Position numbers and translations under genes: made by a program. DNA of 64,000 nucleotides from a virus, in UHGV virus genome UHGV-0026213. One strand, 5' to 3'. Within the stretch, counting starts at the first letter, position 1. Each line of letters starts with the position of its first letter. The notes beneath the pieces were generated by a model. That model saw nothing but the letters and a program-made list of their open reading frames with translations. It had not been told where the DNA came from and did no database searches. Below, piece by piece: positions 1-64,000 of the stretch.

Positions 1-33
1 TTTTTTTTTTCGCTTTGGTATGAACCCCTTGTA

Positions 34-900
34 TTGGAAAAGGCTATGATTGACATTTATACCGATTACGCCGCCGTTCTTACCGTCAATCGTGCGGAAG
101 AACGTGCTGCGCCTTTCCTGGACTTAGTAACGCTGTGCATGGATTACGGTTACGATGTTGCGCTAAGCGATGTGTATTGGCAACCGTCGTCTGATCCTGC
201 CGACGAAACCGTAAGACTGGAAGGGATTATTGTAAAATGTGCCGTGGCGTTAGGCAACCGTTTAGGCGTCGCTTTAAACCCACAAGAAGTTTTCCGTAAA
301 CCGAAAGAGACCGTGCGTATTCTGGATGGCATTACGTCTAAATTCGAAGAGTTCGAAGACACCGATACGCTATACGGTCTCGTGATGTCTGGAGAGACGC
401 CAGAGTTTATCCTGGAAAGTATCTGCCGTTACGTATACGGCGATGACAATATCCATTTTGAAGATTTGGTCATTCGTGTTTCACCCCGTGTAATGACAGT
501 GATGCGTAACTATCTCTCAGCTATGGTTGTGGATGAACAACTCGCAGTAGGTAACGATGCACGTCTGTCACGTATTGCAGAATACTTGCGCCTTTATCCG
601 CAAAACCCCTCTGCGTTCGTATTCCTAAACTTACCTGAAGATCCTGATTTGACGGTTGTCCAACAATCGTTAGTGTTTGATGTCGAAGATTACAGCGAAA
701 CAGAATTACTCGAGATGTATACGGTAGGACTTTCGATTATCGATAACGATGAATTCGATGACGCGTATGCCGATCTTTCGACGAACTTAGAGAAACTTAA
801 TAATGATGGGTTACAACCCATTACTGTTTTACAACCTGCATTAAAAAGCCTACGGCTGATTTATCAGGTTGAGGAGGCAGAGCACGATGACGAGGTTTGA
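34..900 (+). CDS. hypothetical protein (start ambiguous; frame is open to window edge, candidate ATG at 46)
   Basis: Long ORF in six-frame track; acidic C-terminus; 3' end overlaps RBS GAGGAGG and start of next gene. Confidence 0.5.
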   Translation: MEKAMIDIYTDYAAVLTVNRAEERAAPFLDLVTLCMDYGYDVALSDVYWQPSSDPADETVRLEGIIVKCAVALGNRLGVALNPQEVFRKPKETVRILDGITSKFEEFEDTDTLYGLVMSGETPEFILESICRYVYGDDNIHFEDLVIRVSPRVMTVMRNYLSAMVVDEQLAVGNDARLSRIAEYLRLYPQNPSAFVFLNLPEDPDLTVVQQSLVFDVEDYSETELLEMYTVGLSIIDNDEFDDAYADLSTNLEKLNNDGLQPITVLQPALKSLRLIYQVEEAEHDDEV

Positions 901-2188
901 GTTCTTAGTAGCGGCATGTAAAGCAGAAGCTTGGCGTCGATTGGTTTGGCGTATTGCTATTTTTAACATGTCGGTGTTTCCAACAGGGCGCGAAGAACCC
1001 GAAGTGTTTGATATAACGTATATCGATGGCTTACCGCATTATTACGCTGTAGAAGACGGTAAGGGCAGTTGGGAACCGATTACTGACGGTGTAAAGGACC
1101 AGGAGCTGTTTGTCCCTGAAGAACAGTTCGAGCTACGCCCTGACGATTATCCCGGTTTAGACGGTCCTATTCCCACGACAGTAGGACGATACGTTTTTAA
1201 CTGGATTGTTATCTGGTATGCATTTGGTACACGCTTACCCTATCTGGCGATTTCACAAAACCCGTTGGAATATCGCAAAGAGATGCATCGGCGTTGCTTA
1301 GACCATGAAACCGATGAGCCAGAAAATGAAGGTGCAATCCGACCGAGTATGATTGAGCGCTTTGTAAGCGGCTTACACGAACTCGCGCCACTTACGTCAG
1401 GTATTGCACCAACAGGTACGTTACGAAGCCTCACGGTGCATCCTGATGCGTATAAAATCCGCGATGCGTTACTGTTGAAGCACAAAGACGAGTTAGACGA
1501 TCCTGCCGTTATCGTTAAGATTGAAAAAGCGCTGGATGAGTTAGATAAAGAGTGGTTGTCGGGTGACCAATCTATTGAGTTTTATAACTCGCCGAAATCG
1601 CGGATGCGTCGACGTAAATTAATGCTGATGTACGGTATTGAATCGTCTTTTCAGGAAGGGGGTCATTATACGCTCATTCCGAACGCATTAGTTGAAGTTG
1701 ATAAGGCGGGGATGGAAAACCTGGTCGCGAAATTCAACTCTATTCGTGAAGGTTCGTTCTCTCGTGGTGCGGAAACAGCGAAAGGGGGTGAGCAGGTACG
1801 TATTATCCAGATGATTTTCCAGAACCACCGAATCGTCCCTGGTGACTGTGGAACGAAACTAACGTATCCGGTTGTGATTACCGATGATAACGTAAAACGT
1901 TACGTTGGGATGAATGCGATGGTTAATGGTAAACTGACACCACTGACTGAGGAATATTTAAAACAGCAGTTAGGTAAAGTGGTGCGGTTACGCCGACCCA
2001 TCTTATGTCAGTATGGCCACATCGACACCTGCACAGCGTGTTCGTCTGCGAATAAAGGGGAAGAACCTCGCGCAATCGCTGCGGATATATCCTCGGCGTT
2101 CTCTAACGTTATGTCCGTGGCAATGGCCGCGATGCACGGTAAAGAGACAGTGGTACACGAATTTAATCCATCGATCCACATTACGTAA
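887..2188 (+). CDS. hypothetical protein; weak resemblance to multisubunit RNA polymerase motifs (tentative)
   Basis: RBS GAGGAGG 9 nt upstream of ATG 887; motifs SQNPL..HRR..VHP and C-x8-C-x2-C near C-terminus; no canonical NADFDGD or PIETPEG motif. Confidence 0.5.
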   Translation: MTRFEFLVAACKAEAWRRLVWRIAIFNMSVFPTGREEPEVFDITYIDGLPHYYAVEDGKGSWEPITDGVKDQELFVPEEQFELRPDDYPGLDGPIPTTVGRYVFNWIVIWYAFGTRLPYLAISQNPLEYRKEMHRRCLDHETDEPENEGAIRPSMIERFVSGLHELAPLTSGIAPTGTLRSLTVHPDAYKIRDALLLKHKDELDDPAVIVKIEKALDELDKEWLSGDQSIEFYNSPKSRMRRRKLMLMYGIESSFQEGGHYTLIPNALVEVDKAGMENLVAKFNSIREGSFSRGAETAKGGEQVRIIQMIFQNHRIVPGDCGTKLTYPVVITDDNVKRYVGMNAMVNGKLTPLTEEYLKQQLGKVVRLRRPILCQYGHIDTCTACSSANKGEEPRAIAADISSAFSNVMSVAMAAMHGKETVVHEFNPSIHIT

Positions 2189-2201
2189 GGATTATTAGCC
2201 A

Positions 2202-2711
2202 ATGGCAACTAAAGATATTTCGACACAAGATGAACGCCCATCAGCGGTAAGACGCGCTGAGGAAAATGCGGTAACTTACAGTCAGGATGATGCGTACCAG
2301 GTGCGACTTATTGCTACTCAGCTCGATGAGGCTGGCGGGGCAATTAGCCAAAATAAACCGAAAGATACCCCAGAAGCTGACGACGCTTTCCGTAAGCTGC
2401 ATCAATCGTTCCGTACGTTATTTGAACTGCGCGGCCAAGCATTCATTGATGCGTTCAACGTGTTCGTTGAAGCTGCAATTAAACACAAACGTGGTATCTT
2501 CTACTATCCGAATGTGAACTACCATTTAGATTGGTTTTACGATTCCGCTGAACGTGAAACATACGTCGTGTTTATCAACATGTTAGTACGTTTCGCAAAT
2601 TCTCAGGATAAAGCAAACTTTGCTCAGCGTGACAACGTTGGACGTTTGGTACAACGTGTGACCGATCCAGAGCTGCAACACTTACTGGCTTACTGCTTCA
2701 ACGCGGCATAA
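2202..2711 (+). CDS. hypothetical protein
   Basis: 169-codon ORF followed by hairpin terminator at 2716. Confidence 0.55.
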   Translation: MATKDISTQDERPSAVRRAEENAVTYSQDDAYQVRLIATQLDEAGGAISQNKPKDTPEADDAFRKLHQSFRTLFELRGQAFIDAFNVFVEAAIKHKRGIFYYPNVNYHLDWFYDSAERETYVVFINMLVRFANSQDKANFAQRDNVGRLVQRVTDPELQHLLAYCFNAA

Positions 2712-2715
2712 AAGT

Positions 2716-2758
2716 ATTACCCTACTCCCGAAGGAGTAGGGTAACGTTTATTTTTTTT
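2716..2758. terminator. bidirectional intrinsic terminator between convergent genes
   Basis: Hairpin ATTACCCTACTCC-CGAA-GGAGTAGGGTAAC then T-run; A-run on other side. Confidence 0.7.
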
Positions 2759-4538
2759 ACTTTGCAGCTTTGATATATTCAAAAGGATCGGTAATTGTTT
2801 CTCCTTGTCTACGTAGAAAAGCTTCTAAGACGTCGTTTTTATCGGGCAACAGGAAGAAATCTGTCGCGATTTCCATTGCATTGACACGCCCCGCAGTAAG
2901 GTTAATACCGACACGACGCCGTACCTCTTCAGGAACACCGTGAATGCTCAGTAGCTCGATTAACGTTGTTTCACGAGACTGGTTCATCATGTTCGTTGCA
3001 GATGGGTATGCCTGGGTTAAGTCAGCATCCGCAGTTTGCCCACGGAAAGCCGTGTAGAAATCATCAACTTCCTTGATGATGTTTCGTAGCCCATTCTCTG
3101 CGTTCATACACGCAGTCAATGTAACAATCCAACCATCCGTCCCAATGACTTCATTGTCGAAATCGTTACGCATCGCGCTACCCACACAACCGATAACCAG
3201 ACCCTGTTCATAGAGGTAATACGTGTATGCAATACAGATTCGCTTCGGTAGAGAAGGGAAAATATCATACATCGAATAACCCGCCAAAACTGAAATAGCA
3301 GAAGACAGATCGTTCGTCTTTTTATCCAGCAGAACAATCATCAAGTTATCGAAGATGTTATAAACGCAGTATTCTAACGGGAAATCTTTCTGCGCCTTTA
3401 AGTGCCATTCCAACTTTTCCTCGTAGGGCAGTTCTGGTAAGTCCAACTTGTTTAAACCCAACTCGGTTTCCAGTATCGCGTTAAGTTTGTAAGAGGGGCG
3501 TTGTCCCTCGTGTACACGCAATGAACGGAATAGACACATCGCATCTACACAGTAGAATGACGCCGTACAATAAAGAATGTGCCACTGTTGCGAAGGCGCT
3601 TTTGTTAATGATTTTGATTCCGTTTTCTTCGATGCTTCGTCTTTCTTAAAGTAGACACGACGGTACTGTTTTGGCACGTCAGGATGACAGAAGACGTCTT
3701 CCGGTGGAATCCCCGCAGCTTCTAAAGCTTCCAACATACGTGAAATATCGAACTCGTGGTTCCATGCGACGAGTAAGTCAGGAAGCCGAGGATGGATTTC
3801 TTCAAACATCCGTTGAATACAACAACCAGAATTGAGGCATTCGTAAACGAAGATTTTGTAACCATCAATAACGTTTTTGTATTTAACGATGGGGTTGTCG
3901 TTCTCGTCTTTTCCACGAAAAGCGATTTTAGAAAGCAATTCCTGAGCACGTTTGACGAGTCGCGCTTCAAAGTTTTCACGCCCACAACGAGTGACGTAGT
4001 CTTTCGTAGCAAAGAAATGAATTTCGTCGTCTAAAACAAAACTCATAATCCAGGGGTCTCGAGATTTGTCTTCTTCTCGAGTTTCCACGTCGTATACACA
4101 GATGCGGTTAGGTGAAACAGCATTAGGCCATTTACGTATGTACTTTTCTTTAATCCAGCTAGTAATAGGCAAATCAGCCCAGTAAACATACGGTGAAGTA
4201 CAAACCTGACGGAGTGGTTTCTTTTTATCGGGAAAACGAATCCCCAGACCCATCTGTATGGTTGAGGACATCATTACATCCGTTGTTAAATATTCCTGGC
4301 ACTTACTACGTTCTTCGTATTCTTTCTTTTCCTTGTGGTTACGATGCTGTGGTAAAGTAATGTAGATGGGCCGTTTCAGATTTTCACGCATGACAATTCG
4401 TGGGATATATCTGCCATCTTTAGTATGGACGACCTCCTTTATGAGCACGAAGTCGTTTTCTTTCTGCTGATCGGTTGCGTAAGAAACAAACTTGCACTCC
4501 TTGGCAATAACGTCTTCCGGTGCGTAATAGTTATTCAT
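2757..4538 (-). CDS. DEDDy 3'-5' exonuclease domain protein with family-B DNA polymerase-like Exo I/II/III motifs (possible exonuclease part of a split DNA polymerase)
   Basis: Motifs YDVETRE (Exo I), WNHEFD (Exo II), YNIFD (Exo III) at polB-like spacing; no polymerase motifs A/C seen; start chosen at MNNYYAPE (4538) rather than upstream ATG at 4652. Confidence 0.55.
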   Translation of the reverse strand: MNNYYAPEDVIAKECKFVSYATDQQKENDFVLIKEVVHTKDGRYIPRIVMRENLKRPIYITLPQHRNHKEKKEYEERSKCQEYLTTDVMMSSTIQMGLGIRFPDKKKPLRQVCTSPYVYWADLPITSWIKEKYIRKWPNAVSPNRICVYDVETREEDKSRDPWIMSFVLDDEIHFFATKDYVTRCGRENFEARLVKRAQELLSKIAFRGKDENDNPIVKYKNVIDGYKIFVYECLNSGCCIQRMFEEIHPRLPDLLVAWNHEFDISRMLEALEAAGIPPEDVFCHPDVPKQYRRVYFKKDEASKKTESKSLTKAPSQQWHILYCTASFYCVDAMCLFRSLRVHEGQRPSYKLNAILETELGLNKLDLPELPYEEKLEWHLKAQKDFPLEYCVYNIFDNLMIVLLDKKTNDLSSAISVLAGYSMYDIFPSLPKRICIAYTYYLYEQGLVIGCVGSAMRNDFDNEVIGTDGWIVTLTACMNAENGLRNIIKEVDDFYTAFRGQTADADLTQAYPSATNMMNQSRETTLIELLSIHGVPEEVRRRVGINLTAGRVNAMEIATDFFLLPDKNDVLEAFLRRQGETITDPFEYIKAAK

Positions 4539-4609
4539 GATTTCACTCTCAAATCTAGCGGCTGCTATACTGATTTGTGGGTAATGTAATTTCTCAAAAG
4601 GAAACACAA

Positions 4610-5944
4610 ATGGGATATTGGCAAAATCACATTGCATCAGTTGCGGATGCAAAGGTTGTAGCCGCAGAATCGATTAAATTCCAAGACAAAAAGAAGCTGG
4701 CAGAATTGGCTGATGTTATTGCTAAGTTTCGTGGTGCAGGCGATTTCAGTCCTGCAGGCTACGAAAGTGCCGGGGTTTCGGATTGGGTATTTAAGAATAT
4801 CGGCATTACGATTCACTTTAAGAACGGTAGCGAATTGGGTCTTGTTGACGTTGCTTTTGCAGGCGTGGAACCACCGAAATTGGATGCAAACAGTCCAATC
4901 ATTGCATCGATGACTCGCGCACTGTACGCAGGTAACAAAGACCTGGATATGTACAGTAAGTTCATCAAAGAAAACGAACTGAACACATCAATCGATGACA
5001 GCAGTGCAAAAATCAGTGGCGATTTAAGCAAAGTGGGTTCTCCGCTTTATCTTACCCCGGTGCTGCTGGAAAAATTAAATCTGACCGATCTGGAAATCGC
5101 CTCGGTGATTCTTCATGAAGTCGGCCACATCTATTATTATTTCCGTACGCTAATGCGTACCGTGGTGACTGATTTGCTGACAGATGCTGCGGCTAACCGC
5201 ATCATGGAAACAGAAGACCAAACTGTCCGCTTGCGCATTGTTAAAGACGTAGAGAAGATGCTGAACACGAAAGTGAATCAGCCGGAAACGATTTGTACCG
5301 AGTACAAAAAAGAAAACGTCTACATGCACTTAGTCACGCAGTTGTTATTAGATCGCCCGTTCATTAGCGGTAGTCAAGGCTTTGCTAACAGAACGTGGGA
5401 ACGTGCTGCGGATGATTTTGCTTCCCGTTTCGGAGGCGCTCCTTATCTGGCTTCTGCACTGTATAAAATGGAAACCAGTTCGTTCTATTTGCTGCGGAAC
5501 TCAGCGTATATGAACATGGGTGTCCATTTGACGGTAGAACTTTTCCGCGTGACTGCGCTGATAGTCTCTTCTACGATTCCAATTATTCCAGTGATTTCCG
5601 TGACGTTCGGAATGATCTTAAATGACCCGGATAACACCATTTACGATCCGCCGCAGCAGCGTTTTGAGGCAATGCGACGTACACTCGTTGAAGAACTCAA
5701 TACGATTAAAGACAAAAATACGAAAGCGGCTAACGAGCAACGTAAACGTATTTTAGATGGTATTGCGGTTATCGACAAGTTATTAGAAACCGTAAAAGAT
5801 AAAGATAACTTGTACCAGTTTATCTGGAATACTTTAACGCCGAAGGGTCGTCGCTCACGTGCTGCTGTTGATTATCAGCGTGCGATTGGGAAGTATATGT
5901 CGAACGATCTTCGTATTGCTTCAGCCATGTTTAATGTCGAATAA
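4610..5944 (+). CDS. putative zinc metallopeptidase-like protein (HEVGH motif) with hydrophobic C-terminal segment
   Basis: HExxH motif ILHEVGHIYY; hydrophobic stretch VTALIVSSTIPIIPVISVTFGMIL; start at MGYWQ after RBS-like GGAAACA. Confidence 0.45.
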   Translation: MGYWQNHIASVADAKVVAAESIKFQDKKKLAELADVIAKFRGAGDFSPAGYESAGVSDWVFKNIGITIHFKNGSELGLVDVAFAGVEPPKLDANSPIIASMTRALYAGNKDLDMYSKFIKENELNTSIDDSSAKISGDLSKVGSPLYLTPVLLEKLNLTDLEIASVILHEVGHIYYYFRTLMRTVVTDLLTDAAANRIMETEDQTVRLRIVKDVEKMLNTKVNQPETICTEYKKENVYMHLVTQLLLDRPFISGSQGFANRTWERAADDFASRFGGAPYLASALYKMETSSFYLLRNSAYMNMGVHLTVELFRVTALIVSSTIPIIPVISVTFGMILNDPDNTIYDPPQQRFEAMRRTLVEELNTIKDKNTKAANEQRKRILDGIAVIDKLLETVKDKDNLYQFIWNTLTPKGRRSRAAVDYQRAIGKYMSNDLRIASAMFNVE

Positions 5945-5958
5945 GTAAAGGTAAAATC

Positions 5959-6402
5959 ATGACGCATAAAGTTTCTTTAAATTCCCTGGTTCTGGACTTT
6001 AAACGTACGAACGAGGGTAAAGGTGTACAGGCACAACGCGCACTGACTGGCCTGGTCGCATTCGCATTGGCTTATAATACCGATATGCCCGATAATGGCC
6101 CGTTTGGGTCGAATGAAGTGTCGCAGCTAAAACTCCGTCCACTGATGAAAAATGTTGTTTCGGACGTAAACGAGCTTTATTGTGTCGATCTGGGCAGTAT
6201 TGAAGATTTGACAGTGGCACTGTTTTGTAACCGCTACGATAGCGCTTGGGGCGGCCGTCGCGCTATTGAAAACTTCTCTGTCCGTGAGATTTTCAATGAA
6301 GCCTTGGGCGACGATGTATGGGATACCGTTAATCTGTGGCTGGAACGTTTCATGGAAACGGTGAAATTCTATATGGAAGAAACGCGAGGCGAGCTGGTAT
6401 GA
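5959..6402 (+). CDS. hypothetical protein
   Basis: 147-codon ORF; stop overlaps start of next gene (ATGA). Confidence 0.5.
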   Translation: MTHKVSLNSLVLDFKRTNEGKGVQAQRALTGLVAFALAYNTDMPDNGPFGSNEVSQLKLRPLMKNVVSDVNELYCVDLGSIEDLTVALFCNRYDSAWGGRRAIENFSVREIFNEALGDDVWDTVNLWLERFMETVKFYMEETRGELV

Positions 6403-8069
6403 GTATGGAGATGACAGCAAACATTGCGCAACCGCAGTGGAAACTCGATGAACTTCCTGCACTGTTAGAACAGCGCATGGAGGAACGCATCGATTCTGTT
6501 AGCCAACTCAATCTCTACATGCAACGTAATGAAGCAGACCTGATTTACGGTTCTCGCCTTATCGCGCAAATTGAAGCGATCTTACGGGAAATACGTAATG
6601 CAGGGCTGAACCGTGATGTTGCTGTAGCGACTGAATCGTTGCGTCCTGGCACAATCCCGAAGGCGGTACAAAGTGTCCTGACGTCGAATTATTCCAAAAC
6701 ACACCAGAAAGAAACGGTGGTGGCATTAGAGTCTTACGCTAATTTTGGTAAGATTAGCCTTATCGTGATGGTGATGATGGGGATAATGAAAATCCTCAGT
6801 TGGATTATCAGCAACGCCGTTCCTTTTGCGGGTGCTGCGAATATTGACGGGAACGACTATCGCGAGAAACTGGAAGAGAAGTTGGCCGATGTTCCTTTCA
6901 CAGAGCGCCTGAAAACAACCGTACTGAAAGAAGTTTATCTGGTACTGTCAAAAGGTTTGAAAGACAGCGAGTTAAGCAACCTGGAGTTATCTCTTTCGCT
7001 GGCTGACGACGTTTTCGTGAACATGGAAGCTGAAGAGTTTCTAAATAAACTCGCCGCTGCGTTAGGTAAATCACCGTTTATCGATACGTTTAAGAACCAT
7101 CTTAAACGTCGGCAGAATGAGTTGCAGGTTATTCAGGATCTGCTCGATACGCTGCTTCGGACGAATATCGGCTACGGTGTATTTGACTTCGGGGTTGCTG
7201 AGGAAGTCTATAACGGTTTGCCGCCTGATGTGAAACGTGCTGGAGTGAACATTCCGTCAGATATTCAGTTCAACTTAATGAGCACGCTTCTTGACAGTTT
7301 TGCCGGTGCGCTTCAGGACTTAGACCAGTCGCTGAAAGACATCAAAACGTATTACCTGTCGAATAATCCGAAGGTAGGCACATCGCAAGAGAACCAAGTC
7401 GCCGCTGTGCATCTGGTTCGTGCGTTAGGCGAGATCAATGGCCGAATTGAATATACTGCCACGGAATTTGGACGACAGAAAGGTAGTCCTGGTCCAATTT
7501 TGCGTGTAAAAGACAAGGTTGAGCTTCTCGGTTATACCACACGTGAATTAGACAACGGTTGGATGATTGCATCAATCGGTGCTAACTCTTTCTTTGGCTC
7601 CACAACAAACCTGGAGATGATGCGCCAGGAGTTGAGCTTAAGTAACGGGGATTACCGTGAGCTGTTGGCATGTCTGATTACACTGGCACGTAGTGGTATC
7701 TCGGATGGCGTAGCGAATACTGCGCTAGACAAGTATAAGGTGTTGGAGAAACGTGTCGATCAGGTTGTAAAAACCTTGAAAGAGATGGCACGCCAATCAC
7801 GTTCTGGCGTCGACAGTCAGAAATGGCAGGCGATGGAACAGGCGTTTAAAGACCAAGTGACGCGAGGGGAGAACTTTAACCTTCACGGTCGTGAACTGAC
7901 CACGATGATGGTGTTAAACCCTGACCGTAATGTCTGGGATTCTGTTGCGCACAGTGCAAACATGATTAACATGTGGTGCAAGGCCGCAGGGTCTATGGCA
8001 ACGGTGTTGAAGCGTGCCAAGTCCAACCCACTTGTGAAAGGTGGGAAGTTCAATAAATTGATTGATTAA
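6399..8069 (+). CDS. hypothetical membrane-associated protein
   Basis: ATGA-coupled start; predicted TM segment ISLIVMVMMGIMKILSWIISNAV; followed by hairpin terminator at 8075. Confidence 0.5.
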   Translation: MSMEMTANIAQPQWKLDELPALLEQRMEERIDSVSQLNLYMQRNEADLIYGSRLIAQIEAILREIRNAGLNRDVAVATESLRPGTIPKAVQSVLTSNYSKTHQKETVVALESYANFGKISLIVMVMMGIMKILSWIISNAVPFAGAANIDGNDYREKLEEKLADVPFTERLKTTVLKEVYLVLSKGLKDSELSNLELSLSLADDVFVNMEAEEFLNKLAAALGKSPFIDTFKNHLKRRQNELQVIQDLLDTLLRTNIGYGVFDFGVAEEVYNGLPPDVKRAGVNIPSDIQFNLMSTLLDSFAGALQDLDQSLKDIKTYYLSNNPKVGTSQENQVAAVHLVRALGEINGRIEYTATEFGRQKGSPGPILRVKDKVELLGYTTRELDNGWMIASIGANSFFGSTTNLEMMRQELSLSNGDYRELLACLITLARSGISDGVANTALDKYKVLEKRVDQVVKTLKEMARQSRSGVDSQKWQAMEQAFKDQVTRGENFNLHGRELTTMMVLNPDRNVWDSVAHSANMINMWCKAAGSMATVLKRAKSNPLVKGGKFNKLID

Positions 8070-8074
8070 AAAAG

Positions 8075-8120
8075 ATTACCCTACTCCCGAAGGAGTAGGG
8101 TAACTTTTATTATTTTTTTC
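8075..8120. terminator. bidirectional intrinsic terminator, same hairpin sequence as at 2716
   Basis: Identical 30-nt hairpin flanked by A-run and T-run between convergent genes. Confidence 0.7.
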
Positions 8121-11075
8121 TTAATCGGCGGTAGTATCGTGACGGTTATAGACAATAACGATATCGTCTTTAAGTCCGATGTCGCCGCTGGCCTCAATGT
8201 CCAGCTTTTTACCTATAGTTGCTCTTGATGCTTCCGAAACAACGGTAAAGAGACGCATGTCTTTATCTGGTCCCATAGCATCGAGTTCAACACCGATAAT
8301 AGACGCATCGAGGGTTTCACTCAACGCATTACCGATTTCTGTTGCAGAGATTGTTAGATGACTACCCAAGTAATCATTGATAACCTGAGACGTTTTCTTA
8401 CGAATCTGCGTTAAGAGCTCGGTGTTATTACGGTTAGCAGCTGTTAGGTAATAACGCACGGTGAACTGGTTTTCCGCAGGGACAGGTGTTACTACCCCGT
8501 CCTCGGTACGGGCGTCGATATACCCCATTGTTGTAATCGGCACAAAGTAACCTTCGGTACGTTCTAACAACATAGGTTTCAAAGTTGGAAGTATTACCGT
8601 AACGTAGTTAACGATGTTTTCGATAACCTCGTTCAGATACGATTTTGCAGAAGGCGTCGTCGCGAATTTATATCGCGCATCGAATACCGCCATCTCACTA
8701 CGGAATTTGATAGAACGCGATTTCGCAATTTTCGGATTGCCGAATTCGTCTTTAACTAAGTCTCCTTCACGATGTAGGACGATCTGTTGTCCAGCCTCGT
8801 CAAGTTTAGGATCACCTTTACGATGCTCGTACGTAATCTGAAGTGGTGGCGTGCGACCTGCGTCGTAGGTGTAGATTGGTACACCGTTCTCATCGCGTTT
8901 AACCACATCGATTTCCCACGTTGCCATCACGTCTTTTTCGTAATACTGGTAGTTAATGCTGTCAGTAACAGCACGCGCTTTACGCCAGTAGTACGTCATT
9001 GCTTTACCCAATTCGATTTTGAAAATCTCGTGAGTAATACCAATAGCATCGCGTGACGGGGCAGTGATTAACGCATCCATTTCCGCACGTTCGTAATTAC
9101 CAGGATAATAACCGGTGCAGCCGTAGAACAGGTTGAAGTCCGTCATCAGCGGTACAGGCGTTTCCGTGGGTGTGCTACTACTAATGCGTGTATTCGTTAG
9201 CATTAATTCGTCGTTACGGTCAACGTCTAGGTTGGTTTCCAGCAGGAATTCCCAAACGCGTTCGCTACCCTGTTTACCGACTAACGTACCGTTGATGTAC
9301 GCTAAAGTGTTGTCTGCGTTACGTGGACGGAACGATAGCTGTGCAAAAACTTGATCGTCGGTCAGTGCTTGATAAGGTGCCTCTGACTTCGTTACGGTAC
9401 GCAATACATAACCGGCTTCGGTCTTTTCGATAGTGTAGTCGGCTGTTACCACACTGAGTTCCGTGCTTACGTTGGTGGCAATAAAGCGTTTGGAGTTTAA
9501 CGTCGGTTTATCTAATTGATAAATACGAACGTCAATGGCTTTGTTGTTGATATCCACAACGTAATGGAATGGTGTAAAGAGATAACGATTAGCGTTGGCC
9601 GCATTAATCAAATCTTCTTTACGCATGGTTTTTGCTAAGACCGTCATTTCCGCATCAACCGTCAAGCTGGTGTCGGTGAACCGATAAAGTGTGTCAGGAA
9701 GAATCGTCAGGCGATTACCGTTAACCTTTACCGTCGGTAGATTAACCAATTCATTCCAGGAGAAATAGAACGGTGCTGTGATCGTCCCGATGGGAGAACT
9801 GACATTGGGAATTGTCGATTCGAGCATCGGTGCCGTTAAGAAGTATGTACGGCTAGTAACATAGTCGTTTGGTTTCGACAACGTTAGACCGTAGTCAGAA
9901 ACCGTTGCTTCTAATTGTTTCTCCGTTACAGGGAGTTTTCGTGCACCCACAGCGTTATTGACTACACGTGTACGCAAATCTTCGAACGTGAGCTGGCTAC
10001 GACCACCTGACAACATTTTACCTGCTTTTGCAGCCATCTGTTTGATGGAAAAACTCTTAATCGGGTTCACGTAGTTTTCGTCGTATTCACCGTTCAAATC
10101 ACGCAATGTAAACGTGTATTCGTCAGACGGATAAGCCGAGATATCGACACTTAAAGGCCCTAAGGTCGTGTAGATATCCATACGAATTTCGCCGCTGACC
10201 AAATTCTTCGCCATGTAGATCGAGGGGATAGTACACCGTATAACGCCGTCACCGACCTGGATTAACGCGGTTGGGGTGTTGGGGTCGTAAACGTCACGAC
10301 TGTGCGTATGCTGAATTTCAACCCACTTGTTATCGTTGGTTGATTTCATCCACACCCTTACGTAGAAAAATTTGTTAGTGTAATGGCGGGTCATGACAAA
10401 GGTATTTTTCCCCGCAACGGTATCACTTTCGTTCTTCACCGCATACTGCATAACTGGGATATGGATTGCCAGTAGTTGCGAGGCCGTGGTGTTAGACGAT
10501 GTCAATTCCCAATCCAGCGCATTCGTCGACACAGGAGAAATAGGTGACTGTGTTTCGGTAATCCAAAGAACCTGAAATGCCGGGTTTTCATTGGTGCCGT
10601 AAGGAAGTACCCTGATTTCAATCGGGTACTGGATGGCAAAGGTGTAACCTGACACCGTGAAAACTGTGTCTCGTGGGATAACAACTTTACGCACACCCGC
10701 AATCTGTAAAGGGTACGCCTTGGAGATTAAACTATCAACATCGATTAATAACAACAGCTCGGTGGTTGAAGGTTGGGCGAACACATCAACGTAGTCCACA
10801 TCGGACATATGTCGGAACAGGTCATCGTACGTTTGCGCCATCGATGGAAATGTCTTTGGCACTGATTCCTGCAACCCCATAAGCGTTGCATGGCCCAACA
10901 TTGTCCCCATTTCCGCCAAATAAACAACAGGGTCTGTTGGGTCACGTAGCACTATTTGGCCTTCGGCGTCTTCTACATCCAGAAGCTGATTCAAGAGCAG
11001 TGTTTGCATCGCTGCCGGATGGTGGGCAAACAACAATATGTTCTTTGCCAAAGTATCGTAAGTCGTAGAACTCAT
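8121..11075 (-). CDS. hypothetical large protein (984 aa), possibly virion structural
   Basis: Long minus-strand ORF; TGATG coupling with upstream minus-strand gene. Confidence 0.5.
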   Translation of the reverse strand: MSSTTYDTLAKNILLFAHHPAAMQTLLLNQLLDVEDAEGQIVLRDPTDPVVYLAEMGTMLGHATLMGLQESVPKTFPSMAQTYDDLFRHMSDVDYVDVFAQPSTTELLLLIDVDSLISKAYPLQIAGVRKVVIPRDTVFTVSGYTFAIQYPIEIRVLPYGTNENPAFQVLWITETQSPISPVSTNALDWELTSSNTTASQLLAIHIPVMQYAVKNESDTVAGKNTFVMTRHYTNKFFYVRVWMKSTNDNKWVEIQHTHSRDVYDPNTPTALIQVGDGVIRCTIPSIYMAKNLVSGEIRMDIYTTLGPLSVDISAYPSDEYTFTLRDLNGEYDENYVNPIKSFSIKQMAAKAGKMLSGGRSQLTFEDLRTRVVNNAVGARKLPVTEKQLEATVSDYGLTLSKPNDYVTSRTYFLTAPMLESTIPNVSSPIGTITAPFYFSWNELVNLPTVKVNGNRLTILPDTLYRFTDTSLTVDAEMTVLAKTMRKEDLINAANANRYLFTPFHYVVDINNKAIDVRIYQLDKPTLNSKRFIATNVSTELSVVTADYTIEKTEAGYVLRTVTKSEAPYQALTDDQVFAQLSFRPRNADNTLAYINGTLVGKQGSERVWEFLLETNLDVDRNDELMLTNTRISSSTPTETPVPLMTDFNLFYGCTGYYPGNYERAEMDALITAPSRDAIGITHEIFKIELGKAMTYYWRKARAVTDSINYQYYEKDVMATWEIDVVKRDENGVPIYTYDAGRTPPLQITYEHRKGDPKLDEAGQQIVLHREGDLVKDEFGNPKIAKSRSIKFRSEMAVFDARYKFATTPSAKSYLNEVIENIVNYVTVILPTLKPMLLERTEGYFVPITTMGYIDARTEDGVVTPVPAENQFTVRYYLTAANRNNTELLTQIRKKTSQVINDYLGSHLTISATEIGNALSETLDASIIGVELDAMGPDKDMRLFTVVSEASRATIGKKLDIEASGDIGLKDDIVIVYNRHDTTAD

Positions 11076-12373
11076 CAGTTATTACCTGTCGGTAGTGAAG
11101 CGGCATTAGCATTATCCAGTAATCCCGCTTTCTTGAGAATATGTTGGTAGTCTGCCTGGTAAACATACCAGGTAAGTTTGCGTCGTACGGAATCGATGTG
11201 CGGATAACCGTAATAGTTAAACAACGGCAGCAATTGTGGCGCGATGGGGACTAATTGATCACTAGCAATTGGGATGAAGTTGCCCGACTGGATAGAACCG
11301 GGTTGCGGTAACATATCTGGATTAAAAATGGAAACGGTGCGGTTAAACATTTCCATGTATAGCGGATCGTTAAACCGTGCTCCGATAGCTTGCCAGTTAA
11401 TAGTAATCGTAACGTCGTCGTTTAACTGCGGTTTGGAGTTATCAACGTTCGCCATTTGTCCTGCGTTATCGTTCATCGGCCAAGCGACACAAATCGTCCA
11501 GAAACGGGTGATGTTCCCTAAGGCATCGTAACGCATCCCGTAGATTCGCGATTGATAATCGATTCTGCGTTGAATGGAGTTACGCATTTTCGGACGGAAT
11601 TTACCCATCTTCACACCAGACATATACTCCAGCCACACACCCATCATTTTCATTAATGGGTCGCCATAGGGGTTGTTTAATGACATGCTGATGGAAAAGC
11701 TGTTGTTAACTTCGTGGGTAGAGTCAACCATCCCCCACTGTTCACGCATTAAACCTTCACTTGCCATCCAGTTATCAATAGATTGATCGGGTGCACCACT
11801 AAGGCTAATCAGTTGCGTACTGAGTATTGGTATGAACGCTTGTAGATTATCGAATTTTACTTGAGGCATAAACGGCGTACCTAAGCGATTCTTCCGTCTG
11901 CCGTTTTCCATAGGTGCGTCTGTAAACCCGAGTTCAAAATCGGGGTCAAGCGCAGCTAATATCGAATAATCTATGGAGTCCTTTGGCTGCATTGCCATGT
12001 TCGACATTTTACGAGACTTAGCAATGTTGTCGTAGCACAGGTTAAAATCGGGCCGGGTAATAAAAGTTAGTCCACCGTATTCTCGGTTGATTGGCGTGGG
12101 GTTAGACGCCATCATATGGTTGAACCCCATGTAGGGGTTGGTCAAACGCTGCGCAGCAAGACCCAAACCTACAGTAAGACGGATACGATCGTTCCATGCC
12201 GTAAGTTCAGTATTAGCGTCGTATGGCGTCGGGGGGTTAGCATTACTAATCCGTCCGTCGAAATACCCTGCGACCGAAGGCACTGCGTCCGCGTTATTCG
12301 GATTGTGGAGAGAATCGTCGTAATCAGTATTCGGGTCATACCCCGGATCGTTCTTATCTGTCTCGTCACTCAT
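11075..12373 (-). CDS. hypothetical protein (432 aa)
   Basis: Minus-strand ORF with RBS GGAG before ATG at 12373. Confidence 0.5.
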   Translation of the reverse strand: MSDETDKNDPGYDPNTDYDDSLHNPNNADAVPSVAGYFDGRISNANPPTPYDANTELTAWNDRIRLTVGLGLAAQRLTNPYMGFNHMMASNPTPINREYGGLTFITRPDFNLCYDNIAKSRKMSNMAMQPKDSIDYSILAALDPDFELGFTDAPMENGRRKNRLGTPFMPQVKFDNLQAFIPILSTQLISLSGAPDQSIDNWMASEGLMREQWGMVDSTHEVNNSFSISMSLNNPYGDPLMKMMGVWLEYMSGVKMGKFRPKMRNSIQRRIDYQSRIYGMRYDALGNITRFWTICVAWPMNDNAGQMANVDNSKPQLNDDVTITINWQAIGARFNDPLYMEMFNRTVSIFNPDMLPQPGSIQSGNFIPIASDQLVPIAPQLLPLFNYYGYPHIDSVRRKLTWYVYQADYQHILKKAGLLDNANAASLPTGNN

Positions 12374-12399
12374 CTTTAACTCCGGAGTTCATTAGGAAA

Positions 12400-13506
12400 A
12401 TGTTAGAAAAAACGTTTGAGACAAGCGTTGTCTCTTTCCTCTCCAGACTTCCCATGCTGTTTCGTTCACGTGCGGAGTCGATGGAGGAATTTAACTCAGT
12501 GCTCTATAACGAGCACATTACCTTAGTCGAACAAAGCCTGCTGGGTTTAGATTACCTTCCGGGAATTCTGGAGAAAATCCAAATTTTGCTGGCAGGAAAC
12601 CAATTAACGGCTATCTCTCTGTTAACCGGTGTACCGGATGTTGACATTATCGGCACATTGGATCAGGTCAGTACACGTCGTAGTGCACTTGATAACGCAG
12701 TCCGCAGCGGTTCCCGCTTAGCAGCGCTTGCAGTCGGCGAATCTGCCCGTTATGGTTTACCATCATACGATAAAATCGGCATTGCAGTCGGCGAATCTTC
12801 CCGACGGGTCGCCCAGGAATCAAAAGGTTCGGTCAGTGGCGGGAAAGGTGATCCGATTAAACAGCTTTTCGATCAAGAAGGGTTGTCCAACGGGAAAATG
12901 TTCTCAGTAACATTCGAACGTGACGGTAATAAAGTCGAACTCCCAATGCGTTTACGTTTGGATGTGAAATCCTTACCGACCGAACAAATTGAAACACTGA
13001 TTGCGTTCAGTGACCAGACGAAAACATTCTGGGAACGTTGGCTGCGTGCACGCGTTGGCGCGTTGAGTTACGTAAAAGACATTGCGTTCTGTAACGACCT
13101 GGTAGAAGAATATCGTAAGAACCGTTATCGCGATAAGTCCGGTTATTACCGTAAGATGATGGAGAAGAAGAACGGTAACTGGTTGTCTGGTCTGCTGTCT
13201 TTGGCACCGTCAATCAATAACGCTTCTTCCGTTATGGTGGTTTCTCAAGACACCATCGACGGTTTGACCGCACAGCTAGGTGGCGAATTTGACGATTTCA
13301 ATATCCGTCAGCGTGTGTTCAAAGACACCTTGACCGTCTACTACGTTGTTGTGGACACCACCTGGAATCGTGTCACTATTTATACCCGTGGTCAGAACGG
13401 CTCTCAGGAACTCGATAAATCTGACTTTAGTAAATCGAAGTCTGGTAGCGCCGATGTAAATAAAATCATCGAAGCGTATCGCTCTGGCGCTCAGCCAGTT
13501 CTTTAA
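12400..13506 (+). CDS. hypothetical protein with short internal duplication
   Basis: RBS AGGAAA; near-identical 20-nt repeat at 12731 and 12784 encoding AVGESARY/AVGESSRR. Confidence 0.5.
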   Translation: MLEKTFETSVVSFLSRLPMLFRSRAESMEEFNSVLYNEHITLVEQSLLGLDYLPGILEKIQILLAGNQLTAISLLTGVPDVDIIGTLDQVSTRRSALDNAVRSGSRLAALAVGESARYGLPSYDKIGIAVGESSRRVAQESKGSVSGGKGDPIKQLFDQEGLSNGKMFSVTFERDGNKVELPMRLRLDVKSLPTEQIETLIAFSDQTKTFWERWLRARVGALSYVKDIAFCNDLVEEYRKNRYRDKSGYYRKMMEKKNGNWLSGLLSLAPSINNASSVMVVSQDTIDGLTAQLGGEFDDFNIRQRVFKDTLTVYYVVVDTTWNRVTIYTRGQNGSQELDKSDFSKSKSGSADVNKIIEAYRSGAQPVL

Positions 13507-13516
13507 GGGGTAAGGC

Positions 13517-14452
13517 ATGGCAATCCCGAATATGCTCGCTATGTTGTTGCCGAGCTTTGAAGCAACAAACTTGAAAAACCAACTCTCATCAAACTGCGAT
13601 GCGATTGGTGAACAACTTTTACCGCGTTTCCAGTCTCTGCAAGAGCTGGTAGCGTCGAAAGAAGGCAAGCCGTTTAAATCGAAAACGGTGCAGGACATGT
13701 CGGATGATTTGGTTAAATACCTGCGGAATTCCGGTCTGGAAGCCAAAGGTCTCCGTAATCCTTCGATGCTGGAATACATCGTTGCCTCGATGGAAAACAC
13801 GCTACAATTGCGTTCTTTCTTAGACCAATGTATTACGCGTGACATTGGTAAAGCGTTAGTCACGTCTTCAATGACGTTTAATAAATTAACGGTGCTCAGA
13901 CTGCTTGACCTGATTGACTTCTTTACAGGTTACAGTGCCACCTTACTTAACTACGTAACCGCAGAAGAAATAGCCGCCGTAGAAGGCTCGAATATTGAAG
14001 TAAAAGGCGTCGGTCCGAATGACCTTCAATACCTCAATACTCGTTCTATTTCTTACTGCATTGCTGTCCGTGTGCTGGCAACGCCGCTGAATAAACTGAA
14101 AGCGGATTATGCGGAAATTCCTGAAGCGATCTTTAACGACGAAACTTACGGTGAGTTGGCGCAACAGTTCGGTTCGAGCTCCGTTGACCCACTGGGAATG
14201 AGCAGTGTACCGTTCCCAATCTCGCTGATATTGCGCGTACGTTTGAATATCGCTGAACGGCAGATGGATAAGTACGACGAGTGTGTAGAAGCGGCGAAAG
14301 CGGCGGAACTGCGTATCTTACTTTACAAAAAGCAAGTCGCAGAAGGTAAGGGTGATGCCCACATTGAGAAACTGATTGAAATCAGTGAAAAGCATCTGAT
14401 GGAACTCAAGCACAAGCGTGAGCGTCTTGAAAAGAAATACGGTTTAGCGTAA
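13517..14452 (+). CDS. hypothetical protein
   Basis: 311-codon ORF in same-strand cluster. Confidence 0.5.
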   Translation: MAIPNMLAMLLPSFEATNLKNQLSSNCDAIGEQLLPRFQSLQELVASKEGKPFKSKTVQDMSDDLVKYLRNSGLEAKGLRNPSMLEYIVASMENTLQLRSFLDQCITRDIGKALVTSSMTFNKLTVLRLLDLIDFFTGYSATLLNYVTAEEIAAVEGSNIEVKGVGPNDLQYLNTRSISYCIAVRVLATPLNKLKADYAEIPEAIFNDETYGELAQQFGSSSVDPLGMSSVPFPISLILRVRLNIAERQMDKYDECVEAAKAAELRILLYKKQVAEGKGDAHIEKLIEISEKHLMELKHKRERLEKKYGLA

Positions 14453-14469
14453 ACCGTTAGGAGAGGCGA

Positions 14470-15030
14470 ATGTTTGAGCACGATAGTCCTGAATTTAATG
14501 TTGCTGTAGAGCGCATTAAATCCTACATGTCGATTTTATCGAAAAACCCAATCGACACACACGATGACGAGGTTATTCACAAAACACTGGAAGCCGCCGC
14601 CGTTATTTTACCGTACTTTCGTCTGATGGCTGCTGATTCTTTGCAGCAAGTATTATATGACGAATATCCGCAGGTCGGATTTACCTTTAATACGTTTTAT
14701 AACGAAAGTGTAGATTTCTTGCTGGATGGTAAGCGACGTAATGTGACGTTAGGGCAGTGGTCGACTTTGCTGTCGTCGTATATGAACGATGTTCGTAACA
14801 CGAAGAATGTTGAACAGACGGGTGCATTAGGCTCGCGTCTATTAGCTGCTGCGTTTGGTCGCCGAGGTACTGTACGTAATATGGGCTCTGCTCACCAATC
14901 TGTTGAGTGTAGCAAACGTCTTTTATCTTATGCAGACCATGAACTGCTGGCACGCTGGATGACGCGCCCGAACGGGTTGTCCGACATGATCTCGTCGTTA
15001 GCAGTGTTTTTGAAAATCGCACGTCCCTAA
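14470..15030 (+). CDS. hypothetical protein
   Basis: 186-codon ORF with RBS GGAGAGG. Confidence 0.5.
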   Translation: MFEHDSPEFNVAVERIKSYMSILSKNPIDTHDDEVIHKTLEAAAVILPYFRLMAADSLQQVLYDEYPQVGFTFNTFYNESVDFLLDGKRRNVTLGQWSTLLSSYMNDVRNTKNVEQTGALGSRLLAAAFGRRGTVRNMGSAHQSVECSKRLLSYADHELLARWMTRPNGLSDMISSLAVFLKIARP

Positions 15031-15089
15031 GGGGGCCCCTCATTCTAGGGGCGTGTAATTGGGTTATATAACCAAAGGAAATAAACGAA

Positions 15090-16361
15090 ATGGCAAATTT
15101 CGCAAAAACTCGCGCCGCTCGTGAATCGATGGAAGCGGCCGATGAAGTAATCGACGGTATCAGCAACGTTGAACCGGCAGAAGAGAACCTGGACGTCCAA
15201 CTTGCGGACGTAGCATCTATCGACGGTCAGCTCGATCAGCTGGAAACCGATGGTGAAACCCTGGCTGCCGATACCGAGCGTACTGAAGACGCTATCGAAC
15301 AGGCGGAAGAAGCCGTTGCTAACGGTGAAGAAATGCCGGAAGAAGCGGTTGCCCTGCACGAAGTGGCACAGGAATCCATCGCACGTCGTTGGAACCTGGA
15401 GCGCACTAAACTGGCTCGCGAATCCTATCGCCGTGGTCGTGGCATGACTGCTGCTGCCCAGGAAGGTTGGAAAGAAACCCTGAAGGGTCTTTACGAGCGC
15501 TTCATTCAGTTCTGTAAAGAAGTGATCGCGAAGATCAAAGACCTGAAACTGAAATATTTCAACGTCGGTAAGACCGCGCAGAAACGTGCGAAGAAATATC
15601 AGGAAATGATCCGCAAGCTGGGCAAACAAGATAAAGACAACATTTCTGGTGGCTTTATCACCAAACTGTCCATCGAAGGTAAATTCGATGCTGCTGGCTC
15701 TATTGCCATCGCTAAAGAAGTGACCGCAGGTAAAGTGAAAGGTGCTATCGGTGCACTGGAAAAACAAGCTGGTGAAGCTGTGACCGCTGTTACCAAAGGT
15801 GACGATGACGCATTCAAAGCAATGCGTGGCGATCAGCCGGTAGAACTGTTTGGTAAAGCAGCGTCTAAACTGCATTCTCTGCCGAACTTTGAAAATGGTG
15901 ATGCGTCTAAACTGCTGGCACTGCCGGGCAACGCTTACGTTCAGGCCGGTACTAAAGAATTGGCTGGCGGCCACAAGTTCACCGCAATTGCTTTCATGAG
16001 CACCGGTGACGCTTCTGACGATAAAGAAGTGGCTACTCCGTCTGTTTCTGAAATGGCTGGCGCAGCATCTGCTCTGGAAGCAATCGGTAAAGGCTTCGAA
16101 GCCGTACTGAAAGATTTCCGTGCTTACGATTCTGAAATCGTGAAACTGCAACAGGCTGCTGAAAAAGCGTCCAACGCGCTGAACAACGAAAAAGACGAGA
16201 GTAAGTGGGAAGGACTGCGTAATGCACGTCAAGCTGCTGATCAGTCTGTGAAGAACTACCAGACCCTGAACCGTGCCGTTAGCTACGTAGCTAACACCGT
16301 CATTAGCGGTCTGAACGGTTACCTGGGTGCTGGTATCGGCGCGTACAAAAAGTCTAAATAA
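15090..16361 (+). CDS. abundant acidic-propeptide protein, paralogue 1 (putative internal head/ejection protein)
   Basis: Strong codon bias; acidic N-terminal ~90 aa ending in AQE at codons 93-95 (15366-15374); paralogous to next gene. Confidence 0.6.
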   Translation: MANFAKTRAARESMEAADEVIDGISNVEPAEENLDVQLADVASIDGQLDQLETDGETLAADTERTEDAIEQAEEAVANGEEMPEEAVALHEVAQESIARRWNLERTKLARESYRRGRGMTAAAQEGWKETLKGLYERFIQFCKEVIAKIKDLKLKYFNVGKTAQKRAKKYQEMIRKLGKQDKDNISGGFITKLSIEGKFDAAGSIAIAKEVTAGKVKGAIGALEKQAGEAVTAVTKGDDDAFKAMRGDQPVELFGKAASKLHSLPNFENGDASKLLALPGNAYVQAGTKELAGGHKFTAIAFMSTGDASDDKEVATPSVSEMAGAASALEAIGKGFEAVLKDFRAYDSEIVKLQQAAEKASNALNNEKDESKWEGLRNARQAADQSVKNYQTLNRAVSYVANTVISGLNGYLGAGIGAYKKSK

Positions 16362-16437
16362 TTAGACTTACGCTCGTACAGTTCTTGAAATAAATCAATA
16401 GGGGAACGACGTGTTCCCCTTAGAGGAAAAGCTTAAA

Positions 16438-17700
16438 ATGGCAAATTTCGCAAAAACTCGCGCCGCTCGTGAATCGATGGAAGCTACTGCCACTGTAGTT
16501 CCAGACGGCATCGAACTGCCAGCAGAATCTGTTGAAGGTACTCTGGCCGACATCGAGCATGATACCAAACCGATCGAAGCCCTGGACGCTGACGCTGAAC
16601 TGCTGGCAGAAGACGGTGACGAAACCGATGCTCAGCTGGAAGTTCTGGATGAAGCTCAGGCTGCTGCTGACGGTGAAGGTGCTGGCGAAGACGGTGAAGA
16701 ACCGATGGACGCCGAAGAAGATATGCCGGACGACGCTGCGACCGCGCTGGACGTTGCTCAGGAATCTATCCGTTCTCGTTGGAACTTCGAACACCGTTCT
16801 TCCGTTGCACACGAATCCTACGGTTCTCGTAACCGTCGTCAGGTTGCTCGTGAATCCCTGTGGGAAGACATTAAAGCCTTCCTGAAACGTATTTGGGAAT
16901 GGCTGAAAGAACAAGGCCGTAAGATCAAAGATCGTTGGCTGAAATTCTCCAACCAGGGTAAATCCATCCAGGCCCGTTCTAAGAAATACGACGAAGCTAT
17001 TCGTAAGCTGGGCAAACAGAAGAAAGATGAAATCTCTGGTGGCTTCATCAAGTCTCTGTCCGTCGACGGTAAATTCGTTGGTGACGATCTGGTGCGCCTG
17101 AAGAATATCCTGAACCACGTTTCCACCTACTACAGTGGTAACGTTCAGAGCTTCCTGAACAACGGTACGGATTTGGTTGGTAACGTTGTTAAAGGCGATG
17201 GCGCTAAAGTTGATAAACTGAAAGCAGACTTCGCTGCTCTGGCCAAAGAAGACGTTAACAAGTTCAAACTTGGTAACATGGCGCTGAAGATGGAATATGA
17301 CGAAGAAGGCGGCTTTAGCTCCAGCTACGTGGAAGCTGAAAACCGTGCTGAAACCAACGTTAAAACTCCGTCTGTTAGCGAACTGGCTAAGACCAATGCC
17401 TTCTTCAACGAAGTGGGTAAACAGATTGAGAAGAACGTTCTGGAATATCGTAAGACCGAACAGGCTCGCGAGAAATTCAGTCAGCAGATTGAGAAGCTGC
17501 TGAAAGAAATCGACAGCGTGAAGATCGACGAAAAACCGGAACTGACCGAATCTGTACGTACCGCACGTCGTTACATCAACAGCATTAACCAGGCAGTGTC
17601 TCTGGGCGAGAAAGTTATTGCCTCTACTCAGAAACATCTGGCTGGCGGTCTGAACGGCTATATCTCCGCAGGTATCGCTGCTTACGAAAAATCTAAATAA
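16438..17700 (+). CDS. abundant acidic-propeptide protein, paralogue 2 (putative internal head/ejection protein)
   Basis: Same N-terminus MANFAKTRAARESMEA; acidic region ending in AQE (16756-16764); RBS GAGGAAAAG. Confidence 0.6.
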   Translation: MANFAKTRAARESMEATATVVPDGIELPAESVEGTLADIEHDTKPIEALDADAELLAEDGDETDAQLEVLDEAQAAADGEGAGEDGEEPMDAEEDMPDDAATALDVAQESIRSRWNFEHRSSVAHESYGSRNRRQVARESLWEDIKAFLKRIWEWLKEQGRKIKDRWLKFSNQGKSIQARSKKYDEAIRKLGKQKKDEISGGFIKSLSVDGKFVGDDLVRLKNILNHVSTYYSGNVQSFLNNGTDLVGNVVKGDGAKVDKLKADFAALAKEDVNKFKLGNMALKMEYDEEGGFSSSYVEAENRAETNVKTPSVSELAKTNAFFNEVGKQIEKNVLEYRKTEQAREKFSQQIEKLLKEIDSVKIDEKPELTESVRTARRYINSINQAVSLGEKVIASTQKHLAGGLNGYISAGIAAYEKSK

Positions 17701-17718
17701 TCCCTGATTGTTTAGTAA

Positions 17719-17762
17719 GAGAACCACCCTGTAATGGGGTGGTTCTCCCCTTTCTTTTTTTT
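17719..17762 (+). terminator. intrinsic terminator
   Basis: GAGAACCACCC/GGGTGGTTCTC stem then T-run. Confidence 0.7.
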
Positions 17763-17780
17763 TCGCATTAAAAATAATCT

Positions 17781-17819
17781 CAGATAGATATTACCTTAGT
17801 GAGATTACAATGTAATCTT
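17781..17819 (+). promoter_or_regulatory. promoter-like motif CAGATAGATATTACCTTAGTGAGA plus downstream hairpin AGATTACA/TGTAATCT
   Basis: One of at least five copies of a conserved AT-rich TATTAC-containing motif between a terminator and an RBS. Confidence 0.5.
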
Positions 17820-17854
17820 TTAACGACCTGTTTATTACGTTTAGGAGAATTATC

Positions 17855-18496
17855 ATGACACGTTACAATTTAGCTGACTTCTGTGAATGTGCCTTTTCTG
17901 TTGAAGGCGACAAACTCGTAATGGCGGCACCAAACGCAAGAGTCTTATCGTTGTATCAAGCCGAAGTTATTGCAATTTCGATTTGGTTAGCAAGGGCTAT
18001 AGACGCTGGCTGTAAGGGTCTTGATGAAGAGGTGCTGAAGGTTGGTCGACGTGAATTTGTGTATAAAACAGAAATTCAGAGCCGTTTGCCACAGACCCTT
18101 TTAAACAGCTTGCTTAAAGATGTCAACACCCCGGTTGTTACCAGAACATTTGATGGTGTGAAATATTACTCTTTTGAAGATTCGCATGTTGCTATCTGTG
18201 AAGGCGAGAATAAGTTCCTTACGACCGTTATCTACTTTCGTATTGTTGAACCTACGAAAGAAGAGTTGGTTTGCAGTATTGCGAATGATGCGGCCGAGAT
18301 GCGTATGGATGATGTCACCAGTTCACTATCTGGATTAAATGACATACCGCGTATCGTGGAGCGCGTATTGGAAGTAGGTGATGGCTTTAAGCTGCTCCCG
18401 CTGGTAGCAAGCGAAGAAACAGAACAGGAAAGCACTTTCATTCAGATTAACCTTACCGCTGCGCAGGCGGTAGATCGTTTCTTCGAAGCTTTATAA
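17855..18496 (+). CDS. hypothetical protein (early-promoter-associated)
   Basis: RBS AGGAGA; promoter-like motif at 17781; terminator at 18504. Confidence 0.55.
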   Translation: MTRYNLADFCECAFSVEGDKLVMAAPNARVLSLYQAEVIAISIWLARAIDAGCKGLDEEVLKVGRREFVYKTEIQSRLPQTLLNSLLKDVNTPVVTRTFDGVKYYSFEDSHVAICEGENKFLTTVIYFRIVEPTKEELVCSIANDAAEMRMDDVTSSLSGLNDIPRIVERVLEVGDGFKLLPLVASEETEQESTFIQINLTAAQAVDRFFEAL

Positions 18497-27968: not shown

Positions 27969-28111
27969 GTTACTAACTAATAAAGGGGGTGTTGTCACCA
28001 CCCCCTACTTAGTTCAGTAGTTGTTTCCCGTTCATAATTAATAGCCTTCTGTTTTTTTTTGTTTTTCGAGACGCATAAGGGGTCATAAGGGGGAGCCGAA
28101 GCTCCCCAGAC

Positions 28112-29674
28112 TCAAAAGAGTTCGTCACCCATGCCGCCGGTAAATACGTTAATCGACGAGGCTGTTACAGTTTCTTCTTTATCACAATCCCACGGCAAAA
28201 TGCCAACATCACGGAAAGGTATTACAGTATAATGATAAGCTTCTTTGGTATCAATAATGGTACGGTGTTTACCGCGTTGTACTTCTAAATAGCTGTGTCC
28301 GCTGACGACACGTTTGTTAAAATACATCTCACCGTCAGCTTCGTTGTCTAAGCTAGAACAGTTGTCGTAAAGACCACGACCAGGTAAGCTCTTACAGAAA
28401 CTTGCTGGGTCGAGTGCTTTTAATTTTTTGCCTTCAGGTGAGATTTGGTGTGGTGCTAAGAGGAAACCACGATTACGTACCACTTGGATGTTTCGCGCGA
28501 TACGATAAATTTCTTTAATGTCACTACCCGCAATACCGTTACCGTGTCCTGCTTTGCTGATAGTACCGAAATAGTCTCCGCGTATTCCAGCTACATGATA
28601 ACCTCGACGTTTTAAATCTAAAATCAAATCATTCAAATAGTGAATTTTAAAATCGGAGTTTGTGTGTTTTTGGAAAATATACTCCCAACCGTTTGCCCGC
28701 ATTTTACTACAGAGGTAATCTGACATTTGTGCATTGTGTAGCGCTTTTTCTTCGTCAGTTGCCGTTTCAGGTGCAACCATTACCGGAGCTGTACCTTCAA
28801 AGTGTCCGTAAAGTGCTTGATACGCGTAAGCCAAGTTAACATCTAATTCGTTTTCTAAACTTAAATCCAGAATAACCGGCTGTAAGTCACCTTTAACATT
28901 TGCCATCACCTTTTCTGGGGTGTTGAATACAGGAATGCTAATAGAGAGCAATAAACTGAATAATGACTTACAGTTAAAAGGAAGAGCAGGCATCAGCCAG
29001 AGTTCTTCGGTGATCCCTTTGTTACAGCCAAGCATTTGGTTAATTGCTTTCCACCCCGTACGCAACCCGTTCCCTGCCGCTTTCTTACTGATAGAGTCGA
29101 ATACATGTACGAAGGGTGCTTTATTGTCAGTAATCAATTCCCCTACCAGAGAAGGAATCTTATTATGAGAGCGTTCACTGAACGTGGATAAGGTATCCTT
29201 AAGGTCGTTGAGCGCCGTTTGTAAATCAACACGCGTTTCAGTGCCGTTCAGTGCGCCTAACGTACGACCCAATTTTTGTTTCAGTTGTACGCCTTGAATA
29301 GCTTGACGTAACTGAAAGTAGTATTGTGCTACTTGGCGATTAAGATGCTCGATGCGTGCTTCTGGTTCTTCTGGAATATCATCTTCCAGGAATTTGGTAA
29401 TCGTATCGTATAGAGGACGTATTTGCGTAGTGGCCAGTTTCAAACGTTTCATGACGTTTGTGTGGTCGTAAGGCATACCGCCGTCTATGATGGATGTGAT
29501 GATATCCTTGATTTCGACGAGGGCGGCACGTTCGTCACCTTCTTCTGCGTAATCAGGAAGCTTAGCCTCTAACAGCACTTTTCTTATGATGTCGTGGTCC
29601 TTTTCAGGATCGGTCAGAAGACTTTCAGCGTATAATGTGGCTAAGGCGGTTATCAACATCATTTTGTTATTCAT
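28112..29674 (-). CDS. hypothetical protein (520 aa) with hydrophobic N-terminus
   Basis: Minus-strand ORF adjacent to capsid candidate; N-terminal MLITALATLYA may be a signal peptide. Confidence 0.5.
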   Translation of the reverse strand: MNNKMMLITALATLYAESLLTDPEKDHDIIRKVLLEAKLPDYAEEGDERAALVEIKDIITSIIDGGMPYDHTNVMKRLKLATTQIRPLYDTITKFLEDDIPEEPEARIEHLNRQVAQYYFQLRQAIQGVQLKQKLGRTLGALNGTETRVDLQTALNDLKDTLSTFSERSHNKIPSLVGELITDNKAPFVHVFDSISKKAAGNGLRTGWKAINQMLGCNKGITEELWLMPALPFNCKSLFSLLLSISIPVFNTPEKVMANVKGDLQPVILDLSLENELDVNLAYAYQALYGHFEGTAPVMVAPETATDEEKALHNAQMSDYLCSKMRANGWEYIFQKHTNSDFKIHYLNDLILDLKRRGYHVAGIRGDYFGTISKAGHGNGIAGSDIKEIYRIARNIQVVRNRGFLLAPHQISPEGKKLKALDPASFCKSLPGRGLYDNCSSLDNEADGEMYFNKRVVSGHSYLEVQRGKHRTIIDTKEAYHYTVIPFRDVGILPWDCDKEETVTASSINVFTGGMGDELF

Positions 29675-29687
29675 GGAGCATCCTTAA

Positions 29688-30212
29688 ATGCAAATTCGTT
29701 TTAGTCCACCGTGGGAAGTTCAACCTAACATAGATAAAGGCGCTGCCGTTAAAAGTATAGAATTGCTCCAGGCAGGGTTCTTTAACTGGTTATATGACTG
29801 TCCGAATGGTTTCAGTTCTATTATCTTACCTGAAGTAAGTCGTTCTGCTATTTATAAAGCGTTAATGGCTCCGCCTGTGCTTCCAGGTAAATATTATGAT
29901 CAGGTGTTACGTCTGGTCGAATCAGGCGAAAAGGTTTCCCTTGACGATTTATATGGGGAAACAATTCCTTGTCGCGTACGTTGGGTGTTTACTCAACGTG
30001 GTGATACGATTGTGGCGTCATTTGCAGAAGCGAAGTCCGGTTCGGGTTTTTCTTCGGGTGAAGACCACGCTGCGAAAAAGATGTTCTGCGCAGAACTTTT
30101 TAAATATATGCGTACCAAGACTCGCGTCGTGGATGACTGCTTCAGTACCTCAACGCAGTTTGCCGCTAACGAAGTGCTGACGCAATTATACGCATGTCAT
30201 TTATCTCATTAA
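29688..30212 (+). CDS. hypothetical protein
   Basis: 174-codon ORF immediately upstream of capsid candidate. Confidence 0.5.
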   Translation: MQIRFSPPWEVQPNIDKGAAVKSIELLQAGFFNWLYDCPNGFSSIILPEVSRSAIYKALMAPPVLPGKYYDQVLRLVESGEKVSLDDLYGETIPCRVRWVFTQRGDTIVASFAEAKSGSGFSSGEDHAAKKMFCAELFKYMRTKTRVVDDCFSTSTQFAANEVLTQLYACHLSH

Positions 30213-30224
30213 GGTATTAAACAA

Positions 30225-32519
30225 ATGAAAGATACCCGAATCTCTAATCTGGAGAAACTCGTACAAGCTGGTAACTCGCTGGTACAAAGCGTCATTAGTA
30301 ACAACAGTGCTGGCGAAATGTGGAACACCATCGTTGCCGGTGAATCTGTACGTAGCAACACGAAAGTTTTTGGTACCCTGCGTGACGATGCTGCACAGCA
30401 CTACGCAAACGCGTTTGCTGGCGGCAAGAAAATGTCCCACGCTGCGGAAGTTGCTTCTGCAATGATTCTGGGTGCTGCTGGTCACGGTATGGACCTGCAA
30501 GAAAAAGTAGCGCAAGAATACGCTAAACCAGAATTCCATAGCCGTTTTAACCTGGACGTTGCGATTCCTGGTTCCCAAGCTGGTAACGGCGACTGGGGCA
30601 AAGATCGTATGGTTGTTGCTCAGGAATACTACACCAACAAAGATTACGACAAAAACCTGGGTCTGACCTGGACGCTGAACGTACGTGCTCTGGAAACTCA
30701 GTCTCGTTTCGCTGAGACTCTGTTCCCGACCATCACCGTTGACACCAATGACGTTGGTATTACCGTACGTACCAAAGTGACCACCGTTTCTCGTGGTGTC
30801 ATGCACGCGTTACTGACCAAAGACGTTGTTGAAGATCATCGTCGTAACCTGCACGAAGCGCTGACTGACCACACCGTTCTTCAGGACGAAGCGATCAACA
30901 TCGTTCCTTATGTAATGGAAACCGGTGAAAACGCTGAATACTTCGTAAGCGAAGATCTGGTACCGAACGAATCTGTTCGCCTGGGTCGTGTACCTCCGTA
31001 CCCGACTAACTACCTGAGCTTTGCTAAAGACACTCTGAACCTGTTCCAGCTGTCTGCGCATCCGGGTATCGTTCAGGAAGGTTACGACGAAACTGATGAA
31101 ATCGCACCGGGTTGTGCTCTGGGCAGCCTGCTGATTTCCGTACGTAAACCGACCGAAGAAGCGAAAGCAGGTAAATTCATTAAACTGCACGTTCGTGACA
31201 TGCAGTTCGCAACCTTCCAGCGTCCCGCTGAAGGTGACGGCCGTGAGCTGGTTCTGCAATTCCGTCGTACTGCGTTCTCTCTGAATGCGAAAACTACCGA
31301 CTGGACTGGTGCGGCTATTCCGGCACTGCAAGCGCTGGGTCAGAACTCCTACACCCTGCGTTATGTGATCACCATCAACATGTCTCTGTTCACTACCGGT
31401 CAGTTCGGTGGTAAAGTTGACATCGCTGGTCACAAACTGGAAATCGAAGGTCTGTACGATGCTACCGGTAACAAAGTTGATACCAAATCTGGTACCGGCA
31501 AAGTTATCCTGGACGGTCTGAAACTTGAACTGATGGGCTGGCGCTTCGATGGTACTCGTACCAACGAAAACCGTCGTACCCAGGGTCTGCTGCTTGACCC
31601 AATCTGGGAACAAGAAAACTACAAACTGCAATACGGTTCTCCGATCCTGACCAAGTCTCCGGTTGGCGTTGAATACGACGATACCGAACGTCTGGACGAC
31701 CTGATTTCCGCAGTTAACATCCGTAACGAACAGCTGGCTATCACTCAGACGCTGTCTTACACCGAAGCGGTACGTAACGCTGCTGCAAGCATGATCACTC
31801 CGTGGGACAAACCGGCCATTCGTGGTCTGGGCCGTCACTGGGTTGCTCCGTGGTTCAAAGAGTCTGACTACAACGTTGATGAAGTTGTACAGTCCCTGGA
31901 TACCAAAGATGCACTGATCAACGCTCGTCAGGGCCTGGTACAGCGTATCGGTAATCAGGTAACTCAGGCTATCCAGGAATCTCGCTTCATTCCTGCGCTG
32001 CGTCTGTACACTGCCGATCCGGACATTCTGCCGAAAGTTGTTATTGCAACTGACGAACCGACTGCATCTATGCTGCTGCTGGTACAGGGCGACCAACGTC
32101 TGCTGGGCGATCGCTACGAATACGAAGTGATCACCACCAACGATGACCGCTGGCGTATCTACAACGCAGCTGACGGTTCCTGGACTCGTCGTCTGCAATG
32201 GTTCCTGAAAGTTCCGACTGCGGACGATGGTTCCTACAACGTGCTGAACTGGGGTAACCACTTCTGGTCTCCGATCATGGTTACCAACATCAACATTCAG
32301 CGTAACGGTTCTACCTCTAAAGAGCTGGCCGTACAGCCGCGTAACGCGCACATCTGCCACTGCCCGATCACTGGTCTGATCTGGGTTAAAGGTATCACCA
32401 AACTGGTTGAAGAAAAACTGGCTTACAATGTTTCTGTTGAACAGAACGGTCAGAAACAAACCGAAGGTGGTGTAGCAGGTAACGTTGCTGGCGAAGGCAA
32501 AGCTGCTGCTGGTAAGTAA
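30225..32519 (+). CDS. putative major capsid protein (764 aa)
   Basis: Very strong codon bias; size typical of phiKZ-like capsid proteins; N-terminal region has several A-x-E motifs (AQE twice); strong terminator at 32535. Confidence 0.55.
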   Translation: MKDTRISNLEKLVQAGNSLVQSVISNNSAGEMWNTIVAGESVRSNTKVFGTLRDDAAQHYANAFAGGKKMSHAAEVASAMILGAAGHGMDLQEKVAQEYAKPEFHSRFNLDVAIPGSQAGNGDWGKDRMVVAQEYYTNKDYDKNLGLTWTLNVRALETQSRFAETLFPTITVDTNDVGITVRTKVTTVSRGVMHALLTKDVVEDHRRNLHEALTDHTVLQDEAINIVPYVMETGENAEYFVSEDLVPNESVRLGRVPPYPTNYLSFAKDTLNLFQLSAHPGIVQEGYDETDEIAPGCALGSLLISVRKPTEEAKAGKFIKLHVRDMQFATFQRPAEGDGRELVLQFRRTAFSLNAKTTDWTGAAIPALQALGQNSYTLRYVITINMSLFTTGQFGGKVDIAGHKLEIEGLYDATGNKVDTKSGTGKVILDGLKLELMGWRFDGTRTNENRRTQGLLLDPIWEQENYKLQYGSPILTKSPVGVEYDDTERLDDLISAVNIRNEQLAITQTLSYTEAVRNAAASMITPWDKPAIRGLGRHWVAPWFKESDYNVDEVVQSLDTKDALINARQGLVQRIGNQVTQAIQESRFIPALRLYTADPDILPKVVIATDEPTASMLLLVQGDQRLLGDRYEYEVITTNDDRWRIYNAADGSWTRRLQWFLKVPTADDGSYNVLNWGNHFWSPIMVTNINIQRNGSTSKELAVQPRNAHICHCPITGLIWVKGITKLVEEKLAYNVSVEQNGQKQTEGGVAGNVAGEGKAAAGK

Positions 32520-32534
32520 TCTTGCTTAAAAAGA

Positions 32535-32577
32535 GTCTAAGCCCTTCGGGGCTTAGACCTTTTATTTTTTTTTCTTT
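32535..32577 (+). terminator. strong intrinsic terminator after capsid candidate (UUCG loop)
   Basis: GTCTAAGCCC-TTCG-GGGCTTAGAC then 17-nt T-rich run. Confidence 0.75.
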
Positions 32578-32591
32578 CTATTATTTTTTGG

Positions 32592-32614
32592 ATAGATATT
32601 ATTAATGGGAGACG
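32592..32614 (+). promoter_or_regulatory. degenerate copy of promoter-like motif GGATAGATATTATTAATGGGAGA
   Basis: Partial match to the family consensus, follows terminator. Confidence 0.3.
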
Positions 32615-32641
32615 GCCAGTTGGTTTTAAAGGAGTATGTAT

Positions 32642-32692
32642 GGAAAAAATACAGTTTAAACTAAAGATATGTGTCATCATTAAAATTTAGCT
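32642..32692 (+). CDS. possible 16-codon leader ORF
   Basis: Strong RBS AAGGAG 5 nt upstream; ends 9 nt before ATG of 32702 gene, which lacks its own SD. Confidence 0.25.
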
Positions 32693-32701
32693 TGGGTTCC
32701 C

Positions 32702-33712
32702 ATGAAACGTCTTGATATTGATGTGGTGCCCAGTATCTCTGAACGCTCGTTATGTCAAACGTCTGGATTGAGGAAACTTGTTACGTTTGAAAATAACACT
32801 GGCGTGCCTATCCACGTCACTGAAACCAGTGGCGGTAGCTTTATTTTAAATGCTTCGAAAAACCCCGCTGATGAGCATGGGGTTATCGTTTACGTGACGT
32901 ATCAATCATACGGAAGATGCGCGAATCTCAATGGGTTTGCTGAACTGATGCCGGGAAAACAGTTTTCTCGCTTTTGCGACCAATTGAAAGAAAAAGGGGA
33001 GGTAACGTTAGAGTATGCAGTAAACGACGTTGGTGCGTTGCTGCGAGGAGATTTGGTTGTACTAAAGCAGTTAGGCTTTGCTTTCTCAACAACACCGATA
33101 CGCTTAGATAGTAAACCCCCAACTATGCGCCCTGGAGGTGAGCGCACTGAATTTACATTGGGTGTTGTTGTTGTGCAACGCTACGACGAGCCTGACAATT
33201 ATCGGTGGCTACGTTTCTACGGTACGAAAATGAAAATCGAACCAATAACGTCACGCTATTATGAACCGGGTGTTTACATGATAATAGGAGGTGGAACGAG
33301 GGTGGAAGGGAGTCGTATGATTCATTTTGAATTTGACGACATTACTTCACCGTTTAGATTATTTAAGGATGAGGCAGCGGCTGACGCGTTTCGATGGCAA
33401 GAAGCGGTTCCCGGTCTCTTTGAGATTAAGCAGCGTTTAGAGGAGCAGTACAAAGAAAAATTAGAAAGCTTGGATTCGGCAAAAGACAAGCTAGAATTGG
33501 AACACAAGAAACAACTACAGAGCATGGCTTTAGAAAAGGAGCGATTGACTTTAGCATTCAAGCAACAGGAATTGGAAGCGAAGTCACGGGCTGAGGCGCG
33601 TAAAGAATTCTACGAGACGCGTTCTTACATTCGTAAGGACGGCTCAGACCTATTTAAATCTGTCCCTGCGTATTTGGCGGCGGGTGTCGCATTTATAGGG
33701 ATGCTAACGTAA
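32702..33712 (+). CDS. hypothetical coiled-coil protein with C-terminal hydrophobic anchor
   Basis: C-terminal half rich in heptad-like E/K/L repeats; final segment VPAYLAAGVAFIGMLT hydrophobic. Confidence 0.5.
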   Translation: MKRLDIDVVPSISERSLCQTSGLRKLVTFENNTGVPIHVTETSGGSFILNASKNPADEHGVIVYVTYQSYGRCANLNGFAELMPGKQFSRFCDQLKEKGEVTLEYAVNDVGALLRGDLVVLKQLGFAFSTTPIRLDSKPPTMRPGGERTEFTLGVVVVQRYDEPDNYRWLRFYGTKMKIEPITSRYYEPGVYMIIGGGTRVEGSRMIHFEFDDITSPFRLFKDEAAADAFRWQEAVPGLFEIKQRLEEQYKEKLESLDSAKDKLELEHKKQLQSMALEKERLTLAFKQQELEAKSRAEARKEFYETRSYIRKDGSDLFKSVPAYLAAGVAFIGMLT

Positions 33713-33722
33713 GGAGCATGGC

Positions 33723-35498
33723 GTGTTTAAAGATGCAATCAAAAAGCTTAAAGAGAGTGGTAAAATAGTACCCTTTAACCGTGCGATTGCGGAAGGAGTC
33801 GGTTATACACAAGCCAAAGATGGTATTCACGATCGTGTACATCGTATCTTGAAACGTGAGCTAGATTACCATCCTGTAGAGAACCCTCGTGTTCCTGAAG
33901 GCTTGGCCGTGTTGGGTGTTCGTTTAATGTCGCCGTTCGAAACTTTTATCTATAAGCTGTCTCGTTCAGAGAGCAGCAGGATGGATAAGCGTCGTGGTGT
34001 GATGTCTATCGCGAATACCGATGCGTATATGGTCATGTCGTCGTTCCGTATTCCTGGAGACTCAAGACCAATCTCAAGACCGATTAACTTGCCTTTCATT
34101 CGTCGTGGTGGGTTGATGAACTATTACGGAACAACGTATCATGTTGCACCTGTTATTCATCAGCCGGGTATCTGTCGTGAGCACGGTGGGGTGTTTGTTA
34201 ATTTTGACTTTAAACGTAAAGCGTCATTAAAATTCTGTAAGCATCCGGTACGGATTTTAGTGAACGGGAAGAAAGAAGAATTGTTCTTGCCCGGAACAAA
34301 CAATTTGTTTAAAGCCAAAAACGCCACACATCCTGACACGGACGAAAAGCCGTTAATGTACTGGCTATTCGGACGTTATGGATTTAAGGAAGCCATCAAA
34401 CGTTATACTGGCGTGGATGTGGAGATATATCCTGCATTCAAAGTACCTGAAATCGATCTCGATAAAAAAGTAGTAATCAGTTCAGGTGAGCCTAAACATA
34501 ATCGGTCGATTATGTACGTAGTGACGGTTCCTGCAGAGGCTTTACCAAATCTCGATAAAGCGGGATGGGATCAAAACGAGCACTTATTACTCGTGGCGAT
34601 TTCTGCATTCTTTAAAGCAGCGCACTATTATTGCGGAAAGCAAGCGATTAAAAACGGCAACGTTGTTCCTTTACCGCCGTTGTTTACCGCGATTAACGAA
34701 CTTGCAATGGAGGACGATGTTGTAAACCTGAATTCCTCCGCAATTTGGCGGGAGATTTTGGGGAGAAGTATTGTTGGACTTAAACCGTCCGATATTGAAC
34801 TGGCACACAGCATGACGAAACACTATACGGAGTGTGAACGCTACGTTAACTCAACATTCCGTGGTGAGTTAATGATGTCAGATCCCGATATCCCGGACGA
34901 TATGGATATGTTTGATTTCTTCTGGTACGCGACGAAGTTGATGGTGAGAACACGCCTTACGAAACAAGGTGATATTCCGTCAATGTATGGAAAACGTCTG
35001 ACCGTAACAGATTACCTGTTATTGGGTGAGCGTGGCTTTACGCCTACCATCGCTGCGATTCGTTTCCACTTGGGACAAACGGAAAATCGAACACCGGAGT
35101 CTTGTGCGAACATGATACGCAGTGCGTTGAATAAAGACATTGTAACCAGCCTGGTATTACGCAACATTACCGGTAATGGTGGTGTAAGTTATTTCAACGC
35201 TTCTACCGAGTCTATGGTACTGGGGGTTTCAACCCATGCTATCAGCCAGACAGAAACAGAATCAAAACGTAACAGCAAAGGCGGTAAGACGGTTAACCTT
35301 AATGACCGGACAAAACATGCCTCTGCATCTCATCTGGAATGTGGTAACGTGTATTACATTCCGAAATCATCACCGTTCAAATCGGGTATTCTCAATCCGT
35401 ATATGAAGACGAACACCCAACTGGTGATGGTACGTAATCCAAAACTCAACGAGTTGATCCAAGCAACCGAAGAAGACATTGCGAAGATTGGCCGTTAA
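33723..35498 (+). CDS. hypothetical protein (591 aa)
   Basis: GTG start 6 nt after RBS AAGGAG. Confidence 0.5.
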   Translation: MFKDAIKKLKESGKIVPFNRAIAEGVGYTQAKDGIHDRVHRILKRELDYHPVENPRVPEGLAVLGVRLMSPFETFIYKLSRSESSRMDKRRGVMSIANTDAYMVMSSFRIPGDSRPISRPINLPFIRRGGLMNYYGTTYHVAPVIHQPGICREHGGVFVNFDFKRKASLKFCKHPVRILVNGKKEELFLPGTNNLFKAKNATHPDTDEKPLMYWLFGRYGFKEAIKRYTGVDVEIYPAFKVPEIDLDKKVVISSGEPKHNRSIMYVVTVPAEALPNLDKAGWDQNEHLLLVAISAFFKAAHYYCGKQAIKNGNVVPLPPLFTAINELAMEDDVVNLNSSAIWREILGRSIVGLKPSDIELAHSMTKHYTECERYVNSTFRGELMMSDPDIPDDMDMFDFFWYATKLMVRTRLTKQGDIPSMYGKRLTVTDYLLLGERGFTPTIAAIRFHLGQTENRTPESCANMIRSALNKDIVTSLVLRNITGNGGVSYFNASTESMVLGVSTHAISQTETESKRNSKGGKTVNLNDRTKHASASHLECGNVYYIPKSSPFKSGILNPYMKTNTQLVMVRNPKLNELIQATEEDIAKIGR

Positions 35499-35537
35499 CG
35501 AATTAAATTATAGAAAAGACGTAACAGGAGTATAATA

Positions 35538-37178
35538 ATGGCAACTGTCAATAAAGACGTAATTCGTAACCACATCTATAGCACGATCTCCAGTGGTCGT
35601 GATGAACTTTTATCGTATCTTTGTAATCAAGCACGTGCTGCTGGATTGAATGACGACAAATACATGGATAATGCCGTTACCGTCGCCACGTGGTTTGTAT
35701 ACAACCGTCGTCCAGATAACGAAACTGCATCGGCGATTCTGGCAACTTTTAAATCGACGCTGTATAGTGACTTACTGGGGCGTGGTATGCAGCCACTGGA
35801 CCCGCGTATTCACAGCCAGCTGGAACAGGAATTCCGTACGGCAAATCAGTATGCGGTACAAGCTAAACAGCTTATGGCGCAATCGAGCACTTTTGGTGGC
35901 CCAGCAATGGGTGGGTCTCCGAGCTTAGCGATGCCAGCGTCTGGCTTCCCAGGCAGCGGCTATGGTAGTCCACAACCAGCACCAGCGGTACAAGGGGGTT
36001 CTATCCCAATGTCAACTTACGATCCGCGCACAGCGGCACAGAAACAATCACCGCAACCGCAAGGTAACTTCGGCCAGCCTGCACAGCAACCCGTGCAACA
36101 GGCACAGCCTAAACCGACTGTTTCGCAGTCTATGGTGGAAGCTAACAAGCCGCGTGAGCTCGACGAGAAAACTATCGAAGAACTTGTCGAACGTTACAAT
36201 AAACCTATCATCGATCATTTCCGGGTGGAAATTGTGGAAGACTATTTAGATCACGAACTTAGAGAACAGATTAAGAAAAATATTCTTACGCCGAAAGAAC
36301 TCAATGAACGCATCAAGAATTCACCGTATTCTAGCCATCACAATTGGTCAGAAAAGGTTGACGAAATCATCGATAATGAAGACGTCGATTATTGCGTTTA
36401 TGATGAAGCGGATGTGATGGTGAAAACCGAAAGCGAGTATAAATTGTTCCCGATGGTGAGTACGGATTCGAGCAAAACTTACCTTCAAGAATTTTATACT
36501 GCCACCCGCCAGGCAATCGATGGTATCGAAGATATTCGCGATATTGACGATCCGGAAGAAATGCTGAAGCGTACGATCGATGAGGTGTTCCGCATCCGTA
36601 AAATGTCTGAGCGCCTACTGCAATATTTCAATACTCAGGCAGAGGAGCCGGATACACTGAAACAAAGCTGTGTGGAGTTTTGTCAGCAGTTTAACGCAAC
36701 ACTCACTGTTTTGGTTCATAACGCGATTTCTGTTGCGACAAACTACGGTAAAGGAATTCCAGGTACGAAATTTGTACAATTCGATTGTAACTTAAGCGAT
36801 CTCGAATACTTCCGCGACACGCTGTTCCCGCGCACTATCGGTGAAAATGGCGTAACCACGGCTGCGGATTTCTTCCGCGAACTGTGCTTGCTGGTTGCAC
36901 GTTCTGTTCGTAAGCTGCACTTCCGTCTGAAATCTAACGATCGTGCTATTGAAATTTGCCGCGTAACTTACACTATTCAACTGCCTGCGGATTACCCGTC
37001 TGCAAAAGGTCGCAATATCGTAGAGATTTCCTCCTTCGGTAATGCGTTTGAACCTATTGTCGGTATCTATGAAGCAATTAACCAACGCGCACCTGAAGCT
37101 ATTGTGAAGCTGGCTACCCCGTCGGTATCCTATACACTGCTTAGCAATGGTGAAATTACCGCACCGGTGCGTTACTAA
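35538..37178 (+). CDS. hypothetical protein with Q/P/G-rich low-complexity linker
   Basis: RBS AGGAG; region GGPAMGGSPSLAMPASGFPGSGYGSPQPAP...QPAQQPVQQAQPKP. Confidence 0.5.
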   Translation: MATVNKDVIRNHIYSTISSGRDELLSYLCNQARAAGLNDDKYMDNAVTVATWFVYNRRPDNETASAILATFKSTLYSDLLGRGMQPLDPRIHSQLEQEFRTANQYAVQAKQLMAQSSTFGGPAMGGSPSLAMPASGFPGSGYGSPQPAPAVQGGSIPMSTYDPRTAAQKQSPQPQGNFGQPAQQPVQQAQPKPTVSQSMVEANKPRELDEKTIEELVERYNKPIIDHFRVEIVEDYLDHELREQIKKNILTPKELNERIKNSPYSSHHNWSEKVDEIIDNEDVDYCVYDEADVMVKTESEYKLFPMVSTDSSKTYLQEFYTATRQAIDGIEDIRDIDDPEEMLKRTIDEVFRIRKMSERLLQYFNTQAEEPDTLKQSCVEFCQQFNATLTVLVHNAISVATNYGKGIPGTKFVQFDCNLSDLEYFRDTLFPRTIGENGVTTAADFFRELCLLVARSVRKLHFRLKSNDRAIEICRVTYTIQLPADYPSAKGRNIVEISSFGNAFEPIVGIYEAINQRAPEAIVKLATPSVSYTLLSNGEITAPVRY

Positions 37179-37222
37179 GGGGCTTCGTGCCCCCTAATCT
37201 ATAGACACCACAGGACAGTATC

Positions 37223-37471
37223 ATGGCAGCCTATGTTGATTACAGTAATACAAAAATTGAGTTAAAGGAGATTGATACCGCCGCTCGTTTAAAGCAACAG
37301 CTTAATCTGGAGTTATACCAACTCCAAGTTCGGATGCACGAACGCGAACAGTTCATTGAAAAACGCCCAATTTTCATTGACGATCGCCAAGTGAAACTGA
37401 TCACTGCGGAACTGGAGGTAATGGCCGCAGAGAAGTTGTTGTTAGAAGAACGTATTGCCGCTATTGTCTAA
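37223..37471 (+). CDS. hypothetical small coiled-coil protein
   Basis: 82-codon ORF between two hairpins. Confidence 0.45.
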   Translation: MAAYVDYSNTKIELKEIDTAARLKQQLNLELYQLQVRMHEREQFIEKRPIFIDDRQVKLITAELEVMAAEKLLLEERIAAIV

Positions 37472-37480
37472 TCGCCCCAC

Positions 37481-37514
37481 AGGAGAGCTTCGGCTCTCCT
37501 CCTTTATTTTTATT
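37481..37514 (+). terminator. intrinsic terminator (UUCG loop)
   Basis: AGGAGAGC-TTCG-GCTCTCCT then T-run. Confidence 0.65.
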
Positions 37515-37520
37515 CCCCAA

Positions 37521-37553
37521 TTTATTATAGCCGCCCACTATAGTGAGGGAATG
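37521..37553 (+). promoter_or_regulatory. variant promoter-like element TTATTATAGCCGCCCACTATAGTGAGGGA
   Basis: Shares TAGTGAG core with family; follows terminator, precedes RBS of 37559 gene. Confidence 0.3.
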
Positions 37554-37558
37554 AGGAA

Positions 37559-37858
37559 ATGATTAAATATGTCGTTATTAATGTAGACTACGAACGTAGC
37601 CCACGTTTTCGTTTTGAGTTACCTGAAACCAAAGCAACCATGGAGTTTAATCGCTACTTATTAGAGCATTCAAACACCAAAATCAATCACGGTAGATACT
37701 GGCTTATCTACTATAATGCCCGTAATGAGCTACTGAAAGCCGTCAAGAAATCAGGTCAGTCGGAACTGTTAGCGAAACTGACGGCGTACGATAACGATCC
37801 CTTAGCAATAGGAGTGATGCTAGACCTTGCTATTAAGAAAGACGAGATAGCGTGGTGA
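37559..37858 (+). CDS. hypothetical protein
   Basis: RBS GAGG; promoter-like variant upstream; bidirectional terminator downstream. Confidence 0.5.
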   Translation: MIKYVVINVDYERSPRFRFELPETKATMEFNRYLLEHSNTKINHGRYWLIYYNARNELLKAVKKSGQSELLAKLTAYDNDPLAIGVMLDLAIKKDEIAW

Positions 37859-37872
37859 AAAAAAAGAAAAGC

Positions 37873-37920
37873 CACTCCGACCCCAGAAGGGTCGGAGTAA
37901 GCTCGAATTATTTTTTTTTT
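37873..37920. terminator. bidirectional intrinsic terminator between convergent genes
   Basis: ACTCCGACCC/GGGTCGGAGT stem; A-run upstream, 12-nt T-run downstream. Confidence 0.7.
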
Positions 37921-37925
37921 GCTAT

Positions 37926-40643
37926 TTAGAGAGTTTCGTCGGCGTTGTCGTCTGTACCGGTATCCGTCTCGTCTGTGTCTTCAGCAGAAACGTCTTCTTC
38001 CGTTGTCGTATCGGTTTCCGTCGTTTCATCATCAGACATGTCCAAGTCTTCATCACCGCCCATATCGTCACCACCTAAGTCCTCATCGCCCCCTAAGCCA
38101 CCGTCGTCTTCAGAGCCGCCACCGAAGTCGTTACCCCCGACAAAGTTATTGGCGTCCTCAGGATTCAAATCAGCCGCTTTTGCTAAGGTTTCAACTTTAC
38201 CTGTTGTGCGTTTAGCTAACTGAATCAGCGTCTTCGATGCTGCTGCGATTTCATCAGAAATCATCTTGACGTTTTCACCACGTTTATCTTCGTCGTAGAT
38301 CAAATCAAACAGATCGGTTTCGATGCCTTGATTACGCAGCCAGTTACGCGTATAGAACGATTTAATCATCGTCTTGAGATCATCAGGCTGCATTTCGATA
38401 CCTTCATTCTGAAGCATATTCGAAATGTCGTCGGTAACAACCAGATCCGCCAGTTTCTCAATGAACTCATAGCGTTTATCAAACAGATCCGCTTGTGAAG
38501 AAGAAGCTGATGTGTCTGGTGGTGGTAAGGTGACTTTCATGCCATTGATGAACTTCGCCAGATACTCTGACGTCTGTTTGGTCAAGTCTTCACCTGTTAC
38601 ATTAGGATTCTGATTGCGAATATATTCAACGATAACACGAATCAGTTCTGCTTGTAACTTAGGAGAGGCTTGCAAACTGTTTGTCACGTAGCGTGTTAAC
38701 GGCGTAGATAGGATTTCTTGTTTTTTCACGATTTGCTGAGTCACCAGCAGTGACTTGGAATAAATCTGTGAAGCAAATTCCAGGTTTTCCGGCGTCAAAA
38801 CAAGATCCGGGTCTACACACGCGATGTGACAAGTACGACGGAGTAAGTTTTCATCGATTTGTTGATCGGGCACTTTATACTCAGGCGTTGTGTCCGAAAC
38901 CGACACTTTATGACTGGCGTAGTATTCATTACCCGTCACGTTAAATGCAATCCCGGCATTAGCCCCCATTGACCAAGCGTCATTGATATCACCCCACATC
39001 GGTAAACGACGGTTATAGGAGTTGAGAATATCTGATTTAACTTGGTCAACCGTTTTCTGACCGTTCATATCGTCTGGCGATAACTCAATGTCGTATTGCA
39101 TGTGACGTGCTGAGTTCAACACTGAGGAGTTCATCGTTGCGAACAACAGTGCCATCCTGACCGTAGAGATGATAAAGGAACGTTCGGTGATAGACACCCC
39201 AATACCATCTTCGTTAAAGTCCGTTGCAAAGTAGCACAAGTTATTAGCCGGGATATAGACAACCTGTGTGTGACGTTTTGCGAGGTGACGTGCCAGCAGA
39301 ATACGACCGAAAGTTTCGGTAATTTTCATGCTGATTTCAGCTCCACCCAATGCCTGGCTTAACGCACGGGTAAATTCGTTCTCAGCAATCTCGCTACAAC
39401 GGGCACTTAAACGGTTGGCGATCTCTGGCGTTATACGAGAGGTATTACCCAAACCTAAATTAGAGCGGTTGATAATACTGTCCGTCATGCCGTCGTTATT
39501 AAGGTAGTTCATAAAGTTCGCGTCCCCGTAAAGTGAAGAACGTGAGTTGATGAAGTTACCCATATCGTCAATAATGGTCAGAAACCCAATAGGGTTACGA
39601 ACGTCGTCGCCGATAACCAACGGTGCGGTAGACTCAGCAGGCAATAGACATTCGAAATATTCGATTTGGTTGTTTTCATTCATCGAAATAATCGGAATAT
39701 CGCCATAAGTCTGAGTTTTTGGTGTACCTTTGTACGCTTCGTTCAGATCGCCTAAGTTAATGAAGCCTTTTTCAGCCGCATCACGCTGACGATCGTTAAA
39801 CTGTTGATTAACTTCGTACGGCGTAGCACCTGTCGGTGTGGCAGGCTTTTCATATGCGGCTTGCTCTAATTGGCCGTAGAGACCAGTACGTGCGTTCTCA
39901 TGCGCGATTCGACGATAAGCATGGGGTAGTAACGTGATACGTGGGTTGTCGGTGATCGAGATGTCCATTTCGAACTTATCTGAGAACATCTTATCGTGGT
40001 TACTGAAATTGATTTTCAGCGACTGTGGTCCTTTAACAGGGCCACGAACACGACTCAGTATAGATTCCACACCTACGCGTTGCCCGTCTTCTTGCTCGTT
40101 GATTGGACCGAGAATACCGAGCTGGTCTTCGAAATAGGCAGCTTGAGAACGACGTACGGATTCGGTAGCGACTTTGGCGTCTAAACCGAACAACTGGTCA
40201 AATCCGTTGTCCGAGATTATCATCACTGGACTTGCGCCTTTTGTTTTTAACGCGTCGTAAATCCACTGATATAATTTCTTAGGTAATTGACGTACGTTAT
40301 CATGATAATCACGCGTTGGTGTCAGTAGGTCATTACGTAAGTCAATTGGAATGTCTGCGATGTTGTCGTAAATCAACGTGGTGTTGATTAAGTCTTTTGT
40401 CGACAGCAAGCTCGAAGTTGCAATGGTAACAATCGTTTCGAGTTCAGGTAACGCATCAAAGATACGTTCCGCATTTTTGATAGTACGAATACGCGAACTT
40501 ACAATTCCTGCAAGTTCCTGACGTGTTGGCGTAGAACCACCCTCGCTACGCGTACCGCGTTGTTGCTGGGGTGCTGGGCCCGTAGTTTTACGAAGAATTG
40601 CAGCTACGGCGGGGTCGCCCGTTAATTTACTAATATCGTCCAT
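37926..40643 (-). CDS. large virion protein candidate (905 aa), possibly portal; poly-acidic Gly-rich C-terminal tail
   Basis: Long minus-strand ORF a few genes from capsid candidate; C-terminus GGDEDLGGDDMGGDEDL...; portal assignment is inference from size and position only. Confidence 0.4.
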   Translation of the reverse strand: MDDISKLTGDPAVAAILRKTTGPAPQQQRGTRSEGGSTPTRQELAGIVSSRIRTIKNAERIFDALPELETIVTIATSSLLSTKDLINTTLIYDNIADIPIDLRNDLLTPTRDYHDNVRQLPKKLYQWIYDALKTKGASPVMIISDNGFDQLFGLDAKVATESVRRSQAAYFEDQLGILGPINEQEDGQRVGVESILSRVRGPVKGPQSLKINFSNHDKMFSDKFEMDISITDNPRITLLPHAYRRIAHENARTGLYGQLEQAAYEKPATPTGATPYEVNQQFNDRQRDAAEKGFINLGDLNEAYKGTPKTQTYGDIPIISMNENNQIEYFECLLPAESTAPLVIGDDVRNPIGFLTIIDDMGNFINSRSSLYGDANFMNYLNNDGMTDSIINRSNLGLGNTSRITPEIANRLSARCSEIAENEFTRALSQALGGAEISMKITETFGRILLARHLAKRHTQVVYIPANNLCYFATDFNEDGIGVSITERSFIISTVRMALLFATMNSSVLNSARHMQYDIELSPDDMNGQKTVDQVKSDILNSYNRRLPMWGDINDAWSMGANAGIAFNVTGNEYYASHKVSVSDTTPEYKVPDQQIDENLLRRTCHIACVDPDLVLTPENLEFASQIYSKSLLVTQQIVKKQEILSTPLTRYVTNSLQASPKLQAELIRVIVEYIRNQNPNVTGEDLTKQTSEYLAKFINGMKVTLPPPDTSASSSQADLFDKRYEFIEKLADLVVTDDISNMLQNEGIEMQPDDLKTMIKSFYTRNWLRNQGIETDLFDLIYDEDKRGENVKMISDEIAAASKTLIQLAKRTTGKVETLAKAADLNPEDANNFVGGNDFGGGSEDDGGLGGDEDLGGDDMGGDEDLDMSDDETTETDTTTEEDVSAEDTDETDTGTDDNADETL

Positions 40644-40654
40644 TGGGGTCTCCG

Positions 40655-42838
40655 ATGCAGAGATTTAACATATTTCGTGATCAGAACATCGCGTTGGCGA
40701 AATCGCTGATTATTAAATCAGAATCAATCGCACAACAGATGAATCTGGCAATAACCGAGAACGGCGGTTTCGTTTCCGATAACCGTAGTACGTGGCGATA
40801 CTACCTGCATTTAGCAGGACAACGTCACGAAATGGATAAACCCATTTACATCACGTCGCTCGACACGCAAGAGCAGATAGAATTAACGACAGCCAACCTG
40901 TCCCGTCATAAAAAGACCTCTAACGTTTTTCGTTCGAATGTCGAGTATATCGTGGCGTTGATCGCAACTTATCCCGAATACGCGGTTTATATTCGCGGCG
41001 TCTTTACGCCAATCGATTTAAATTACGCGTTACGTGTAGACGATTGTTCTATTTTGTACTACGACAGTTCGTTAGTAGAATCACAAGAGACATCATTGAT
41101 TAGCCGACTGGAAGCGAGAATTCGTGCAGCCCACGTCCGGTACATGGCTGAGGGTTGGAAGGTCCACAACGATGCGTTTGTGTTAGCTTTCTACTGCATG
41201 TTGTTTCCGCAGCTACCGGGCATAATTGGTTATATTCGTTCTTCTTTACAGCATACGACAGAAACACACTCTTTCTTCGTTACCGAATTTTTAGCTTCGC
41301 ACCAGGAACTGCATGAGTTTATGCCGTACCTGACTCAGAAACAAAAATTCATTCTTTATCGAAATATTCGATACTGGGAACGCAATTCAGGGAAAGAGGA
41401 GATCTTCGATTGGCAAATCGATGCGCTACTGACAGGCTGGGGAATGCCTGCGGTTGGGTATAATGTTGCGCAGCAGATTCACGAACCGAAAGATGATGAC
41501 GATTCAACCTTAACACCGTTGCCTATCGGTTATCAGCAATCTTTAAACTACACAGAGAAAGACTCTGGACGCGATTTGGATATTGTTACCACTACGGACA
41601 TAATCCAAAAAGAGGTGGGGTTAGCGTATAACAACCCGGCGTACGAACCAGAGTACCAAGAAGACTTAGACACGCGACTGAGTCTGACACAATATCCTAA
41701 CTTAACGACGAAGCTCGTAGAAGTAACCGCCGTTGACCCAGAAGCTATTGAGCGTTTTGAATACACACATAACCTCTTTAATGAATGGGTACATTTGGTA
41801 GCGAAGGGAAAATACAACATCTACCACGAGATTCTTAACCCAACGAACGGCGATGCATTAAAGTTAAGTTCGAAAGAACTGTTGGCACTGTTTTTGTACG
41901 CGGCGTATAAAGGTTACTCCGATGTTGCCCTTGAAGAAATCCCCGTATTTAACGTTTTTGATGTGTTGATTAAACGTTGGGTGCCCTTCGATGAAATGGA
42001 ACAACATCTTATCCCGAGTTGGGAACACCGTTTCGATGCGCTGATTAACTACTACACCGACACCCACACCGAGGTAGTCGGGACCATTCTCAGTGCCGAC
42101 GAACTTTACGATACGATTAATGAAATTATCTTACAGAAGCGACGCCGTTGGCGTTACAGCCAAAACCGCCGTAAGATTCCCGATCGTGCTGCGGGCTTAA
42201 TGTTGTTCGATTACCATTATCGTGATTATCGCTGTGATTTAAAGTTAAAGTATCGTAACTATGACGAGTTCTTTAAGACCTTTGGGTTAGACTATACGTT
42301 GGTCTCTGCAGAGACGTGGCAAGATATTGCAGTCGATGCATTGAACACCGCAACAAACCTTGAAACGCGTGCAACCATTTCGCAATCTGAAATACAGCGC
42401 GCGATGGTTCGATTAATGACCACGCTTTCGTCGTATACCGTACATTTTGCTGCACGGATGGGGTCAGATTCTTACGACGTTATGGACCCGCTTTGTCCAA
42501 TCTTAGGGGATATCCCTATGAGTGGGGAGGGTACAGTTACCATCATTGAACCTCTCTTAGGCGTACAGTCAGTTACGCGACACCAATACATGACGACGGA
42601 CAAAGTGCTTCCCGCAGCGCCGGTGATTAAAGAGCTGTCCATGCCGCAACACATCAAACTACGGATGAACATTTACATGGGTATCCGTGTGAGAGTGAAT
42701 CAGCAAGTCGTGGTGGATATTAATGAACCGACCACCGGGGTTGTTAAGGTCAAGTCTTCACTTGACGACTGGGCGTTAAACGAACAGGTGAAAATTAACG
42801 ATCTCGAAGGGTTTACGTTAGACCAGCTACCTAAGTGA
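40655..42838 (+). CDS. hypothetical protein (about 727 aa)
   Basis: Divergent from minus-strand gene; start uncertain (TTG 40643 or ATG 40655). Confidence 0.5.
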   Translation: MQRFNIFRDQNIALAKSLIIKSESIAQQMNLAITENGGFVSDNRSTWRYYLHLAGQRHEMDKPIYITSLDTQEQIELTTANLSRHKKTSNVFRSNVEYIVALIATYPEYAVYIRGVFTPIDLNYALRVDDCSILYYDSSLVESQETSLISRLEARIRAAHVRYMAEGWKVHNDAFVLAFYCMLFPQLPGIIGYIRSSLQHTTETHSFFVTEFLASHQELHEFMPYLTQKQKFILYRNIRYWERNSGKEEIFDWQIDALLTGWGMPAVGYNVAQQIHEPKDDDDSTLTPLPIGYQQSLNYTEKDSGRDLDIVTTTDIIQKEVGLAYNNPAYEPEYQEDLDTRLSLTQYPNLTTKLVEVTAVDPEAIERFEYTHNLFNEWVHLVAKGKYNIYHEILNPTNGDALKLSSKELLALFLYAAYKGYSDVALEEIPVFNVFDVLIKRWVPFDEMEQHLIPSWEHRFDALINYYTDTHTEVVGTILSADELYDTINEIILQKRRRWRYSQNRRKIPDRAAGLMLFDYHYRDYRCDLKLKYRNYDEFFKTFGLDYTLVSAETWQDIAVDALNTATNLETRATISQSEIQRAMVRLMTTLSSYTVHFAARMGSDSYDVMDPLCPILGDIPMSGEGTVTIIEPLLGVQSVTRHQYMTTDKVLPAAPVIKELSMPQHIKLRMNIYMGIRVRVNQQVVVDINEPTTGVVKVKSSLDDWALNEQVKINDLEGFTLDQLPK

Positions 42839-42845
42839 GAGAATC

Positions 42846-43373
42846 ATGGCATATCGTGTCGATTTAACGAAAGCACCTAAACAAATTTTAGTAGACCGGA
42901 TTAACTACGTATTTAGTCTATCCTATACTGCTGATAACATCGAGTTTAACGCAAACGGCGTTCAACCACTAACTTTAGCAGAACGTCAACGTTACGGACT
43001 AGAATCAAAGGTTGCTGCCGTCTTCCGTAACGGCGTTGTCGGTAACCAGGAATTCATTTTAACTCGCGTTGATTTGGCAACGTTCCTGGCCGATGAACCG
43101 GTGAGTGTACCGAAAGGCGCAGTAACGTCCAGCGAGGAGTTGGCTGATTATATCGTTGCGCAAACAGGGATTGACCTGCGTGCCGACGACATTATGATTG
43201 AGCCGATTTCAGAGGAGCTGGATTCTTATGATGTTCGTCTCGTCCCGAATCATTTGTCTTTTAAAGGAACGATTCCGGTCGTATTTACTGATTCCACCCC
43301 ACGCAAATTGGCGTCTCTTGTGACGAAATTAGCGTTGGATGGGTTCCGCCCAGGAGAATTAATCAATGTCTAA
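42846..43373 (+). CDS. hypothetical protein
   Basis: 175-codon ORF; overlaps next gene start. Confidence 0.5.
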   Translation: MAYRVDLTKAPKQILVDRINYVFSLSYTADNIEFNANGVQPLTLAERQRYGLESKVAAVFRNGVVGNQEFILTRVDLATFLADEPVSVPKGAVTSSEELADYIVAQTGIDLRADDIMIEPISEELDSYDVRLVPNHLSFKGTIPVVFTDSTPRKLASLVTKLALDGFRPGELINV

Positions 43374-44253
43374 TGTCAAAGTTTACGACGGTAAACTCTC
43401 GACGGTAACGCTTAATGCGATGCGTTTGGCTACCGCATTAATTACCGGTGCTGACGTGCAATACCCGCAAAAATCCACACTGAATGAGTTCTATAAACTC
43501 ATGCAAACACCAGTGCCGGACGGTAAAGCGCGTCCTCATTTGCAGTACATGGCAATTGGCAACCGTGGCCATATGGTCGACACCTCTGATGTGGTGGCTG
43601 ACGTTGTGCCTGTAGGTAAAGAACCTATTGCTTCCGGGATGTTTTCCCGCGTTCCGTTTGTCCTGCGTACAAAAGACAATGATCTGTCTGACGAACAACG
43701 TAAGAACTACGCTTTTCGTACTTTGGAAACGTTTAACAAACGCGAATACTGGGCGTATTATTTAAAACGCATCGACATGCGCGCTGTAAAAACCACCGAT
43801 TACGATATCAGGCGTGAGAACGGTGTTGAGACCGTCGAAGACTTTGTGTACACAGACACGGAATTAAACCCCGTACCGAAAGTATTGCCGGACTACGATT
43901 ACGACGACGATGGCACCGTTGCAATCCCAGATGGCCGTTATGTGGAGTCAGGTGCTGACCTGGTTATTCCGTGGACAGACTTTGATGTTCAGGAATATAT
44001 GAACGTAACGAGCATTATGCGTGGTAGCCCGCGTAGTTCAATTATCTCTGAACTGGCACTCTGCTCAGGGTTAGACCAGGTCGCGTCCGGGGATTCTGCA
44101 ACTGGGTCTAAATTCAGCTATAACGAGGCGATCGGTGTTCAGGCGTTGTACTATATTTCGATGTTTACCAACCTGGCACAGACGAATGACAAATTGTCTT
44201 TGACCATTCGTATCGGACAGCCTGCACCGTTCTTCCTGGGGACAGCTAACTGA
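43366..44253 (+). CDS. hypothetical protein
   Basis: 295-codon ORF; coupled to downstream gene. Confidence 0.5.
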   Translation: MSNVKVYDGKLSTVTLNAMRLATALITGADVQYPQKSTLNEFYKLMQTPVPDGKARPHLQYMAIGNRGHMVDTSDVVADVVPVGKEPIASGMFSRVPFVLRTKDNDLSDEQRKNYAFRTLETFNKREYWAYYLKRIDMRAVKTTDYDIRRENGVETVEDFVYTDTELNPVPKVLPDYDYDDDGTVAIPDGRYVESGADLVIPWTDFDVQEYMNVTSIMRGSPRSSIISELALCSGLDQVASGDSATGSKFSYNEAIGVQALYYISMFTNLAQTNDKLSLTIRIGQPAPFFLGTAN

Positions 44254-44897
44254 TGTTGATACCCGAGCCGAGACTTCCAGATAAGATGGTAAGAATCGCG
44301 GCAATAGACCCCGGTACGAGCCATCTTGGTATGGCAGTATTGGATTGGGAATACGGCAGCGATCAAGCCGAAGTGGTTTGGGCTGATACCATGCATGTAT
44401 TAGACCCAACGCATCCAAATGCGTTTGCAGAGTGTGTCGGTAAACGTGACGATCGTTTAGTTAAGCTCGAAGCTTGTTACCGTGAATTTCTTCGGATTGC
44501 CTGCCCAACTTTCGTTGCAACAGAGACACCGTTTATGCGGAGAGCAAAACTCTCCGCTTATGAATCTGGTGTCGAACTACAATTAATGTTGCGACGTACT
44601 TTGTGGGACGTTTACCCGGAGAAAATTTTACACGGCTTCAATCCTATCATTGTAAAATCATTCGTTGGGTTGGAAGCGAAGGGGACGGATAAAACCGATA
44701 TGTTTCGGGCCGTGACCAAGCTCTATCGCGAACATGCTTTGTTTGATATTACAACGTTAGATGAGCACAGTATTGATGCTGTGGCGGTGGGAAATATTTT
44801 CGTCAGGGTAAATCTGTTAAACTTAAACAGCCTGCTACCGCCTAAACAAAAGTCGACTAAGACCTCCAGGCGGAGAAGGCGTCGGAGAAAACGATAA
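44253..44897 (+). CDS. RuvC-like Holliday junction resolvase (RNase H fold) with poly-arginine C-terminal tail
   Basis: IAAIDPGTSHLGMAV, ATETPF and DAVAVG match RuvC catalytic motifs at RuvC-like spacing; C-terminus SRRRRRRRKR; alternative start at 44286. Confidence 0.65.
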   Translation: MLIPEPRLPDKMVRIAAIDPGTSHLGMAVLDWEYGSDQAEVVWADTMHVLDPTHPNAFAECVGKRDDRLVKLEACYREFLRIACPTFVATETPFMRRAKLSAYESGVELQLMLRRTLWDVYPEKILHGFNPIIVKSFVGLEAKGTDKTDMFRAVTKLYREHALFDITTLDEHSIDAVAVGNIFVRVNLLNLNSLLPPKQKSTKTSRRRRRRRKR

Positions 44898-45475
44898 TGG
44901 AACCGAGCACACAAGCACTACCCACTGAAATACTTGACTTATTGATCCAAGCTGGAAACAGAAAGTTAAGTAAAGAACAGTCTGAACAGTTAACGAAACT
45001 CTTGAAAGCGGCGTATGGGGATGACGTCGACGTTGACGTTACCCGTTCGGGAACAAAGATTCTTTCCGACCTACGCCCGACGCTAATCGATAACTTAGGC
45101 AAAATATCAGAACAATTCCATCAGCAGGCAACTGACGCTGTGGAATCTCTAGGGGATGAGATTAGCAAAGAAACCATGCTAACCTTATGGCCGAAATTAT
45201 CCGCTCCCCAGAAGTTCATTATTGCCCTCCTGACGTTAGCGACGGTTGTTGTAACCGGTTTCCTGGGTTATGACACGCATCAACATTTTCCAGAAGACAG
45301 TTTAGATGTTCTGATTGTGACGTTGGTACCGTTCTTTGCGTTGGTTGTTTTTGCGACTTGGCCGATTAAAACGTTGGCTTATAAGTCTCTTGAGATAGCC
45401 ACAAAAGTTGTTGAGAAGAAGCTTGAGAAATCAGGCCAGCTTAAGTCGAAGACAGAAAGCCCAACAACGAAATAA
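44897..45475 (+). CDS. hypothetical membrane protein (two predicted TM helices)
   Basis: Hydrophobic segments FIIALLTLATVVVTGFLGY and VLIVTLVPFFALVVFATWPI. Confidence 0.5.
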   Translation: MEPSTQALPTEILDLLIQAGNRKLSKEQSEQLTKLLKAAYGDDVDVDVTRSGTKILSDLRPTLIDNLGKISEQFHQQATDAVESLGDEISKETMLTLWPKLSAPQKFIIALLTLATVVVTGFLGYDTHQHFPEDSLDVLIVTLVPFFALVVFATWPIKTLAYKSLEIATKVVEKKLEKSGQLKSKTESPTTK

Positions 45476-45480
45476 TCCTA

Positions 45481-45518
45481 ACCTCTACCTTCGGGTAGAG
45501 GTTACTTCTTTTTATTTT
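45481..45518 (+). terminator. intrinsic terminator (UUCG loop)
   Basis: ACCTCTACC-TTCG-GGTAGAGGT then T-run. Confidence 0.7.
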
Positions 45519-45564
45519 TACAATTTTTAAACATACTGTGAGACTTAAAAGAAGGAGTGCTATT

Positions 45565-46218
45565 GTGGAACCATTACGCTTAATGACCAGAACGTTACTG
45601 ATACCTATTCAGGACCTGAAGGTTGGACCGTTGGTCACCTCTAATGGGGAAATTGTTGATTTCGTTAAAGAGGAAAAAATTCTTACGGCGGCTTTTCAAG
45701 AGACGCTTCATCGCTATTATCGCGCAGTACCTTTATCCGGCAGTTTAGATTGTCCGGGTGTGGAGGGGAGTACGTCTGCGTTAATAGCGGAGCATTTAGA
45801 AAAGAAAGGGTTTGGGGTCGGGAAAGGACAGGTTTTTGTAGACACTGCCACACTGAACAAATACCAAAACGACCTAATGTTACAGATAAGGAGATTGCTT
45901 GCCCGTTATGGTCTTTTCTCGATTAATTGTAAGTTTGACGACGTTCGGATGTTAGACCACGGTTTTACTACCACCCTTAAAATCTGTCGTGGTAAAAGAT
46001 TCATACAGTTTACCTGGTGGGTGCCGTCCCTACGTGGTGAGAGAAAAACGGTGGAAGGGTTGTATGGTTGGGCTTTATGGAGCGAAGTTCCAGTAACGAA
46101 GCTCGATGCGATTATTCCACAGCATCGAAACGTTCCACTTAGCAGTTTATTTACTTCTGGTGGGAACACCACGTGGGATGAATTTGTTAAAAACGTTTTA
46201 TCGATAGGGGAACAATAA
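45565..46218 (+). CDS. hypothetical protein
   Basis: Probable GTG start after RBS AAGGAG. Confidence 0.45.
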   Translation: MEPLRLMTRTLLIPIQDLKVGPLVTSNGEIVDFVKEEKILTAAFQETLHRYYRAVPLSGSLDCPGVEGSTSALIAEHLEKKGFGVGKGQVFVDTATLNKYQNDLMLQIRRLLARYGLFSINCKFDDVRMLDHGFTTTLKICRGKRFIQFTWWVPSLRGERKTVEGLYGWALWSEVPVTKLDAIIPQHRNVPLSSLFTSGGNTTWDEFVKNVLSIGEQ

Positions 46219-46694
46219 TGCAGCAGTTAGATATTACCGAAGACAAAATTTCCGCTAAATTTCCTGAATTACGTGAATACGTCAAAGACTTAAATTCGAT
46301 TCGAGAAACGCCAGTCAGAATCACGTTGGCTGTTGAAGACGATATTACACATGGGGTTGCAATCTGGGAGCCGGGGAATCTTATCTATCTGGTAGTGGCC
46401 GAAGGTTCTCGTCGTAGCGGTGTAGGTTCCTTTTTACTGAAATACGTTCAACTTAATTCAGATCGTCAAATGGTGATGTGTCGTGTCCATCCCTCAAACA
46501 TAGACGGGCTGTGTTTCTTTTCCAAAAAAGGCTTCCAAATAGACCGATGGTTTATTGCCAGTGACTCCCGTCGGTATTTTCGTATGACGAACAGTAACGT
46601 TGATTCGTCATACGCCCCGCCGGAAGAAGGATATTTGGTGGATTTTATTGAAAACACCCCCATCTTTCTCTCTGTTGCGGATAAGATTTATTAG
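46218..46694 (+). CDS. GNAT-like acetyltransferase domain protein (tentative)
   Basis: Motif VAEGSRRSGVGSFLL resembles GNAT motif A. Confidence 0.4.
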   Translation: MQQLDITEDKISAKFPELREYVKDLNSIRETPVRITLAVEDDITHGVAIWEPGNLIYLVVAEGSRRSGVGSFLLKYVQLNSDRQMVMCRVHPSNIDGLCFFSKKGFQIDRWFIASDSRRYFRMTNSNVDSSYAPPEEGYLVDFIENTPIFLSVADKIY

Positions 46695-46713
46695 AAACAG
46701 TTGAGAGCCCAAA

Positions 46714-47190
46714 ATGATTCGTGTCGAATATGAGACGCGGTGCTTGGAAGGCAATAAAGCAAAAGTGTTACGTTGCGTTGAAGTTATCCCCGCACACGAG
46801 GTTGATTTACGTACAGGCCGTGTTCGGGGAGTTCCTGTAACGATACTACAACATAATCCTTGTTCGCAATTTAAAGAGAAGGCAACTCCAGCAGTACGTT
46901 CTCGTCGTCGAGAGGACTTTTCTGATCTCCGCAAATCTTTTACACGGCACTACCGACGCAGTAAATGGAAAGTGTTGGTATTAATTTTAGTGGATGATTT
47001 TATTAAAGACTTGGTTTGGGAGGAGGTGCTAAAAGAGCGCGGTTTTACACCCAAACCTTTCTCGTATCACTGGGAACGTTTCAAAAAGAAATATCGTGAA
47101 GCGCTATGGTTTTCGCCGAACACACGGAATATGATTCCGCGCTTAGAGTCGATGCCATGGCTACGCGATCATCTTGATGAGGTAGACTGA
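46714..47190 (+). CDS. hypothetical basic protein
   Basis: 158-codon ORF; stop overlaps next start. Confidence 0.5.
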   Translation: MIRVEYETRCLEGNKAKVLRCVEVIPAHEVDLRTGRVRGVPVTILQHNPCSQFKEKATPAVRSRRREDFSDLRKSFTRHYRRSKWKVLVLILVDDFIKDLVWEEVLKERGFTPKPFSYHWERFKKKYREALWFSPNTRNMIPRLESMPWLRDHLDEVD

Positions 47191-47582
47191 TGAAACGAAC
47201 TGTCATTACCCTATTTCTAACGCTACTTTCATTTTCCGCGTTCGCGGAATTTAAACCGCACGATATTAGTCGTTTTGAACCTACAGTGCCGGGCGATAAA
47301 CCCGTCGTTTTTAAATCTACCGACCAGCCAGTTGTTGCAGTTCAAAACGATGAGTTCGCCACGGTAAATTACGGTAAAACCGAATTGTGCCCGGCAGGCG
47401 GCTACTATTTGGTAAACATCAAACGGCGTACATATCAGTTTGTTGATCCGGGTAGTTGTTCTGCCAGTGTAAAGGTAACGTTAGAAACTGTACCCTACGC
47501 AAATAAAAGTATTAATGTTCAACGTTTAACTTTCTATGTTGGTGATGAGATCACCGCACGGTACCCATTATACGGGTATTAG
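47190..47582 (+). CDS. secreted/periplasmic protein with signal peptide
   Basis: N-terminus MKRTVITLFLTLLSFSAFA-EF: basic n-region, hydrophobic core, AxA cleavage site. Confidence 0.55.
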   Translation: MKRTVITLFLTLLSFSAFAEFKPHDISRFEPTVPGDKPVVFKSTDQPVVAVQNDEFATVNYGKTELCPAGGYYLVNIKRRTYQFVDPGSCSASVKVTLETVPYANKSINVQRLTFYVGDEITARYPLYGY

Positions 47583-47605
47583 TGATTAACCCCCGCGGAG
47601 TTTGT

Positions 47606-48244
47606 ATGTCTTTTGTAATTGATTTTGAAGTTGGTCATAGACAGAACTTACTCAACCTCGTTAGTTACTGTAATAGCGGCAGTGTACGTAAAAAGCTTTC
47701 GGCTGAGAAAGTGGATGTTTCTTTAATAGGCGCACCCACACCGGAAGGTCGGTATCGAGTAAAGTTAACTAACCGCAATGATATTAACGACGCGGTGATG
47801 ATATCTTACACGAAACTTCAATTGAATGACTTTCTTGATATTCCCGGTAAGTATCTGGATTGGTTCGATTTCGAAAACGGCCAACCTAAAAATTACGATA
47901 AATGGGCAGAGTCCGCGAAAGTGTCGGTGGAGAAGATGTGTCAAGACCGTGGTATGGTTTTGTCGCGTGCATGGGACACGGGCTCGCAGTGTCACGTTGA
48001 GTATGATGAGGATCTCGAGCGCTATGTGGTAATTTACGAATGTGATTCGTTTATTTATAGCGCACGAAATCGATTTATTCTACCGCTTCATATTGGGCAA
48101 ATTATTACGAATAAAACCCTTGACGGACTTAATTACAACAACGAACTGAATAAACGTCCTTTAGGGGGCTTAGATGGTGAGTTGGACGTCTGGATGGGCA
48201 AAGCGTTACTCGAGACTGTCGTTTTAAGTGGTTTAGAAGCGTGA
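47606..48244 (+). CDS. hypothetical protein
   Basis: ATG after RBS-like CGGAG; terminator at 48258. Confidence 0.45.
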   Translation: MSFVIDFEVGHRQNLLNLVSYCNSGSVRKKLSAEKVDVSLIGAPTPEGRYRVKLTNRNDINDAVMISYTKLQLNDFLDIPGKYLDWFDFENGQPKNYDKWAESAKVSVEKMCQDRGMVLSRAWDTGSQCHVEYDEDLERYVVIYECDSFIYSARNRFILPLHIGQIITNKTLDGLNYNNELNKRPLGGLDGELDVWMGKALLETVVLSGLEA

Positions 48245-48257
48245 TAACATCACCGAT

Positions 48258-48301
48258 AGGAGAGAACCCTGAAAAGGTTCTCTCCTGCTTTCTTTTTTTT
48301 C
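48258..48301 (+). terminator. intrinsic terminator
   Basis: AGGAGAGAACC/GGTTCTCTCCT stem then T-run. Confidence 0.7.
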
Positions 48302-48330
48302 ACTTCACAACTTCAGTATGGAGGTGACAA

Positions 48331-48879
48331 ATGTATAAAATTGCTATTATTGGTTCTCGAGAAACGCCCGAAGACACGATGCAAGAAATGTTGGATGTGT
48401 TGCAACGTGGGTTCAAAATTCTTCGTAATAAACAGCACAGTATCGAAACGCGGTCAGGCGGTTGTTACAAAGGACCAGACCAATTACAGTTTATGTTAGC
48501 ACGTACTGAACCAGGACCACATATTTGTTATTTGCCTGACGAACGTAAGTTGTGGTTACGTAAGTTACATCCGAATGTGGATTTTCGCGTTATTCCACAA
48601 GACGTCCGTTATCGTGGGATTGTGGCATCGCTTCACCCTAATCCTGATAAGCTATCGGAAATAGCTTGGGTGTTGCATGGACGAAACTTAAATATTGTAT
48701 CAGGTGATTCTTTGGACGATCATGTAGACGCCGTCTATTATTACGCTGAGCATGATAAAAAGGGAAATCCAAAAGGGGGTACGGCGATGGGTGTCCGCTA
48801 CGCACAGTCACTGAACATCCCTTGTTATTATCATGTTACGGATGCATCTAAGTGGTTAGAAGACCTACGCTTATTATGA
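48331..48879 (+). CDS. DprA/SLOG-like Rossmann-fold protein (tentative)
   Basis: N-terminal IAIIGSRE and downstream SGG..G.D resemble DprA/Smf-type nucleotide-binding fold. Confidence 0.35.
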   Translation: MYKIAIIGSRETPEDTMQEMLDVLQRGFKILRNKQHSIETRSGGCYKGPDQLQFMLARTEPGPHICYLPDERKLWLRKLHPNVDFRVIPQDVRYRGIVASLHPNPDKLSEIAWVLHGRNLNIVSGDSLDDHVDAVYYYAEHDKKGNPKGGTAMGVRYAQSLNIPCYYHVTDASKWLEDLRLL

Positions 48880-48929
48880 AGTTAGTCAGGGCGGGCTTCT
48901 CCCCGCTTTAGCTTAAAATGGGGTAAAGG

Positions 48930-50063
48930 ATGTCAACATTAGATTCCGATTTAGAAGTCCTTTGCGATGACTACGATCGTTTGGTCGCGTTAGAATCGCT
49001 TAATGTTAAAGACAATTATCCGGCGGTTGTCGCTATCCGAAAACGGTGGGCTTTAGATGATGTCCACGTTGCGTTGGAGTCTGCAGCGATGATGGAACGC
49101 GCGCAATTTGTTGCGGACACCGAGCCTTACGCAGGGGTAGGTAAAGCGGTCGCACGCGCGACCGGCAGAGCGGTTAAGGGAGTTGGACGCGTTGCTGGAA
49201 AAGCAGCAGTGGCAGGAGCCAAAGCGTCTGGAAAATTCGCAGGTAAACATTCTAAGCAATTGGCCTTACGTTTTATCGACTTCGCGGAAGCCGCCGGTAA
49301 AGAAGTTATTAATGAACTGAAAGAAGCGACGTCCAAAGCATCGTCGTTAGAACGCAAGCTACAGAAGTTAGAAGCACGTTTAAGTTTACTTGGTATCAAG
49401 GACACCTTAAAACCGGTTGACTGTGACACAGGAAGTTGGACAACAAAAGTTTGTTTAGAAGACAAGCCTAACGTAAAAGCATGTATTGAGTTCAGTAAGA
49501 ACCTGAGCGCAATGGATGCGATGGTCAACGAGTATACTGTTAAAACACGTACGTTAATCGGTAAGAGCAAGAAAGTTACCGAGAGCGGTTTGGAGAAAGT
49601 GGGCCGGTCAACGAACTGGGCGATTAAACGAAGCGCAGGACTGTTCGGTATTATCGATCCGTTTAAAACGGTGAAAGCATATCCGTGGCCAGGTAACGTG
49701 GTGGTCGTTGAACACAACAACGGTAAGATTGAGTGGGCGATTGCTCGCGACGGTGATTTTGGCCACACAATCAAATCTCTGAACTTGCACGAAATCGGTT
49801 CAGCACTCGACGCCGTTAGAAACATTATCCGAGCGTTACGTCAGCGTGGTGCGAAACGACGTAGTGTAGGGTATACAGGAATTTATGACGAAATTCAGCG
49901 TATGCGTAAGGAACTTAAGTCGCTTGAAGGGCGGGAGTTACGCGACGCTACCGTACGTTATAAAAACGCACTGCGTTTAGAAGATGCGTTTACTACCTCG
50001 TTAGTGCGCGTTGCGGAAGGGTTACTGGAGTGGTGCAGGTTGTCACTGATTGAGGTTAAATAA
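48930..50063 (+). CDS. hypothetical protein (377 aa)
   Basis: RBS AAAGGA; Ala/Gly/Lys-rich N-terminal region. Confidence 0.5.
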   Translation: MSTLDSDLEVLCDDYDRLVALESLNVKDNYPAVVAIRKRWALDDVHVALESAAMMERAQFVADTEPYAGVGKAVARATGRAVKGVGRVAGKAAVAGAKASGKFAGKHSKQLALRFIDFAEAAGKEVINELKEATSKASSLERKLQKLEARLSLLGIKDTLKPVDCDTGSWTTKVCLEDKPNVKACIEFSKNLSAMDAMVNEYTVKTRTLIGKSKKVTESGLEKVGRSTNWAIKRSAGLFGIIDPFKTVKAYPWPGNVVVVEHNNGKIEWAIARDGDFGHTIKSLNLHEIGSALDAVRNIIRALRQRGAKRRSVGYTGIYDEIQRMRKELKSLEGRELRDATVRYKNALRLEDAFTTSLVRVAEGLLEWCRLSLIEVK

Positions 50064-50530
50064 TGCGTATCACTATTATTCTCAAACCCGACAGTAAATA
50101 CGGAAAGTTATACGGCGACCAGGTACTCAAACTGCACAACATGTTGTTCGCAGAAGAGAAAGTGCGTATTAGTCAGTTAACCGGACGCGACACGTTCAAC
50201 CCCATCGAACACTTAGAAGAGATCTGGCCTCAAGATTATCTCTGTGCGTGTGCGGTGGATGATAACGAACAACTTTTGGGATTTATGACCTTTTCAATAG
50301 GTTCTTGCCAGAAGGACACGTTTGTTTATATTGGGAACTACTATGTGATTCCTGAAGCACGTTCTCAAGGGGTAGGCCGTGCGCTTATGGACAAAGTTCG
50401 TGAATACGGAAAGTCCAAAGGTTGTGGTTGGATGAGTTTGGATGTGCTGGACAACAACGTTAAAGCTATCTCCTTGTATGAGAAAATGGGATTCCGTACC
50501 GAATGCAGGGAAATGATAAAGGAAATCTAA
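50063..50530 (+). CDS. GNAT family N-acetyltransferase
   Basis: Motif A VIPEARSQGVGRALM and downstream AISLYEKMGF. Confidence 0.55.
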   Translation: MRITIILKPDSKYGKLYGDQVLKLHNMLFAEEKVRISQLTGRDTFNPIEHLEEIWPQDYLCACAVDDNEQLLGFMTFSIGSCQKDTFVYIGNYYVIPEARSQGVGRALMDKVREYGKSKGCGWMSLDVLDNNVKAISLYEKMGFRTECREMIKEI

Positions 50531-50531
50531 A

Positions 50532-51164
50532 ATGGCTGCAAGATTAGTACCGTTTCACGACGGGTCTAGATATACTTTTGGTGTAGAGCGTTACGCTGTG
50601 GGTTTTCGTCCTGGTTGGAGAGTGGTACGAATCGATAAGGCGTGTTGGTATTTGCCGACGGGCATTTTTGATTACTTTACACCTGAAGCTTTAACGCGGT
50701 TTGTTTCTCTGGGTTCTCCCACGCAACGTGCTGCGTGGGAAAAGAATATCCGTTGTCGATATTTAGGCAAAACAAGAAACGCCACAGTACGGGCAGTTTA
50801 TCATGTTGGGAGTCGTTGGTTACACGTCGAACCAACACGTCCACGATGTGCAGTGACGCCCTTTAATGGGGAGTACAAAGGTCAGGTATACACAGGGTTG
50901 CATTTTGCTTTTCCAGACAACCCCGATCTTAATTACTTCTTAGCCACCCCGAAAAACGTTACGTTAGCTACGTTCTATAAATACCTTTTGTTCTATCCTG
51001 CGTATGTCGTTGCAGAATTTGAACACAAAGCATTTCCTCTGCCATACGGTAGAGATAGGAGATTAGCAGGATGTTCTATCGAGAACTTCAGCAATACACC
51101 GACGCTCTCCGAAAAGCGACCATCGATGCGGACAACAACCTCAGAGATGTCGTTAGCACTATAG
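50532..51164 (+). CDS. hypothetical protein (3' end overlaps next ORF)
   Basis: 210-codon ORF; 94-nt overlap with downstream ORF suggests the true 3' end or frame may differ. Confidence 0.4.
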   Translation: MAARLVPFHDGSRYTFGVERYAVGFRPGWRVVRIDKACWYLPTGIFDYFTPEALTRFVSLGSPTQRAAWEKNIRCRYLGKTRNATVRAVYHVGSRWLHVEPTRPRCAVTPFNGEYKGQVYTGLHFAFPDNPDLNYFLATPKNVTLATFYKYLLFYPAYVVAEFEHKAFPLPYGRDRRLAGCSIENFSNTPTLSEKRPSMRTTTSEMSLAL

Positions 51165-51442
51165 AACAGTGTTCGGATGTATTGTATGCGGAAACGATTG
51201 AATCACCAACTCACGACGGTGTGAAATCGCTCCAGCTACACGTTTGTAGTAAACACGGTAGTCTGTCGTTAAACTTCCGTGTAGGTTTAGATTATTACAT
51301 GGTTCGTAAGAGCTATTTAAGTTGCGACGGCGACCTCTATCCGGTTGTCTGGAACAACGACTATTCTAAGTTTGTTTATCCGCTTGAAGAACACCGACGC
51401 ACGGTTTATGAATTTGTGAAAGCTGTTCTTGAGGGGTTCTAA
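51071..51442 (+). CDS. hypothetical protein
   Basis: RBS AGGAGA before ATG. Confidence 0.45.
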   Translation: MFYRELQQYTDALRKATIDADNNLRDVVSTIEQCSDVLYAETIESPTHDGVKSLQLHVCSKHGSLSLNFRVGLDYYMVRKSYLSCDGDLYPVVWNNDYSKFVYPLEEHRRTVYEFVKAVLEGF

Positions 51443-51456
51443 GAGAGGGCCTTGTA

Positions 51457-52062
51457 ATGTCAGAGATGATTCTCGATTCATTACTATTGATTACAGTATC
51501 GTATATCAACAAAACAGGCAAGTTGCCTAAGCGTGGCGTTACTATCGAACGTGACGGGTTTAAACACCGCTATCCCTTAACGAAAATTTTGGATTTAGCT
51601 GCACGTTTAGCCAAGATGCGTCGTCCGAATAGCGAAGCGGCACCGAAATACGTTTTACTGGTTTTACAACGCGCGATTTCTGAGGTGCGTCGTAAACGCC
51701 GCCGTGCCGCGTTTCGATTTTATCCCAATTCGACGCAACAAGTGGTGGGGGAATACAACGATATGGTTGTCGATCTTCGTGCAGGCCGGAGTAATGTAAC
51801 TGGGTTGGCGTATAACCGCCTTAAACGCATTCTGGACGACAGTGATGCCTTAACCACACCACAAGAGGGTCAAGCAGCTTTAACGCTTCTACGAGGCGCT
51901 GAGCTCGTTATTGTGGACACCGCTGTGCAAGCAGCAAGAATGCAACACTATCTTGCTAAACAAGGGTTAGTCTTGCTGTGCGTAACGTCTGCACAGGCTG
52001 CTAACCTCACCGCACCACAAACGTCAGAAGTGTGGAGTGATCCGATTGTTGATCACCAATAA
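51457..52062 (+). CDS. hypothetical protein
   Basis: 201-codon ORF; terminator at 52070. Confidence 0.5.
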   Translation: MSEMILDSLLLITVSYINKTGKLPKRGVTIERDGFKHRYPLTKILDLAARLAKMRRPNSEAAPKYVLLVLQRAISEVRRKRRRAAFRFYPNSTQQVVGEYNDMVVDLRAGRSNVTGLAYNRLKRILDDSDALTTPQEGQAALTLLRGAELVIVDTAVQAARMQHYLAKQGLVLLCVTSAQAANLTAPQTSEVWSDPIVDHQ

Positions 52063-52069
52063 AACCTTA

Positions 52070-52106
52070 CCCCTACTTAACGGTAGGGGCGGGTTTCTTT
52101 TTTTAT
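52070..52106 (+). terminator. intrinsic terminator
   Basis: CCCCTAC/GTAGGGG stem then T-run. Confidence 0.6.
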
Positions 52107-52177
52107 TGTAAATTATTACAACTGTTACTCTCATTGTGAGAGGTTTCACTTAACGTGCGTAAAAAGGTAAAACAATA

Positions 52178-52801
52178 ATGCTTAAGACAGTGTCTATTGA
52201 TGGTCCTGATTTTTCTGGGAAATCAACGTTGTGTAAAATGGTAAAAGCGATGTTGGAGTCCGCAGGATTAAAAGTGTGTATTCGGAACCATCCGACGTCT
52301 GAGACCGAGGCGGGCATTCGTGCACGTAGCTTGGTTGTACAGTCTGCTTCGAAAACAAAAATTGCTGAAGCAATGTGTGATGACTTCCTTCACACGTTAG
52401 ACCATGTTGTTGACGAGTACGATGTCGTCATTTTCGATCGTTTTTGCCCTTCAACGATTGTTTATCAGGGGACAGATGGCAAGGACGTAGTTTTCCAACG
52501 TAAGCTAACTCGTCATTTCCACGCACCCGACCTTTATGTTTGGACTGATGTTGATTACCCAACAGCGTTAGCGCGATTTAAGAAACGTGTAGAAGAACAA
52601 GGTAAGAATTGGGACGATGAGGTACTTACGGTTAAGTATCTAATGGACAATCATTGTTGGGATGGCCTACGCGACCATTATCGTTTCGCGCATCATATCT
52701 TAACAGAAGGCGGTTGCCTTCACGTTCTATTACCGGTAACGCAGAATGACGATTACCGTTTGAAAGCCGCAGAGATTGTTACGCACATTTTAGCAAACTA
52801 A
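52178..52801 (+). CDS. tmk: thymidylate kinase-like nucleoside monophosphate kinase
   Basis: P-loop IDGPDFSGKSTL and DRFCPSTIVYQG match TMK P-loop and DRY..S..YQG motifs. Confidence 0.65.
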   Translation: MLKTVSIDGPDFSGKSTLCKMVKAMLESAGLKVCIRNHPTSETEAGIRARSLVVQSASKTKIAEAMCDDFLHTLDHVVDEYDVVIFDRFCPSTIVYQGTDGKDVVFQRKLTRHFHAPDLYVWTDVDYPTALARFKKRVEEQGKNWDDEVLTVKYLMDNHCWDGLRDHYRFAHHILTEGGCLHVLLPVTQNDDYRLKAAEIVTHILAN

Positions 52802-52808
52802 CCGCTTA

Positions 52809-52848
52809 GGTACCACCGTTGGGTGGTACCTATATTTTATTTTTTCTC
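52809..52848 (+). terminator. intrinsic terminator
   Basis: GGTACCACC/GGTGGTACC stem then T-run; promoter motif immediately follows. Confidence 0.65.
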
Positions 52849-52885
52849 AGATATATTTTACTTAGGTGAGAGTTACAACTAACTC
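52848..52885 (+). promoter_or_regulatory. promoter-like motif CAGATATATTTTACTTAGGTGAGAG plus hairpin AGAGTT/AACTCT
   Basis: Conserved motif upstream of HTH gene. Confidence 0.5.
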
Positions 52886-52921
52886 TTTACACCGACTTGT
52901 TAACCTAAAGGAGTATTTACA

Positions 52922-53281
52922 ATGGCTTACAATCACAATTCCATCGTTCTGGCAAAACGTAAATTCGGTCTTCACTTGTCTTACGTAATTCGTCACTTGA
53001 CCACAAAAGACATTACCCAGCGTGAACTTGCCCAGCTTGCGAAAGTTTCACAACCTGTTATCTCGTCTATTAAGAACGATCACTCAGAACGTTTAAGCTT
53101 GCCGATTATGATGAAAGTTGCTGATGCGATTCGTCTGAAATACCAGATTAGTTTTAATTCCGTTAAGGGTCGTTGCTCAGTAACCGTTCACGTAGAGTCC
53201 GCGTTGGACTACGTTGCAAACACGTCCATTAAACGCACCACGAAGAATGTGCGTTTTATCACTAACACCGCAACGCACTAA
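52922..53281 (+). CDS. XRE-type helix-turn-helix DNA-binding protein
   Basis: ITQRELAQLAKVSQPVISSIKN fits HTH_XRE pattern; promoter motif upstream at 52848. Confidence 0.5.
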   Translation: MAYNHNSIVLAKRKFGLHLSYVIRHLTTKDITQRELAQLAKVSQPVISSIKNDHSERLSLPIMMKVADAIRLKYQISFNSVKGRCSVTVHVESALDYVANTSIKRTTKNVRFITNTATH

Positions 53282-53302
53282 TCAACCTGAAGGAGTATTA
53301 TC

Positions 53303-53974
53303 ATGCCACCGAAAATTGGTAAAACTGTAATTGAAGAAACTGTAAAGAACGAGACTAAAGTTAACGAAGCACAACCGCCTGTGAAAGTTGAGCTTTTACC
53401 CTGCGTTAATGAAATACTCGGGGTGAAATTCTTAACTTTTAGCCCGTATACTGACCTGGTTTTCGAACTTTATCAAGACCAGCCTTTCAACTTATTCACA
53501 CTTGTCTGCACTTATAATGGTGATGTTTTGGCGGTTGCACCTGGTCTCAATAGAGACAAATTACTTACAGGCACGGTTATTACTGAAATTCTTCTTCGGT
53601 TAATGCATAAGTTTGAAGGGCCTGAACTTGACAAAATCGCTGTTAAGTTAGCTGACTTACTAATCACTGCCGCCACCTGGTTGTGTTTTAACCCTTCTAT
53701 CTATTTCCATTTCAGTACAAATATTCTTCACGCCGTAACAGACGACGGTAAAAAGTATCGCATCTTAATTAAGGGTGGGGTGCAACAACCTTTGTTCTCT
53801 AGACAAAACTGCCATATTAAGTTTTCGCCTGACTTGGTAGAAGTTTACGGTCAGCGAGTAGCGGCTGGCCACTACGACGCCCATCTCAGATTTTTCAATT
53901 ACCTGTATGAAAAATTAGGGAAAGCTGGCTTGACACCCAATCTTGCTTTTACAAACTCTGCCCCTTCTGCATGA
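53303..53974 (+). CDS. hypothetical protein
   Basis: RBS AAGGAG; terminator at 53987. Confidence 0.5.
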   Translation: MPPKIGKTVIEETVKNETKVNEAQPPVKVELLPCVNEILGVKFLTFSPYTDLVFELYQDQPFNLFTLVCTYNGDVLAVAPGLNRDKLLTGTVITEILLRLMHKFEGPELDKIAVKLADLLITAATWLCFNPSIYFHFSTNILHAVTDDGKKYRILIKGGVQQPLFSRQNCHIKFSPDLVEVYGQRVAAGHYDAHLRFFNYLYEKLGKAGLTPNLAFTNSAPSA

Positions 53975-53986
53975 TGTTTAATAATT

Positions 53987-54020
53987 GGGGAACTTCGGTT
54001 CCCCTTTCTTTTTTTGTTTT
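53987..54020 (+). terminator. intrinsic terminator (UUCG loop)
   Basis: GGGGAAC-TTCG-GTTCCCC then T-run. Confidence 0.7.
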
Positions 54021-54069
54021 TACAGCTTTAGCGTATTGTTTTGAGACGACCTTTTAAGGAGTAATTAAC

Positions 54070-55068
54070 ATGGCTTTTAGGAAGACTATAGAACGTACCG
54101 CCACGGATTTAACAGTAGGTCGGTTAGCACGTAGAGATATTCGCAACCCTCAACTTCAGGCTTGTTTATCGGGTCCTAACGGTGCTGTGATTCGTGAGGC
54201 GTTGTGCAATAGCGAGCTGAATACGTTCTCTTTACAAAAAGGAAAAACGATCCAAGGGTTTATCATCACAAAACACATTTACGGCGACCCAACGTTACAC
54301 TGCTTGTATATGCATGAAATTGTACCGGGCTGTTTGAACAAACTGAACCTACTACTGGTACTCGACTATACCGGCTTTACGTATCTTAATCGAATCGCCA
54401 GTGGCGTAGAAGAGATCGCTGAGCTTAATGACTTAGGATTTAGACACACCCACACTACGTATCGTTTAGGTACACGCTCGTTATTGGATATCGCTCTACC
54501 AACAAACGTGAAGAACATTTCCGGCGATTTTTATAAAGAGCTAACCACTGCACAACGTGAACAGCTTATGTTGCTTTTGGGTACGAGTGTCGTTGAAAAC
54601 ATCAACGCTGACCCTGTGAGTCGCTCACGTCAAATCATGCCACAAGTCGAAACGTTGGTGGAGTTAGTACGTCATGTCAACCACCACACCTACGTTTGGA
54701 TGGACGGCAACGATGTTGTGGGCGCGGTGCAAGTTAAATTGCGTAATCTTAACGAATGTGAATTAAAAGCCATTGCGGTAAGTGAGACACATCGGGGTCG
54801 TGGTATCGGACGGACTTTATTGTATCGTGCTCTACAAATTGCATCGACAACAGCGGCACCATTAGAGATAGGGTGTTTCAATAACAACCCTGCATTCAGG
54901 CACCTGGCCGTCGAATTATTTAAATTTCGCCCCTACGAATACGAATTTGTTTTAGTGCGTGACGAAAACGTCGTCAGTTGGGAGCGTCAGAAAAATCATG
55001 TCAAATTGGTGTTAGTCGACGAAGTGTCATCGTTACAAGGCGGATATAATGCGGAAACCGATAATTAA
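54070..55068 (+). CDS. protein with C-terminal GNAT acetyltransferase domain
   Basis: Motif VSETHRGRGIGRTLLY in C-terminal third; overlaps Dam gene by 20 nt. Confidence 0.5.
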   Translation: MAFRKTIERTATDLTVGRLARRDIRNPQLQACLSGPNGAVIREALCNSELNTFSLQKGKTIQGFIITKHIYGDPTLHCLYMHEIVPGCLNKLNLLLVLDYTGFTYLNRIASGVEEIAELNDLGFRHTHTTYRLGTRSLLDIALPTNVKNISGDFYKELTTAQREQLMLLLGTSVVENINADPVSRSRQIMPQVETLVELVRHVNHHTYVWMDGNDVVGAVQVKLRNLNECELKAIAVSETHRGRGIGRTLLYRALQIASTTAAPLEIGCFNNNPAFRHLAVELFKFRPYEYEFVLVRDENVVSWERQKNHVKLVLVDEVSSLQGGYNAETDN

Positions 55069-55864
55069 ATGGATGGGTGGGAAAACGCGCGTTTTGGGTG
55101 AATTACAAAAGGTCTTACCTAAACGTACAACCTTTGTAGAACCGTTTGTGGGCGCAGGGTCTGTTTTCCTAAATACGAATTACAGCCGGTATATTCTATC
55201 GGATTCTAACCCCGATTTGATACGCTTACTTTGTGTTGCGCGTGAACAGCCTGAAGAACTGATCGCTGCATCGCAACCGTTGTTCTTAGACGGCAATACC
55301 ACTGTAAAGTATATGGAACGTCGTGAACTGTTTAATAGCGGTAAAACGATGACCGAAGTTGAACGTGCTGCAATGTTTTTATACTTAATGCGTCACGGTT
55401 ATAACGGGATGTGTCGTTATAACAGTAGTGGTGGGTTCAATGTTCCGTTTGGACGTTACCCGAACGGCGTTTATTATCCATTAGAAGAAATTCGGGATTG
55501 GGCTAAACGTTGCGCAGAAGTTGAGTATCTGGAAATTGTTTGTGAGGACTTTCGTTCTGTATTAGCACGGACACCTGAAGATGCCGTGATTTATGCTGAT
55601 CCTCCTTATATTCCGTTATCGGATACCGCGAAACACGCGCAATATCACCGTAAAGAATTCTCACAAACGGACCATCGCGAATTAGCCAAGTTACTACAGC
55701 AGCAGGTGGAACGTGGCAACAGTGTCGTGCTGTCAAATGCGGACACCCTACTCACCCGCGAAATTTATTACGGTTTTGAGTGGCGTAGTATTGAGGTCGG
55801 TCGCTATATGGGTGCGTCTGGTGCCGCTCGGAAAACGGTGACTGAATTACTGGGAGTGCTCTAA
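55049..55864 (+). CDS. dam: Dam-type DNA N6-adenine methyltransferase
   Basis: KWMGGK, EPFVGAGSVFLN, YNGMCRYN, DPPY motifs closely parallel E. coli Dam. Confidence 0.85.
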   Translation: MRKPIIKWMGGKTRVLGELQKVLPKRTTFVEPFVGAGSVFLNTNYSRYILSDSNPDLIRLLCVAREQPEELIAASQPLFLDGNTTVKYMERRELFNSGKTMTEVERAAMFLYLMRHGYNGMCRYNSSGGFNVPFGRYPNGVYYPLEEIRDWAKRCAEVEYLEIVCEDFRSVLARTPEDAVIYADPPYIPLSDTAKHAQYHRKEFSQTDHRELAKLLQQQVERGNSVVLSNADTLLTREIYYGFEWRSIEVGRYMGASGAARKTVTELLGVL

Positions 55865-56637
55865 TGCGCATAGTGGATATCCACGATTATCGTAATGACC
55901 ATTTAGCAATTGGTGTGGACGGGAAAATGGTTTCACTAACCCGTGTACGGAAAGGGTTACTGGAAAAGGACGTCATTCGCGAATCTGAAGATCCGACCTT
56001 TATCATTCTTTCGAACACGAATCAGCTGCAAGGAATCTTCTCCGGCCGCACTGACGGTAAGATTTTCTACATGTCAGCAATCGTTGTGTTTGCGAAGAAG
56101 AACATCAATTTCGCACAACTCAAACGGTTGTTAAATGTGGAGGTGTTTGATATCACCTACCCTGCCAACGACCTAAAACGTCGCGATCAGTTAATGGCGT
56201 TCTTGAGTATGCAACCGACGTCTATCGACTATGAGCTAACGTTTACTGAAAAACCTGAAGTTCGTACCGATTTACCTGATGTAGATGATATTGAATCTCT
56301 AACGTTAGAAGAAACGTTTACGATCCCTAAGGTGGCTAATGTCAGTTTGGATACGTACTGCCTGGGTTTGTTAGCGATTGGGGCTGCCGAAGGGCTGTGC
56401 TGTCGTAAAGACGGTAAAGTTGAAGGTATCTTAGTCTATTCGAAAATCAACGAAAAGACGTTTGCCACCGAAGGTTTCTTCTATAACGACTGTACTTACG
56501 GGAATGCACTCTTAACCACATACTACCGTATTGCGTATTTAAAGGGTGCAACCGTGCGTCTTACTTTTCCATACTCAGCACCTCCAGCAATGTCTGGTGT
56601 TGAAGTAGAAGCATTAACTGGCCATTTTATCTTTTAA
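55864..56637 (+). CDS. hypothetical protein
   Basis: 257-codon ORF coupled to Dam stop. Confidence 0.5.
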   Translation: MRIVDIHDYRNDHLAIGVDGKMVSLTRVRKGLLEKDVIRESEDPTFIILSNTNQLQGIFSGRTDGKIFYMSAIVVFAKKNINFAQLKRLLNVEVFDITYPANDLKRRDQLMAFLSMQPTSIDYELTFTEKPEVRTDLPDVDDIESLTLEETFTIPKVANVSLDTYCLGLLAIGAAEGLCCRKDGKVEGILVYSKINEKTFATEGFFYNDCTYGNALLTTYYRIAYLKGATVRLTFPYSAPPAMSGVEVEALTGHFIF

Positions 56638-56646
56638 GGACATTGA

Positions 56647-56874
56647 ATGGAAATCAAACGTATTGTAACCAAAGACAAAAAGATTACTTACGTCGCAGGT
56701 GATAACGAATTCTCGGCGGTTATTAATACTGAGAACGTGCTGATTATCGGTTATCCAGGTAAAGTCATTACTCGTAGCCATCAGCGCGTGATTGACAAAC
56801 TCATCGCCAAAGCGAAAGCACGTGACGGTGTTGGGTCAGTAGAAACCCATACCGGGTTAACGTTGGCACTCTAA
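56647..56874 (+). CDS. hypothetical small protein
   Basis: 75-codon ORF. Confidence 0.4.
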   Translation: MEIKRIVTKDKKITYVAGDNEFSAVINTENVLIIGYPGKVITRSHQRVIDKLIAKAKARDGVGSVETHTGLTLAL

Positions 56875-56912
56875 CCAGCAGGTAATATGACCTCTTAACT
56901 GGAGACTTAGAG

Positions 56913-57419
56913 ATGAAAGAGACTCTGGATTTTAATCAGCTTGAGCAGCACGATTTTGATCTCGGTGTTCGCGACTTAGAAGCTGACTATGAAACGCGTT
57001 GTAAAGAATTCTTTAATCGCTACGGGCAATTGATTACCGGGGCATCTGAAGACACCGAATTCTCGTTAGACGATTTCGAAAAGATTCTATCTTGCTTTAT
57101 CACCGACAGCTTAGCGAAACAGGCGTTGTTGGTAGAACAGAACCTGCAAATGGTGGAGCCTACGGATGCTCACGCCGTGCTAAAAGAATCCATTATTCCG
57201 AACGACGAGATTATGGATGCGGTAGCAGGTATTCGCGGTACGTTCGACACAGCTGTGGAAGACTATACCGAACAACTTCGTGAGTCTGGACTAACGTTGT
57301 GTGCACCTGCGGGCGAACAGTTACCTTCTGAAGAAGAAACGGAAGAAGCACGTAGTCGCTTAGCGCGCTATGTGATTACTTCTGTTTTAGTAGACGATCG
57401 CGAAGAAAACGTACTGTAA
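56913..57419 (+). CDS. hypothetical acidic protein
   Basis: RBS GGAGA; terminator at 57425. Confidence 0.5.
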   Translation: MKETLDFNQLEQHDFDLGVRDLEADYETRCKEFFNRYGQLITGASEDTEFSLDDFEKILSCFITDSLAKQALLVEQNLQMVEPTDAHAVLKESIIPNDEIMDAVAGIRGTFDTAVEDYTEQLRESGLTLCAPAGEQLPSEEETEEARSRLARYVITSVLVDDREENVL

Positions 57420-57424
57420 ACTTT

Positions 57425-57461
57425 CCCTCTCTCCGTTTGGAGAGAGGGAGTATTTATTTTT
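57425..57461 (+). terminator. intrinsic terminator
   Basis: CCCTCTCTCC-GTTT-GGAGAGAGGG then T-run. Confidence 0.7.
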
Positions 57462-57517
57462 ACGCTTTCGTGTCTAATTATGCACACGTAAACAAAATTA
57501 ATTGAGGAACAGCTTAA

Positions 57518-57853
57518 ATGTGGTTAAGTGCGATTCACCGTGATTTACCAAAACAAGAAATGGTATTTACTGTTGGCGAGCCAGCAACTGTAGTGGGTGT
57601 TGCTAAGTTCGAAAGGGTAGAAGAAGGTCAATTCGTCGTAGTGGACGACAACGAAAACGAATTCATGTTGTTCCACCCTGAGGTCGATACCTCTGAAATT
57701 TGTGAGGGTTCTCTTTTGTTGTCCTGGCAAGATCCTGAAACCGGCGCATGGAAGTGGCGTGTCGCTAAACCGACGCTTGAAACAGAATCTGCATACGTGA
57801 TTGAACACGTATACGTGTTTGGGGAAACTTATGTCGAACCAAAACCACACTAA
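57518..57853 (+). CDS. hypothetical protein
   Basis: RBS GAGGAA. Confidence 0.5.
   Translation: MWLSAIHRDLPKQEMVFTVGEPATVVGVAKFERVEEGQFVVVDDNENEFMLFHPEVDTSEICEGSLLLSWQDPETGAWKWRVAKPTLETESAYVIEHVYVFGETYVEPKPH

Positions 57854-64000: not shown

Follow-up and report, generated by a model that had tools for sequence, protein, structure and literature searches.

A gene for a predicted tandem GNAT protein overlapping an orphan Dam-family methyltransferase gene in a new SPN3US-like jumbo phage

The closest described counterpart of the gene pair considered here is that of the Salmonella jumbo phage SPN3US, in which SPN3US_0104 (gp104, a putative GCN5-related N-acetyltransferase) and SPN3US_0105 (a putative DNA adenine methylase) occur in the same order and orientation as in the window, by which we mean the whole 64,000-nucleotide stretch of viral DNA analyzed (UHGV-0026213). 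The two share a syntenic block that extends from a DprA-like gene through the genes after Dam, with the common order DprA-like protein, internal head protein, 155-aa GNAT, thymidylate kinase, HTH protein, 332-aa GNAT and Dam; the same order is also found in Parshik, Wellington and pEa_SNUABM_29. The SPN3US GNAT has the length of the window protein (332 aa), yet is only 30% identical to it, while the Dam proteins are 67.5% identical. In SPN3US an annotated gap of 30 nt separates GNAT from Dam, so that there is no overlap, and Dam is followed by two paralogous genes versus one in the window. The window's three genes (GNAT, Dam and a downstream 257-aa protein) also occur, at 81% DNA identity, in p98232-contig_4 of E. 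coli 98232 (NZ_CP173450.1; 221,873 bp, circular), which is recorded as a plasmid, has jumbo-phage content and represents a species-level lineage other than that of the window. There PGAP names them GNAT family N-acetyltransferase, DNA adenine methylase and hypothetical protein, and the starts overlap like those of the window, but by 8 nt in place of 20 nt. More generally, the order GNAT-Dam-hypothetical protein is kept in Seoulvirus, Machinavirus and Wellingtonvirus, where it is already so annotated in GenBank and RefSeq, and the GNAT-Dam adjacency is kept across at least four genera. In this respect our analysis mainly confirms annotation, the gene pair being conserved and already annotated in SPN3US-like jumbo phages. 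A literature search returned nothing on SPN3US gp104, gp105 or gp106, and nothing specific to the SPN3US-like clade on Dam in Chimalliviridae or on GATC methylation in jumbo phages; it did return one nanopore GATC report, on unrelated Erwinia jumbo phages of a non-Chimalliviridae group.

Outside the jumbo phages, the Dam protein is best compared with E. coli Dam (EcoDam; 2G1P/4RTJ), with which it shares the D12-class fold family and an end-to-end alignment (E 1e-64, 43% identity). The two have in common motif I, the DPPY motif and the GATC-contact residues K9, Y119, N120, R124, P134 and Y138 (EcoDam numbering), whereas the window protein differs in being phage-encoded, in an L122M substitution and in scoring under the equivalog cut-off for EcoDam. 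T4 Dam and P1 Dmt resemble it in being orphan, phage-encoded, GATC-type enzymes without a partner endonuclease, and their proposed roles are anti-restriction and packaging (PMC12707154). However, T4 Dam is distant in sequence (PDB 1YFJ, E 1e-10), and the window enzyme is much nearer to the host Dam. For the GNAT protein the described analogs are the tandem GNATs Legionella VipF (6WQB) and mycobacterial MshD (1OZP), which show 9–13% sequence identity to it.

The window belongs to a new jumbo phage that is SPN3US-like (phiKZ-type) and the host of which is probably Escherichia/Shigella, and its GNAT and Dam genes are probably ordinary accessory genes of this phage that act independently of each other. 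All features of the locus lie on the plus strand. A terminator-like hairpin (53987..54015; GGGGAAC-TTCG-GTTCCCC, with a 7-bp stem including 5 GC pairs, followed by the T-run TTTCTTTTTT) closes the upstream gene (53303-53974) and is likely to mark the 5' boundary of the unit. The ORF of the 332-aa GNAT protein (54070..55068, ATG start), the orthologue of SPN3US_0104, is preceded by a Shine-Dalgarno sequence AAGGAG read directly from the sequence at 54056..54061, 8 nt 5' of the start codon. The Dam gene (55049..55864, ATG start) begins within it in the +1 frame, such that 20 nt (55049..55068) encode both the GNAT C-terminal tail and the Dam N-terminus, and an SD-like AAGGCGGA is positioned 5–12 nt 5' of the Dam ATG. 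The Dam stop codon in turn has one base in common (TAATG) with the ATG of a gene for a 257-aa protein of PHROG 9941, a family of unknown function (55864..56637). Within the overlap the GNAT side is a non-conserved, low-confidence tail (aa 303-332 have pLDDT below 50, and their length differs between relatives), and the Dam side is the conserved N-terminus. The three genes would form a compact, translationally coupled unit starting after the terminator at ~54000, and the 20-nt and 1-nt overlaps probably reflect compact packing and translational coupling rather than a common biochemical pathway. The two overlapping ORFs had been placed correctly in an earlier note made from the same DNA, which did not mention the third coupled gene. 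As to promoters, a T-run followed by TAC (TTTTTAC) that stands after several terminators, including at 54017-54023, was considered and rejected, since it occurs 17 times in the window versus 22 expected, and a sigma-70 promoter scan remained at chance level.

The product of the second gene, 271 aa in length, is a predicted GATC-specific N6-adenine DNA methyltransferase of the Dam family. It matches Pfam PF02086 (3.4e-57; 194.5 bits, cut-off 22) and the TIGR00571 'dam' model (254.2 bits, cut-off 114.85), and aligns with the EcoDam structure 2G1P over aa 3-269 (1.1e-64). These profiles back the earlier note's identification of a Dam-type enzyme, which had been made from the stretches KWMGGK (aa 7-12), FVGAGSVFLN (aa 33-42), YNGMCRYN (aa 118-125) and DPPY (aa 184-187). 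Motif I (F33-V-G-A-G-S38; nt 55145-55162) lies N-terminal to motif IV (D184-P-P-Y187; nt 55598-55609), and both are invariant in a 9-sequence alignment. The EcoDam DNA-contact residues listed above, whose roles are described in PMC4417163, correspond to K7, Y118, N119, R123, P133 and Y137 of the window protein. EcoDam L122, which touches the third base pair, is conservatively replaced by Met121, and Met and Leu alternate at this position within the clade. The protein is a member of the family rather than a strict E. coli Dam equivalog, with 256.9 bits against the 441-bit cut-off of NCBIfam NF008152; because of this score its GATC specificity, which is inferred from the contact residues, is not guaranteed. 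In PADLOC the protein scores best with the 'orphan methyltransferase' model (oMTase, 3.1e-86). No endonuclease or defence-system match was found in Pfam, PHROGs or PADLOC among the neighbours from 52922 to 56637, nor in NCBIfam for the flanking 332-aa and 257-aa proteins; a restriction-enzyme partner for Dam, or a flanking protein fitting a PADLOC defence model, was thus looked for and rejected. Going by homology, we predict an orphan methyltransferase that makes m6A at GATC.

The overlapping ATG at 55049 is the correct Dam start. Eight phage homologues share the stretch M-x-K/R-P/S-I/F-I/L-K-W, which lies ahead of the internal Met9 and whose K-W pair is aligned with K9-W10 of EcoDam. Independent gene callers, including PGAP, also chose overlapping starts in close relatives (20 nt in one sequence, L006, and 8 nt in two others, L007 and L012). 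The RefSeq entries for SPN3US and Asesino begin Dam no earlier than the internal Met and miss the K-W stretch; in SPN3US the annotated start comes 6 codons after the point at which the tblastn match begins. The overlapping start corrects these entries; the omitted lysine is the counterpart of EcoDam K9, a residue involved in recognition of the first base pair.

Dam is the best-conserved gene of the 44–58 kb neighbourhood, with 67.5% identity to SPN3US and 71.8% to Asesino versus 22–65% for its neighbours, and approaches the conservation of the major capsid protein (79–81%). GATC itself is strongly depleted in the window: 155 sites are present against 295 expected (O/E 0.53, z -11), which places it second of 256 tetramers by depletion. 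In eleven stretches from relatives the O/E is 0.20–0.62, and GATC ranks first or second in each. A highly conserved phage Dam is thereby documented beside strong GATC avoidance, a depletion that the earlier note had not recorded. That enterobacteriophages select against GATC is established in the literature, as is the MutH hypothesis put forward to explain it (both cited in PMC5014478). No single model fully explains GATC depletion together with a self-encoded Dam.

Mechanistically, Dam would use S-adenosyl-methionine, bound through FVGAGS, and the DPPY motif to methylate adenine N6 in GATC of the phage DNA. This activity would keep the remaining phage sites fully methylated despite fast replication and probable shielding from the host Dam, and full methylation would then avoid the cleavage that MutH or DpnII/MboI-type enzymes make at un- or hemi-methylated GATC. 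The clade-wide avoidance of GATC points to the same selective pressure. The roles generally given to phage Dam enzymes, anti-restriction or packaging, which the earlier note had also offered, are plausible here. Host Dam, MutH and restriction enzymes should all be shut out of a phage nucleus. SPN3US-like phages are presumed to form such a nucleus, and a chimallin homologue is present in SPN3US (PMC9365700). If MutH and restriction enzymes are also kept out, the protective rationale for Dam becomes weak, and a regulatory or packaging role could be the real one. Why a nucleus-type phage has its own Dam is a fair and testable question, and not a major one.

The reading under which Dam serves regulation or packaging rather than protection, by P1-like, methylation-dependent cleavage at a packaging site or by timing of expression through a few critical GATC sites, appears to us unlikely. 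It draws on the exclusion of restriction enzymes by the nucleus in related phages, on the requirement of the P1 pac site for GATC methylation (PMC12707154), and on the strong purifying selection on Dam, which together with few remaining GATC sites would fit a signalling function. Against it, no significant pac- or oriC-type clustering of GATC sites was seen in the 64 kb, a further difference from the T4 and P1 systems; the tightest clusters were matched in 15–90% of random placements, in what is a weak test because the genome ends or packaging site probably lie outside the window. Moreover, GATC is rarer in intergenic than in coding sequence (1.23 versus 2.52 per kb).

The 332-aa protein upstream of Dam has a predicted tandem-GNAT architecture, with a degenerate N-terminal GNAT-like domain (aa 14-133; 54109..54468) that lacks the Q/RxxGxG/A acetyl-CoA motif and a predicted catalytic C-terminal domain (aa 147-296; 54508..54957). 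The C-terminal GNAT motif that had been noticed earlier is supported by Pfam PF00583, which matches aa 198-280 above its cut-off (1.9e-12; 47.9 bits, cut-off 20.7), and by PF13508 (35 bits, cut-off 27). The consensus Q/R-x-x-G-x-G/A of motif A is found only in this domain, as R242-G-R-G-I-G247 (nt 54793-54810), and G247 does not vary across the family alignment. A profile search against the PDB pairs the domain with the C-terminal domain of VipF (1.4e-7), and the predicted structure displays the GNAT fold, twice in succession along the chain, in a model built from only 8 sequences. The alignments behind the structure predictions are shallow, as few diverse homologues came out of the word-indexed protein search. 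Full-length relatives constitute a tiny phage family, with 7 representatives at E<1e-30 among 1.84 billion. The analysis gives the 'GNAT' two domains and places it in a very small family confined to phages; the tandem architecture was missing from the earlier note. Its nearest structural and sequence neighbours are VipF, RimI, NatD and MshD, which are protein or small-molecule acetyltransferases, whereas the specific NCBIfam equivalog models are missed (26.6 versus 86.4 bits for rimI; 19.8 versus 163.1 for MshD, from which it is thereby set apart). The C-terminal domain would bind acetyl-CoA through RGRGIG and acetylate an amine, most probably on a host or phage protein, and the N-terminal pseudo-GNAT might act as a substrate-binding or scaffold module, by analogy with MshD and VipF. 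The fast divergence of the protein fits an accessory role in host interaction.

The juxtaposition of the two genes raises the alternative that GNAT and Dam, perhaps with the 257-aa protein, constitute a functional module, in which the GNAT would regulate Dam by acetylation or perform a second, Mom-like modification of DNA or nucleotides. Mom of phage Mu, an acyltransferase of the GNAT superfamily that acts on adenine N6, requires Dam for its expression. Mom-type GNATs are known from other jumbo phages (PMC7824862), the adjacency is kept in Seoulvirus, Machinavirus, Wellingtonvirus and the lineage of the window, and the overlapping start and stop codons imply co-translation. However, in the Erskineviruses Asesino, phiEaH2 and Stratton, which hold the closest Dam homologues (71–72% identity), no counterpart of the 332-aa GNAT could be detected at a threshold as lenient as E<=0.01; as these phages possess Dam without the large GNAT, a functional link is not supported. 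The two proteins have evolved at very different rates, with identities to relatives of 30% for the GNAT and 68–72% for Dam, and the overlap itself varies in close relatives, being 20 nt or 8 nt in some and absent from Parshik, pEa_SNUABM_29, Wellington and SPN3US. In addition, Pfam (E<=0.1) and PHROGs (E<=0.01) assign the 332-aa protein to generic acetyltransferase families, with no match to a Mom-type family, and its neighbours named above are enzymes acting on proteins or small molecules. The adjacency in at least four genera and the translational coupling leave some room for a link, but in sum we regard the module as improbable. Of the earlier interpretation, the HMM-supported Dam and C-terminal GNAT identities stand, and the functional connection it implied between Dam and the acetyltransferases is not supported.

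The 257-aa protein encoded after Dam may be a paralogue of the tandem-GNAT protein that has diverged and become inactive. A profile-profile comparison (hhalign) of the two families gave a probability of 75.7% and an E of 2.4e-5 over about 160 columns, whereas the same comparison of the 332-aa family with the neighbouring proteins of 223 aa (53303), 210 aa (50532) and 201 aa (51457) was not significant (E 0.2–0.7). Foldseek matches in BFVD to a 276-aa Kwan protein and a 256-aa phiEaH2 protein, equated by length only with the genes downstream of Dam in those phages, are likewise GNAT-like; the AlphaFold2 model of the 257-aa protein itself is unusable (pLDDT 37). The two genes that flank Dam are the least conserved of the neighbourhood (23–30%). 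Dam would then sit between tandem-GNAT paralogues that evolve fast, of which one seems to be active and one or two inactive. This allows the speculation that GATC methylation is a central vulnerability or signal in the clade and that the flanking paralogues form a Dam-associated module, which might for instance control the activity or localisation of Dam or acetylate MutH, SeqA or another host protein that reads GATC; we give this proposal little credence. That Dam instead supplies the methylase of a restriction-modification or toxin-like system, with the 257-aa protein as nuclease, is extremely improbable: its gene is translationally coupled to Dam, its function is unassigned and its size is close to that of DpnII/MboI-type endonucleases, but it has no Pfam, NCBIfam or PADLOC match, its weak profile link and the length-matched structures point to GNATs, and the gene is duplicated in SPN3US and others and diverges fast.

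The window also encodes two single-domain proteins of the GNAT kind. Both GNAT-like genes, reported earlier from their position at 46218 and 50063, are real. The 158-aa protein (46218..46694) falls below the Pfam Acetyltransf_7 cut-off (22.9 versus 27 bits), but aligns from end to end with PHROG 7861 'acetyltransferase' (1.7e-70) and matches the solved structure 7DQG, a 'putative acetyltransferase' (3.4e-61). The 155-aa GNAT (50063..50530) matches PF00583 (1.4e-19) and is the orthologue of SPN3US YP_009153389, with 47.7% identity to the SPN3US protein and 51.6% to Asesino gp111. Its assignment as a spermidine N-acetyltransferase was rejected (NF053587, 27.8 versus 250 bits). Expression of the SPN3US orthologue yielded no N-acetylspermidine, whereas candidate proteins from the Erwinia phages phiEaH2 and Caitlin did yield it (PMC9992855).

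The Dam-type adenine methyltransferase called in the earlier note from the sequence alone, with its start lying inside the 3' end of a gene for a 332-aa protein with a C-terminal GNAT motif, is borne out by profile searches, as are two further GNAT genes at 46218 and 50063. The Dam gene (55049..55864, + strand) encodes a 271-aa protein that matches the D12 methyltransferase family over aa 8-249 (PF02086, 3.4e-57), aligns end to end with E. coli Dam (EcoDam; PDB 2G1P, 1.1e-64) and passes the TIGR00571 'dam' cut-off; it does not reach the strict NCBIfam equivalog cut-off for E. coli Dam. Motif I (F33-S38) and the DPPY motif (184-187) are invariant in the alignment. In EcoDam the first base pair of GATC is contacted by K9 and Y138, the third by N120, L122 and P134, and the fourth by R124, with Y119 intercalating (PMC4417163). 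The equivalents in the phage protein are, in turn, K7 and Y137; N119, M121 and P133; R123; and Y118. As the other contact residues are retained, and the one substitution among them, L122M, is conservative, with Met and Leu alternating across the phage clade, GATC specificity is the best-supported prediction for this enzyme. No restriction endonuclease-like genes were detected among its neighbors with Pfam or PADLOC, or with NCBIfam for the two flanking proteins, and the top PADLOC model for the protein itself is 'orphan methyltransferase'. Dam is the most conserved gene of its neighborhood, nearly matching the capsid protein.

A second-order Markov model predicts 295 GATC sites for the window, which has 155 (O/E 0.53, z -11); of the 256 tetramers, CTAG alone is more depleted. 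GATC ranks first or second in all eleven stretches taken from Dam-encoding SPN3US-like relatives (SPN3US, Asesino, Parshik, Wellington, pEa_SNUABM_29, phiEaH2, Kwan and metagenomic relatives), with O/E between 0.20 and 0.62. Within the 64-kb window the sites show no clustering, and intergenic DNA is poorer in them than coding DNA. Counter-selection of GATC in enterobacteriophages has long been known, and was attributed to the action of MutH on under-methylated sites (McClelland 1984; Deschavanne and Radman 1991, both as cited in PMC5014478). On the simplest reading, unmethylated GATC is costly to these phages, which would carry fewer sites and methylate the remainder themselves; a regulatory or packaging role is an alternative, on which the clustering check bears. 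Depletion extends to TATG and its complement CATA, which fall within the five lowest-ranking tetramers of the window and of six of the nine relative stretches listed (O/E 0.5-0.7); TATG is nonetheless denser in intergenic than in coding DNA (4.5 versus 2.7 per kb). TATG is a late-promoter element for the non-virion RNA polymerases of phiKZ-type phages.

Several observations favor 55049 as the Dam start: the N-terminal motif M-x-K/R-P/S-I/F-I/L-K-W, which takes in the K9 equivalent, is kept in 8 of 8 phage homologues; the Shine-Dalgarno-like AAGGCGGA lies 5' of the start; and independent gene callers, PGAP among them, place overlapping starts in relatives. The RefSeq starts lie 6 codons (SPN3US; L001, 10000-10818) and 29 codons (Asesino; L002, 9001-9819) downstream of the point where homology begins and omit the conserved K-W (EcoDam K9-W10), so these two genes are probably annotated too short. 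The resulting overlap with the 332-aa GNAT gene (GNAT332; 54070..55068, +) is 20 nt, and the Dam stop codon and the ATG of the following 257-aa gene (55864..56637, +) have one base in common (TAATG). A canonical Shine-Dalgarno-type AAGGAG is found 8 nt 5' of the 54070 ATG, and a GC-rich hairpin with a T-run (53987-54015) lies 3' of the preceding gene. Taken together, these features make the three genes look like a single tightly packed unit. In several intergenic regions of the window such a terminator hairpin and T-run leads directly into TAC(A), giving TTTTTAC (45515, 54017, 57457 and 59551, + strand), with one copy 47 nt 5' of the GNAT332 start; with 17 occurrences against 22 expected, the heptamer shows no overall enrichment, and that it acts as a promoter is no more than a guess.

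The GNAT domain of GNAT332 (PF00583, 1.9e-12) occupies aa 198-280, and the top PDB profile match is the C-terminal domain of the Legionella tandem-GNAT protein VipF (1.4e-7); no specific NCBIfam equivalog was reached. An AlphaFold2 model built from an 8-sequence alignment (pLDDT 78.7, pTM 0.71) has a GNAT-like ordering of secondary structure in two domains, aa 14-133 and aa 147-296, and ends in a tail of low confidence. Foldseek searches of viral models with it returned the orthologues, at a TM of about 0.8, as well as N-myristoyltransferases and FemAB proteins, which are double-GNAT folds. Of the two domains, the C-terminal one alone carries an acetyl-CoA motif (R242-G-R-G-I-G247; G247 invariant). 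We infer that GNAT332 is a protein acetyltransferase, a small-molecule one being less likely, with a putative pseudo-GNAT substrate-binding domain. Full-length relatives are few: seven cluster representatives among 1.84 billion at E<1e-30, all of 315-335 aa, and, in phage records, only 48 SPN3US-like genomes (Seoulvirus, Machinavirus and Wellingtonvirus groups). Its identity to the SPN3US protein is 30%, versus 40-65% for most neighbors, a rapid divergence that would fit a host-interaction accessory protein.

SPN3US_0104 and SPN3US_0105 are the orthologues of the GNAT332-Dam pair, which many GenBank/RefSeq records annotate alike, as does PGAP for the replicon of E. coli 98232; a literature search found no published experimental work on these proteins. 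The earlier note was right on the identities of the proteins; the functional link between Dam and the acetyltransferase that it implied is unsupported. Such a link might be suggested by an adjacency kept in at least four genera and by translational coupling of the two genes, but the Erskinevirus phages Asesino, phiEaH2 and Stratton encode the closest Dam homologues and have no large GNAT detectable even at E<=0.01. The overlap varies, being likewise 20 nt in the related locus L006, 8 nt in L007 and the E. coli 98232 replicon (L012), and absent from Parshik, pEa_SNUABM_29, Wellington and SPN3US. Moreover, the overlapped GNAT332 tail is non-conserved and of low model confidence, the two proteins differ sharply in conservation, and GNAT332 has no similarity to Mom-type DNA acyltransferases in Pfam or PHROGs. 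On these grounds we conclude that the overlap reflects compact packing and is not a sign of a common pathway.

Among 50,697 phage records there is no close DNA match to this region, the single match being 122 nt at 81% identity within the Dam gene of Erwinia phage Asesino. At the protein level the region has the gene order of Salmonella phage SPN3US: in both, a DprA-like protein is followed by an internal head protein, the 155-aa GNAT, thymidylate kinase, an HTH protein, the 332-aa GNAT, Dam and hypothetical genes. Genes for a DNA polymerase, a DnaB-like helicase and a phiKZ-type major head protein, the last with 79-81% identity to those of Seoulvirus and Asesino, are present in the window too. 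Close relatives include a metagenome scaffold of 225 kb from ENA (95% identity in GNAT, 100% in Dam), Logan contigs and records that bear the names of E. coli and Shigella sonnei assemblies; a circular 'plasmid' of E. coli strain 98232 (221,873 bp) shows 81% DNA identity across the GNAT332, Dam and 257-aa genes. The host is therefore most likely Escherichia/Shigella. As SPN3US has a diverged chimallin homologue (PMC9365700), relatedness to SPN3US-like phages suggests that this phage may form a nucleus. The E. coli 98232 replicon (NZ_CP173450.1, p98232-contig_4), with the identical GNAT-Dam-257aa gene order, is an apparent jumbo-phage genome related to the window and listed as a plasmid in the complete genome of a urine isolate; it could represent a carrier state, pseudolysogeny or contamination.

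The 257-aa protein, whose gene is translationally coupled to Dam, belongs to PHROG 9941 and received no family assignment from Pfam, NCBIfam or PADLOC; its AlphaFold2 model is poor (pLDDT 37). SPN3US, Asesino, Parshik and Wellington each carry the gene in two copies. In an hhalign comparison (probability 75.7%, E 2.4e-5), its family aligns with the 332-aa family along some 160 columns that cover the first GNAT332 domain and reach the start of the second. Among the proteins that Foldseek matched to the GNAT332 model are one of 276 aa from Kwan and one of 256 aa from phiEaH2, identified by length only with the genes just 3' of Dam in those phages. These two observations make it plausible but unproven that the 257-aa protein is a diverged, probably inactive tandem-GNAT paralogue. 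The 223-aa protein upstream (53303-53974) had no family match; its stretch FTLVCTYNGDVLAVAPGLNRDKL resembles the PTLHCLYMHEIVPGCLNKLNL segment in the N-terminal domain of GNAT332, a likeness that is not significant (hhalign E 0.29). Farther upstream, two ORFs of unknown function (50532-51164 and 51071-51442) overlap by 94 nt in different frames, and SPN3US and Asesino annotations show a like arrangement with a 55-nt overlap.

The gene at 46218..46694 encodes a 158-aa protein assigned to PHROG 7861 'acetyltransferase' (1.7e-70), with the 'putative acetyltransferase' PDB 7DQG as a close solved homologue (3.4e-61); it falls below the Pfam GNAT cut-offs. The gene at 50063..50530 encodes the 155-aa GNAT protein (PF00583, 1.4e-19), an orthologue of SPN3US YP_009153389 (47.7% identity). 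The latter, a candidate spermidine N-acetyltransferase, gave no N-acetylspermidine when tested, and the candidates of Erwinia phages phiEaH2 and Caitlin produced it (PMC9992855).
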